Source: Dimorphilus gyrociliatus (Eukaryota > Animalia > Annelida). From it: DNA of 64,000 nt. The number at the start of each line of letters is the position of its first letter. The stretch's first letter is position 1. Of the stretch, positions 1-64,000 are shown piece after piece. Below the pieces are notes generated by a model that worked only from the letters and a program-made list of their open reading frames with translations, searched no databases and was not told where the DNA came from. The stretch spans positions 372,001 through 436,000 of the forward strand of contig CAJFCJ010000012.1 in assembly GCA_904063045.1 (NCBI GenBank), read 5' to 3'. The position numbers and the translations under genes are program-made.

Positions 1-791
1 ATTGGTAAATAGGCTATACTTCTTTTCTGTGAAATATGATAAGAATATAATATTAAATATTAATTCGTACAATCGTATAATATTACAAGAAATATGTTAA
101 CAAAAGAGAACTTATGTTTTATCAAAATTAAATAATTATTATATTTAATTAGTTATATTCGTCTTGTCTTTTCCAAAGCATTCCAAGCATTGATGGCTTA
201 GAGAATAATTAATATATCTTATATATCCATAAGAATAATTTCAATACTCTAAGATGTTTTTATTAGCTGTATAATAAGCATATGTATGAGATATTGAATA
301 CCAAAGAAAATATTAGCATTGTACTTATTAACACATCCTGTATTTACAAAAATAGTCTAGTTTTTCATCATACTTTGTAATATTTTCTGATAAATTTTGA
401 ACAAATTTTCCCCTCGAGTTGTTTGTAAATTTTGGCAAATTGATAATCAACAAATGCTTTTGTTTACTTTTCATTATTTACTTTGAAATATGCACGTACG
501 CTGAGGTAAAGTTACAAAGTAAATGAATGAAGTTATACGCTTTAGCAGAAGGATAATTTTATAAATATACAGTTTTATTTATTGTAAATGAAACAAACTA
601 TGATAACTCTACTTTTCTATTATCTTTTCACAATCTCATTCAAAGGATAAAACTTGCTAATATCATAATTACATGGAAGGGATTAAATTTGTATCTATCA
701 AAGATTTTTTAAGGCCGATACTAGCGCCAACTTTTGAGTAGCGTCACCTGTAACGCTTTCTCACTTTTGCGATTCTGAGCGCCGGTGCAAA

Positions 792-2326
792 ATGAATACT
801 ACCATCTCTCCTGGTGTAAAAGAACTTGAAGAAATTTGGAATGAAAGACTGAAATTATTTTACAAATACTCTTTACCGAATTTGATTGCCTTCGGCTTGA
901 TTGGACATATGATTGCTATTAGTGTATTTTTGCTATCGAAGAAACGATTTCGGTCCTCAAGCGTTTATTTAACTGCGTTATCCGTTGCCGATTGCTGTTT
1001 TCTGCTCTCTCTTATTCCTATAAGCTTGGGATATTTTCAAATTGAACTATTTCACATTCCAGTTTTTTGCCAGTTGTTGATATTCGTCATACAGAATTCT
1101 GCTGCATTATCAGTTTGGTTCGTTGTATGTTTCACTGTCGAAAGATATGTGGCCGTTTTCCTACCGCTAAAGAAAGCCAACTGGTGTACTACTAGAAGAG
1201 CCAGAATTGTAGTAGTTACTCTTTCAATATTCTCTTCAATTCTTTACTTAGATTATCCTCTATCTCTTGATGTGCAAGTTCGTTCGAATTAAATCCAGAG
1301 CTATTAACATAAGAGATCTCATTAAAAAGTCTTAAAAGCTGGATAACAATAGCATTTCGAGTTATGATATTGTTAAGAATTAAAGAGACATTATTATAAG
1401 AAGTTTTAAGTAGTAGATTTCAATTACTGACATCTTAAAAATTGCTAACATTCTTAATATTCTACTGAGAGGTTCCCTATTACTTATAGGTTAATCTAAG
1501 CTATAATGCTTTATATATACTTTATATAATAGTATATTTCAACTTTTCTTTTAGCTTTTCCACATATCTATGTCTTTTACTCATGTGCTATTTCTGTACT
1601 GCTCTACCTTGGATGTCATTTTTAAGCAGAGCTCTCGTCTAAGCACTTTAAATTATCTTATTATTTTCAAAGTATAAAATATTATTAGCTAATAAAATAA
1701 GCCAAGGATATAATTCGGACGAATAATAGTTCAACACTAAGAAAAACAAAACTCTGTGCGAAACAAAGTCTAAATGGTTCAAGATCATCAATATTCATAA
1801 TTCCGTTGATACAATGTTAACTTGTATTTTACCAACTTTGATAATATTCTCGTTCAATCTCTCAATAGCATATAAAATATGGGCTACAGAAAAGAGGAGA
1901 AAACAGAGATTAATAGCTGGTAGACAATTACCACAATCTAATGATGTTAAAATTACCATTCTTTTAATAACGATATCAACTATATTTCTTCTTCTGAATG
2001 CTCCAAGTCACGCTCTGAGGTTTCGAACATTTTTGAAAGCTATTTTTGGAGATCGCATTTTTCTGAAGAATTCAGGAACCATAAAAAATCTAGAGCTTGT
2101 ATTCCAATGGCTCTACTTCTGTTCCTTTTCAATCAACTTTGTATTATATTGCGCGTGCGCGAAATCATTTAGAACAACACTGATATCATTGTGGAGGCGT
2201 TCTAGGGTATCTGTTTGCAAATCTAGCAGTTCATCTAAAATGAGAAATTTGCTACAAGGTTATAATTACCAAGAAGATACTAAATTAATAGATTTTAGAA
2301 GCTTCAAATCTTCAACAAAATCTTGA
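792..2326 (+). CDS. Orphan class A (rhodopsin-like) peptide GPCR, FMRFamide/sex-peptide-receptor-like type; predicted join(792..1277,1730..2326), 360 aa
   Basis: ORF 792..1292 encodes TM1-TM4 (GLIGH, YLTALSVADCCFL, FCQ, FTVERYVAVFLPL). ORF 1814..2326 encodes TM5-TM7 (ILPTLII, FLLLNAPSH, INFVLYCACAKSFR). A phase-0 donor CAA|GTTCGT at 1278 and acceptor ATAATAG|TTC at 1729 join them in frame. The join restores ECL2 with its Cys (FNTKKNKTLCETKSKW). Intron is 452 nt. Confidence 0.85.
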
Positions 2327-5300
2327 TACATTTCATATAGACTAGTATAACTTATAGAAGCTTTACTGTTAAGAGAGAATTGAATAAAGTTGAAGTTTTT
2401 TATACCCATTACTTATTAAATAAGATGGGTAAATACAATCTTGCAGTTTGGCATTGATGTTAAAAATCTTCTAAAGAACAGTCGCCTGAAATCTCCATGC
2501 TACTTTGTACGCTGTCAGGTAAATCCAGTCTGATTATCATCTAATACGTTAAAAGTTGAGAATAAAGGCGGTTTTTGTACAAGGATTTAAAATTTGAAAT
2601 CACTTGTTGTCAGACTACTAAATTTTATGTTCAATAGATCAGTTATTCTTCTTATAATAAGTATCATGGAAATAAAGAACATAATATCAATAAGGGTATA
2701 ATATCCTTTAACTTGACTATATTAAACGTTATACTGTATATTGATATAAAATATATAAATTTATATAGTTTAAATAGACAACTGGTATTGACTTAGAAGG
2801 GTTGAATTGTCAAAAAATTTTCTAAGATTGGCTTGTTATTGTTTTCATTAACATATTTATGAAAGATATACGTCTTATATAAACGCAAGGATATATAAGA
2901 CAGTTAACAAGACAAAAAATTATGTATCTGTAGTATATATATAATCTAGGAAAAACTGACATTTATTTCTCGCTCTTATGTATATCTGTTTGCTGTCTGT
3001 CTATTTATTTAATATTGCGTAACTATAACTAAATTTGACTTTTTAAATTTTTTTATTCTGTAAAGTCTTTTTACATACGATCTGCACTAATTGTTTTTCT
3101 TTTTATAGCTATAAAGTTTGATGTAATCAACAATAACCAATGGTATTTGCACTAATTTCACTGATTTTTATATTAAGATTAAACAAAATATACTCAGATT
3201 AATGTTTTTTGTTCCTAAAAATAGACAAGTATAAAATTAGATGTTTACAATTTGTCTTTACTGTTAAATGACGAAAATCCCATAGATTAAACCAAACAGT
3301 AAAATACTTTTTATAAGCTTCTAATGCGTACTTTTTTTTTATCCTCTAAAAGGACGCCCTAGAAGCAATGACAAATTTTCTAAGGTTATGTAAAAAAAAC
3401 TAGTTTCGTATTACAACTGTTAAATATCAAAAAGTTTAACCACCTTCCAGGATGAAATCTCATAGACTTTCACTTTTTCACAAAATGTTTTATAAATCCA
3501 GAAACCGTATAAGGATAAGAATCTTTCTGTGTGACATTTTCTGAAAATGTGATTGGCTTTTTGCTCTTAAAGTGCTATTATACTTTTACTGATAAAATTT
3601 TCTTTAGTAACATTCAAGCATAGCTCACCTTTAATTACAAATTGCCCATAGAAAGTATAATAATTGTAATTTACTATCTGAAGATGAGAATAAAAAAGAC
3701 ATTTTGTCCTAGAGAAATACCGAAAAAATATCATATATCTATATTATTTTCGTTTTATCTATTTTATAACCCATGTTAGCCTTTCGATGAAATAAAGGCA
3801 TAGGTGATGGCCAACTATTTGTGTACGTTTTCATTACTTAATACTTACTTTTTTTAAAAATTAGTTCTATGTTGTGTAAATATTAATTTTTGAGTTTTTC
3901 CTTTTTCTAAAAATTAGTAAATTAACACTTATCTTAAGACATAGAAGAGAGTACAGTGATGTATAAATTAAAAAGAAGCCGAAAAACAATTTATAGTATG
4001 TTCTCCTTTGAAAAGAATAACAATTACAATGACGAAAGTATAATTTATATTGACCTAAATTCCTCGAAATTCGCCTTAAATACGTGCATTTCATAATAAT
4101 AGCATTGAAAACTTTCAGATGGACAATCGGCATCTAACAAATAAAGTGACAACTCTCTAGAGAAAGAGACCTGTAGAAGAAATATATTCATATTAAAGAA
4201 CCTCATTACCTACCGGTTTTATATAGCTTCTTTTAACTCCTTATGTATGATATAGCTATTGAAACTTTGCGAAAGCCTTATTATCAAAGGCTCTTAAATA
4301 ATTTAAATATTCAGATAAAGTTAAGAAATTCCTATTAAAAATTTAAAGTGAAAATCCTAATCGTTTTTTATCTTGAAAAGAGAAGTTCATTAGATATGCA
4401 TTCTTCCCTTATGAATATTTCCCAAAGAGATTATAAAAAATACGCTTAAAAAGCGTTTTTATCAATATGAATATCATTATAACTTCGTACATGTTACACA
4501 GTCACGGATACTTTCATATTTCTACCTCAACGAGCTTCATAATCCTTCTTCTTTCATAGATTTATTCAAAAGATATAAAAAGCACAGCAAATCATACAAT
4601 TTTTTTAACAAGAGAATAGATTTAGTTTTATAAAATGATAAAACTCTCTTTCTTTTAAAGAAATACGAAGAGATTTCGTAATTTATCAAAAATTAATTAT
4701 AACGTTGAATTATGTAAGTCTATCACTTTTTTCATACATATAACAAATTATTTAAAGGTAATAGTACAATTATATTGTATTTACTTATTCAGAATTGATA
4801 GATTTACTAAGAGTGAACTAGTAAGTTATAATTATAGAAATCGCTATTTCCTTATTCTATTTTAAAGTAATTTTGATTAGACCATATTTTGTAATATATA
4901 TAAAAATTATATCACATCTTTTACTATGATAAAAAGGACTGGAAACGTTTCTTGCCTGACAGTACACTGAAAAATAAAAGACTTTTTCAATGTAATTTCT
5001 CTAGAGAACATAAAAAATACATATTTATTACTTAGAAATATTCCATTTGATTAGATCATTTTTATAATATTAGTCATTCATTTTTTTTGTTATCTATGCT
5101 GCAATTTAAAATGCTCCTTTTCAGTGAACTATACAGAGATAATGTTTAACTCTTGACTTTAAACAGACAAAATGAATAATGTCTTTTTAATAGTATAAAC
5201 TAAAACATATGTTATTGTTTATAATATCAATAGTAATACATACATTATATGCATGCAGGATTCATACTATAATTGAATGAACCCATAATTTATACTGTAT

Positions 5301-8300
5301 ATCCTAGCCTAGACATACAGAAGGCTATGTTTGTTTCTCTCCAGAAATTTACAGATTTATGTTTATCGTATCAAAATGATTAAATATATTAACTTTGACT
5401 AGTTTTTTGACTAAACTTAATAAAAATATGGCTCTGTTTCCATGCTTTAAACATATATCCTTATGTTTTTCATTATGATTTTAACTAAGCAAACTAAAAA
5501 GAAACATAAAGAGACAATAACTTTTTTTCTATTGAAGAATTTTAAAATTTGTTAAAGAATTAGATTCAAGAAATTAAAGTAATTTTCCTTAAATTAAGTA
5601 AATAGTTACTCTTAGATATTTTCTTTTCCTTTTTCAAAAGTTCTTGGAAAAGTTTAATTCTATGTTGTCTGTAGGTTATAGTAACAATAAAGAACCTCTG
5701 TTATTTAAACATCGTATACAAAGCAAATTGTAGATCTTGTGCTATACTAGCCTGACATAAGAGTTTACTGTACATCTTCTGTACATGCTTTTTGCTTATA
5801 GGGAATAGGTAGGGGGTGGTCATATATACTACGTGTCCCTTAATATACATCAAACATATAATTATTATTTAAGTTCGTGATACATCAGTATTTGAGAGGT
5901 AGTACATATCTAATTGTAATCAATAAGAATTGTAATAAGAGTCTTGTGAATTATATTTCTTTCATCTTCTATTCACTCTCCTTGTAGTGCATAATTTTTA
6001 ATAAATCTTTACAAACAGAGCAGCAATAAAAATGAAATATAATATTCTACCAAATAGAGACAGTTTTGTCTGCTCAGAGTGTGTCATCAACAAACTATGG
6101 TTTAGTTGTCGAAATACCGCTATTTACTTCATTACTAACTTAATTTGAAAAAGACTAGTTAGGTAAACAAGATGTGTCGACATTTCTCACGGTAGAGAAA
6201 ACATTCGATCCAGTGTTATGACATCCTATGGTGATTTTTAGAGTAACATCATCCACTTTCCTCAAAGGTGGCGCTATATCCACCAATGAAAAAGCTAAAA
6301 TTATTATCATTCCACTCATTGCTATCTGTATTTCGAATTTTCTCACCCCAAGCTTCCTATATGAAACATTGAGCTACGGCAGTATGATGAACAAAAAATA
6401 AAGAGACTGAATCCCTTACAGTCCATCCTACATCTTAGATATTTTAGAATCTCGTTTCTAGTCAAAAAGCAAAAAGTTCCAGACTAGGAGAAGATTTAAT
6501 TTAACGAAACTCTTAATTATATTCAACAAACATAATTGCTAAGATAGAAAACATTCCATTTGCTAATATTTATAAATTAGTATATATGTATATAAATACA
6601 TATAATTTTATATGTTTGTGTGATACATCGGAGAAATAACTGTACCATTAGTCATGGAAGTGTTGTCCAGAAAGGAAACAATTTCCTTCTGATATCGATG
6701 TCAATGTCTCTCCTCAAGCTATACAATTTATGTACAAATATTTACAAATACTTATGCATACCCCCAATAAAACAACTAATCTGGTTAAAAATACGTATAA
6801 CTTTGTCGATCCATCAAATTACTTCTTGTGGTAAAAATTTGTTATGCCTAGTTGTATGATACAAACAGCAAAAGAGTAGGTGGAACATTTCAATATTCTT
6901 TTTTATTATTTATATTTAGCAACAAAGAAACGCTTCCTTCTTCCTTTGCCCAGCATACATCTATTTTATATCAACAATGTATACATTCTAAAATTCTAAG
7001 GTATTCGTGACAAATTCGTACTCTAAGAGAAAGTTGTGTTTATTATTCTTACTCGGAAAATATCATTAAGAAAGTCAGACGAAGAAAAGTTCAGAATAAT
7101 TGGACAATATTTTCGATATAGGTTTTTTTTCAACAAATATTTATATCATTGCATTAAAATAAATTAGTTTTGTTTGCTTCGAAAGTTATTTTTATCAGCT
7201 GAAAATTAAATAATAAACATTCTTTGCTTTGGTTTATGCATAGGGTTTTGAATTAAACACATCAGAATATTTTATACTATTGATATTTATATGTTTCTCT
7301 ATTATGTACAATATGGATATTTAGAGTAAGAAGCATAAGATTGATATCTTATAAGTAATATTAGAATATTTTACATATTCGCAGTATTGTCTTTAGCTAG
7401 TAAAAGTAAAATAAAGGAATGAAAGTTTTCTTATTAACTTTTAGTTTATGCTATAGATGGCGTCATGCCATAAATCCAACACTCCTATAGGTAGACATGT
7501 CGAATATTCTTTTTTCTTTGTGTTTGTATCAGAAATAGTAAACGAAGTAGAGGTAGAAGCTTTGTCCTATTATCTCAATTACTCAAATCTTAGAAAACAA
7601 GTACGCATAAAACATATAATGTACAGAGGGAAAGAGAGAGAATATATCTGGAACATATGCCTTCTATAGATATATTTAAAAATACTATATGCAAGTGGAA
7701 TATAAAGACATAAATAGCTACAAACACATGAAAGTATAGTTAAGTGTATATCAAAAGTTTCATTAAGGTTAATTTTTCTCCTTAGCAGTCGAGAAAATTA
7801 AAATAGAATTAATGATAAAATGAAACATTCATTGTATTCGTTTTTCGTTTCAGTTCATTCTCAACTTTAAATAATGACTATTGAATTTTTTTATGCTGAA
7901 TCGCCTTAGGAAGGTAACTAACTTTCGGTAATACACGATTTTAGCATTTAATTTCTTAGAATTTAAAAGAAAAAGAAAAACAAGATTGAAACTAAAAATA
8001 CTATATTTCTATTGAAATATCTCAAATTGACTATATTTTACAATGATGTTCTATGTTACAAACGCTATATATATATATTAGTACATAAAAAAATGAATAC
8101 TTTGTATTATTGAGCCAGCGAGTTGGTGGTATTTGTAAAAAATAGACAAATGAAGAATTTAAAAAACATATTAATAAACTTTTCTTAAAGAAGGAAAAGA
8201 AAATTAAATGTGTTAATTACCAAGACTAAACACTTATATAGCTATGTATTATTGAGATAATACTACTTTCTAATAGAGAATCTTTAAAATCGCTGAGTCT

Positions 8301-10110
8301 TCTTTTCGTTTCCTAACAGAAAAAAAATGGCTGGGTCATCTTTTTTACCGTTTCACGATTATTTACAAATTGTTCCTTAATAATTGATAGTGAAAACAAA
8401 ACGAAATGTTAAATTGATGTTATATATACTGTATGTGTTAATTGAGAATATTTTAATCATATATACTCTGTAAACGTATTAACCATAACCCCTTATAGGA
8501 TATAAGAAATAAGATTCCAATAAAAACCAACAGTATCTTTAGTAATTAATTATAAAGAAAGTTTATATAATTTTTCCAATGTATTATTTTCACTAACAAA
8601 CTGAGTATTCAATGTATAAATTACAGTAAGAATGTAAATAATAAATGTTGCTGGCTATCATAAAAATTTATAATGTTAATTATTTTGAAAATAATCTTAT
8701 GTTAAAAATGTAGAGCTTTATCGCCAATGACATATAGATATACTGATAGTTTTACATTTTCAATATTAATTATTTTGTCATATTCGCATGTAGAATATTT
8801 ATGTAATACTTCTTTAAGCCTCTTTATATATTTATAACAATAAGTTGACGGCAGTTATTTTTATCGTCATATTTTTCTTGTTTACCATATTATCGTTTTA
8901 AAGTTCTTATGAGTAAATAATTGTTGGTGTGGGATCCTTGACTTGTTTGATCAAAATGATATGAGATAGCGTAAGGCTTTTAAGCAAGAAACTAAAATAT
9001 TGTCGTTGTTTCTAAAAGAGGATGTTTGATATACTGATTAAGCACGCTTCATAATCTGACACTTTTTATGTTTGACTTGCTAATGTACTCGATTTCCAAC
9101 TAAGACAAAACTTAATCTTTTTTAAGTAGATAATTTTATCAATAGAGATAAAAGAAACCGGAAGTCATCCTTAGTAACTAATTAAACAATAAGGTAATAT
9201 ATCTTAAAAATGAATTTTTTCTTAATAAAATTCCTACGGAAATGATAAAATCGCCCAGCTTGGAAGAGTTCCAATTGTCTTAACAATAGACAAATGTGAT
9301 CTATTATAATTCTAATATTTACATAATAATACGCTTAATTGGTATATATTCAACCAGTTCATGGTAAAAGAAATCCGAAAAATATGCATATAGTATAAAG
9401 AACATTCTATAACCAGTTTGCATTGCTGATCTTCGAGAAACAGATATAGTCTGCTATTGAAGAATATATTTTTGAAACTGATTACAATCTAATTAAAATG
9501 ATTGCTAATAATAAAAAGAAGTCTCTTTGATGATGAAAAAGTTTCTTTAGGGGGTATTACGTAAATATATACGTAATTTTAGTTAGTGAAACAAATCAGA
9601 GATGGAATATTCTATTAGCAGAAAGGAAAAGAAATATACTAAAAACTGAAAATATAATCATACAAAGACTATATAATGTAAAACCTCTAATGTTATGTTT
9701 TTACATTCATTCTGATGACTAATTACTTTTTCAGCTTTATTTAAAAGAATAAGTTTTGCAAATCTTCCTCTAATTGAACTTAATATAGAAATCATCATTA
9801 CATCTAAATATTACATTCCTCTCATTTTCTATGATAAAAAGAATTAACATATCTGTTTTAAGTATACGAAAAATCCGTCTAACTGAGTATATATTTCACG
9901 GCTCGTTTATTATGTTTACTGTGATTATTTCCCAGTATACACTGTAGTGCCTTACTATGAAACCAATCCTACAGGATTTATTATACCAGCGTATCTAGCA
10001 AGAAGCAAATATGATTTAAGAAAAATGGAATTATAAATTATAATTAACTCTTTTATCTTATTCTTCTTTGATGACAAAAAGAGCTCCAAATTTCACATTG
10101 CCATACGTTG

Positions 10111-10116
10111 TTTATT
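10111..10116 (-). other. Candidate polyadenylation signal (AATAAA) of the neuropeptide gene
   Basis: TTTATT on + strand, about 70 nt downstream of the stop. The hexamer is common in this AT-rich DNA. Confidence 0.4.
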
Positions 10117-10184
10117 TATACAGACATTGCATAAGATTTGACAAACAACTATACATAAAGATCCCCTCTGTTTTGTCAGTAATC

Positions 10185-10511
10185 TCACTTTTTGAAGAAT
10201 CCAGATTCAATTGGCGGTAATCTCTTAGCAAATCCTGACTCTATTGGTGGATATCTTTTAGCGAAACCTGACTCCATTGGAGGTAATCTCTTGACAAACC
10301 CATACTCAAGGGGAGGGAGACGCTTGACAAATCCAGATTCCAGTGGCGGTAATCTTTTAACAAATCCCGATTCCAAAGGAGGTAACCTTTTTTTTATTTG
10401 AAATTTGCGGATAAACTCTGATAGATTATCCAATTGGTCATCACTTTTATCAATAGGTTTACTTTCCGTTACAAAAATGTAAAGTACTATGGCTAAAATG
10501 AAGAATTTCAT
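10185..10511 (-). CDS. Neuropeptide precursor (108 aa): signal peptide, acidic spacer, six KR-flanked 9-mer peptides
   Basis: ATG is at 10511; the ORF track start at 10538 is TTG. MKFFILAIVLYIFVTES is a signal-peptide-like segment. KKR/KR dibasic sites release LPPLESGFV x2, LPPLEYGFV, LPPMESGFA, YPPIESGFA and LPPIESGFF, followed by KK-stop. No C-terminal Gly, so the peptides are not amidated. Confidence 0.9.
   Translation of the reverse strand: MKFFILAIVLYIFVTESKPIDKSDDQLDNLSEFIRKFQIKKRLPPLESGFVKRLPPLESGFVKRLPPLEYGFVKRLPPMESGFAKRYPPIESGFAKRLPPIESGFFKK
10194..10391 (-). repeat. Coding tandem repeat, 6 x 33 bp (KR plus 9-aa peptide)
   Basis: The 11-codon period is visible in the translation. 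The copies differ mostly at synonymous positions. Confidence 0.9.
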
Positions 10512-10557
10512 ACTTTTTCGTACTTGATTGACAACCAAATGCAGTCCAGTTGGAAAA

Positions 10558-10570
10558 GCGCCCCCTGTTG
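10558..10570 (-). promoter_or_regulatory. CTCF-like motif CAACAGGGGGCGC
   Basis: Close match to the CTCF core CCASYAGRKGGCRS. No binding evidence. Confidence 0.4.
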
Positions 10571-10779
10571 TTAATTTTATTCTTTTTCACGTGTGAGTAT
10601 GTTAAGGTTTTTAAGAAATACATGTTTCCAATTATCTAACAAAATTGATTATATTTCTTATTAGAAATAAATGAAAATGTGATCTTTTTATTATCAATTA
10701 CACTTTCATGTCCATGTCCCATCAATAATTTGATATTGCTTTCACATTTATCACAGTAGAAACAACATGTGTATTACTG

Positions 10780-10782
<3 letters not shown>

Positions 10783-10816
<34 letters not shown>

Positions 10817-10853
10817 AAAAGTATATATACAGATATATTTTAAGTACTATCTC

Positions 10854-10884
<31 letters not shown>

Positions 10885-10925
10885 GTCTCTTTCTACATAT
10901 ATATATATATATACATATATATATA
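10783..10925. repeat. Compound microsatellite (TA)n, (CTGT)n, (CT)n
   Basis: Directly visible simple repeats. Confidence 0.9.
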
Positions 10926-13900
10926 AATATGAATGCACACACATACTACTCTATATTTATCTCTTTCTCATTGTAAAATTAAACTCTTTCTCATACATTG
11001 TGTATATTAATACTGAATAAGAGAACAAGTGAATATTTTGCTGCTTTTCGTTTTGTTTATTTATTGAGAACAAATGTAATAACATGTATATTGGTTGATT
11101 TATAAATAACAAGATAACATATTAACTAAGATCAGGAATAACAGTGCTGTTTTTGGTAAAATTAAAAACATGCCTGCTATGCTTTTGGGATATAAGGACT
11201 GTTTATTGTCTAGAAAGAATATTGTAAATAGGTGACTAGTTATAAATGTATTTATATGTCTTTCAGACTTCCATGTAATCTGATATATTGGCTAGGGACG
11301 CAATGTTATTGAACTTTATTAAAATATGTTTATCATTATTATTTAAATATATTTTTTGCCAATAATTCAGGCGTTTTAAGCGTTTACTTCTTTCTCTTTT
11401 TTACTAAATGTAAGTTTTTCTTGCTTTTTTCTTAAGTATAAAGAGAATAATACTGGTAAAGCAAAATTGAAAATGCTCATCGCGATGGTTACGAGAGATC
11501 ATTACGCAAAGCAAATATATTCTTATTTATAAGAGACAATTAGCCTGAGGCTTTAATATAATTTGTCTTTGAAATTATGCTAAAAAATGTTATTTTTAAG
11601 TATTTAGAAGAGAAAGGTGTACAATCACTTTGAATGTAAATAACAATGTTTATTTTCTTTGGAATAAAGTAACTGTTATTTTGAATTTCAGAATATCATC
11701 AAGTTAACTTAGATTACTGATATCTAGAGATTTTCAATTGTTAGTTAATTTAATACTATTAATTATGTAGCGTATATTTGCAATATGTTTTAATAAGAGA
11801 GCAATGAGCAATAATAGGGGATAGTTTTTTGTAGAAGAACCTTTTAAATCAGTTATAAGTTAATATTTTATATTACTAACCTATTATTTGAGACAAAGAG
11901 AAAATATTTATTAGTGATTAATTATTACAAAATATTTAATTACTTGGTTTAAGTAATTCGTTATTTGGAAGTATTAGTTATTTATAAATTTATTTTCATA
12001 TGTTACAAGTCCAAAGAGTCTACGACTCCAAAGAGAGTAAACCACCCGAAATAGTCCGTGATAGAGTTCAGTATCTGGAATACATAACAAATTAGAATTA
12101 ATGTTTCACTCGAAAAAATATATTATATACAAATTCAAACCATCAAAAGGTTTCAAGTAAGTCTGGTCAGCAAAAAGTCTGCTTGGTGGACGTAAAGCAT
12201 CTAGAATAACATTAAAAGCCTTCTAAGCTATAAGAGACGGTGAAATTCCAGTAAAAATCCGATTGTAATAAAGGTGTTAAAGAAGTTCCTGTCGAAATGA
12301 TTGCATCTGTTAAAAGAGTATTTTTTTCTCCGCTTAAGGAATCAAAAATACTATTTTTCGTAGAAAATACTAATAAAAGACACGTGTGTGTGTTTTATTT
12401 TGTTCTTACATCCTTAAAGCTTTAATTAAGTAATTAAGATCTTAACCTTACTTTAATCAGAAATACAAATTGAATTTTCGCAATTTTGACGACATTTATG
12501 AAAAAATTAACAACAAAAACAATATAAAAAATTTGTTATCAAGTATTTTTAATTTAGTTTTAAATAATGTTAATGTTCATGCTTTCAGAGATAAATTGAA
12601 GGAAATTTATAATCGAAGGCAGACAGCTCAAGTCAGCATATTTCGATTTTCAATATCTATATTTTTATTATTAGACAAAAAATTGAATATTATAGCATGT
12701 TTAAAGCAACACAAATATTTCGTTAAGGAAACTTATCGGTTTGGATTTTAACTCTACTTACCTACAGTATATACATAATAGTATATATAATAATTAATCC
12801 AAATGAAAACAAGTACATTAATACATTAGATAACAAAAAGAAGTAAACATTAACCTTTTTATTCAACTCACCATTCTCCGGTAGTGTACATTTTACTATT
12901 AATTTGCTGGTTATTATTTAAATATAACTTAATATTGATTATGCTATTAAACACAGAATTCTAAGTATGTAAACAAATGAATTTCCCTGAAAGTTTAAAA
13001 CACGTATTAACAATATAAGTATTTCTTATTTGTATGGTTTTTTCATATTGTAGGTAATTTTCTAGATGATCCATTCTATTTCTAAACGTCTTAAACTATA
13101 CGTTTTATTAGTAATATGATTGTCAAAAACACCTGTCAAAAGAATATCCTAATGCATATAATATTTCTTAGAGTGCGAAGCTAGTTAACAGGAATATCCA
13201 AAAAATGGATCTCTTTAAAAGAATTGATAATCATAGCTACAGTTAGCAACAAAAGAATAAACAATAGCGCTATTTTAAGTACTCTCTTTTTCTGGCTTAT
13301 GTCATTGAAAGTAATTTATTCTCCTGTCCTCTGTTCGAAGACTGCTAATACTCTTAACACAAATTACTTTTAACGTAATTGTTTCTTCTCTAATGAAACA
13401 TTATTAAAATTATACAAGTAAAAACTGGTATTCTACAACGTAAAATAAAAAAGTTTTTATCTTTTACCTGTGAGATTTTTCACAGAGAAACAATCTCCCT
13501 ATAGGTTATTTACTTTTAGTTTTAAATTCTTACTCATCTTATCTTGTTTACTAATATTTAATCTACTCGATTAATCATTTCCCTCAATATTTTCTCGAGT
13601 TACTACACAGAGGAAAACTTAATCTATCTTAATAGCTGAGTTTAAGCATAAAATATCTTTTAGAGAGTATTTTCAATATTGAATTTATGGTTTCATCCTC
13701 CTAAAGACCTGGTGTTTAACAGATTTTGACACTAATTTTCAAGGGACTAGGTCCTTAAGAATATATTTTAACGAAATGGAAACGACTTTTTTACCCTTTT
13801 ACCCGACAGAATTGTATTTTATATTATATTAAACGAAATATAAGAGACTCTAGGATGGCCTTTGGTTGTGTATCAAAGGTCATTTATTTCACTTTCTTCT

Positions 13901-15426
13901 TCTAAATGCTGTCTTAAAAGTAGTAAAATGATTTTTTTTTGTTTTTTCCCCTAAAAATATGTACAAACACTGGAAAGCGGAGGGGAAAAATACATAGATG
14001 ATAAGGTTTAGTATATTTCAACTACTATTAGCTTCCAATGTGTTTTTCACTTTTAGACGAACGTCTTTTATTCGATACCATGATATTTTTTTTCATGATT
14101 TGATTAGCTCAATTTTTATGAAAATAGAAAAATGTAACCTCGGTGGTACTGCTAGCTTATTAATGATTATATTCCTAAACTAATTCAACAAAGCGTTAAG
14201 GGTAAAACTATTTGCACCCTAAACATAAAATGGTAAGCCCAAGTTGTGCGTAACTATTTGATATCCATTAATCTCTTTCTATCAATTTAGTGATCCGTAA
14301 AACTAATTAAAATCCTTTTCTGGACATATTTTTGTTTCCGAGACAAAAACATCAAAATTATAGAAAATTTGAAACGCTATCCTTGAGAGAAGGCATTGAG
14401 TCGAGCTGGAAATCAACTATCTCATTATGACTGGATGAAATCTCTGACTGCGATTAGTTATCATTATCTGTTTGATACCCTCAAATAGGCACCTACTTTT
14501 CAAGGTTAATTGAACAAGTTATTGACAGTTCCCTTTCTTTACAAAGTGTATTTCGTCATTATTTTATTTATCTCTCCAACAAAAACTGATATAAATGCTG
14601 AAATACAAACTATTTAAATCAGAAATTTAGTAAGAATAGAACTCAATCAATTTATTAATAATCTAAATATAATTATTTTAGATAAATCCAACCAACATGA
14701 ATTTAATAAACTGACTTTCTTATTAATTTTTTTTCCATTCTAATTAAAAATACATAGTCACGCTCTACCAAGTTTATCTAATTAATCGAATAATTCGCAA
14801 CGCTGAAAAGTCAAAGAGAATGGGAAATAGATATTGTATAATATTTTATACTTATTGAATAAGCAACTAGATTTAAATGTATTGTTTTGTTTATATAAAT
14901 TTTATACCTATAAATAAGTTAACTTATTAAGTAATTAATCTAACTAATTAATTAATTATGTAAATGTTCAACTCTTCAAACAAAACGAATTATTATTGTA
15001 TTTTAACTATTTTAGAATTCGTAAAATATAGATGGCATCATTTTCAATATGTAACAATTCCATATAGAGTTCTATATAAAATGAAAAGAGATAATAGTAT
15101 AGCTGTATACATTAGAGAATTTAAAAGAGGTTTTTATTATTGCTGAACCTACAAAAGTTATTACAAAATTACTTGACTATTAAATAACATTATAATAGTT
15201 TCTTTCCTTTATCTTTTAACAATTAGCCTAATATTTATTTATAGAATATTTTAAATAAAAACTATATTTATTTATTTATGATAAATTTAATAAAAATCAC
15301 TTAATGACTTAAATTCTGGTTTATGTGCAAGTGTAATGGAAAATAAATGATTTCTTTTAACGAGGACAATAAAAGAAATACAGAATAAAAACATGAAAAT
15401 TGACACAGAAACACGTACAACAGGCA

Positions 15427-18245
15427 TCAATCTATCAGAGATTTCCATTTATCTCTATTTGCCAAAACGCGTTCAACAAGATTCTGAAAATTGGTATCTA
15501 AAGTAGAAAGAGCCTGTACGGTAGAAAAATAAAGAATTTAACAGAATATCTAGCAAAAACAGTAATATTGTGTTGTTACCTGATATAGAGGGAGGCAAAT
15601 CTGATCAATCCATCCGATTTGCAAATTAGGAAGCTCATCTCTTTTTTTCATATTAATAGAATGCATCGATTGTATTTGTAAAGCCTTTTCTTTTTTGCTT
15701 TGTTCGTAAAATTCTTCCATTACTAGGTTAGCAGCCTGTAGATGGCGTACATAGTAAAGTATTTTTTTTTGACAAACTATCTTTATTTTTTCTCTAAAAT
15801 TCGAAGAAAAACTTTCCAAAAGAAGAAGATTCACTTACTTGATATTGAACATTCCAGTTTTTTGTTATGGCTCCTATATCACATGCCGTCATAAGAATAG
15901 ATCTAATAGTGTTATTATCAGGTTTTGTAATGTGATTATCTTTTATCCACAGTTTTCTTTGACTGCAATAAACTTATTCATAAGAAACATATGTTAGATA
16001 AAAAAAAATTGAATTTGGTTAACCTCATATGTCGTCCTAAATCTGTGGCCAAAATAGCGTCTTTCATCATACTAATAACTGTTTGATAATCACTGGAAGA
16101 CATTTGGGAAAATATATTATGGCCTTTACTATTCAAAATGGTAATTGCTTGGTTGAAGTGATGATGTTCAAGTGTAGCACTTGTGCCATATAATTGAGCT
16201 AGGGCTGAGTCACTTCTACAAAGATAAAATATTTTAGCTTAATAAATAGGGAATATGCATTTTTCTTACTTTGATAAGAATGCATTATTAGTACCCCGAT
16301 GGTCAACATCATGACATATGCACGCAACAGCAAGACCTAATTTTTCTAACATAGTTAAATTACCTCCTAACCTTGTATTCTAATGGTGAAAAAAAAAGAG
16401 TATATTAGAAAATACATCCTATTTTCTGATAGCTTAGAATATAAATGTACACACGTTAAATATAGCAAACATTAACTGACAAACATTAAAAGCGTGCCTC
16501 CAATTGTGATATGCAATTGATCTATAATTTTTTCGAACAGCCAAAAAGAACCTGCAGACAGTCTAAAAAAAAAGGGAAATAGAACTGTTTAGAGTATATA
16601 AAAAGGGAAAAGAACATTTTTACTCTCTTTATTTAATTTAATTTAATTTGTAACATCTGATATATTTATTACCTCTTCATTCATAGAAAAATGTGATATA
16701 AATTCCATTTTATGAAATAAATCAATAGTTGCTTTTAGCATCTGGTCAGAAGATAAACTGAAATCATCAAATGTTAACCTATGTATCTCATCCCTGTCGT
16801 ATTCAATTTGTTTGGCCTGTAAAGATAAATTAATTTATTTATAGCTTTTATTAAAGAAGGGAAATCAGTTAAAAAAATGCGTTAAACTTATTAATGTAAT
16901 AAAGTTTGCTAATCTGTTAAAGTTTTTCTATAAATATCTCTTTTTTTTCTATTTATCGCATTCATTTAAAGCTACTTATTTTAAATGATAATCGTTTTAT
17001 TTATGAAACCTGAAATTCTTTCATTTCTTCAACTGGAACTGTTGTATGATAAGATAAAACCTGTTGGATAAGAAAAGAAACAACATTAACTGACGCCATC
17101 TATTGAAAGGAAAAAGAAAGACAAACGAGAAAAAATAGTTTACATTCAAATAAGAGTATTGTCTGATCACGATGACGTTCTTTAGGTTTATTTTAAGTAC
17201 AGTTTGTTACTATTCTTAAGCTTCGTGGATAGAAGATTAAATATAGAGCTACTGATTTCATTAATAAGGATCGTTATTTTCCTTATAGACTATGGAAATT
17301 GAAATTTCATGCTGAAATTTTTGCATGAATTAAAATTTTACATTTGTTTTCTTTTCGTAAAAGACTTATAAAAGAAGAGTAATAGCTTATTTAGAAGGAA
17401 ATGCAGTAAGTGACCTGAATTCGAATTTCTACCGCAATTACTAATATCGCCTTTAACTGCATGTAAATTAATGATCTTATTGAGGAAGAGTAACATTTAG
17501 ACTCGTATATTGGTTTACCTCTAGAGCAACAGTCCGTTGAGCTGACGCTTTAGAAATTTCATCGTATAAAATACAATTGTTAATTGCTAAACCACAAAAA
17601 ATACTGTAAGCCTGTTGAAATAAAAAAATAGAATAGATAAGATTTATATAAAGAAAACAATAAGAATGGAATAGTAAAAGAAAAAGATTAATTATCTTAC
17701 GCCAAAGAGCATTTCATCGTATTCCTGGAACGTTCCAAAATGTTTATTTAATAACATTATCGCACCAAGTTTTCTTGATTCTGAATTTAAAATTGGCTTG
17801 CAAAATAAACTATTTACTGGCGTTTTAATATTCCTCAACAGTTCCTATAGAAATAAAATGCAAAATAATCAGACTTCATTAATGCGTATCTCAATAATAT
17901 ATTAAATATTAGTAAAATGAAAAAACTGTTACAAGTACATCATTCACATCCTCTGTGACGATTTTAATATCCTCTTCTATGAATAGAGAACGCTTAGCAA
18001 TAGCTCCCAGCTCGTAAAAGGGATGCTTGTGACTACAAAAGAAAAAGTTATACTTTATAAACGGTAATCAGAAATTATAATATACTGTATAAGAAAGTAG
18101 ACATATATACAGTATTTATGAATCTACATTCATATTTAATATATTCCGTTTAAGAATATAAAAGTATTCTATTCATAAATCTTTCTTCTAAATAAGTACA
18201 TTAAAGATGGTGGATTATGCAGAAATTCATATACTGTATATATAA

Positions 18246-18287
<42 letters not shown>

Positions 18288-18311
18288 ATGAAATATATAC
18301 TGTAAATACTG

Positions 18312-18342
<31 letters not shown>

Positions 18343-21300
18343 ACTGTATATATACTGTGTATACTGTATAACATACATAGTAAATGTAGATTAATATAAA
18401 ACACATATATTCTATTCCATTCACTTGATACATAAATGTGTTTAAAACAAATCTATTTAGGCAAGTTCCATATATTTTACTTTCTTGAATATGTAATGTA
18501 TAGCTTCTATAACAAACATAAGTCTAATTGAAGAAACCTTCTTTTTCTTACATGTCAGAAATAATATAAAGAAAAAAAATATGGACAATTCTTTCCTATT
18601 TGTCTAAAAGATAAATTTTCTCTTAACAGTAAAAAATAGGTTACTCTATGTTTTCATTTCCTTCTATACAGAATATAAATTCAAAGCTTTAGTCAATTAT
18701 TAAAATTACTTTGCTAGGAAGACGATTTTAACATTTTAATTATTTGTAAATAATAAATGTAGTAATGGTAGTAGTAGTAGTAAACACATTAATATGTTAG
18801 TACTCTAATTCAGTTTACATACAGTATATATGGAATTATACAAAAAGCAACACAAAAAAAATAAAAAAGGGTTATATTACAATCTAAAAATGCTAAAGAG
18901 TGTTGTCATGGAATAAATATACAGAAAAAAAACAGAGAGGGAGAGATTGCGAAGCGGAACTAATTAGAAAGAAAAACATAAAAATATACTTTTTTCTTGG
19001 ATTTAAATGAATTTGAAAGAATAACTTTTGTATAAGTTTAATAATAAAGAAAATTGATATTAAGATAGTATATTAAGTAATTAATATAGCTTTTTAGTTG
19101 CTTTCTTTCAGTTTCTTATGTAATTTTACCTGAATTTTTCTCCATCATTTGGACCATTAACGGTGAATATTTTCGAAAATTTTATTTCCTGTACATTCTA
19201 ACATAAAAAAGACTTCCATTATTTAAATACCACATGCTTTTGGCCTGATTTTACTTGACTTTGTTCATCGTCCAGGAGAAAAACGCAGCAATCTTGGCAA
19301 TCAAATAAACTCCTCGCCTTAATAGTTATTTTAAACAGCAAATTTCCCAGGATTCGCTCTTCCTCAAATAGTTCATGAACTACTTCTAAGAGAATCTGAA
19401 AAAAAATATACGGTTACCTAGGTAACAGAGGATCAAGTGCTTATTAAATTTCGAGCAGTCATATACGTGCAAGTAATATTTATTTTTAGGAATATACATA
19501 TAATGTGTTTAATTCTCTGGCAGAAATCGTCTTCAATTTAAGAGTTCAAGAAAAAAACACCAACCTTGTTTCGTTCGTAGTCTTTCTCATAGTTTCCAAC
19601 ACTTTCGGCGTTGCATATCGCCATAGAACAAAATGCAGCATAGGTTTCCAAAAGCTGTGAAAAAATAAAGAAAAGAGAGATCAAATATCGATTATATTAT
19701 GGTTTTTTTTTATTTCATTCTTTATATTCAGCTAATGAGAGAAAGTAAACTGTATTATTTTTGTTCTGTGTCTACAACTAAGTTTTCTCAAAACTAGCTA
19801 AGAAAATATGGGGAAATAAATGTATTAGTATATATTAGTAGATATATATATATATTACTATATTAGCTAATATAGTATATTTAAATAGTAATTTATTGAA
19901 TACACTTCAATATAATTGGATTTATGAGAGAAATAAATTAAAAAATAAGAGCTCATTTGGTTTAATATTCTTTGTTTTTAATTTAGAATATTAACCTAAT
20001 AAAGGTAAGAAAAAATCTAGTAATATTAAAAATATAAAACTAAGAAGAGAAATAGATGGACAAAATGATATATACACAAAAATAACAAATGATTATAGTC
20101 CATTAATTGTTGTTGATTACTGTTTATTATCTACCTTATTAAATACGTTAGGATAATTATAAAAAATACTTCAAGAAATTATTAGGCATTTTTAACGAGT
20201 TTTTCCATACTAAGCATCTAATCATTTATCTCTATTGGTAAGGGTAAACTAGACGCTTTTGATGTAGTTATATGAAAAATTGTATAAATATCCGTTACTG
20301 TAAACAAATCATTTCCTTTTTCTCTACTAGAATAAATAATTAATGTATTATTGTAGAATTGTAGAATTGTACCAAGTTAACCTTCACATTAACTCCTCAC
20401 CTGAAAGCGTATACCTAGCAGACCTACAGTACAGGGTAACGGAACATCTTAGAATATTATTTGTATAAATGTAGTATTTGTCATTTATATAGTATACATA
20501 TAATGTATATGTTATTTTTCATACAAATCTTATATTTGTAAAAGCTAAGAGAATTTTTAATTACACCTTTAGACAATCATGTAATTTGATATAGGTATTT
20601 TGTATTATGTCTGAAAGTGACGTGCCGTTAATAGAATCATTGTCTGAAAGGTCTTCGATATTGTACAAGTTACTTACTCTATTCGTGAATAGAATATGTC
20701 AACTTATACATTGAAAGTGAATAAAAAAATAAGAGTAAAACTTTACCTTTTCATCCCTTTGAGTAAATCCTTCGTTTAAAACATCATTACTTCTCTCCAA
20801 TTTCATTTTGTTAACAGCTTGTAACACGGCTATAACTTCCCCGTCTCGTCCTTTTATTGGCATACAAAGCATGTTTTCTATGTTTTCCCGAATTTCTTCA
20901 GCAATCGATGCGTCAACGCGGCTTAATTGCAGCTGGAAGATGAGAAGATTTTTTTTCTTTATTGAAATCGAATATTTTGATTATTTACAACCTATCTAGT
21001 CATACAACTAAAAAATGTATTAAAAAGATGTAGACAAACTATCTTTATTAAATATTTTCCAATCAATAAATAAAAAGTCAATGAGATTGTAAGAATACTA
21101 TATAAACGATATTTAAATGCATTTTTATGATAAGCTAAATCCTCTCATCATAACAAATAATTTATAGGAATAGCGTTAAGTTATCATTGAATTATTATTA
21201 TTATTATTATTATTAATATACTTATATGTATACATATATAAGTTATGATACAGCTTTGTAATCTAATGTAAGATCCTCTTATTCTCCACTATTTAGTTTG

Positions 21301-22667
21301 CCACCAAGGCCTATAGTTGTATTTCATGGAGAAAACAAATATCAATAATAGAAGAGTCGACTGCAAAGAAGAAGAAAAGGAGGAGAAGGAGAAGGGGCAA
21401 ACAGAAAAGAAGACTGTAGGAGTGACAGAAGAAAGAAAAAATTTCAAGTTTTATTGTTCTAAATCCTTTGAATGGACATTTTTTTGTACAAAGTAATAGT
21501 TTAGGTTAATTGTACAAATTTATTAAGATTAAAAGGTAAAAGTTTAAAAATCAATTATATAATAATATATATATATATATATATATATATGCTGTATATA
21601 TGCTGTATAATACAAATCAATATAGTATAAAAGTACAGTATGGATATTTTTTATGAAACATGAAATCTTCTGGAAATAGTTTTAAAGAAAATGATTGAGA
21701 CCAAGTTGTTATAGGCTTATTTGGAATCCTTATACCTAATTAGCCACGTTACAATATACAATAAGTAAAATTTTTACCTAGTGTTTACAGGAAAAAGAAA
21801 AACTATAAATAGATATGTAAATATAAAATGCAACATAAAAAGCATAAACTGTACGTAATAAATATTCTTGTTCTGGCGTAATCGTAGACTTTTATATATC
21901 ATATTTTATCAAGAGAATAGTTCTTATATGTACTATACATTCTATACACTTTTTAATCATGCATAAAATTATAACTGGCGTCTAAATATATATATAAATA
22001 CTGTATATAAAATATGCTAAATAAGTTTCAATTGCAAAATAATCTAGTCACTTACCATCTCTATGGGACGAAATCTTAGACATTTTTCCGAAGCCACACA
22101 TTTCGCTAAATATCCACCAACATCACTTGCCTTATCATCCAATATCAATCTTCCTTTCTTAACCTTCAATAATTCTACTTTTGTTGCAGATAGTAATATT
22201 TCAGCGTTAACTGATATTTTCTTTAAAATACTTGATAATTGTAAATCATATGCAATATCTTTGACTATCTCAAGAAAAAAATCTGTTTCATTAGAATCTT
22301 TTAATTTTCTTTTCATAAATTCATTTTGAGATGAAAATCCTGTGGGAATTTTCACTTTGGATTGAATATAATCGGACAGCAAAAAATTAGCAGACGACGG
22401 TAAACTAAAGCAATGCCTTAACTCTCTTCTACTTCCTCGTCTTTTTTGAAATTTTTGAGAATCCTCCGAGCATTCGTTTATTGTTTGTAAAGTTTTAAAT
22501 TTTGTTTGTAGAATTTGTTGTCTAGATTTTTGAAGATCAGTAACAGGTTTATAACTATTTTTTAACAGCCATTTATTAACTAAGGTTAATTTTGCCTTTT
22601 TCAGGAAATAATTCTCTACAAAGGCTTCATTTACATCCAACCATTTTGTTATATCGTCGGGATTCAT
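15427..22667 (-). CDS. PDE11A: PDE11-like cyclic nucleotide phosphodiesterase with two GAF domains; 16 coding exons, about 796 aa
   Basis: Exons on minus strand: 22667-22056, 20932-20747, 19654-19565, 19395-19255, 19188-19130, 18032-17939 (donor could be 6 nt further), 17844-17701, 17611-17519, 17060-17010, 16816-16673, 16562-16455, 16379-16270, 16215-16024, 15962-15839, 15735-15580, 15513-15427. All are GT-AG and phase-consistent. Motifs: N-terminal [18 protein letters not shown] (PDE11-type), [34 protein letters not shown], and catalytic [75 protein letters not shown]. Confidence 0.92.
18232..18372. repeat. (TA)n compound microsatellite in a PDE intron
   Basis: Directly visible; interrupted by TACTGTA. 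Confidence 0.9.
21565..21590. repeat. (TA)n microsatellite in the first coding intron of the PDE gene
   Basis: Directly visible. Confidence 0.9.
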
Positions 22668-22909
22668 ATTTTGTTCTGCTTAAATATAAAATATACAAAA
22701 AAACAATTGTTCACAATGTCTAATAAGGATATTATTAATAAATTCTACGAAATAGTTATGAAGTCAGCACAATAACAGTTAGATTTAGAGCGTAAATGAA
22801 AAAATAAATACCTGTATATACTTATAAATCAAACGTCATCCAAAAATTTACCGAACATCTAGCACTTGAGATAACTCTAGTGTTAATGAGGAATTTTTCA
22901 CCGATAAAA

Positions 22910-22921
22910 CGCCATCTGGTG
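22910..22921 (-). promoter_or_regulatory. CTCF-like motif CACCAGATGGCG upstream of the PDE ATG
   Basis: Close match to the CTCF core. The ATGGCG part also resembles a YY1 site. Confidence 0.4.
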
Positions 22922-25900
22922 TCTTTCAACTCTTCTCCATTTTTTTCAGTGCAATTAATTACTCGGCATTCGTTGATAATTTGTAGCCAATATGTATCAA
23001 TTAAGGTGAAAATTTTTCATAGTAGAAGGAGAGATTTATTACTGACCTAGTCAAATATTTATACTAAACATTTGCTTTGACAGGGGATTATCGACGTATT
23101 TCTGATACGGGATTAGTATAACTGATTTTTCTTTTTCTTCTATTTACTTAAATATTAGACACGTTTTGTCATCAGACAAACTCTAAGTGTAATTAGTTTC
23201 AATGGATGGTTATTTTTGCGTAAATAACTTAAATAATCTTTCTAGTCTTTAAACTAATAGATATTTTATCATACTTGTTCTTTGTATGTATTATTTGCAG
23301 AAGCCATCTGAATAGTAATTTCTTACAGTCTTTTTATATTTTCTTTTAACTTTTAACGATTTTAAAAGCATTGTAATTATACAAAAAATATAGCTTCGGA
23401 AATAGAACCTGCAAAGGATGAAGAAAAGAGGTAGATGAGTTAGTAGGAAGACAGCAAATATACCTTTTAAACGTTTATACTGTATATTTATATGTATATA
23501 AATGTATAGAGAATAGAAGGTTAATAATGTTAAAAGAATCTAGAATTCAGCTCTGATTTTTCTCTATTTCATCACCTGTTGTTACTCTATCTGTTAGCAA
23601 AGTAAAATGTAGCTTTGTGTGTTTGTCTTTACTCAGTTTATTAACTTTCTATTAGACTTTGAAATCAACTTTATTCTATTTTATTATGAAAAGGGGAAGT
23701 TTCTAAAATATATTGTTAAAGTTTTATTTATTTCTAAAAGACTCTGTCATTTGTTCTATCCTATGCTTCCAATATGAAATGTAAACATTTCAGTGTTAGT
23801 CTAACACCTCATTAAAAGAATTATTTTATGCTTCAAACACAAACATTTTAAATAAACATACAAGATTTTTCTTAAAGGTGAAAAGTAAATTATACTGAAC
23901 GTAACATTTTTAACCTTGAAAATTTGCATGAAACTGTATTCTATCAAGAGAAGGGCGAAAAAGCATTTTGTAAAATAATAATTACACTTAATTATTAATA
24001 TAAGTATATATATAAGTAAGCTCTTTTAAAATATTTCTTCATATCTTTTCTGTGTATCATTAAGTTTTGATTAAACATAATTTTAATTAAGCAAAATGCA
24101 ATAGACATAAAAAAAAACAACTTTTTAATAAAAAAAAATGTAAAAACAGACGACACTCTTGTCTTTTTTTATTCTGTACCTTCTCTTCATTTTTAATATT
24201 GAAGAAATTCTATAAAGAAAGACTCATTTAAGTTAGACTTACTTATTGTTTTCTTTTTATCTATCATTTTTCTTACTTAGAAAAAGACGGAAATTTTCTT
24301 TTTATGATTGTAATGATAAGGCATGAAACTTTAATTTCCTTAAAATTGAAGACAAAGAAATAAAGAGAGACAGAAGGAAAAGAAAGAAAAAGAAAGAATT
24401 GAAAAAGAAGATATAAAATAGGCCAACGTTACATTTTGCTGATGCTTCTGATGATTTTTTGGAAAATTTATAAGAGAAATATTTCTGTCTTTATTAATTA
24501 CAGCTTGACAAAAGTATATTTAGATTATTTATCTGCTATATATAAATAACATAGCTAACGAATAGTACCTTTAACTTCCCTAACCTAAAAAAAAATCAAT
24601 ATCATGTCAGTAACATTCAATTTATTATAATAATTTGCCCAAAATACATTTGTTAAACATGATCAAAAAGAAGATAGTATTATATTTTTAGATATGAAAC
24701 TTTCAATAAAGTTAAAACTAATAAGTTAGGCTAAAGTTGAATTTATCAGTTTATTTTGTAATACTTACCAGATATAAATATACATATATATACTGTGTAT
24801 ATAATGAACATACAGTATATATATATACATTATATGTGATATACATCGTGTCTATCCTTCAAAACCAATATTAATACAATCATAATGAAACATATTTTTA
24901 AATATATCATAAGAATATAAATGAAATATCAATTCTTTCTGCTTAGTCAGTATATAAAAAGAGCAAAATTGATGGCGCTTCCATGCAATCGTGTATCCCT
25001 TCAATTTATGCACTTCATAACTTGAAGGTGAGCATACTACGTTACTTTTATGGCTTGGCGTGATTTGTTAGTTTTGTTTTATTTTCATTGCATTTCTTTT
25101 AAAGTATAAACAATGTTATAATCTCATATCTTAATATAAACAAATGTTTTTCAATTCTTTGCCTTAATACCCTATATTTACGTTTGTAAAGGGAATGAGA
25201 AAATGTTGTAAAAATAGAGAGATAATTTAATTTTTCGTCTTGTTTTACCAATTTTGCAGATCTTTATTAATTTTGTGTTTGATAAAAAATGTTGTAAAAC
25301 TGAAAAAGAAAAGCATAATTAAATCGTAAGAATAAAAAAGAATCTTCTTAGTCTTTTAAAAGAGACATCTGTATCTCTATCTGTCTCGGTTAGAACGACA
25401 AATAGAGACATTTACTTAAAAACTTGCACAAAGTTTAAAATAATACATTGTAATAATAGCTGTCTTTCAAATATTCTATTTCCGTAAAGAATCTCAAATT
25501 AGTGGTCGCAAGGTCTTTTGGTAGAGGTGATAGCTTTTAAGAGAAGAATAAACCTGTGAAATTCTAAGTACTCTCTTTTTACTAATAAGGTATTAATTGG
25601 ACGAGTTATTCGTTTTATAAATACACACATATAAAATTAGTTTTGTTATAAAAAATATCGAATTAGTTAAACTATTTTCTAAAAATAGTATCTTTATTTG
25701 TACTTCCAGCAAACCTTCTGCTTGAAAAAACTTGCCCCTGTATTTTTGCTTTGCTGAGTTTTTATTTTGTGATTTTTACAATGTATTATTCTTTCTTATT
25801 TTATATATATATATAGTTTTTAGCCATTTTGATGGTAAAAGCAGATTTGCAGTATTTTTATGTTTTAAAATGAATCTTTTTAAACTTCAGAAATTTCAAG

Positions 25901-26735
25901 AAACGAGTCAATAATGAAGAATGAATTATTGTTTTTTTTCATTATTATAATTGTAATACAAGTTCAAAAGCACAACTGCAATAAACAAAAGGAACTTCAT
26001 ATAATGCATATAGCATTTGAAATTTTTGGAAACAATAGATTACAGGTATAACATAAAAAAAAACAAAATATACTTTTGTCAGTTATATTTACTTATCCTT
26101 TAGTATTAATTCCCCTTGAGTATAATTAAATATACCATATATTTAATTCATAAACGTGACAAACATTCATAGCTATCAGTAGTATTTAAATCTATAAGTC
26201 TTATCACTTTGGCATTTTCATTCTATAAAGCATGCTTGCTGGAAAATGCAAGTATACTTGTGCCCTAAGGGTAATTTCTCTCATTCTAGAGGATATAAAT
26301 TATCTTTAATTATAATTCTTAGTTTTCTTGTAATAATTATAGAATTTAGTTTTCTATATATTATTATAAACATTAAATATTAATATTGTATAATAATAAA
26401 GATAATTCGCGTATAAATTACCGTTGTTTAACATTTTCAGTAGCTGTTAAAGGTAATCTGTAGACTCCTTTCTAATTTTAGATTTCATCAGAAGTTATTT
26501 GTAACAGACAGGGAAGCAATCTTTCTAGCTGTAGCATTATACAGTTTTGTTAAAATTTGATACTGTTCTGTTACTTTATGTTGCCTGTAAATGTAACGGA
26601 AAGACAAGAATCATTCCTTTGATTAGTAATAAATATATATATTTCTTTATTGACAACAATAACAAGAAGTTAAAAATTTAGCTGATTAAAAAATGATTTC
26701 TAATTTATTTCGTTAGTTTTGTTCTGTTTTTATAG

Positions 26736-29700
26736 CATATTGTGGATTTTGCACTAGAGCTTGCTACTCGAAACTTGACTCAACCAATAAAAATTCATCA
26801 TTCAATTACAAGAAGCGTAAGGCATAATTAATTTATTTTTTTTTATTATCATTGAAAGCTGCTGAAAGAAAGGGAATGAAATGATAGAGAGACAGACAAA
26901 GGGAAAGAGATAGTGAGAGAATTGAAAGAGGAGGGGAAGGGCAGGAGAGGGAGAGGCTGCAGCATTTATGTAACCAGTAGCAAGAGGCATTGTTTTTATT
27001 TTTTTGTTTTCACCTTCAAGGATCTTGGTACAGGGATGAAAGCATTTATTGATCAAGTATCAAAAGAGCCAAAAAAAATAATGCTGATTGGTCCAACATT
27101 TTCACAACAAGCTAAAGTTGTATCGGAAACAGCTAATTTTTACAACTTAGTCCAGGTAAATTGCTATCAGTTAATTTGTTTATTACTCGTTACGTTAGTT
27201 TTATTAGCCAGTAGCCGAATTTAATATATTCAAATGTCCCCTATAAACCGCTTGCAAGGCTCATTTCTGAAATAAAATCTCAACTTACTAAAACATAAAT
27301 AAAAAAAAGCCCTCCAACCGTATGGACATCACAGTTATACAATGTAGATGGCGCTCTGAAAATTCGAACCTATACTTTTTTTTAGGAAATATTAGGCATG
27401 GAGCAAAAATAAGGGATCTCTTCCTTATATGTGCAAAGGATAAAAAAATCTTATATACAAACTTTCCATATATAAACTAAAGACAAAATAAAAATAATTG
27501 CATTGTTAATATTAATACAATATAAATACTTACTAACTATTACAGATTGCTTACACTGTAACTTCTCCTGAACTCTCAAATAAGAAATTATATCCATTAT
27601 TTTCAAGAACAATGGAATCAACAGATCTCCATATACCAGCTATAATAGCAGTTTTAAAACATTTCAACTGGAATCGTGTTGGATTGCTTATTCAGGACGA
27701 AAGTTACATTTTACCAGTGGGAAAAATAGGCCTATGCTATTTTTACATAAAACTTATTTCCTGTTTTTTTTATTTCATTTTCTAGACCGCTTATGCTATG
27801 AGAAGTGAATTACTTCTTAATAATTTCACAATTTTGTCTAAAACATTCTCAGACAATCCCATAAATCAATTGGTACAGTTACGAAAAAGTGATTTCAGGA
27901 TATTTATATCATTTACACATTTCATCGAAAAAAAATCGATTTATTGCTATGTACGTTTTTTTGTACTATTTTTATATTTGATAAAGAATCATTTAATATA
28001 AAAACTAAAGAGAAAATGGTATAACTTAAAGGAAATAAACAAAATATACAGATGAAAGAGCATTTTCCACCTGACTCCCATTCACAATGGCTACACTGGG
28101 CATTTTCTTTTGGTTGGAGAATGCAACCGTCTTCCTATGATGACTGCTCTGAAGCAAATGTCAATGATACACAGAAATATGTTTTCACTTTTAACCCTTA
28201 CGGTTCCACGGCAGCAAAACATAGAATTGACAACGATGCCATAGGCATCTCTGGTTATGTAAGTGCTAGATCTATTTATATAATCAATTCTCTTAAGAAA
28301 AGCTTATAATTTGCATACAAAATATAATTTTTAGGGTACTTTTCTCTGCTACGTTCCTCATGCAAATTCTTATCTTAGATTATTTTCAGACTGCCAATCA
28401 AATTACCGAGTTGTATACAGTTTACCTTAAAAAACGTAATATTACTACAAAGACAGAAATTATCTCAAGAACGTTTGATGCCGTGTGGGCGAGTTTAATG
28501 GCCTTAGAGAACACTAAAAAATTATTGCCACCTGGTGTTGAACTAACAGACTTTGATTATAAGAATTCCAAGATAACGCAGGTTTTGCAAGATAGTTTAA
28601 GGAGTTTAGACTTTTATGGAATGTCTGTAAGTAAAAAAAAAATTATTCTTCTTTGATCTGTGTAAGTTAAGGCCGTCATTTTTATGTTTTTTTTTCTTTA
28701 AAAGGGAAGAGTTTCCTTCCAGAAGTCTGGTAATCGATTGTCTGAAATAGCTATTTTCCAAAGACAAGGTATATTATTGTCAATCAAACCTTTATCAAAC
28801 ACACAATAAACCATTAATTAAATTAGGTATAGAAGATGTAGAGGTTGGAGTTTATAATTCATTTGACAATGAATTGGAATGGTTCAAGTCTCCTATATTT
28901 TTAGGTGAAGACACTCATAATTCGTTATCTTACAAAATAAATCATATTTATACAATTGATTCTATCAAACAAAGAAAATATATTCACAAGCTACTAAGGA
29001 TGTATTAAAAAATATTTTAATAATATACAGGTGGATCACCACCACCAGACTCAACAACTATTGAACATTTGGAAATTACAATTAATATCTATTTGTTAAC
29101 TTTTTCTTACTCAATGAGCTGTTTGGGGATATTTTTTGCAATATGCTGTATTATATTTAATATTAGATATAGCAAGAATAGGATAATTAAAATGTCCTCC
29201 CCAAATATTAATAACTTTTTGGCGTTTGGTTGTATATTTGGTTGTATCTATGTTATGATAGTTGGAATTCAAGTTAATAGTAATAATAGAAATTGGATAT
29301 GCTCTGTAATTTCATATTAGTAATTCTAACTGTTTCAGTTAAATTTGCGTCATTCCCAATTATTTTTACAGATGAGGGTATGGTGTTTGGTTTGGGGATT
29401 CACGATTGCTTTTGGTAGTATGTTTTCAAAAACATGGCGTGTTTATAAAATCTTCTCTAATAAGAAGATGACTAAAAAAGCAAGTTATCTCTCTTTTTCA
29501 TCTAAATGAATTTATAGAAGATTATTTCTATTTTATTATTACAATAAAGAACGTTAAGGATAGACACCTCTTTGCTGTCGTATTTGGAGTTATGATCTTA
29601 GACTCCCTATTAATGATTTGTTGGCAAGTAGTCGATCCTTTGGCAAGAAAAACAATCTATTACGAGTTAGAGGTAATTTAGTCATATTTTTGTTAACATC

Positions 29701-30317
29701 AACAAAAACAATAATATTTGTATATATATATTAATAAAATTTCTATATATATTCTATCTAAAGTACCAAAACACCGATAATGCACAAGCATATCAGCCTT
29801 ACTTAAACATTTGTGTGTGTGAATATTCAACTTATTGGACTGGAAGTCTTTATGCCTTCAAGGGTATTTATTTATATGTTTATTTTTATACAAAACAATT
29901 ACCTTAAAATAAGCAAAGCTTGTGAGAAAAAAAATTAAATCTTCTAAATATAACTAAAATTATCCAGGATTATCGATTATTTTTGGAATATTCTTCGCTT
30001 GGGAAACTCGAAATGTTCGAATCGAAGCTCTAAACGATTCAAAACAAATCGGCCTTTGTGTTTATAATGTGATGATTATGTCCGTTATATCATCTGTTTT
30101 TGTGAATCTAATGGATGAACGTAGTGTATCAGCCACTTATGCCGTTCTATCATTTTGTATATTGATTTCTACAATAAGCACAATGTTTCTTGTTTTCGGA
30201 CCAAAAATATATCTAATTTCGAAAAGTAATAAGCAACAAAACACAGCTGTTCTGCCGTTTGCTGTAACGCTAAATGAACAACGAAAAGTGAGCACTCGAT
30301 CACGGGAAACTTCTTAA
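26736..30317 (+). CDS. GABA-B receptor-like class C GPCR (7TM closest to subunit 2); at least 13 exons, 5' end and signal peptide unresolved
   Basis: Exons: 26736-26816, 27021-27155, 27546-27716, 27786-27950, 28052-28258, 28390-28626, 28705-28768, 28827-28904, 29031-29305, 29372-29479, 29550-29672, 29764-29863, 29968-30317. Venus-flytrap motifs: [45 protein letters not shown]. 7TM motifs: [62 protein letters not shown]. Confidence 0.88.
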
Positions 30318-32516
30318 TATTTCATTGTCTTTGTAAATTTTTTCTGTTGTCTGTGACACATAGATAACATTTGATATCAAAACGCAAGGCAGACCATACA
30401 TCTTCAAGATATTTATTATTAATATAAAACATTTCTTTTATTATTTCTTATGCAAATAAATATATTAGAGGTGTTCATTTAGTCTCTATGGAAAAGACGT
30501 CTAATGTATCATACACCATACTATCCTTTTCTTCTGTATATATATATAAATTTATTCAAGTGAAATATTCGAAAAGCGCTATTCGACAAACAACTCGTGG
30601 CAATATATTAAAGTGTACTGCGCTAAGATTATTTTTTATTCTCTTGTTCTTTTGATTGATCAAGGATATAAGAGAGGGAAAATGATAAATTTAGACAATA
30701 GTGAGAGATAAATATATTTATCGAAAGATGGCAGCACAGCTTTCTTTCACCAATTTCTTCATTCTCTTGTTGACACTAAGACATTCCGATATATAAAGAA
30801 GAAAGGTTAATCAAGTAATGGGTAACGAAACAAGTAAATCACTTGGAAGGAAAAAAGAGAAACACTTTTTTCAACATTCCGAAACTTATATTTTTGGCAA
30901 AATGTCACGAGCAGACACTCTGATGCTCAAAGGTTTTCCTATTTCCTAAAATACCATTAAAGCCTTTCTGATGCCCTTTCAAAGGGCAACGGTAATAGGA
31001 AGGCGATAGGATGTGAAACTAAAAAGCATCTGTTCGCTACTCGGTGGGCGTGTGGACATTATTCCAATAAAAAAGGTCATTGGATATCTATCTTTTAAGG
31101 AAGAATATAAAAAGTCTACATCTCGAGATATATATATATAATATATATGGTAGATATATATAATAAATATAATGCTAGGTTCATGTGTATACTATAAATA
31201 GTATTTAAAAATATACGCTAGTATGCGGTATTTGTTGCATATGCATATTTCAAGTATATTAGAAAAGTACTAATTTAGGAGTATACCTGAAATCGTATAC
31301 TAAAGACAAGTTTATTTGTTAAGGACATACTGTTACTGGTACATCTATGCTGTTTTAAATTGCTATTTTGATAGCAGATGCATCAGGCTTAAATCATTTT
31401 CTATCTTTTTTCAGTTGAAACTCTCCTATTCCTATCAGTAATAAAATCTGTGAACATTTCAGCTCCATCTCCTTTTAATTCGATGACTTTTATAGCAAAG
31501 AATTGTACAAAACATACGTAATATATACAATGCAACTAGGATTCCTATCATTTTTATATAATGTATATATATATATATGCTGATTATGCATATATAGTAA
31601 ATTTATATAAGTAAAAACATAACAAAAAACTTAAAGAACATATAATTCATACTGCATGCATAAAGTATAAGGTGTTGTTTACTTAAAAATATTATAATTT
31701 TCATTTGCCTTATATACTATATACTGTAAATATATAAAGTATATACAAATCTAATATTTCTTATGTATATATAAATATACGATGTCTTCTTTTCAAAACG
31801 ATAATAGTTGTTCTTCTAAAATACCATACTAATTATAGAAAAATAATGTAAGACTACTGTAAAGATTTATATATACATATATATACTGTATATATATATA
31901 CATTTATAATTTTCTTTTATAAAGAGCATACTAAAAAAGTGAATTTTCCTGGTATAAATTTTTACTTTGAGTATCTTCAATTTATTTTATTATAATCCAT
32001 ATAAGTAATATGGACTGCAACTTATTGGAAAAAATGTGTTAGAAATGCATTTTTAGTAGTAGTATTGCATTACTTTTCCCATTGACTGCATAAATAGCGC
32101 AAAGCATATTTTTTTCTATTTCTTTTTTTACATATATACTAATATCATTTTTTTGCTATATATATATCAGTATATAGTAAATGATATATATAATATATAT
32201 GCTGTATGCCGATCTATATTTTATCTTTACTCTCAATATGCTTTTACACATTCTGAATTAAAATCTCCTTTGCACTTGCACATATTAATATAAATAAAAA
32301 TTTATACAATACATGCATATATAAAGTAGACTTTAATATACAATTTATTTGCGTGGAAACAATGTGCACAAAAAAATTAAAAGAAAGTTTGCTTTCCGTT
32401 CAGAGTATTCTCAAGGTACGTACCGAATATACATGAAAAATCACGTATTTTCTATATAATTATATTTACAATGGATAATTTATATATACACATATATACA
32501 TCTTATGATTTTAAAT

Positions 32517-32890
32517 ATATATATATATATATATAAGTGAGCATACAGGTATACCTATATATTCATATATTGGATATACAGTATATGTATACATATTTAT
32601 ACCCCTGAATTCGAATTATCTATGTTCATTTATAAATTTATATATATTTATATATATATATATATATATATATAAACATATATATATATAGCTTTTTATT
32701 TGTTCGTTTACTTTATTCATTAATCTATTTAAATAGTATTTATTCTATTTATCCTTTATTCACTTGGTTGTTTGTTATATTTATGCTAAACAACCAAATA
32801 AATGTATATAAATGTATGTATGTATGTATTTATGCGTATATATATAAATATATATATATATATAAATGCATGTATATATAAATATACACA
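32517..32890. repeat. Cluster of (TA)n and TATG low-complexity repeats downstream of the muscarinic receptor stop
   Basis: Directly visible. Confidence 0.85.
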
Positions 32891-33004
32891 GGTATATTTT
32901 CCTTATATTTACAGATACTTACGACTTTATATGCACCTTTTCTGCCCCATAAATATAGAAATTGAAACCAACAAACCTAGAAATGCATACAATATAATTA
33001 ACGC

Positions 33005-34813
33005 TTACGATCTGTGCCAATCGAATTTCAAAATCCTAGCAAACGTGCGTTTAAACTGTTGATTAGCTAGCGCATAACAGAATGGGTTAATTGGCGAATT
33101 CAAATAGCATAACCAGTAAGAAATATCATACAAAGTATCATTAACTGGTCCACCAAAACTCATTATCATCGACAGCACATGCCAAGGCGTCCAACAAACG
33201 ACGAACGCCCCTAGGATAAACGTTATCGTTCTCAGAGCCTTTCGTGCTCTATTCTCGCTCTTCGACTTATTCTGGCGTCTGGAAGACCGTCGCTGGCGTG
33301 TAGAAAGAGACTTCATCGCTTTTCTCAATGGTAATTTTGAGCCAAATTTCCTCCTCGGCCTATCCTCTCTCAAACCAGCTGAACTACAACTCTGTGCACT
33401 GGACATAGAAAAACTACTAATTGTACTAGGACGTTGTGTTGATTCTTTTTCAACGTGCAACAGTTTTGGTGGCTCGCTTATCTTGACAGTAGGCGAAGTC
33501 ATTGTAGAAGCATTATTAAACTCCTTTTTTGTGGACCTGGGTTTCCACACGGGTGATTCATCTTCTTCTGCAGGGCAATCTTTCAGCAGTCTTACATCGT
33601 CTTTAAAAGAATTGGGGCGTTCGGCATTGGATGAAAGTAGCAATTGTGATTCATGATTTTCATCGGTTATGTTAACAGTTGGGGGTAGAACCGGAGGTGA
33701 CACAGGCACAACACTGCCTTTAGGTGGTGGAGGGAGATGATTAATGCTATTTGTTTTAGAATGCTTCTTAGCCGATTTTTTCTTTTTCAGGGCATCACCT
33801 TCCTTCTTTTTCTTCTTCTTCTCTTTCGGACTTCGACGATCTGATGAGCTTGGGTCATTATCTGTATCTGATGGCAAACCCAAAGAACTGGATTTTTCAT
33901 CCTCCTCTGATTTACCCTTGGAAAATGATGTTTGTCGAACTTTGGAAGATGCCGATGCGTTTGGTACCAAAGTTGTTATATCAGTATTTTTTGACATACC
34001 AATACCTATCTTTGTCATAGTTTGACCAGCCATTGAAACAAGTGACGTCATTTTTTTATGTTTAGCTTCGCTTTTTCGCTGCAGGTCCAAAGCTACTTTG
34101 TAGATTCCTGTATAAAGTGCGCACATAACGATGAGAGTAACCCAAAAATAACCAATTGTGAGAATAACATTAAAATAGCCTTCATTCAAAAATTGAACAT
34201 AACACTCTCTTTCGGGAACAGTTCTTTTGCCAACAAAATATTGCCATCCTATTATTGAAGTAAAGAAAACAGTTACAGGTATTATCCAAGTGATAGCGAT
34301 CATAGCTGTAACTTTTCTCTCTGTTCTCCAGCTTCGATATTTAGCTGGTATCCTTACAGAACAGAATCTATCGATTGTGATAAAGAAGACAGTATAGATG
34401 GACGCTAAACAGACGGAATAATCTACACTCAGCCATAGATCGCACATAACGACTCCTAGCCGCCAATTTTTCCCCATTAGAAGGTAGATCGTGTACATGG
34501 GCATGGAAAAAGTACCAATCAGTAGGTCACTAATCGATAAACTGAAGATAAAGTAATTCGTCGGCTGCCTTATACTTCGCTCGATAATGAACGACAGTAC
34601 TACAATTAGATTGCCGAAAATCGTTACAAGACTAGTTCCACCGGCTAGTAGGCCTAGTAGGATTATCTGCCAGATCGAGTACGGGTTTTGCCTGTCGTAA
34701 GCAGCCGTTACATTAATGATTTGAGTGACGTTATTCGAGTCTGTGTCATTTATAGGCCATTGCGTAACGTTCGGATAAGTATAATTCCAGAACGAATCGT
34801 TTACGACGAGCAT
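33005..34813 (-). CDS. mAChR-B: Muscarinic acetylcholine receptor, protostome B-type; intronless ORF, 602 aa
   Basis: GNLIVV, PTNYFIFSLSISDL, CDLWLSVDYSVCLASIYTVFFITIDRFCSVRIPAKYRSWRT (B-type signature; A-type has DYxxSNASV..DRY). Long ICL3, RARKALRTITFILGAF, YWLCYLNSPINPFCYALANQQFKRTF. Several N-terminal NxS/T sites. Confidence 0.95.
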   Translation of the reverse strand: MLVVNDSFWNYTYPNVTQWPINDTDSNNVTQIINVTAAYDRQNPYSIWQIILLGLLAGGTSLVTIFGNLIVVLSFIIERSIRQPTNYFIFSLSISDLLIGTFSMPMYTIYLLMGKNWRLGVVMCDLWLSVDYSVCLASIYTVFFITIDRFCSVRIPAKYRSWRTERKVTAMIAITWIIPVTVFFTSIIGWQYFVGKRTVPERECYVQFLNEGYFNVILTIGYFWVTLIVMCALYTGIYKVALDLQRKSEAKHKKMTSLVSMAGQTMTKIGIGMSKNTDITTLVPNASASSKVRQTSFSKGKSEEDEKSSSLGLPSDTDNDPSSSDRRSPKEKKKKKKEGDALKKKKSAKKHSKTNSINHLPPPPKGSVVPVSPPVLPPTVNITDENHESQLLLSSNAERPNSFKDDVRLLKDCPAEEDESPVWKPRSTKKEFNNASTMTSPTVKISEPPKLLHVEKESTQRPSTISSFSMSSAQSCSSAGLREDRPRRKFGSKLPLRKAMKSLSTRQRRSSRRQNKSKSENRARKALRTITFILGAFVVCWTPWHVLSMIMSFGGPVNDTLYDISYWLCYLNSPINPFCYALANQQFKRTFARILKFDWHRS

Positions 34814-37800
34814 CTTTATTTTCTTTCACCGTCGTCTCTTCATTATCTCTTGCGCCACCTGTTGAAAGACGAAATACGTTAATTAAGAGATAAGGGCGAT
34901 CACTGCATATACACGCAAGATGTTTCGTATTTAATTAGTGCTAATTAGCATAGTTGCAGAAACGCCATTAACGAGCGGCGTCCTGTCTGGAACATTTTCA
35001 CTCAATGTCACTTTAGCTAGTGACTTAGTCAATTGACCGGCTATTTACGGGCCTGTAGGTCTTTCCTGATGAATATTCATGATTTCTTTCCGTCCTACAA
35101 GTACATGATTAAAGGACCAAAGCTCAGAGCAGCATGAAATTAGTATTACAAATTAAATGAGTAGTATTTTAATTATTTTTTCTTGTGGTTAACTTTAATA
35201 TTTATATTAATTAGGATAAATTACTTTCAAATACGCTTTAATTTATTAAAGTCTTTCGTGATTATTAATCTTTTCTACAATATCTGAATGATCTCTCATA
35301 AAATCCGAAATAATTTAGCTAGAAAGCCTTATTTGTATACAGCTATTTCCTTCAATATTAAACAAAAGCTGAAACAAAAACGAACAAAAGTAGTTTTCCG
35401 GACCTTTTGTTCATCGATAATCTTATGTATGAATAATAAACAATTCTAAATACGATTCAATATGAATGAAAAGAAGAGGGGGAATATAATATGTGTGGAA
35501 ATTAAACGTTTCTACTCTAAAAATCAATACAGTTTTATATTCTTTTTTTCTACATAAAAAACCCATCCTTTTTGTCATCATTTATCGAAGAGAAATTAGA
35601 AGAAGACAGAGTCTGAAATGAATCAAGAATTTCCCTGCTGTATAATGTTGGCTAAAAATAGAAACAAAGAGGCAGCCCACTCGTAGTCTATTCTATTACT
35701 TAAATCAAACGTCAGTGCCAGCCATTTTTACCCAATTGGGCGTTTGAGTAATTTGCTGTTGTCTTCAATCAAATGTTTTCTCTATTCTTTTTCATTCATG
35801 TCAAGTTAAGATGTATACAAAAAACTAACTAGCAAGAATAAAAAAAATAAAAAAAGACTGTTTTTGAAATGAAAATTCCTATGAAAAAAAATCCGTTTGT
35901 ATTCTGCTTTCTATTCCTCAGGAAAAAAAGTCTGACAAGTGTGTGTTGCAATGCCCTGGATTTTCTTCTTTTTTTTTTTTTTTAAATATTTCAAGACCAT
36001 ATACCTATTCATCATTGAATGAATAGACCATTAGATGATCCAAAGTTAGAAAGGTTTTTAACAAGTCTTTCATTAAAAACTGGTAATGATAAAGATTTCA
36101 ACGCCATTTTTCACTCTTCTACTCTCTTCCAGTTCATTGGTCTACGTAAAATCGAAAAGCAAATGCGAAAAACGTGCGTGCCTGCTTCTCATCACGCCGT
36201 CGAATAAGTTCGACTCGCCAATCCGGCAAAGTTTTGTTTTCTTAATGGCTAAATGCTGATCAAGTAGGCCTACATTTATTCATTATGTATATTATTAAAG
36301 CCATTCCCACACAGAGCCTTGCTAATCCGATAATTCCCACCGACAAAAACCTGTTTGCAATTTCCGTTCGTACGTCAACCTTTAAACCGGGAATTCGATT
36401 AATTATTCATTAAAAAAGACGTAGATTTGATTAGGCCGAAAATCCTAGGTGGAATTAGAATAAGACACTAGAAAATCCGGCATGACATTTTGCAAAATAT
36501 CAAGCGAATATGGAGATATGGTTTTAATGCACTTTAGAATACGAGAGTGCGATGCCAAACAAACGCAGAGAGATAAAGGGAGAATTTTTTGATGAGCTTG
36601 TTTGACGCCATTTTTGCTTATCTTCCTCTTCAGGCTTGAATAAATTTAGATCCGATTTAATTATTCCAAAGTCTTTTGGTCTGACAGATTATTAGAATAA
36701 AAGTGTGAAAAAACTCTTTTAGAAAAGTAAAAGGGATAGATTTCTTATCTCTTTTATTTGAATTTAAAAGGTTATTATTTTTTAAAACGATAATCTCTTT
36801 GCGATTATTAGTATCTAGCCTAAAAGGGATATATTGTCAGAGAACGGTGTGCATACAGTACCATATATTGTATCCTCTTGTCTACTAATTATGTTATTTG
36901 AATGTTTTTCTTATCAATTTTCATATACAAAATTCTCAGGACATTATAAATGAAATTTAGCTTTCTTTCCTTACGAATAAAACTAAATATAATATTCCAA
37001 TACATATAATAATAAAAAGAGTCTGACGGAAGCGAAACACTGACATATCTACAGAATTTGTACAAAAGATCCCTCTTGGGAAAAGTATCACGCTACAATG
37101 GTTTATTTTCAGTTAGATATAACATCCAAAAATGCACTAATCTATGAAATTAAGAATAATTAACTCTACCTATACAATTTCGTAAGCGTATCACGCGTTT
37201 TGCAGTGCACTTATTGGCAAATAGGCCTAATTTTTCCTTATCTAAGAATACATTAATCATTTTGCTACTATAAAGTTACATTGGCTAAAAAAATAGAATG
37301 AAAGAGAAAAAAGGAAAGGAAAAAGAAAGAAGGAAAAAAGAAGAGGAAAAGAAAAAAAAATTAATTCCGATGGATTTTAAAAAGTACAAAAGAAAAGAAA
37401 AGAAAAATAAAGATATTTACAAATAGAAAACAAAAAATAATTTGGTAATTATCAATTACTTTATAGATAAAAACACTATTACTCTAAATTTAGCACTTAC
37501 TTGGGTTAAATAGTAATAGTTATCTGCTCTTAATTAGCATATTATCAGTACCTAATTTACTTTTATAGGTATTTAATTTGCTTCTTTTTCGTTGATGCTT
37601 TATTCCTTAAATTCAATTTGCCCTTTTGAAGTTAGGACACTATATATGTCATCTTATAATAAAAAAAAATCTATAGAGAAAAATGGCGTCAAATTGCAAA
37701 TGGCAAATACCGTGATTGTAAGTGGAAAGAAGTCGGCTTAGGGTTAGATAAAAGAAAAGCTCGGCTTCCTATATCTAATTTTTGCCATTGATTTCACAAT

Positions 37801-40800
37801 ACTGACACTACTCTGTTGATACCTGCCCAAGGGTGTTTTGGCTATTCACGTCATTTTTCATAAAAAGAATAATTAATAAGATTTCACTAAGCTGAAGTTA
37901 GTATAAAATTTTGTTGCAAGTTCCTTTTTTTATTTTGTACATCGCGGATAAGAAGCTGGCCTAATCTCTAACTTAAAAGCGACTCGAGCATTGATTAGAG
38001 CAAAGAGCCATAGACGGTAAGATCAAAGGGAGCAGCAATTGGCTCGTTGACAAAGTCAGTTATTCATTTTTGTGCCTGTTTGCAAACTATCTTCAAACGA
38101 ATAGAAACAACATTGTCAATTTACCAAAAAAAGAAAACTATACTAAAAAACTCCCTTTGGATAGTTTCAATTGTTTAATAAATTAAATGTTTTTTACTGA
38201 TTGAAAAACAAACTAGGTAAGACTAGGACACCAGTCAAATTTTCACAAATGAGTCGGATTTCCTACTTATTCAAAATATTTCGACTTAAAAGAAGTAAGT
38301 TCCCTTTAGCAGAAACATTACAAAAAGAAAACAGAAAGTTTCCCTTTTCTAAACAACAACAGATTGCTAATATTCTAACTGAATATTTAATTCTATTAAA
38401 AAAGATGCGAATATTCTTAAAAGAGTTTTCTAATTAGATGGAGTGTCCTAATGCTATTATGCGATAAAGACACATTACTTTTATTCAATACTTTACAATG
38501 AATCTTAAGAAAAGATTCAATCTAATAGAACTATGCGTTTATATTGATATTAAATAAATTAATGTAATTGAAAACACTAAGTTCTTTCTAAGTTGTATTT
38601 AATAGAATAAATAAGCTTTTGATTTATATAAATTTATTCCATATTTCTAAATATTTGTAGGTCAAATAAGAAGTCTATTAATGTAATCATTTGATCAAGT
38701 AGTTGAAATTATAGAAAGGAAGCAGATTTAGAACTCTTAAGAGCTACTGAAAACATCTTGAGAGTAGAAAGAGAAACTCTAGAAAAATAGAGGTATCGAA
38801 CGTATTTGAGAATTTGCTATAAAGGTCAGACAAGCAATCGGAAATGTCCAATTATGGAAATAAAATGGAAAACCGAGAGGAAAGTCATTTTTTGTTTATA
38901 GCCTTATCTGGTGGGCGTGCTCTAGAGATGGACAAAGAATAATTAATGAAAGCCCCTTGTACTAGAGGGTATAATAAGAATTTTGAACTATATTGTAAAT
39001 ATAAATCTATTTAACGTATCTACAAAACCAATACAAAACCGACTACATTCTTCTTATTTATTTATGAAAACTCTATATAACATGGGCGTCACGCTGCCAT
39101 CACTCTTATAATAACTAGCTTGTTCCGGAGTGAAAACAGCGATAATCCATAGCCTCTATCACGCTGATTTCATAAACGAGAATGAAATGTGACAATATGA
39201 TTAGTTCGAACAGCCGTTGGAATGAGCTGGCAGTATTTTTATCAGAGATGAATTCTATACTTGATATGTTTGTTTACAAAATATGTCGGTCAAAAGAGAT
39301 TTAAATGAAACTTTAAGCCCATAAACTTTAAATGAAAACCTATCTTAATCCCCATTACACGGCGCTATCAAGGAGCAACAACTACTATGGCAAACATCAC
39401 TAATGAAGTGATATAGTTGAATGACAAGAGGTTATGAGGGGTTATTTCTAATCAAATGAATTTTCTTTCAAAGTTACTCTTAGATACATCAAGGAGATTT
39501 CAGATCTTGTATGATACTTTTATTAATTTCTGAATGGGAACAAATTTTCTTTTTTTTACTGGAATTCCTTTCTCTTTTACGATTTTCCTCCTTAGTTTTA
39601 CCTGGGTGAAGTGATTTGTATTTTTCTATTCAGTTTCAAATCACGAAAGGATTCGATCACTTAAATCAATGAACCAACAACATTTGACACATTAATTAAG
39701 AAAACTCGAGTGAAACGTGACATGTTTAACATGAAAATTTAACAACATAATAGAAATTATTCGTTTCATACAAGTTCAAGTAAAGAAAGTCAATTTTTCT
39801 CATTTTTGTCCATTTTTCATGTTTATTGGTTTTTGATAGATTTTTATTGGAAATTATTACAAATAGAAAAAAAATCATACTTAATGACAAGCTAATTAAT
39901 ACAAGGAAAAATTTCTTTGGTGCGTGTTTAATTAGTCTGTTAATTTAAAATAAAATTCAACTTTCTACCGGATTAGTTTTCTTTTTATAGATATACTTTA
40001 TAACTAAACAGCTAGTTTAAACTAGAAAACAGCTTATTTCGCTTTTTAATTCAGTCTTCTAGATAAGAATAAAAATTATTCCTTTTTGAATAAAAAATTG
40101 ACAATTCTTCAAGTATAACACAAATCCAAGATGAGAAACTAAGCCTCCAGCTAAATCTGAGTATAAAAGAAAAGCAATGTACGTTTAAATTTGTACTAGA
40201 TTCTTTTTCGGTACAAGATCAAACAATGACAATTAAGTTTGAATATTCTTAAAATATTATTTATCTCTCACAAAGAAATCAACTGTTTACTTTACTGAAC
40301 CAATGCTCGCTTAAATTGCGGGCATCATGTTTTATAAATCTACAAATATTGTGGGCTATTTATTAAAATATAATTAAAAAGACCAATAATTTCCTGCGGC
40401 TGTCCTTTATTGGAATTTTTCCGTTCTCTTTTTTTTGCACTAAATAATACTTTACCTTGCTTAAAATCTTGCAAGGTCAAATTGCTTTACATTACTGTAC
40501 ATCATACAAAACATGATATAAGTCGAAAAGTAAAAAAATCCATTTACTATATTTATATACAGTTTATGATATATACAATACACAGTCTTAGAATCTAGTG
40601 TATATACTGTATTACTTCAAGTTGCTTTCTATCAAAGGTATTTACTGCTATAAATTTATCGGTAGAATACGATTCAAAGTATTCTATGATGAAACAATAA
40701 AGAAATTAACAGCTTGTTGAAATTATTTTCTAAATTCGTTTAAAAGTTTTTCGGTATGCCTAAACAGCTGTAGAGTATCTAAAATGGCTCATTTTTTTGC

Positions 40801-43800
40801 AATTACGTAATAAACTGACAATGTAGTGCATCATTCGTCAAACTAAGGTAATGGAGTATCTTCAGGAATCTTACCATCCAGGGTAGTGCCCTTACTAACA
40901 ATTACCGAAACTAATAAATCGCACTCTAAAACCGCTCTATCAATTTCTAAACGAGATTAGAGATGCACTAAAGTATTATTTTTCAATATTAATAAAAAAA
41001 CTCCATAAAAAATATAGCAACGTAAAATTAATTCCAACACAAAATGACAAAAAAATGCAAAGACTCTATCAAAGTAATACTCGAACCTTTTGAGTGCGTG
41101 ACCTATACGTGTCATAAGCGTAAGTTAATAAGAAAGCAAATCGATTTTTGCACACTATGGAATATACGCTAGGATATTTTAAAATTATAACTACCCTAAA
41201 GAAATGCTTTTCAAACGAGAATGATTTAAGTAAGTAAATCTAGTTAAGAGCCACTGTGGACACTTTGATGCAGCTTCGCCGTCAAGATTATATCCATTTA
41301 CGGGCTTTGAGAGTCGTTGATTGGTCTTTGCTGACGTCATTTTTGCAATAAGAAAGCAAAGAAGGTGGTGGAATTAAAGTGCTTAAATATTTTATACTCC
41401 AAACAAACGAATTGCGTGTTTTTAATTTAAAGAGGAAGTTTAAACGTCAAACTTTGGTTATAACCCTTTTCTCAAACTGTTATAATGAATTATACAAATT
41501 AGATGCTATTCTTCTCTTTTGGTTGCTAATTCTTGCGGTCTAGTTGTTTGTTTTATTGCACAATGATTAATGGGACATTTCTTCTTGCTCGTTAGTGCAA
41601 TAACTTTGAGTTTTTCTTCAATAGCGATTGGCTTTAAATTGCTAGTAGAATTTATTTACTGGTTTTTCTCCTCAAAGACTATTTCTATAAATAAAAAAAG
41701 GTAATATTCTTTAGGAGAGAAAACAGATTACGATATATGCTTTAATCGTAATTATCGGTGTAACTGTGAACGAAAACCAAGGATAGATAGATACGATTAA
41801 ATATTATCTACACTCTTAGTTTCAAGGATGATATTAATAAATCTTAATATAGGTCTTCTGATCAATATTTCTTAAAAGGGCTCACATACTACATTCCTCT
41901 TATTAAAGTGAAGAACCTGGCTAAATGCCTCGTAAAACTTTATTTGCAACTCTCTTACTAAGACGTTAATAACGCTTGCTAAAAGAGAAAAAGTGCGACG
42001 TTTGTCAAATAAAACATACGAAATATTTTAATTGTATGAATTACGTTTCTATTAAGAGCCATTTCATTTATTAATATATCGCTAATAGTTCACTAAACCT
42101 TAATATCCCATTCAGAATCTTCACTTAAGAAGGATAAGACGAAATTCCAAGAACTTATTAACAATTCATAAAATATCGTTATGTCAGTTTTAATAGAGGC
42201 ACTAAGAAGCAATTAAAATTTTGCCTGTTATTTAATTCTTTAGAATAAAAACTTAATGAAAGTTTTCATCACATCTCTAAAATGTTATCAAGTTGTTGAA
42301 AAGGAGTGAAAAAGTACTTGCTATCTTCAATAAGAGTAAGGTCAATCGAATAGGACTATGCTGAAATAGACACCCTCGTCGTTCTAAACGTACATCACTC
42401 AGTCATTGAGAGACAAAGCGGCGTCACGTAACTATATTTAAGGAAGCAATTTGTAATCGTTTCCAGTGATTTATATCTATGCTATAGCTTGAAGAAACGC
42501 TAACAAAACTTGTCGAAATTTCCTAAAAAAGATGAGGATTTTTAAGGAGCTTCTTAAATAATGTAGATTTTATCATAAAATGTAAAGCGAGTTTGTCAGC
42601 TTGCGTAGGGATACGGTGCATGACTGATTGGATCAATTCACCCTACGTGACATCTAGATTTAGTAACAATCAAAGTAATACATATCGAACGGATCCGAGA
42701 AAGTCTGATTCAAATATAGGCTGGCTTCTTTGAAGACTGTTTAGCCTTGGATTCCGGAAATTATTGGCTTTATTTTATAGACGTTTTCTCTTCTAGAGTA
42801 GATAATTGAGTGTTGTAAGATATACGTTGGAAGGTCCACAAGATGAACTTTTATAACCTTAGGATTTCTTGGATATAATCTTATCTGCACATCGTTTAAT
42901 AAACCGTATAATTTTATGTCACGCAAAGGCTTCTCTCCATTTCTCTTCTTTTACATTTCAATATAAAATGGCTATATCTCTTCCAGTAATGAATAATATC
43001 GTCGTCTTATGTGAAAATGTTACCTTCAATGTTCTTATTTTTATGAAGAAGAGGCATCTATCATCGAGAAAAATTTCTACTTATTTTACTCCATCTTCCT
43101 TCAAAGGCGGAAAGGTATCTTCATTAATTGTTAATTCGATCTTTCTGGGAATAAATGTGGTTGCCTAGATAGAAGTATTTTCCCTTTCACCATACCTTCT
43201 TGACTTTTTTATTGAAATAGGAATTTTGTTACAGCAATTAAAAACATGAAAAATGTCTTCCCTTGCTGGTTTTTGCACGAAAAAACCAATGAAATATATT
43301 TGAAATTATTAAATGTTATTCTTGCTTAAATATCGAATACTCCTTAATTAATATGAGATTAAGAAGACTTTCTATCTACTAAAATAGGCCAAATCAATGT
43401 TAGAGTACTTGGTATATTTTGCAGAGTCAAGTAGAACTTTGTAAAAATATGGAATATTTTACCTTTTGAAGAACAAAATCAGATTGATCGGATGTTCTTG
43501 TAAGAATGCAGTAATTAGATTTAATCCATAAACCTCTGAATATCTCTCAGAACACTTTTACCTCAAAACGAAAGAGGGGAAATTCCGTTTGAATACTTAA
43601 TTAGCTTAAAATATGATGAGAAATCTCAAAGGCAATTTTTGCATATATTTATAGGGTAAGGGAAAAGGTCATTAGGCTAAGAATATCTGTCAAAAACAGG
43701 AGAATCTTAAATTCAACAACTATTCAGCATTGAATCAATATTTTTAATTTATTGTAGGCATGTATCAATATTAAGGACATTATTTTTCCTAATCTTATCT

Positions 43801-45010
43801 CTTCCTAGATTATTGAAAATTCTATACAGATTGTTACCTAGAAGATATAATTAGAATACTTTGTTAAGCATTCCGCAAATATTTTTAGAAATTTGAGAAT
43901 TCAATGAAATGCAAATCACTGTTAGTGTTAATGTAGAACTTGAAGTAATTGGCCACTATTCAAACGATCTTCCATAGATAAAAACTTCATTAAACAAGTC
44001 GGAAAAATTAAACCAAACAGAAGCGGAAATGTCAAAGTTGTTAAATAAAGTCGTAATATTCTTTAGAAGCTTTGAAAAGGACATAAATTTTTATTGAATA
44101 GGATAAACTCAGTTTTAAACCTCTAGACAGGCGATATAGGAATAAACCGAAAATTGAAATATTCAAGGTCATTGGAAGGTTAATTCTGAAAATTTCATCT
44201 GACATTTACAGATAAAAGTAAAAAATTTTGTAAGCAAAAGAATTAATGTAGCATAACATGATTCTCGTAACAAGCATAGCACTGAATCTGATATTTTAGC
44301 AAAAAGTAACCTTTTTTAGCAAAGTGAGTGTTCTAGTACATTATGAGAAGAATTCTTCAAATTTAGGTGTAAACTGATAGCAAGGACTGTCATGGAGTAC
44401 AATTTGAGTAAAAAAATAAGGGCTTGATTCTTTTAGCCAAGGATTTTTTTATTTTTATACCGATAGAGACTGGTTTGAACGAATTACCATGAATAAATTA
44501 GAACTATCAGAATAAGATAGTGAGCTTTAAAGAATGAAAAAAAAATTGGAATTCTTCTTTAGACTGGATTATTTTCTTCTCTATTAGATTCTGTATGATA
44601 AAGACCTTTTTCATATTAATTGTTTGACTTTGGGATTTTTCGAGGCACAAGTATATTGTTTCAGGCTATATTGGATTACATTTAACCTGAATGAAGTACA
44701 ATAAGGCCCTATTTCGATTTTTATCATTTTCTACCCTGTCTTTTGTAGTCCCCAATATTGTAAGCTAACCACAAAGTCTTATACACGAAATACACTTAGA
44801 CATAATATAAGATACTGCAAAAGTAAATTTATTTTAGCCTATTATACTGAGTATATTATAAAACTTAAAACTAACTACAATTTGCGTGTTATTATCATAT
44901 CAGTTTACAAATACAATTTGAAAAAAGGCTAGTTAAATTACGCTCATCCTACCTCTCATGCAGCTTCTTTAGGTAAATCTAACTGCTTAATATACTGTAT
45001 ATGCACTTTA

Positions 45011-45019
45011 TATATATAC

Positions 45020-45050
<31 letters not shown>

Positions 45051-45062
45051 CTGCATATATAT
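45011..45062. repeat. (TA)n microsatellite
   Basis: Directly visible. Confidence 0.85.
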
Positions 45063-47440
45063 AAATGAGCCATCTCTTTTATATATAACCTATCAAAAAG
45101 ATTAAACTGATTATTAATAATGATAAACTCTGTAAATCTAGACACATGTACTAAAGAGAGAATTTTACCTCGATACCTAATCTAAACCAACAATATTTTT
45201 GCTTTAGACGCTACTGGTAACGTGGAACTTAATTAGCTTCGATCGATCGACTATTGACTGATGAAGAGCGTTTGTGCATCTTCGATTGACTTGCCTATTC
45301 TTTGCTCCCTACACTACCTGGTCTAATACTTAACCATATATATGATGCACATAGAATAACTATATTACTATATTCATAACACAAAGCAGTCACATCGTAG
45401 TAGCCTATAATAAGAATATTCGATTGCATACGCATGACAAGATCATATCAAATGCTGTCGTTCGAGAATTAGGACGTTTCCTTTTCCTTTTTTAACTAAA
45501 TCAGTTTATCTATCCATAGTCTATTAGAAGTAACACGACTTTTGTCTGTCTATATGATTGAAAATCGCACATCAGTAAGGAATATATCATTACCTCGCAT
45601 ATTCTCGACAGAGTAAAAAATAAGAGTTAAAAAAGAGGGTGAAGTTTAAACAAAAGTAAGAAAAGGAATAGCATAGAACACAGACATATTATATAAACTG
45701 TGCATGCGGTCTATATGAACGTGTGCGTGCATGTGTATGTATGTATGGATGTGTGTGTTTGAGTGCGTGTATTTATATGTAGTGTATGTGTGTGGGAAGA
45801 AACAGAGAAGGAAAACGAAAAAAAGGAGAGGCTATAAAGATATACCAATGATTTTTATAAATATTTTTATGCAAAGATAAACTATCTTGATACTAAGATA
45901 ACGAACAGCGTATACTTTAAGGATGTTTACTGGTATTTAAATGAAGTATTGTATGTATTAAATTGATCATCTCGGTCTCAACCTTTTTGGTTTTTTAATG
46001 TTTGCTTGTCTCTTCATTTGTGTTTGTGATATTCGTCTGAGATTTTTATGTGAGAGCATTTTTATCTGAAGTCTTACTTGGCAAATACTTTTTTAGTGAA
46101 CTCGATGCGCATGCGTAATAGCTACCCCCTGCACTGTTAACTACTCCTACCTAAAATACCGGATAGAAACGGGAGGCACTTTATGTCTCAAAACTACAAT
46201 TCACTTTTTAATAACTAGTTTTTAACGGAGATTTCCATACTGTGAAATGAGTAAATGATAGTTGAAAAATGTGATTTTTTCTGTTGTGTATCTCTCATAA
46301 AATTCTAGATGCGAAGTAAAACACGATAAACAGTAAGAGAGATGCTATATGTGAACGAACCGCAATACAACGTGTGCGTAAAGCATGCAGACTTATAATA
46401 AAAAATTATTATTCTTTGCGCTTTGAAGTGTCTATGCTCAATTTAAATTGTTTCTCATCCGAGATGAAAATCAAATATAGACGAATACTTTAAATGGATA
46501 CCCATGAATCTGCATCCTTGAAGCATATATAGCAAAAAGATTGAAACTTTTCTCCTATCTATTAATTACACCTACATGTATACAGTTCGAAGGTATCAGA
46601 TAGATAACAAATTAAAAAAGTAACATACAAACTTTAAACACTTTTTAGTTTGAAGAATATTAGAGATATTCCTATTTCATTCCTTCTAATTACCTTTGTA
46701 AATAGTTTGTCTCCGCTATTTCCTCCTTTTAATAATATAAACTGTGATATGCTAAACTGAGATTTTCGCTTTACGTTTTACTCCACGTATAAAATATCGT
46801 ATTTAATCTTTTATGGCCTCTAACCCTCCACCATTTTCTGTAATATAAACATGGAATAATTTAGCTGACACGATATTTTTTAGTTTATAAGAAATAATTA
46901 TATCCTAAACTTATCTTTTTTTCACAAATAAATATAGGCTTGTAATAATATTGCAATTAAATATACTTTTATCAATATAGAGACAAATGTATATAGATCT
47001 AAAAATATCTCATATTTTCGCTTATTTTTCTATTGATGTCTTTTTTAGCCGAAAATAGCGCATATTCTCCCTAATTTATCGTTTAATTCAAGTAAATTCG
47101 TTCAGTTATCCTTAGATCAATAAATATATCCGAAAGTTAAGCCGAACTTATTTCCTATATTATATTGAAGGCTTAGAAGCTACTTTGAACCTCTAACTAG
47201 GAAATTTTTATATTTACTAAATATTCATACTCTTGATATTTGTTAATTAGGAATATGTTATATAGAGTAAAATATGCTGATAGACTAGAAAAACCTTTGT
47301 TTCTCCTGAGATTTGGGAATTACAAAACTTATCACCTAAATCCCTTTACTCTTAGATAAATATAAAGGAAAACTTAAATATTTATACATAGTGTCTCTAT
47401 ATATGGCTAATTTACACCCTCAAAAACAAACAAGGCCAAA

Positions 47441-47790
47441 CGCTCACCCAGATTGCCCCCCTCTTATTTTCCATTCACCCAATTTACGCCGCTACAATTT
47501 GTTGCTATTTGCGTCCGTCTCAACCGCAATCTACTGCAAAACCGTTGCGTCTTTCTAGTCACGCTGCAAATCTGTTTCGGCGCTCATCACGACTTTAGGG
47601 ATTTTTGTGGCCGTCCGTTTGCTCGTCGGTCGCCATTTCTACCCATTCTAGGCCTATAATCTCATAAAGTTTCGCGTCCGAATCTCATTGATCGCTCGTT
47701 GCGACTGCGTTTGTCAGTTTTTTTTGCTCACGTGATAACACAAACCACCGATTACCGCCTAGTCATTTCCGCTATCTCACGAACCTGATA
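47441..47790 (-). promoter_or_regulatory. CpG-rich patch; candidate non-coding first exon or promoter
   Basis: GC and CpG density is clearly above the flanks. Minus-strand donor TGG|GTGAGC at 47447. Contains AAATGGCG and TCACGTGA motifs and only short ORFs. Confidence 0.4.
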
Positions 47791-48472
47791 TGTGGGTTTT
47801 TTACCTTTTACAAAGGTTAAAGATATATGCCTTTCTATAATCTTTATGAAAATTTCACCAACCTATAACTTAGTTGCCGGGATATTGAAAATTACAAACC
47901 GGATTATATTACAAGTTATCGCATGATCAAAGTGGACTCTTATTTAAATCCTCCTTTGTAAAATACGAATTAATTATCACCAAACCAATGAAAATTTCTA
48001 ACAATTGCCTCCGAGTATTAGAGTACAGTTGTAGTGAGGGATTTAGTTGACATAATTAAACTCTATAATATTCAAACAGTATTAAAGCAGTATTATAGCA
48101 TTCATGAATTTTCTACTTCAATCAGACCAGATGCTATATGATATTGTACATGATCTTATGAATTTCTAAAAGGAAAATGTCTGCCATTCTATTAAAAACA
48201 ATCGTAAATTGGCTCTCTAACAAAGATTTTATAAATTTTTTGTAAATAACATCAATAAATATATTATTTATTATTATAGAAATATCATTCTGTAAGATCA
48301 AAAATATCTTTTCGATACAATTAATGTATAAGGAGATAAATTTCTCAATTTTTTGCTTTATATTACTTTTTTACATTGACAAGAAAAGAATTTTTTTAAA
48401 GAAAGAATCTCATCAATCTGTAACAGAAAATGAAAGGAATACTGACAAAAGAGACAAAGAATCAGACACACA

Positions 48473-48670
48473 GAAAGAAACACAGAGACAGGGAGAGAGA
48501 AAGAGGGGGAAAGGAAAGGAAGGTAAAGAGAAAGAGAGTGAGAGAGAGGGAGGGAGAGAAAGGGGGTAGGGGGTGAGAGTATGAGGGAAGAAGGGAGGCA
48601 GAGAGGGAGGGAGTAAGTGACTGAGAGAAGAGAAGAAGAGGGTAAGAGAGAGTGTGAGAGGTAGAGGGGA
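48473..48670. repeat. Polypurine (GA/GGA-rich) low-complexity tract
   Basis: Directly visible. Confidence 0.85.
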
Positions 48671-50468
48671 ATGTAAATAGCTTTTTTATGTTTTAAATAA
48701 TAATAAATATTGTGACGTTGTAGATGCTCTCTTAGGAACATGAATTTCATTTTTATCTCAAAAATATAAATTATCATCAACCTCAAGAATTCTCATCCTC
48801 CTTAAAAGTTAGCTGCTGCCCTCACTATGAATATTTTCAGTCGGCTTGTAATACACTCTACACCTTTATTTATCATTAAAACTGCTTACAATTCTTCATT
48901 ACAAATTCCTTAGGTGCATTAAGGTGTTCGTAAATATTAAAGCAATTAATTCGTTACCAAGGTGATAGTTATCTTATTTTCTCTCTTCAATTTGTTTTTT
49001 TAAGAAATAGGATATTCCATAAAAATATTAAGTATTTAATAAATCTAATAAGTTTTCATTAAGCTGCTGGTTATTATGTTATTAAGATATTGTAATTACT
49101 ATTTACTTTTGACGGAAAGAAAACGGAAAAGAATTACAGCTCGAAATTAACCATAAGCCAAGCACTTCCTGGAAATGAACCGAATTTTTACTCAGTTGCA
49201 TTAAGCTAGTGAGCTGTTGCATACAAGGGGCATTTATTTACATCAACAACTTAGCTGCTTTCAAAATCTGGCACTGATTTTCAAGTGAAGAGAGAAAAAT
49301 GGAATTAATGAATAACAACAGACTGTATATCCTGCAAAACCTGCAAACAGTTAAGCTCCTATATATATGAAGTGAACAAACAACGGCGTTAGGCATATTA
49401 GAAAGATTATGCAAACAATAAAACGGCGAGAGCTTTTACCAATACTCATACAAAATTCATTTTCTACCACTATTGTTTCCGACCTTATCGATCGACTCTT
49501 ATAGTTTTCCTTCTTGAAAAAAAAAATAAAAAAATTGTCCAAAATAAACTAATAAATTTGCTTATCCAAAAAATATACACAGAGCCTTAGGGCAAATGTA
49601 TTTTTGTTCGCTTACGGACTACTTATGGCTTTAGTCACGTCAATATTTACTGAAGATTTTTTTCTGAAAGAGGAAACAGAAACACTTCATTTCCCAAGAC
49701 AAACATACATAAAGTTACATTATAGCAACACTTGACAACTGAAGACAGTACTCTGCCTCTGAAGGCCACCTGAACTAGTAATTTACTTAATTAGATCTTT
49801 GACTAGTGGTTGAACGACTTGTTATCAATCAATAGTATTTGACAAAACAGTTTCAGTAATTATTTCGCACGTTCGGTCTAAATAATTGAATAAGTTTAGT
49901 TCTTTACTGAAAATTTTATGAAAAAGGCAATTGGTTGAATTTGTAACAACATTTTCAACTATATCCATCAAAATTTCCTTTTTTTGCTTTAGTACACTTG
50001 AATGGATTCCTAAAGCTTGTACGCATGTTACCGTAAACAAGTTGAAAGCTAAGTGAAAAAATTAGCATACTATCACATATATTGAACAATACTAAAAAAA
50101 ACCAACAAAAATATTTATTAATAATAAATAATTAACTATAAATATAAGAAAACCTCATAGATGAATCAAAATTGATTTTTCATCTTGCTCTTTTAAGATA
50201 TTGAATCTTTAATCATAAGCTTTTATTCATTATTATCCATTTTCGATTTTTTGCAACCTTTATGAAATATACTTCTTATGGTATGGACACGAATAGAAAA
50301 TGTTTATATTGTAAGAAAGACAACACGTATAGATTATATATAGTATGTATACTTTATTCATATAAAAACCTCTCATCTTTGATTTTATTTACGTTTTTTG
50401 CGGAGTAGAAAGGAGAGGCACTGAACAGTGCAGAGATGGGACAGATGAAAATACTACAAAGAAGAGAT

Positions 50469-50474
<6 letters not shown>

Positions 50475-50521
<47 letters not shown>
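50475..50521. repeat. (GA)n microsatellite
   Basis: Directly visible. Confidence 0.9.
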
Positions 50522-52809
50522 CATCGGGAGATTCCAGTATAATATTCTTATATACTTATCGATACTGCAATTTGACTGGTAAAAACGTATTGATTTTTTT
50601 AAAACTAACAATATAGAAAACAATATATTCTTTTTTACTTTTATTCAATAAATATTTTACGGTATTTTGCTTTAGAATAAAAATGATATTTTAAAAAAAA
50701 ATAGAAAGAAAATCTTTACTAGAAATTTAATTATTTTCTTTGATTTCCTTGCATTATTTTTTATTATTTATACAAAAAATTATTATTTAAAAATTTCATT
50801 AAATAAATTTATTCTCTTGTGTAAGAAGAAAAAAAGGCAATGAATAAGGAAACAATTCTCTGGAATTAAGCCTAATACTGTCTTCTTTATGCCAACTCTT
50901 TTTTATTAATACTTTTACTCATCATTAAACACTTTGCTGTACAAAATTGTTTGTTAGTAAAATATCAGACAATAATGAGAATATGAATTATTTTATGCAA
51001 TTCTGATGGCTGATTGATATTGAAAAGAACCAACTTGAATAATGTAATGTTGCAGTACATAGATCCATTACGGCAATGATGTATTGGAAGCTCATCCAAT
51101 TCTTAATTGTTATGCGGTAGTATAGAAGCTACTTATGGTTAGGATATAAATAGTGGAATATACCACTTAATTTTCTTATAAAGAGATATAGTAAGGATAA
51201 AAATTGCGGATAATTCTGAATGCTACGACCAAATAATGTAATTAAGCTAGCGTTTCATTACAAACACAACAAAAGCGCCTAATAATAGTTCATAGAACAA
51301 TATACTTATTGTACCATATGTCTAAGTTAAATGATTGATAGAACAATAGCCAACAAATGCCTAGAAAGTTGACATCATATTTCCGGGCTCATTCTTATAA
51401 ATCGCTTTTCGATTGGAAAAGCGTTTTCCGCTCTTTAATACGCAACCAGTTGCCTTTAGCTCCGGTATTTTGGGATGTCCCATTGAACTTTTTTTTATAA
51501 TATAACATCCCACAAAATACTAAAAGCCACTTTTAAAATATTTACAAAACAATTATTGGATTAGGCTAAAAAAAATTGACCTAGAGGCGGCTGATGGTGA
51601 TTAATGAATAAGCGGTAGTCGGTAAAATCAATTAACGAAGCAATTTTTTAAATGAACTGTAAAGGGATCAGCTAATATAATGTAGCGACATAACAAACGC
51701 ATTAAGGTAGTACAGATTGAGTACGTTCTATACTTTATGCAATGTACCAGATTTGCTCTTTCAGTACACGACGTTCAAATATTCTCTACAATAAAGATAT
51801 GCCATAAATACTCTAGCTCTTACGCGTACTGGTATATTGTCTACAAAAATTTGCATATAATCCCCAAATTATTAAAACTGCCATTTGACAAACAATTCAT
51901 ATTAACAATTTATAAATATACATATGGACATTGATCATGCATTTATTAATTATTTCGCTTCATTTTTCACAATGATAGTTTATCAATTTTTCAAAAGTTT
52001 ATACTTTTATATATATACATCTGAATTGCATACATATATATATATATTATAATATATATATATATATACATATAAATCATCTTCTAGTTATATATTATAT
52101 AAGATAAACACGCCGTATAAACTATAAAAGCTAAATATAGATGCGTATGGAACATATATATATTTATATATATGTATACCAGGATATATTTATATTTATG
52201 AATTTTATATCAGCTTATAATATACAAAATATATATAAATACATAATTAAGTGCGTATAATAGTTGTCAGATAATAGAAAAACTATTGATAAATCAATTG
52301 TAAAAACTATTACATAGTATCTATTTTAATAAGAAATGCGAAATGGGGAACCATGCGAATAGATTGAGGTAAGCTGAGGATGATAAACGGTTTAGTAAAA
52401 AAGGTAAAAAAAAACGTATACAATATAGGATAAAATAACATTTGACTAGACCAAAAAACTATTCCCTGAAATATTCAAAGGATATACAGTCTCTTCTTCA
52501 AATTCTACCACTTCGTTAATAGGGAACTAAAAATAGTTAAAAAAAAACTCGGGCTTCCGCATAACCAGTTATAGGCTATGATGAATGAGACGGCTGCCAA
52601 TGCATAATGAAAAACTTAAATATCTTAACATTTAAAGAGAGAATCTTTATAAAATATAAACCATTGTGTGGAAAACAATAAAAGTTATTAATTAAGCGAA
52701 TACAATCATGATGAATAATAGAAAAATTCTTGTTTAGAATGATTTTTTTTGATAAAATGGAAGGTTACGTATATAGTATTTATGTTGAAAGTGAAAGAGT
52801 GAGTGAGTG

Positions 52810-52817
52810 TATGAATG

Positions 52818-52848
<31 letters not shown>

Positions 52849-52986
52849 CTGTGTGTGTGTTGGTGAAAGAGAGAACGAGAGAAAGACAGAAAGCAATAGA
52901 GATAGAGAGATAGAAAAAGATAGAATGAGAGATTGAAAGAGATAGAAAGAGAGACAGAAAGAGAGAGAGAGAGAGAGGGTGAGAAA

Positions 52987-53020
<34 letters not shown>

Positions 53021-53095
53021 AACGGAGGGGGGGAAAGATAGAGATTGAGAGAGAAAGAAAAAAAACAAGAAATATAGAGATATAGATATACAGAA
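52810..53095. repeat. Compound (TA)n/(GT)n/(GA)n tract with an embedded (CG)6 run
   Basis: Directly visible; GCGCGCGCGCGCG at 52987-52999. Confidence 0.9.
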
Positions 53096-55019
53096 AAAGA
53101 AAAATTTGGTAGAGGTATAGGTTGTTTAGTTTTAGATTCTTTTGAACTATAGTACTAAGAACTGCTATTAAATGTGTATAACTTATAAATAACAGAGGAT
53201 GAAAAAATTTCTCATGCTTGTCTATATATAGAGTAAAATCGAGAAATGCTTATACAAAAATGACTTTTTAAAATAAGAAAATGAGCTTTCTCTCTTTGTG
53301 TTTTTTTACTATCTCGTTTTATTTTCATCATTAGATTTTTTTGTTTTCAACTATAATTACGTAATCATTCTGATAGTTAACAGATACTTAAAATTGAATT
53401 CTACTTTCATTCCATCTATTTTGACCTAAAACAGAAATAATTTTTCGCTACATGATTTTGCAGTATACACGGGCAACCGAGGCGTTTCTTTTTTCCCCTG
53501 AGCGTCGTTAAACAGCCCATAATTCATGCTCGGAATATTTCCTGTATTTTTTATGCGGGTCTGTGCACTACGGGGTATAATTAACTAATTAAGGTTGATG
53601 TACCTGTTGTACATTGCCTCTATACCTGATCATACGAGTTCGACAGGTTCGCGCATGCGTACTTGAGAAATTTTAAAATGAACTTTTCTACCAAGATCAT
53701 TTTATTCATGTCTATATACTCTTCCGACAAAAATCCTTTTCGGCCTAAATGATTACCAGGCCTACGGGCGTACTTTAGATTATTATTTTGCCCAGTATTA
53801 ACCAAAAAACAAAACCGAAAAAGTCATCTACAAAACAACTGCAACAGTTTTATTTTCCGGACAAAACCTGAAATGGCTAAGCACTTTTAGCAAAGAATCG
53901 AATATCATTATTAAGGTTATAAACGTTTCAATAAAGCGGATAAAACAGCAATATTTTTTATGGCTGTTTTGCAGAGCCCACGACTTATCAAGGATTTTGC
54001 ATCTTAAAGAATTAACCTATTTCACATGATACATTACAATTATTACAAGTGTTGTTTCTTGTTATATTTTTAATTGTTAAAGTTTACATTAATAATCTCA
54101 CATGATGCGTAATAAAAAATTAGGTTTCTCTTACATCTACGGATTCAACGCGAGGTATAGTATTGTTTGATACAAGATACATATAGGTTTCCGTTTCTAT
54201 TCTATCTTATACATAATTTACTATACAGTAGAATACCTATATTTCACATATAGTCTATAAGTAAGCGTATTTAAATATACTCAAATATAATATGGTATGT
54301 ACTATAAATGTATATACATAACCTTCAATATTCATACGTTTACTACAATATAAATACAAATTATTGAATAATAAACTTGTATTTATTTAAGATTTTATAT
54401 ATTTAACTGAAAGAATAAAAGTAAATCGTGTATATATTTAGAACAGTTCTGCCAATTCCCTTAAAAGGAATTCAAACAGAATCATCAAAATACATTAGCT
54501 TAACTGTATTGGACAGTGAGTAGTATATGGGAACTATGGTCAATAGCAGCAATGCAAATCAAATTCAGTTAAATTATTCAATCTGCTAAGAATGTAGTTG
54601 ATTTTCTTAAAGTACTCGATTTATAAATGGAATCATTATGAAATTATTCAAGTTTTAAGTATAGTTTATGAAGAAACAATACATCTTAAGTTGAAAAGGA
54701 AAATTCTTTTATTCCAATATTAAGAAGAAAAATAATCCAGATGATAAGATGAATTGGAAAAATTTCCCATCAGTCTTTTTTTGTATAGAAAAGAAAGAGA
54801 AAAGTCATTTTTATGTATACCTATATTGTAATAAAATCTCCTTAAGCTTATAAGTAATTTATTACAGCATAATTGAAAGTACATTTTCTAAGGAAAATTC
54901 TTTGAGAAATTATATTCTGCTGAGAAATATTATAGTAGAGAAAAATTCCTGGTAAAGAACCTCTACGCTTGGTATATTACAGAGTCTAATTGGAAAAATT
55001 CAAACAAAACAATTCTGTT

Positions 55020-55500
55020 CCGGCAAACCCGGCGGGAATTTCGCGAAAATCTTCAATTTGAGCAGAAAAAACCGGAAGCAATATACGTAAAATAGTGACA
55101 AACAACCTGAATATTTTTCATTCATCCAACACGTTTTCCTCTTGCTTAATGCGCACCCATTTAAAAAACAAACTCAGACAAACATTATGCTTCCTTAGAT
55201 ACAATATATAACTTAATAAATCACGTAAGCGACTGAAATTTATAAAATAAAAAAAAAGCAAAAATTTTGCCTCACCTGCAGCATGCAACCTTTTTTACCC
55301 GGTAAAAGCCTTATTACGCTCTCATAAGCCTTCGCTTATCTGTCCGTTCCGACGCCGTTCCTAGAGCCATCTGGTGACGGATTTTCTTTAACATGTTAAT
55401 AATATCACTTTTTTTACGGCGATGGCAAAAGTCGACGGCTTAATGGACGAGCGGAAACGGGCCTTATGATGGTCGTTGAAAGAAAAAATTTGATCGATTA
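55020..55500. promoter_or_regulatory. CpG-rich promoter-like patch with E2F-, ETS- and CTCF-like motifs
   Basis: GGCGGGAA at 55031, palindrome TTTTCGCGAAAA at 55039-55050, ACCGGAAG at 55072, CACCAGATGGC on minus at 55366-55376, and minus-strand donor CAG|GTGAGG at 55275. Confidence 0.4.
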
Positions 55501-56899
55501 CGTAATAGCATGTATGTTTTTTTCGGTAGTTTTTGGCAAACTCATTATTCCAAAGGCTAATCTTTAACCGTTAAGCTTTACAGTAGGATTTATCATGTTT
55601 TCGAATCACAAATCTACAGTAGAAAATCCCTTATAAATATCTGCCTGAATGATTTACTAATAATAGTGTAAACAATTAGACTAAAAACCCACTCAGAATT
55701 CTTTATTAAACCAAACAATTCTCATTAATAATTTGTAATTAAAATTTTTTAAACATTAAACAACAACTTGCGAAGAAGAAACCTTAAATTCTTTCTAAAT
55801 AATAAAGACGAAACATGTAAACATCGGAAACATCAGCCGAAAACAAGCTTGTTTGTCTATCTAGCTTTTTTCTATCAAAATTCTCATTTACTTTACTGAA
55901 ATTACCCCGCGATAATGTTAACGAAAGTAGCTGCGCCAGTAGCTAAATCGCCATATTTATATCAAAGTATAGCGAAAATTTAATTCTTAACGATTATTTA
56001 CTAGCAACTGATAATGTGTGGTGGACCATAAATTATACCTGAAGCTTATTTGATGCATTAAAGGTCGTCGAACATCGTAAAATAGCCTTTTTTTTCCTCT
56101 TAACGTTGAAAGTGAAAATACTAAGGGAATTCTTTCTCAATAAGAGATTTCCAGTTCCCTAACGTATTACATAATCATCATTTTGTTGATATTCATATTA
56201 TGAATGGCCTAATTAAAGATTTGATTTAGTCAGTTAGTCGTTGAAAATAAATGGCCGGATTAAATGTTATTTGTTTACAAATAAAATCGACAAGGAAGAT
56301 GGAAAAGGATGCTTTATCTTAAGCGCTATTACTCAATTTATCGTCAAAGGAGACTCCCAGAAAAGAGTAATAAAAGCTTTTTGCATACATTAGTAAATAT
56401 AAAAAAAAAGATAATTTCGTAATGAAGCTCTCTTTATCTTTTTTTGTAAAAATTGGCTAAATTTATGCTCTTACTTATCTTCTTATTCATAGAATTTTTA
56501 CAAATGTCTGGATAGTATTAACGAAAAAATGTCTAATGTTTCATCTAACCGAATTAATAAAGCAAATGTAACTATTTTTTAAACATCATATTTTATGCTA
56601 TATCTTTATTTTGTGTCCCCAATCGAATAAGATAACGTCACGTGGTCAGAAGAAACTTTCATGCATATGCTCTATGTTTATTACTACTCTTATAAGCTTA
56701 TGAATTTGTAGACATAGTCTTTTTTCATTTTTTTATGTTTCGTTTAATTCCCATTTTCTATTATAATATGCAATAACCGAAAGTGACATTTTGGTTTCTT
56801 TTGATAACTAATAGTTTGTTGTTGTTGATAAAAGATCGGTAGGTTGTTTTGACAGAGGTTACATAGCAGATGAATTCGTCATCTTATCGCTTAAGACCT

Positions 56900-56980
56900 T
56901 ATATATATAAATTTTATATATAAATATATATATAGTATATATATATATATAGTGTATATATATTTATATATATATATATT
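56900..56980. repeat. (TA)n low-complexity tract
   Basis: Directly visible. Confidence 0.85.
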
Positions 56981-59900
56981 TACTCTATTTCTTTGAATTA
57001 TTCACAGCTTAACCTAAATAATCAAAGGATTAAGCTAAACAACCCCTTAAAGTGGATGGAAAATACAATTTCGTTACAGTTACTATTTTTTACGTTGGTC
57101 CTGACAAATTGAAAGAGATAGTACGTGGGAATTGAAAAAATAAAAATTTCAAAAGTTTCCCTACCTAATTTAATTCTTTGTCATTATTGTCCTAAATGCA
57201 ATCTGTTGGGTACAAATTCCCGTAAGAATGATCGTACTTTTACGTTTAGTTGCTTATTCCTGATTGTAAAAAGACATTCCCACAATGCAACTCTCATCGA
57301 CTGTTGATCTACTTACAAATAGGAATAACTATAAAGTGGTTTGTTATCGGGGCTATTTATTTAAGCAATTTGTCATCTGATTGGAGATTTCTATGAAAGG
57401 TTTTTCAAAATAGACGAATGAAGCAAAAAAAGATCACTTAATAGTCCTTACGTGCAAGAAAAAAAGGTAGTGAATTGAAGCGTCCTTACGAGTTACTTTG
57501 AAAGTTAGACAACCTAATTGACGATCGATGAATTTCTTAAGCGTAAAATAGGCCTAGAAATATGCCATTCATTTCTTCCTTAAAAAGACAAAACAAGCAT
57601 ATATTTGAGAGTAAATCTCTTATTAAGTAGATGTTCTTAAATTTATGAGTGCAAAATGTGTACATATATATATTAGTATATATATATATGTGCAATTTTT
57701 TTATCTTCTATGTGTGTAGTGCCTATACTGTCTACATATAATTCTGTACTGACATTTATTTACTGTAAATATATTATATACCATCTTACGATGTACAATT
57801 CTTTTTTTTCATCTAATAATCTTCTTTAAAACGTCTTTTTCTTGTCGTTTTTAATTATTTTTTTCATTAATAATTTATTAAAAAAAAAATTCTGTGATAT
57901 CCTTAAAGTTAAATTAAAGAAGAAGAGGAAGAAAAAGAAAAAGAAAAAGAAAAACAAGCATATTTATTTATTGTAATAAAGTAATAACTCTTGTTAATTT
58001 ATAAAGAGTTATTAAGTGTGAAAATTCTCATTTAACTGTCTCTTTTCTTGGATTGTAACAAATAAATAACAAAGCGATGGAAAAAAAGCGTAACAGGCAT
58101 AATTTGGTTTTTTCCACGGATTTTCGAGTTAATTCGATAGCGTCTCTGCTCGCATTTGAAGCTGTCAAGGAAAATTTCGAAGCGCAAGATGTCGGGCCCA
58201 CAGAGTCCTTAATTTTGTTTTGTTTTGATCACGTGATCCAGCTCATTCACGCATTAGGCTCGTTCATGTGTCATCATTTCGTTACAGACATCAGCTAAAA
58301 GTTGGCTCAGAAGCCTTCTACCTTTTTTCAGACAATAAAGCTTTTTACTTAAGGTAAAGTATAAAATAAGAAAATCTAACAAAACAGTAGTAATCATCGT
58401 GTGGCACGTGACAGAATACTGCTCATTTTGTTGTTTTGTTTGCATCGTTAATAGAAGAATAAGCTGTATTGTTATCTTGTGATTTTTAAAGTAAAATATT
58501 TAGTAAAATTTTAATTAGTATCCTATTCTTTGTACATTTAATTGGTAACATCTTGCGCACAGAGAGCTCTAATTGGCGTCTCGAATATACCTAGAAAAAT
58601 CATCTTCAACTAAAAATTTTTATATCTGAAGCAAAAATTTGTCAGCTATTCATTAAAGGCTATCTTCTCTGTTACGCCTTTTCTGTCAGACGACAAATTT
58701 CTATAAAAACATTGAAAAGGTCAATCGCCTTAGGCAAAGTACTGCAATAGGCTATTTATCAACAAACAAAGTGTTATGAGGTTACAAACTAGCATTGCTT
58801 TGACCACGTGATTTTACTTTTGTCATAACTTATTTTCTCTGTTGTCATCGAGTTTTTAAAGCTTTGAGAAAGGCTTAATTTTAAATATTTATGTCTTTGG
58901 GGCATTATGTCAATCAAAAAAGTACACTATGCCTTTATCGCTCTGAACTAAAAAAACCTTTTCATGCAGAGTACTTTTGAAGATGTATAGTGCAATGCAA
59001 GTCAAATTAATTCGTTTACTATTTCGTATTAATATTAATAAATAATTTTAAGGAGGTTAATTTAATATTTAACTAATCTCTTTTATCTATAATACAGACT
59101 AGCAAGTGCAAGTTTATAGATAGCAATTATGGAAACTTTTCTTTCCTTTTAATAGAAACTATTATAAATGTTCTATTTGCATTAATAACATGTTTAATAT
59201 TTATTCATATTTGTTAATGTTTCTCCCTGTTTTTACTTGAATATTGAAGTTAAAAAGTTAAAAGGAGGAGAAGAGAATGAAAAATGAATAAAAGAGAGAA
59301 AAAGGAGGGAAAATGGTAAAAAAAGTTAAAAAAAAAGTCTATTTTTTTAGTGCAATATGGATTACATTTTAACTTTTTTTTAGTTTCGAAAATTTGAGAA
59401 AATTTACACCAGATTTTTATGAAAACATAAAACAGCCATTTTATAAAAATAGGGATGAAATAACTGAGATATATTATATGTTAAGCTTTCAGTAATAAGA
59501 TTTTATTCTAGTTAAATACTAATCACAATCGAGATTTAATCAAAGAGGAATTTGGCTATATATAAATAAATGCTTAGTATCAAAAGTGAATACTTAGATA
59601 GCCAAGTCATAAAAAGTAAAATCCCCGAAAGATTTGCCTTTCCAATTCCCTTATAAAAAATTTAATCTTGAATTGGTTTATTACTTTATTAAAGTAAATA
59701 AAATAAAAATTTGATCTTTTACATTATAAGTAATAGAGCAATATATTGTTCTTAAATTATCAGTTTTGCACGATGATTACTTAAAAGATAAATCTTCATT
59801 TGTTGACGGATAGTCTCATTAATTATTAACTACTTCTTTTGTAGAGCACTATTTATAATCAGTCACATCTAATTTTTCTTCAAAATAAGCCAAGGGCAAT

Positions 59901-62782
59901 CTCTCTGTATAATGGCTTTATACTCTTCTTTTTTTTTGATAAATTGCAGTTACCTAATTCCCTATCGAATTGAAGGAGGAAGAACTGCAAATTTTTATTC
60001 AATTCATCTAAATTGTTCTTTATTTTTAGATAATTTATTCAAATATTTTTTAATTAAATATAAAGTATATATGTTTATATGTATAAATATTATAAAAGAA
60101 CACATAAAAGGACCGCATAGACTTTACATACCTGGATATTGTAAACAAGTACTTTATGTACTATATTTCGTATGCCAGGTATACACGTATAGTTTTCAAG
60201 AAAGAAAAGTCAGCTTAAAAGTTCATATTGATTCTCTTAAATTCATCCTTAGCTTAAGAGGTTTTTAAGAGTTCCTTTATTGAATGTTTAGCAATGTTAA
60301 TTTAAAAAAAAAACAGAGAAACCAACCGATTTTCTCAACCGCAAATCGATAGTGAAGGAAAATTTATATTTCGGTCGGACACTTCCAGTCAGAGTAATTG
60401 AGTAGTTGCCAGATTTTAGTGATAAATATTACACCAGAATCCCTTCTCTCCTAAACCGATAATATTCTGCAGGCGGCTCCTGCAATTGTACGATTGCGGC
60501 TTATCTGTATTGAGAAGAAGACCATCGTCAATTTTCTGCAAAACACTTGCTCATTCTAAGCGAAAAGAAAGAAAGACAATGAGAAAAAAAAATGGGTAAA
60601 AAATAATTTGACCAGTGAATTTTCCTGCTGTTTTTTTTTTCATTGGGGAGTCACTTTATCTTTTGACAGCGTTTGATAGATCCTTTGCGTTTCTTTTTTT
60701 GGGCCTAACGGATTTGAGGTTGGACTCTGATTAGGCGATTGCAGATTATGATAAACAGCTCGATTATCATTTATATTTCGATATCTTCTTATCATATACT
60801 CCTTTGCATATAAAATCGCAAAGTCAAATTGTTTTTATATGATAAATAAAGCTCTAAATATCTTAGTTGCTCTCTCAGCTCCCTCGCTCCTCTTCAAAAA
60901 GCTTTAATAACAACGCCACCTGGCTTGCCAACAAAAATATAACAAATCGTATTAGGACATTTTTCAGATAATTGTGTAAAATGTTTAACAAAAAAAGCTC
61001 ATCTTGAAGTAATTTTTCTAAAGGAAATTAACTAAGCTCTTGTCTCTATTTCCTTGTTTTATCTATAAGGACTCTATTCCAAATCTATCATTATATATAA
61101 TTCTTATTATCAAGTCAATCATATCAGTTATAATCGTATAATTAGGTTCGTGACATCTGCCCGAAGACTTATAGGTTCCTATATTAGAAATTATTCCATC
61201 TTTAATGGTCCCTATAAGTATAATAATACGTATTTCTTCAGCATCTGCACGGAAAATGTTGGAGAAAAATAGAGCATATATATTTATGTTATATATAATT
61301 CTAGTTTTGTCATGGATACTATCCTACTCAACGCATACTTGTGTCGAGTTATTCCTTTGACAGTATGGTTAATCGACATTACTTTTAATAGATACTTTTT
61401 TCATAGATAAACCGTTATTTAGACTAAATTTTTCGATAGACACTTAAACCCTAAAATACTTAAGATATTGAACAAATCTATGCTAAAGAGTTTTTGTTTT
61501 AGGCTCTTTTAAAATAATTTGGCGTTTCTTTTAATATTTTGATTTGTTGTTGTTGTTTTTTTTTACGCTTAACCCCACTTTTACTCCTATTTTTAAGTAA
61601 TTTGTATCTATCGTTCTTCCTTATAAAACTTTGACACAATTAACTGTATCTAAAGTATTGTTAATTACAAAATTAATCATAAAATTCAAATTTTTTACTC
61701 TTAGAGTGGATAATAACCATTACTAAAAATCTTCATTTTCATGTTGAAAATTCCAACTTAAGTATTATGAAATGGGTACAAATTTATTGAAGTTTAGTCT
61801 AAATAGCGTTTTATAAGGAGAAAAATTCTATTTTTGGACAATGTATGATAAAACTTTACTTATAAAAGTTTAAAAAATACTTCTTCTATCTATAGATGTC
61901 TTATGATTAAACTAGTAACTCCACTCATTGCCACTTGTTTCAATTAAATTTCTTAAGTTAATCTAATTTATCTTTCAAAAAGGACAATCGCCTTAATTGA
62001 ATTAAGTCCTTTTTATATACTTTAGATTTTATACGAATTTCAAATAATTGAAATATTAGGCTTTCTTTTACCTAAATAAACTAAACATAAATTTAATTTC
62101 ATGAGGACGATGAGGAACTTTTTTAACTGTTCTTACGCTATTTCTGATGTACTTAACTTGAATGAAAATAGCAGAATTATGTTTTAATATACAGTAGTTA
62201 AAAACCTGTATTTTTAACATTTATAAGGAAAACTAATATTATATCTTTTGATACAATATTGAAAAGAGACTTCAATCTTTTTAATAAAGGCCAATGAGTA
62301 TCAGATACAGTCAATACTGATTATTTTATAATTTAAAGCATTGGTAGGAAAGTTTTTAAATAAGTATGATTTAAGAAAAATACTGATCTTAACAATTTTT
62401 CTTTTGTGGAGTTTCCAATATTTAGCGTCTATATTCTGGAAGATAAATGTAAGTAGATCTATGTATGAACGGGTATAGTATGAAGTAGTCAAGGAAACTA
62501 TGAATCAGAGAAACTTGTGTGTTTTTTTATGGTTCTATTCTAAACCACAAAATTACCCAATTTTAGAAATCTAATTGAACTATATCAATTATCAATTTTC
62601 TTTTACATTTTAATATAATTTATTTAAAAAATATAAACTGTAGAAAAATAATATCAATTGTTTCAATAGAAAATGAATAGAAATACTAAATAAAATACAG
62701 ATGGCACTAGACACTTCGCTTGATAATAAGAACCAAAGTATATCTGCATAGCAGAACATGTAGAAAAAAACATGCCAGGTAT

Positions 62783-63348
62783 TTAAAAATATTTGGCTTG
62801 TTCGATGACATCCAGAATTTGATTCATCAAGATAAAAACTTTCGGATAAAGTCTACTAGGTCTCAAATTAACGACTTTGACAATTTTACTCATATAACTT
62901 ATGTCTTCTCCTCTAATACGGCAGTACAGATGTTCAGCTTGGGCATAAACTTCTTTCATAAAGTCTATGCTATCGCTTGACAAAAATTTTCTTAGAGACG
63001 ACGTATCCTTAAATAATACTCTGTAACACTCATCTAGCAAATTAGTTGTTTTCCCGAAATTAAAGCTCTTTGTCTTCGCAGACTTGTAATGAGAGACGAT
63101 TAAAGTTATAAAAACTGACGGCTCCCAGAAATCATCCTTTATATCAAAATATTGAAGACAATATTAATAATTTATTTCTTTCACTTTACGAAAATACTTA
63201 CTTTATTAATCTTTACTCGACTGCCAATTATGATATCAGCTGACTCTCGTTTGTATTCTCTATTATTTTTACTTGAAACTTTACACTTTAAAGCATCTAA
63301 TACACCAAAAAAGCCTGTAACCATTAATAGAATATAAGAGAACTTCAT
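62783..63348 (-). CDS. Two-exon secreted protein (166 aa), possible NtA (agrin N-terminal)/TIMP-like OB fold; join(63348..63202,63136..62783)
   Basis: ATG at 63348 gives MKFSYILLMVTGFFGVLDA-LKC, a signal-peptide pattern. Exon 1 ends AAA|GTAAGT at 63201. A 65-nt intron ends ATAAAG|GAT at 63137, phase 0, and continues in frame into track ORF 62783..63040. Fold assignment is from motif resemblance only. Confidence 0.75.
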
Positions 63349-64000
63349 ATTTCAAACTTTCTTCGGGAACTTCAATGCTTTACGTTTAAGAGTTGTCGAT
63401 TTGCCTATTTATAAGATTTTTCTATTCAGTTGAAACAGCAAAAAGTTTACTGTTAGTTTCTAAGAGAAGAGAAAATTTAAATATAAATTGAACATAACCA
63501 ATAACCACAAAAAATGAAAAATTTTCTTTACACATATATAAATATATGTTTATATTTATAAAATGACTAGTTGATATAATTCATTTCCATTGAAAAGCAT
63601 TGATACAAATAAACAACCATAGTAAACTTTTGAACAAATGAATATCATAGAAGACTAACTCTTTTATTAAACAATAAAAAATAATAGTTTTAACGAGTTT
63701 AAAAACAAAATTAATATAAACAAAAAATGTGAGATAATTTTCCTCTCAATGAAAAAGTTTTGTTTTAACATTTTAAATCTTTTGTCAGTACTTTATCAAC
63801 TCTATTAGCAACTTGTTTGAATACAATTTTTAAGCCTAAACAAGTGTTGGGTCTCTTTCGAATTATTGCTGGTTTCTTCTTGTAGTTTATACTATTTATA
63901 AATTTGTTTAGTTGATATTCCACAAGCTTAATTCCCTTGCGTGTTTTGAAAATTTTGTTTCCATATTTTTTTAAATTGATGATGCTTTGGACGTTTTGAA

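Follow-up and report, generated by a model that had tools for sequence, protein, structure and literature searches.

At positions 10185-10511 of the window, by which we mean the whole 64,000-nucleotide stretch of Dimorphilus gyrociliatus DNA that was analysed, lies an open reading frame that raises two questions: whether it encodes a working precursor of secreted peptides, and whether those peptides belong to a family that already has a name. An earlier note, made from the sequence alone, had read the frame as a neuropeptide precursor and had wavered between a much-shortened pedal peptide/orcokinin and a new, lineage-restricted family. The window is very AT-rich animal DNA (26-33% GC), and at its stop-codon frequency a 108-codon open run would arise by chance with a probability of about 4e-4. 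The frame occupies a single exon on the minus strand, running from an ATG at 10511 to a TGA at 10187-10185. A bacterial-style ORF caller extended it to a TTG at 10538; the eukaryotic start is the ATG at 10511, which has an A at -3. The gene is present as a single copy in the D. gyrociliatus assembly (77.9 Mb, 349 contigs).

The encoded protein of 108 residues has the prohormone layout that had been claimed for it, in that a signal peptide, six KR-flanked 9-mers and the lack of an amidation Gly can all be read from the sequence. The signal peptide is made up of Met-Lys, a 13-residue hydrophobic core (residues 3-15) and a closing Thr-Glu-Ser, and signal peptidase is expected to cut after Ser17, with Thr and Ser at -3 and -1. 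This call was made by hydropathy and the -3/-1 rule, with no dedicated predictor, and an equally rule-based call places a signal peptide at the N-terminus of the ortholog described below. The segment that follows (KPID...KFQI, 22 residues) had been called an acidic spacer; the spacer is there, but with five acidic and four basic residues it is only mildly acidic. Next come the six nonapeptides, LPPLESGFV (twice), LPPLEYGFV, LPPMESGFA, YPPIESGFA and LPPIESGFF, which give the consensus xPPxE(S/Y)GF(V/A/F). They are delimited by KKR, five internal KR sites and a terminal KK before the stop, all of which are kept in both species. Gly is absent before every basic pair of the array, and the nonapeptides are therefore predicted to have free C-termini and no amidation. 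They are anionic, with a computed pI of about 4, and the computed [M+H]+ values of the predicted free acids are 958.524 (LPPLESGFV), 1034.556, 948.450, 980.472 and 1006.524. At the DNA level, Tandem Repeats Finder describes the array as a repeat with a period of 33 nt, 5.7 copies and 72% identity. Coordinates of all features are collected in Table 1.

Table 1. Features of the minus-strand gene and its flanks, in coordinates of the window; L001 is a contig that carries the ortholog
Feature	Position	Strand	Basis or remark
TATA-like ATAAAATTAA	10571-10580	-	~60-70 nt upstream of the ATG; putative role
Conserved proximal upstream block	10512..10568	-	probable 5'UTR / core promoter; putative role
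Whole coding sequence in one exon, 108 codons and the TGA stop (10185-10187)	10185..10511	-	sequence; ortholog of the same length with the same stop
Signal peptide, residues 1-17	10461..10511	-	hydropathy, -3/-1 rule; predicted cut
Spacer / N-terminal propeptide, residues 18-39, KPIDKSDDQLDNLSEFIRKFQI	10395..10460	-	conserved, mildly acidic; dN/dS 0.07
KKR, first predicted convertase site	10386..10394	-	read from the sequence
Array of six nonapeptides, 27 nt each, KR between, KK at end	10188..10385	-	dN/dS 0.031; copies begin at 10385, 10352, 10319, 10286, 10253, 10220
Conserved 3'UTR block, 118 nt, with AATAAA (10111-10116)	10039..10156	-	88-93% identity to L001; putative role
Second conserved block, with second AATAAA (9906-9911)	9892..9931	-	92.5% identity to L001; putative role

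Evidence that the gene is maintained by selection comes from a single relative. A word-index search of 5.8 billion protein clusters, which covered the 59-189 aa range, returned one protein (P0001) with 87% identity. Three Logan contigs (runs SRR23372216, SRR23372228 and SRR23372229) encode it, and their long AT-rich flanks and a T homopolymer at the end show that they are genomic DNA and not cDNA. Over 1 kb these contigs are only about 75% identical to the window, which means that their source is another, sister species; the 25% DNA divergence likewise excludes a contaminant from D. gyrociliatus itself. The coding sequence of the ortholog (L001:1588-1914) has an equal length and stops at the identical codon. 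By the Nei-Gojobori method, the whole coding sequence shows a dS of 0.88, a dN of 0.066 and a dN/dS of 0.074, with the highest regional ratio in the signal peptide (0.30) and the lowest in the peptide array. The 29 nucleotide differences in the array are distributed 5/0/24 over codon positions 1, 2 and 3, and 3 of its 68 residues differ. The peptide array is under strong purifying selection, and the earlier reading of the frame as a functional gene gains its support from this cross-species constraint (dN/dS 0.03 in the array at dS 0.88). All six copies match those of the ortholog one to one, and the two species share the variants that mark single copies, Tyr6 in copy 3 and Tyr1 (YPP) in copy 5. 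A pooled comparison of the copies with one another shows saturation at synonymous but not at replacement sites (pS 0.81 vs pN 0.14). This saturation, along with the retained copy-specific variants, indicates that the array is old and that each copy is maintained individually; judging from the sequences, it is not a product of recent homogenisation.

Conserved non-coding blocks on both sides of the coding sequence appear to outline a transcription unit on the minus strand. The 40 nt that precede the ATG (10511-10550) share 92.5% identity with L001, compared with 33-75% further upstream, and in the DNA between and outside the conserved blocks identity drops to 33-60%. The 3'UTR block holds its 88-93% identity against a synonymous divergence (dS) of 0.88 in the coding sequence. 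The first AATAAA is found 68 nt past the stop, and the block at 9892-9931 may represent an alternative, longer 3' end. A search of the whole window against Rfam, including the conserved 3'UTR block, matched no family. The window also holds a two-exon orphan class-A GPCR (792-1292 and 1814-2326), located 7.9 kb away on the opposite strand in convergent orientation; the best matches of its first exon are weak (bradykinin B1, GPR35, GPR4 and SSTR2, at about 1e-9).

As for a name, the full published inventory of neuropeptide precursors from D. gyrociliatus (PMC7854359, file 4) contains no ESGF peptide. The same paper lists pedal peptide 1 (PP1, xFDSIGxSAFGGL) and pedal peptide 2 (PP2, MIDSIGSSLL) for this species. 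An xPPxESGF precursor is likewise absent from the accessible parts of the supplements to the Platynereis catalogue (PMC3890597), to a study of molluscs and other lophotrochozoans (PMC6425005) and to one of nemerteans, brachiopods and phoronids (PMC8557429). Full-text literature searches with the peptide strings of the worm gene gave nothing relevant, and those with the strings of the bivalve peptides introduced below gave no relevant paper. A Pfam scan detected no domain, and exact-protein contig look-ups with the 108-aa protein of the window returned nothing. The ESM Atlas does contain the identical 108-aa sequence, and a public gene model without a name therefore probably exists; the ESM Atlas structure neighbours were discarded as meaningless at a model pLDDT of 0.39. 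Language-model feature neighbours are neuropeptide precursors of many families (allatostatin, MIP, PBAN, tachykinin and FLP, at 0.83-0.88), a result that serves as a lead only. A metagenome scan with a two-unit back-translated pattern yielded seven single chance matches on GC-rich bacterial contigs and no relative. The statement that no named precursor carries these peptides has thus stood up across the literature, four spiralian catalogues as far as they were accessible, and large protein collections. The precursor is genuine and previously uncatalogued, a gene of an ordinary kind whose peptide is new, and its peptide family appears to be an orphan that has so far been seen only in D. gyrociliatus and one sister species.

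More distant similarity was sought with a two-sequence HMMER profile (gene and ortholog) run against 1.84 billion proteins. This returned 105 proteins at E <=1e-3, about 90% of which are unrelated repeat proteins, for example an ankyrin protein with ELPPIESNQQT repeats and proteins with LPPNESC repeats. Because such junk repeats scored as well, the E-values are inflated by repetition and unusable at face value. The sole matches with a prohormone design are molluscan, nine precursors from bivalves and one from a gastropod, and every one is labelled uncharacterized. Among those from bivalves are the clusters of Mya arenaria XP_052782698 (P0018) and Ruditapes philippinarum XP_060589703 (P0006), along with P0011/17/25/31/32/42/63; the bivalve precursors carry 10-20 KK- or KR-flanked 9-10-mers of the FDRLTSGFV or GLDRLSSGFV type. 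The gastropod precursor, Elysia crispata KAK3754513 (P0098), is built from units of PFDPLGSGFIS, and a word-index search for family names with this precursor recovered only uncharacterized gastropod proteins. Similar short units are found in other molluscs, GMDNIGSGFI in a scaphopod and HLDSLGMGFV in a chiton, in the accessible part of a supplementary file that also holds classical pedal peptide precursors. When 153 bivalve units and 12 worm units (from the two species) were aligned from the C-terminus, both sets had a hydrophobic residue at position 1, L/I/M at position 4, S with minor Y and A at position 6, G with rare S at position 7, F at position 8 and V at position 9, where the worm also has A and F. 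Positions 2 and 3 are Asp (91%) and Arg in the bivalves vs Pro and Pro in the worm, and position 5 is variable in the former and an invariant Glu in the latter.

Searches of the six-frame worm genome gave a mixed picture. The Elysia precursor retrieved PP2 (E 5e-18), then this gene (E 4.7e-6), and at a third locus an unrelated WI-peptide precursor (E 3.9e-3), while the Mya precursor retrieved PP2 and the WI gene but missed the xPPxESGF gene. At the PP2 locus the back-translated unit pattern forms three tandem sites, with none in the reversed control, and the ORF there matches the repeat region of the published DgyrP945 sequence without a difference, which identifies the assembly as that of D. 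gyrociliatus. In pairwise BLASTP, the 108-aa protein scored 42 bits against Elysia and 37 against Mya, and the sense-frame protein gave no alignment to the worm's own PP2. Significance was assessed by permutation, in which one random reordering of the nine peptide codons was applied to all six units, leaving KR sites, composition and periodicity intact, and 6000 such permutations per target were scored by Smith-Waterman local alignment. The observed score was reached by 36 of 6000 permutations against Elysia and by 27 of 6000 against Mya (p 0.0045-0.006), and by 573 of 6000 against PP2 and 1786 of 6000 against the WI control. The order-specific resemblance to the molluscan precursors is real at a p of about 0.005, a value that stands before multiple testing and for targets picked database-wide. 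The antisense frame of the gene, tested against PP2, was matched by only 24 of 6000 permutations and scored 27 bits in BLASTP. Since a coding and a non-coding frame match equally well, at least one of the two resemblances is not ordinary descent, and a motif-level match of this strength is no proof of homology.

How far, then, do the peptides resemble the pedal peptide/orcokinin family, whose echo had been noticed in their SGF ending? The echo is real at the motif level, given that the sole prohormone-like matches are molluscan pedal-peptide-like precursors. The family trait of non-amidated, multi-copy peptides is present, and so is the C-terminal signature ..(S/G/A)-(G/S)-F-(A/V/I), which takes the form S-G-F-V/A/F in 11 of the 12 units from two species. 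The N-terminal x-(F/L/I/M)-D-x-(I/L) motif is absent; Pro-Pro occupies positions 2-3 in 12/12 units, and only the hydrophobic positions 1 and 4 of the motif remain. The family Asp, in turn, occurs in 91% of the units from bivalves and in every catalogued pedal peptide inspected in the accessible parts of the sources. The gene is an orphan, pedal-peptide-like precursor and is not assigned as a member of the family, because the antisense match is as good and the family Asp is missing.

Comparison with known systems sharpens this picture. The short molluscan precursors have in common with the worm gene a signal peptide and many dibasic-flanked, non-amidated copies of 9-11 residues with a C-terminal half of [LIM]-x-[S/Y/A]-G-F-[V/I]. 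However, their peptides start with Phe/Leu-Asp-Arg or Phe-Asp-Pro, whereas those of the worm start with Leu/Tyr-Pro-Pro and have the invariant Glu5. The molluscan precursors are also 350-760 aa long with acidic spacers between their 10-20 copies, compared with 108 aa and six back-to-back copies in the worm, and the N-terminal regions are unrelated. The PP1 and PP2 precursors of D. gyrociliatus and Platynereis (PMC7854359, PMC3890597, PMC6425005) follow the same design as the worm gene. D. gyrociliatus PP2 comes from the same genome, and its peptide is short (MIDSIGSSLL, 10 residues) and non-amidated, with hydrophobic positions 1, 4, 8 and 9 that can be aligned. The x-(F/I/L)-D-S-I-G carried by PP1 and PP2 is nevertheless missing from the nonapeptides; PP2 has an intron after its signal-peptide exon, while the xPPxESGF coding sequence is intron-less, and the two genes lie on different contigs (C1 and C12, respectively). 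Aplysia pedal peptide (PLDSVYGTHGMSGFA), arthropod orcokinin and starfish SMP/ArPPLN1 (..FDPLSAGFTD) are likewise non-amidated and multi-copy with S/A-G-F near the C-terminus, and the starfish and Elysia forms contain P-L-x-x-G-F; unlike the worm nonapeptides, the Aplysia, orcokinin and starfish peptides have 13-18 residues and a conserved N-terminal Asp motif. Annelid FVRIamide (FxRIamide) precursors also have S-G-F-V or S-S-F-V within their repeated units, but their peptides go on with R-I-Gly and are amidated, whereas in the worm F-V is directly followed by KR. A relationship to FVRIamide was rejected as chance overlap, as there is no R-I-G after F-V and D. gyrociliatus has its own FVRIamide gene.

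Several other readings of the locus have to be weighed against a minus-strand peptide precursor. The setting, very AT-rich DNA in which a 33-nt unit is tandemly repeated and microsatellites lie close by, suggests that a functionless ORF may have arisen by chance within the repeat. This reading is contradicted by the 5/0/24 distribution of substitutions and the array dN/dS of 0.03, by a start, stop and length that were kept while the flanking DNA of the ortholog largely diverged, and by peptides that are still conserved among copies saturated at synonymous sites; we regard it as scarcely credible and have rejected it. The plus strand poses a subtler problem, as the frame at 10192-10401 is also open in both species and reads as units of xPDSIGGNLL, for example NPDSIGGNLLA. 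This could be taken for an exon of a pedal-peptide-2/orcokinin-B-type gene, of which the minus-strand ORF would be a by-product, and the match to PP2 described above (p of about 0.004) speaks in its favor. The openness of the plus frame, however, is explained by the lack of stop-generating codon pairs in the array. Because it shares its third codon positions with the minus-strand frame, most synonymous change in either frame leaves the protein read from the other unaltered. The plus frame has no ATG, signal peptide or dibasic sites between its units. Compared with the ortholog, 9 of its 67 residues have changed, and radically so (I/R/S/K at sites that vary conservatively among L/I/M in the minus frame), against 3 of 68 in the sense frame. 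The AATAAA signals and conserved UTR-like blocks also agree with the minus strand. Coding by the plus strand is exceedingly improbable on these grounds and was rejected. A related idea, which we consider a long shot, is that the gene was born antisense to a pedal-peptide-2/orcokinin-B-type array, its D-S-I-G-G signal turned into PP-I-E-S-G-F by strand switching; the frozen codon positions 1 and 2 would then preserve the ancestral xPDSIGGNLL as a fossil.

A strongly derived member of the pedal peptide/orcokinin family, that is, a third PP-type gene beside PP1 and PP2 for which common descent is plausible, is a reading that we entertain tentatively, at a little under even odds. The peptide would be a short 9-10-residue form as in bivalves, chitons and scaphopods, in which Phe/Leu-Asp-x became Leu-Pro-Pro, and this would refine the reading as a peptide prohormone, with which it is compatible. 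In its favor are the residue sets shared with the 153 bivalve units (FDRLxSGFV) at positions 4, 6, 7, 8 and 9, the equal length of nine residues, free C-terminus and dibasic flanks of those units, the P-L-x-S-G-F shared with Elysia PFDPLGSGFIS (42 bits), the rank of this gene directly behind PP2 in the genome search with the Elysia precursor, and the small number of within-unit permutations (27-36 of 6000) that reach the observed scores. Every non-amidated, multi-copy ...SGF(V/A)-KR peptide found in the accessible parts of the spiralian catalogues is a pedal peptide, and the starfish PP-type peptides include DPLSAGF. Against it stand the absence of the hallmark Asp (position 2-3) from the worm units, the lack of sense-frame similarity to the worm's own PP2, the failure of the Mya precursor to retrieve the gene, the equally significant antisense frame, the repeat-inflated HMMER E-values that junk proteins also attain, and a p of about 0.005 that precedes correction for the hundreds of peptide families implicitly screened. 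A different kind of doubt concerns the role of the product, as architecture alone cannot separate a neuropeptide from a gland pheromone, an antimicrobial, a cocoon, mucus or gamete-signalling peptide that is secreted by the same convertase route. Restriction to two close species is often seen with fast-evolving reproductive and defence peptides. A dN/dS of 0.03 at a dS of 0.88 is, however, the opposite of the rapid evolution usual in reproductive and immune peptides, short anionic peptides (pI of about 4) are unlikely antimicrobials, and the closest feature-space neighbours are all neuropeptide precursors. A secreted role of this other kind is judged unlikely.

We put at roughly 0.72 the probability that the locus holds a functional gene, present once and free of introns, whose product is a secreted precursor with several peptide copies; most probably this is a prohormone of the neuropeptide or peptide-hormone type, which would be expressed in neurons. 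Its processing would begin with signal peptidase; prohormone convertases would act next, at KKR and at each of the five KR sites within the array, and a carboxypeptidase would then trim the basic residues. The predicted products are six free-acid nonapeptides of five sequences and the conserved, mildly acidic N-terminal peptide, which may itself be bioactive or serve in sorting. Among the genes of D. gyrociliatus are that for the convertase-helper protein 7B2 and those for a full complement of classical prohormones. At five of the six KR sites the following residue is Leu, a context that is reportedly less reliably cleaved in insect precursors; KR-Leu and KR-Met junctions are also present in the worm's own FVRIamide and PP2 precursors. 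Peptides with an X-Pro-Pro N-terminus resist both general aminopeptidases and X-Pro dipeptidyl peptidases, enzymes that do not cleave in front of Pro. This enzymology makes the argument for peptide stability in the earlier note a reasonable one, and the invariant X-Pro-Pro start would be expected to shield the nonapeptides from ordinary aminopeptidases. Glu5, which is invariant, and the Gly-Phe-hydrophobic end are the likely determinants of receptor binding, with a GPCR as the predicted target.

Pedal peptide/orcokinin-type peptides are known to act on cilia and muscle, and pedal peptides speed up the pedal cilia in Tritonia (PMC5656890). Their receptors were unidentified as of 2017 (PMC5656890), and a literature search for pedal peptide/orcokinin receptors found none. 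If the nonapeptides are pedal-peptide-like in action, modulation of ciliary beating or muscle tone would be a natural, if speculative, guess; the worm moves by ciliary gliding, and molluscan pedal peptides drive the beating of cilia.

For an annelid nervous system that is miniaturised yet 'complete', D. gyrociliatus serves as a model species, and the neuropeptide complement published for it was presented as canonical. The gene adds to it a strongly constrained candidate signalling peptide that is absent from the published list, meaning that this complement is incomplete. The practical value is modest, namely one further ligand for receptor deorphanisation screens. Should the gene be a derived pedal-peptide paralogue, it would imply that the family can lose its hallmark Asp, which bears on the trust placed in motif searches, and it would be relevant to the hunt for pedal peptide/orcokinin receptors. 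Should it be unrelated to the pedal peptides, it would represent a young, lineage-restricted peptide system under tight selection.

The DNA around the peptide gene, whose product carries six KR-separated nonapeptides such as LPPLESGFV, holds several further features, and these are collected in the table together with an antisense frame found elsewhere in the worm's genome.

Features of the window and of the pedal peptide 2 (PP2) gene; window positions unless marked
Feature	Position	Strand	Remarks
Two-exon orphan rhodopsin-type GPCR	792-1292 + 1814-2326	+	
Conserved non-coding blocks 3' of the stop	10039-10156 + 9892-9931	-	identity to sister species
Open antisense frame, units xPDSIGGNLL	10192-10401	+	wobble positions shared with CDS
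(TA)n and (GACA)n/(GA)n microsatellites	10790-10900		immediately upstream of peptide gene
Two ORFs	15550-15834 and 22044-22667	-	
Single-exon class-A GPCR, 602 aa	33005-34813	-	7tm_1, E 4.8e-62
Open antisense frame of PP2 gene, 105 codons	L005:1359-1676 (own genome C1:3203055-3203372)	-	

The two-exon GPCR lies 7.9 kb from the peptide gene in convergent orientation, and its first exon gave only weak PDB matches (bradykinin B1, GPR35, GPR4, and SSTR2, ~1e-9). In the single-exon GPCR the third intracellular loop is very long and rich in Lys and Ser, and the receptor looks aminergic or muscarinic-like. The two ORFs look like exons for the catalytic domain and the N-terminus of a cyclic-nucleotide phosphodiesterase, in a gene that would extend over ~7 kb; the sole Pfam match is a weak one of the longer ORF to CENP-N.

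Both non-coding blocks share 88-93% identity with their sister-species counterparts, even though synonymous sites are close to saturation. Each contains AATAAA and neither matched any Rfam family; they may act as regulatory elements within the UTR or mark alternative 3' ends. On the other side of the gene, the sister-species contig has a TA/CT-rich tract (L001:1200-1280) at the position equivalent to the microsatellites.

The antisense frame of the peptide gene is free of stops in both species, and its units resemble the worm's own PP2 unit, MIDSIGSSLL, with a permutation p of ~0.004 when the nine peptide codons are reordered identically in all six units. By this measure, the match is equal in strength to that between the sense strand and molluscan pedal-peptide-like precursors. 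The antisense units of the PP2 gene contain KR (e.g., KRLEPMVSIILF) and are loosely like KRLPPMESGFA, and this frame gives a weak BLASTP match to the new precursor (17.7 bits, E 0.027). The likeness of the peptide gene's antisense units to PP2 is either a coincidence or a trace of antisense origin.

The bivalve precursors P0006 (Ruditapes philippinarum XP_060589703 cluster), P0011, P0017, P0018 (Mya arenaria XP_052782698), P0025, P0031, P0032, P0042, and P0063 each carry 10-20 copies of FDRLxSGFV-type 9-10-mers. All are annotated as uncharacterized, and their peptide strings were not found in the searchable literature. Because their best match in the worm is its PP2 gene, they are probably the form that pedal peptide 2 takes in bivalves.
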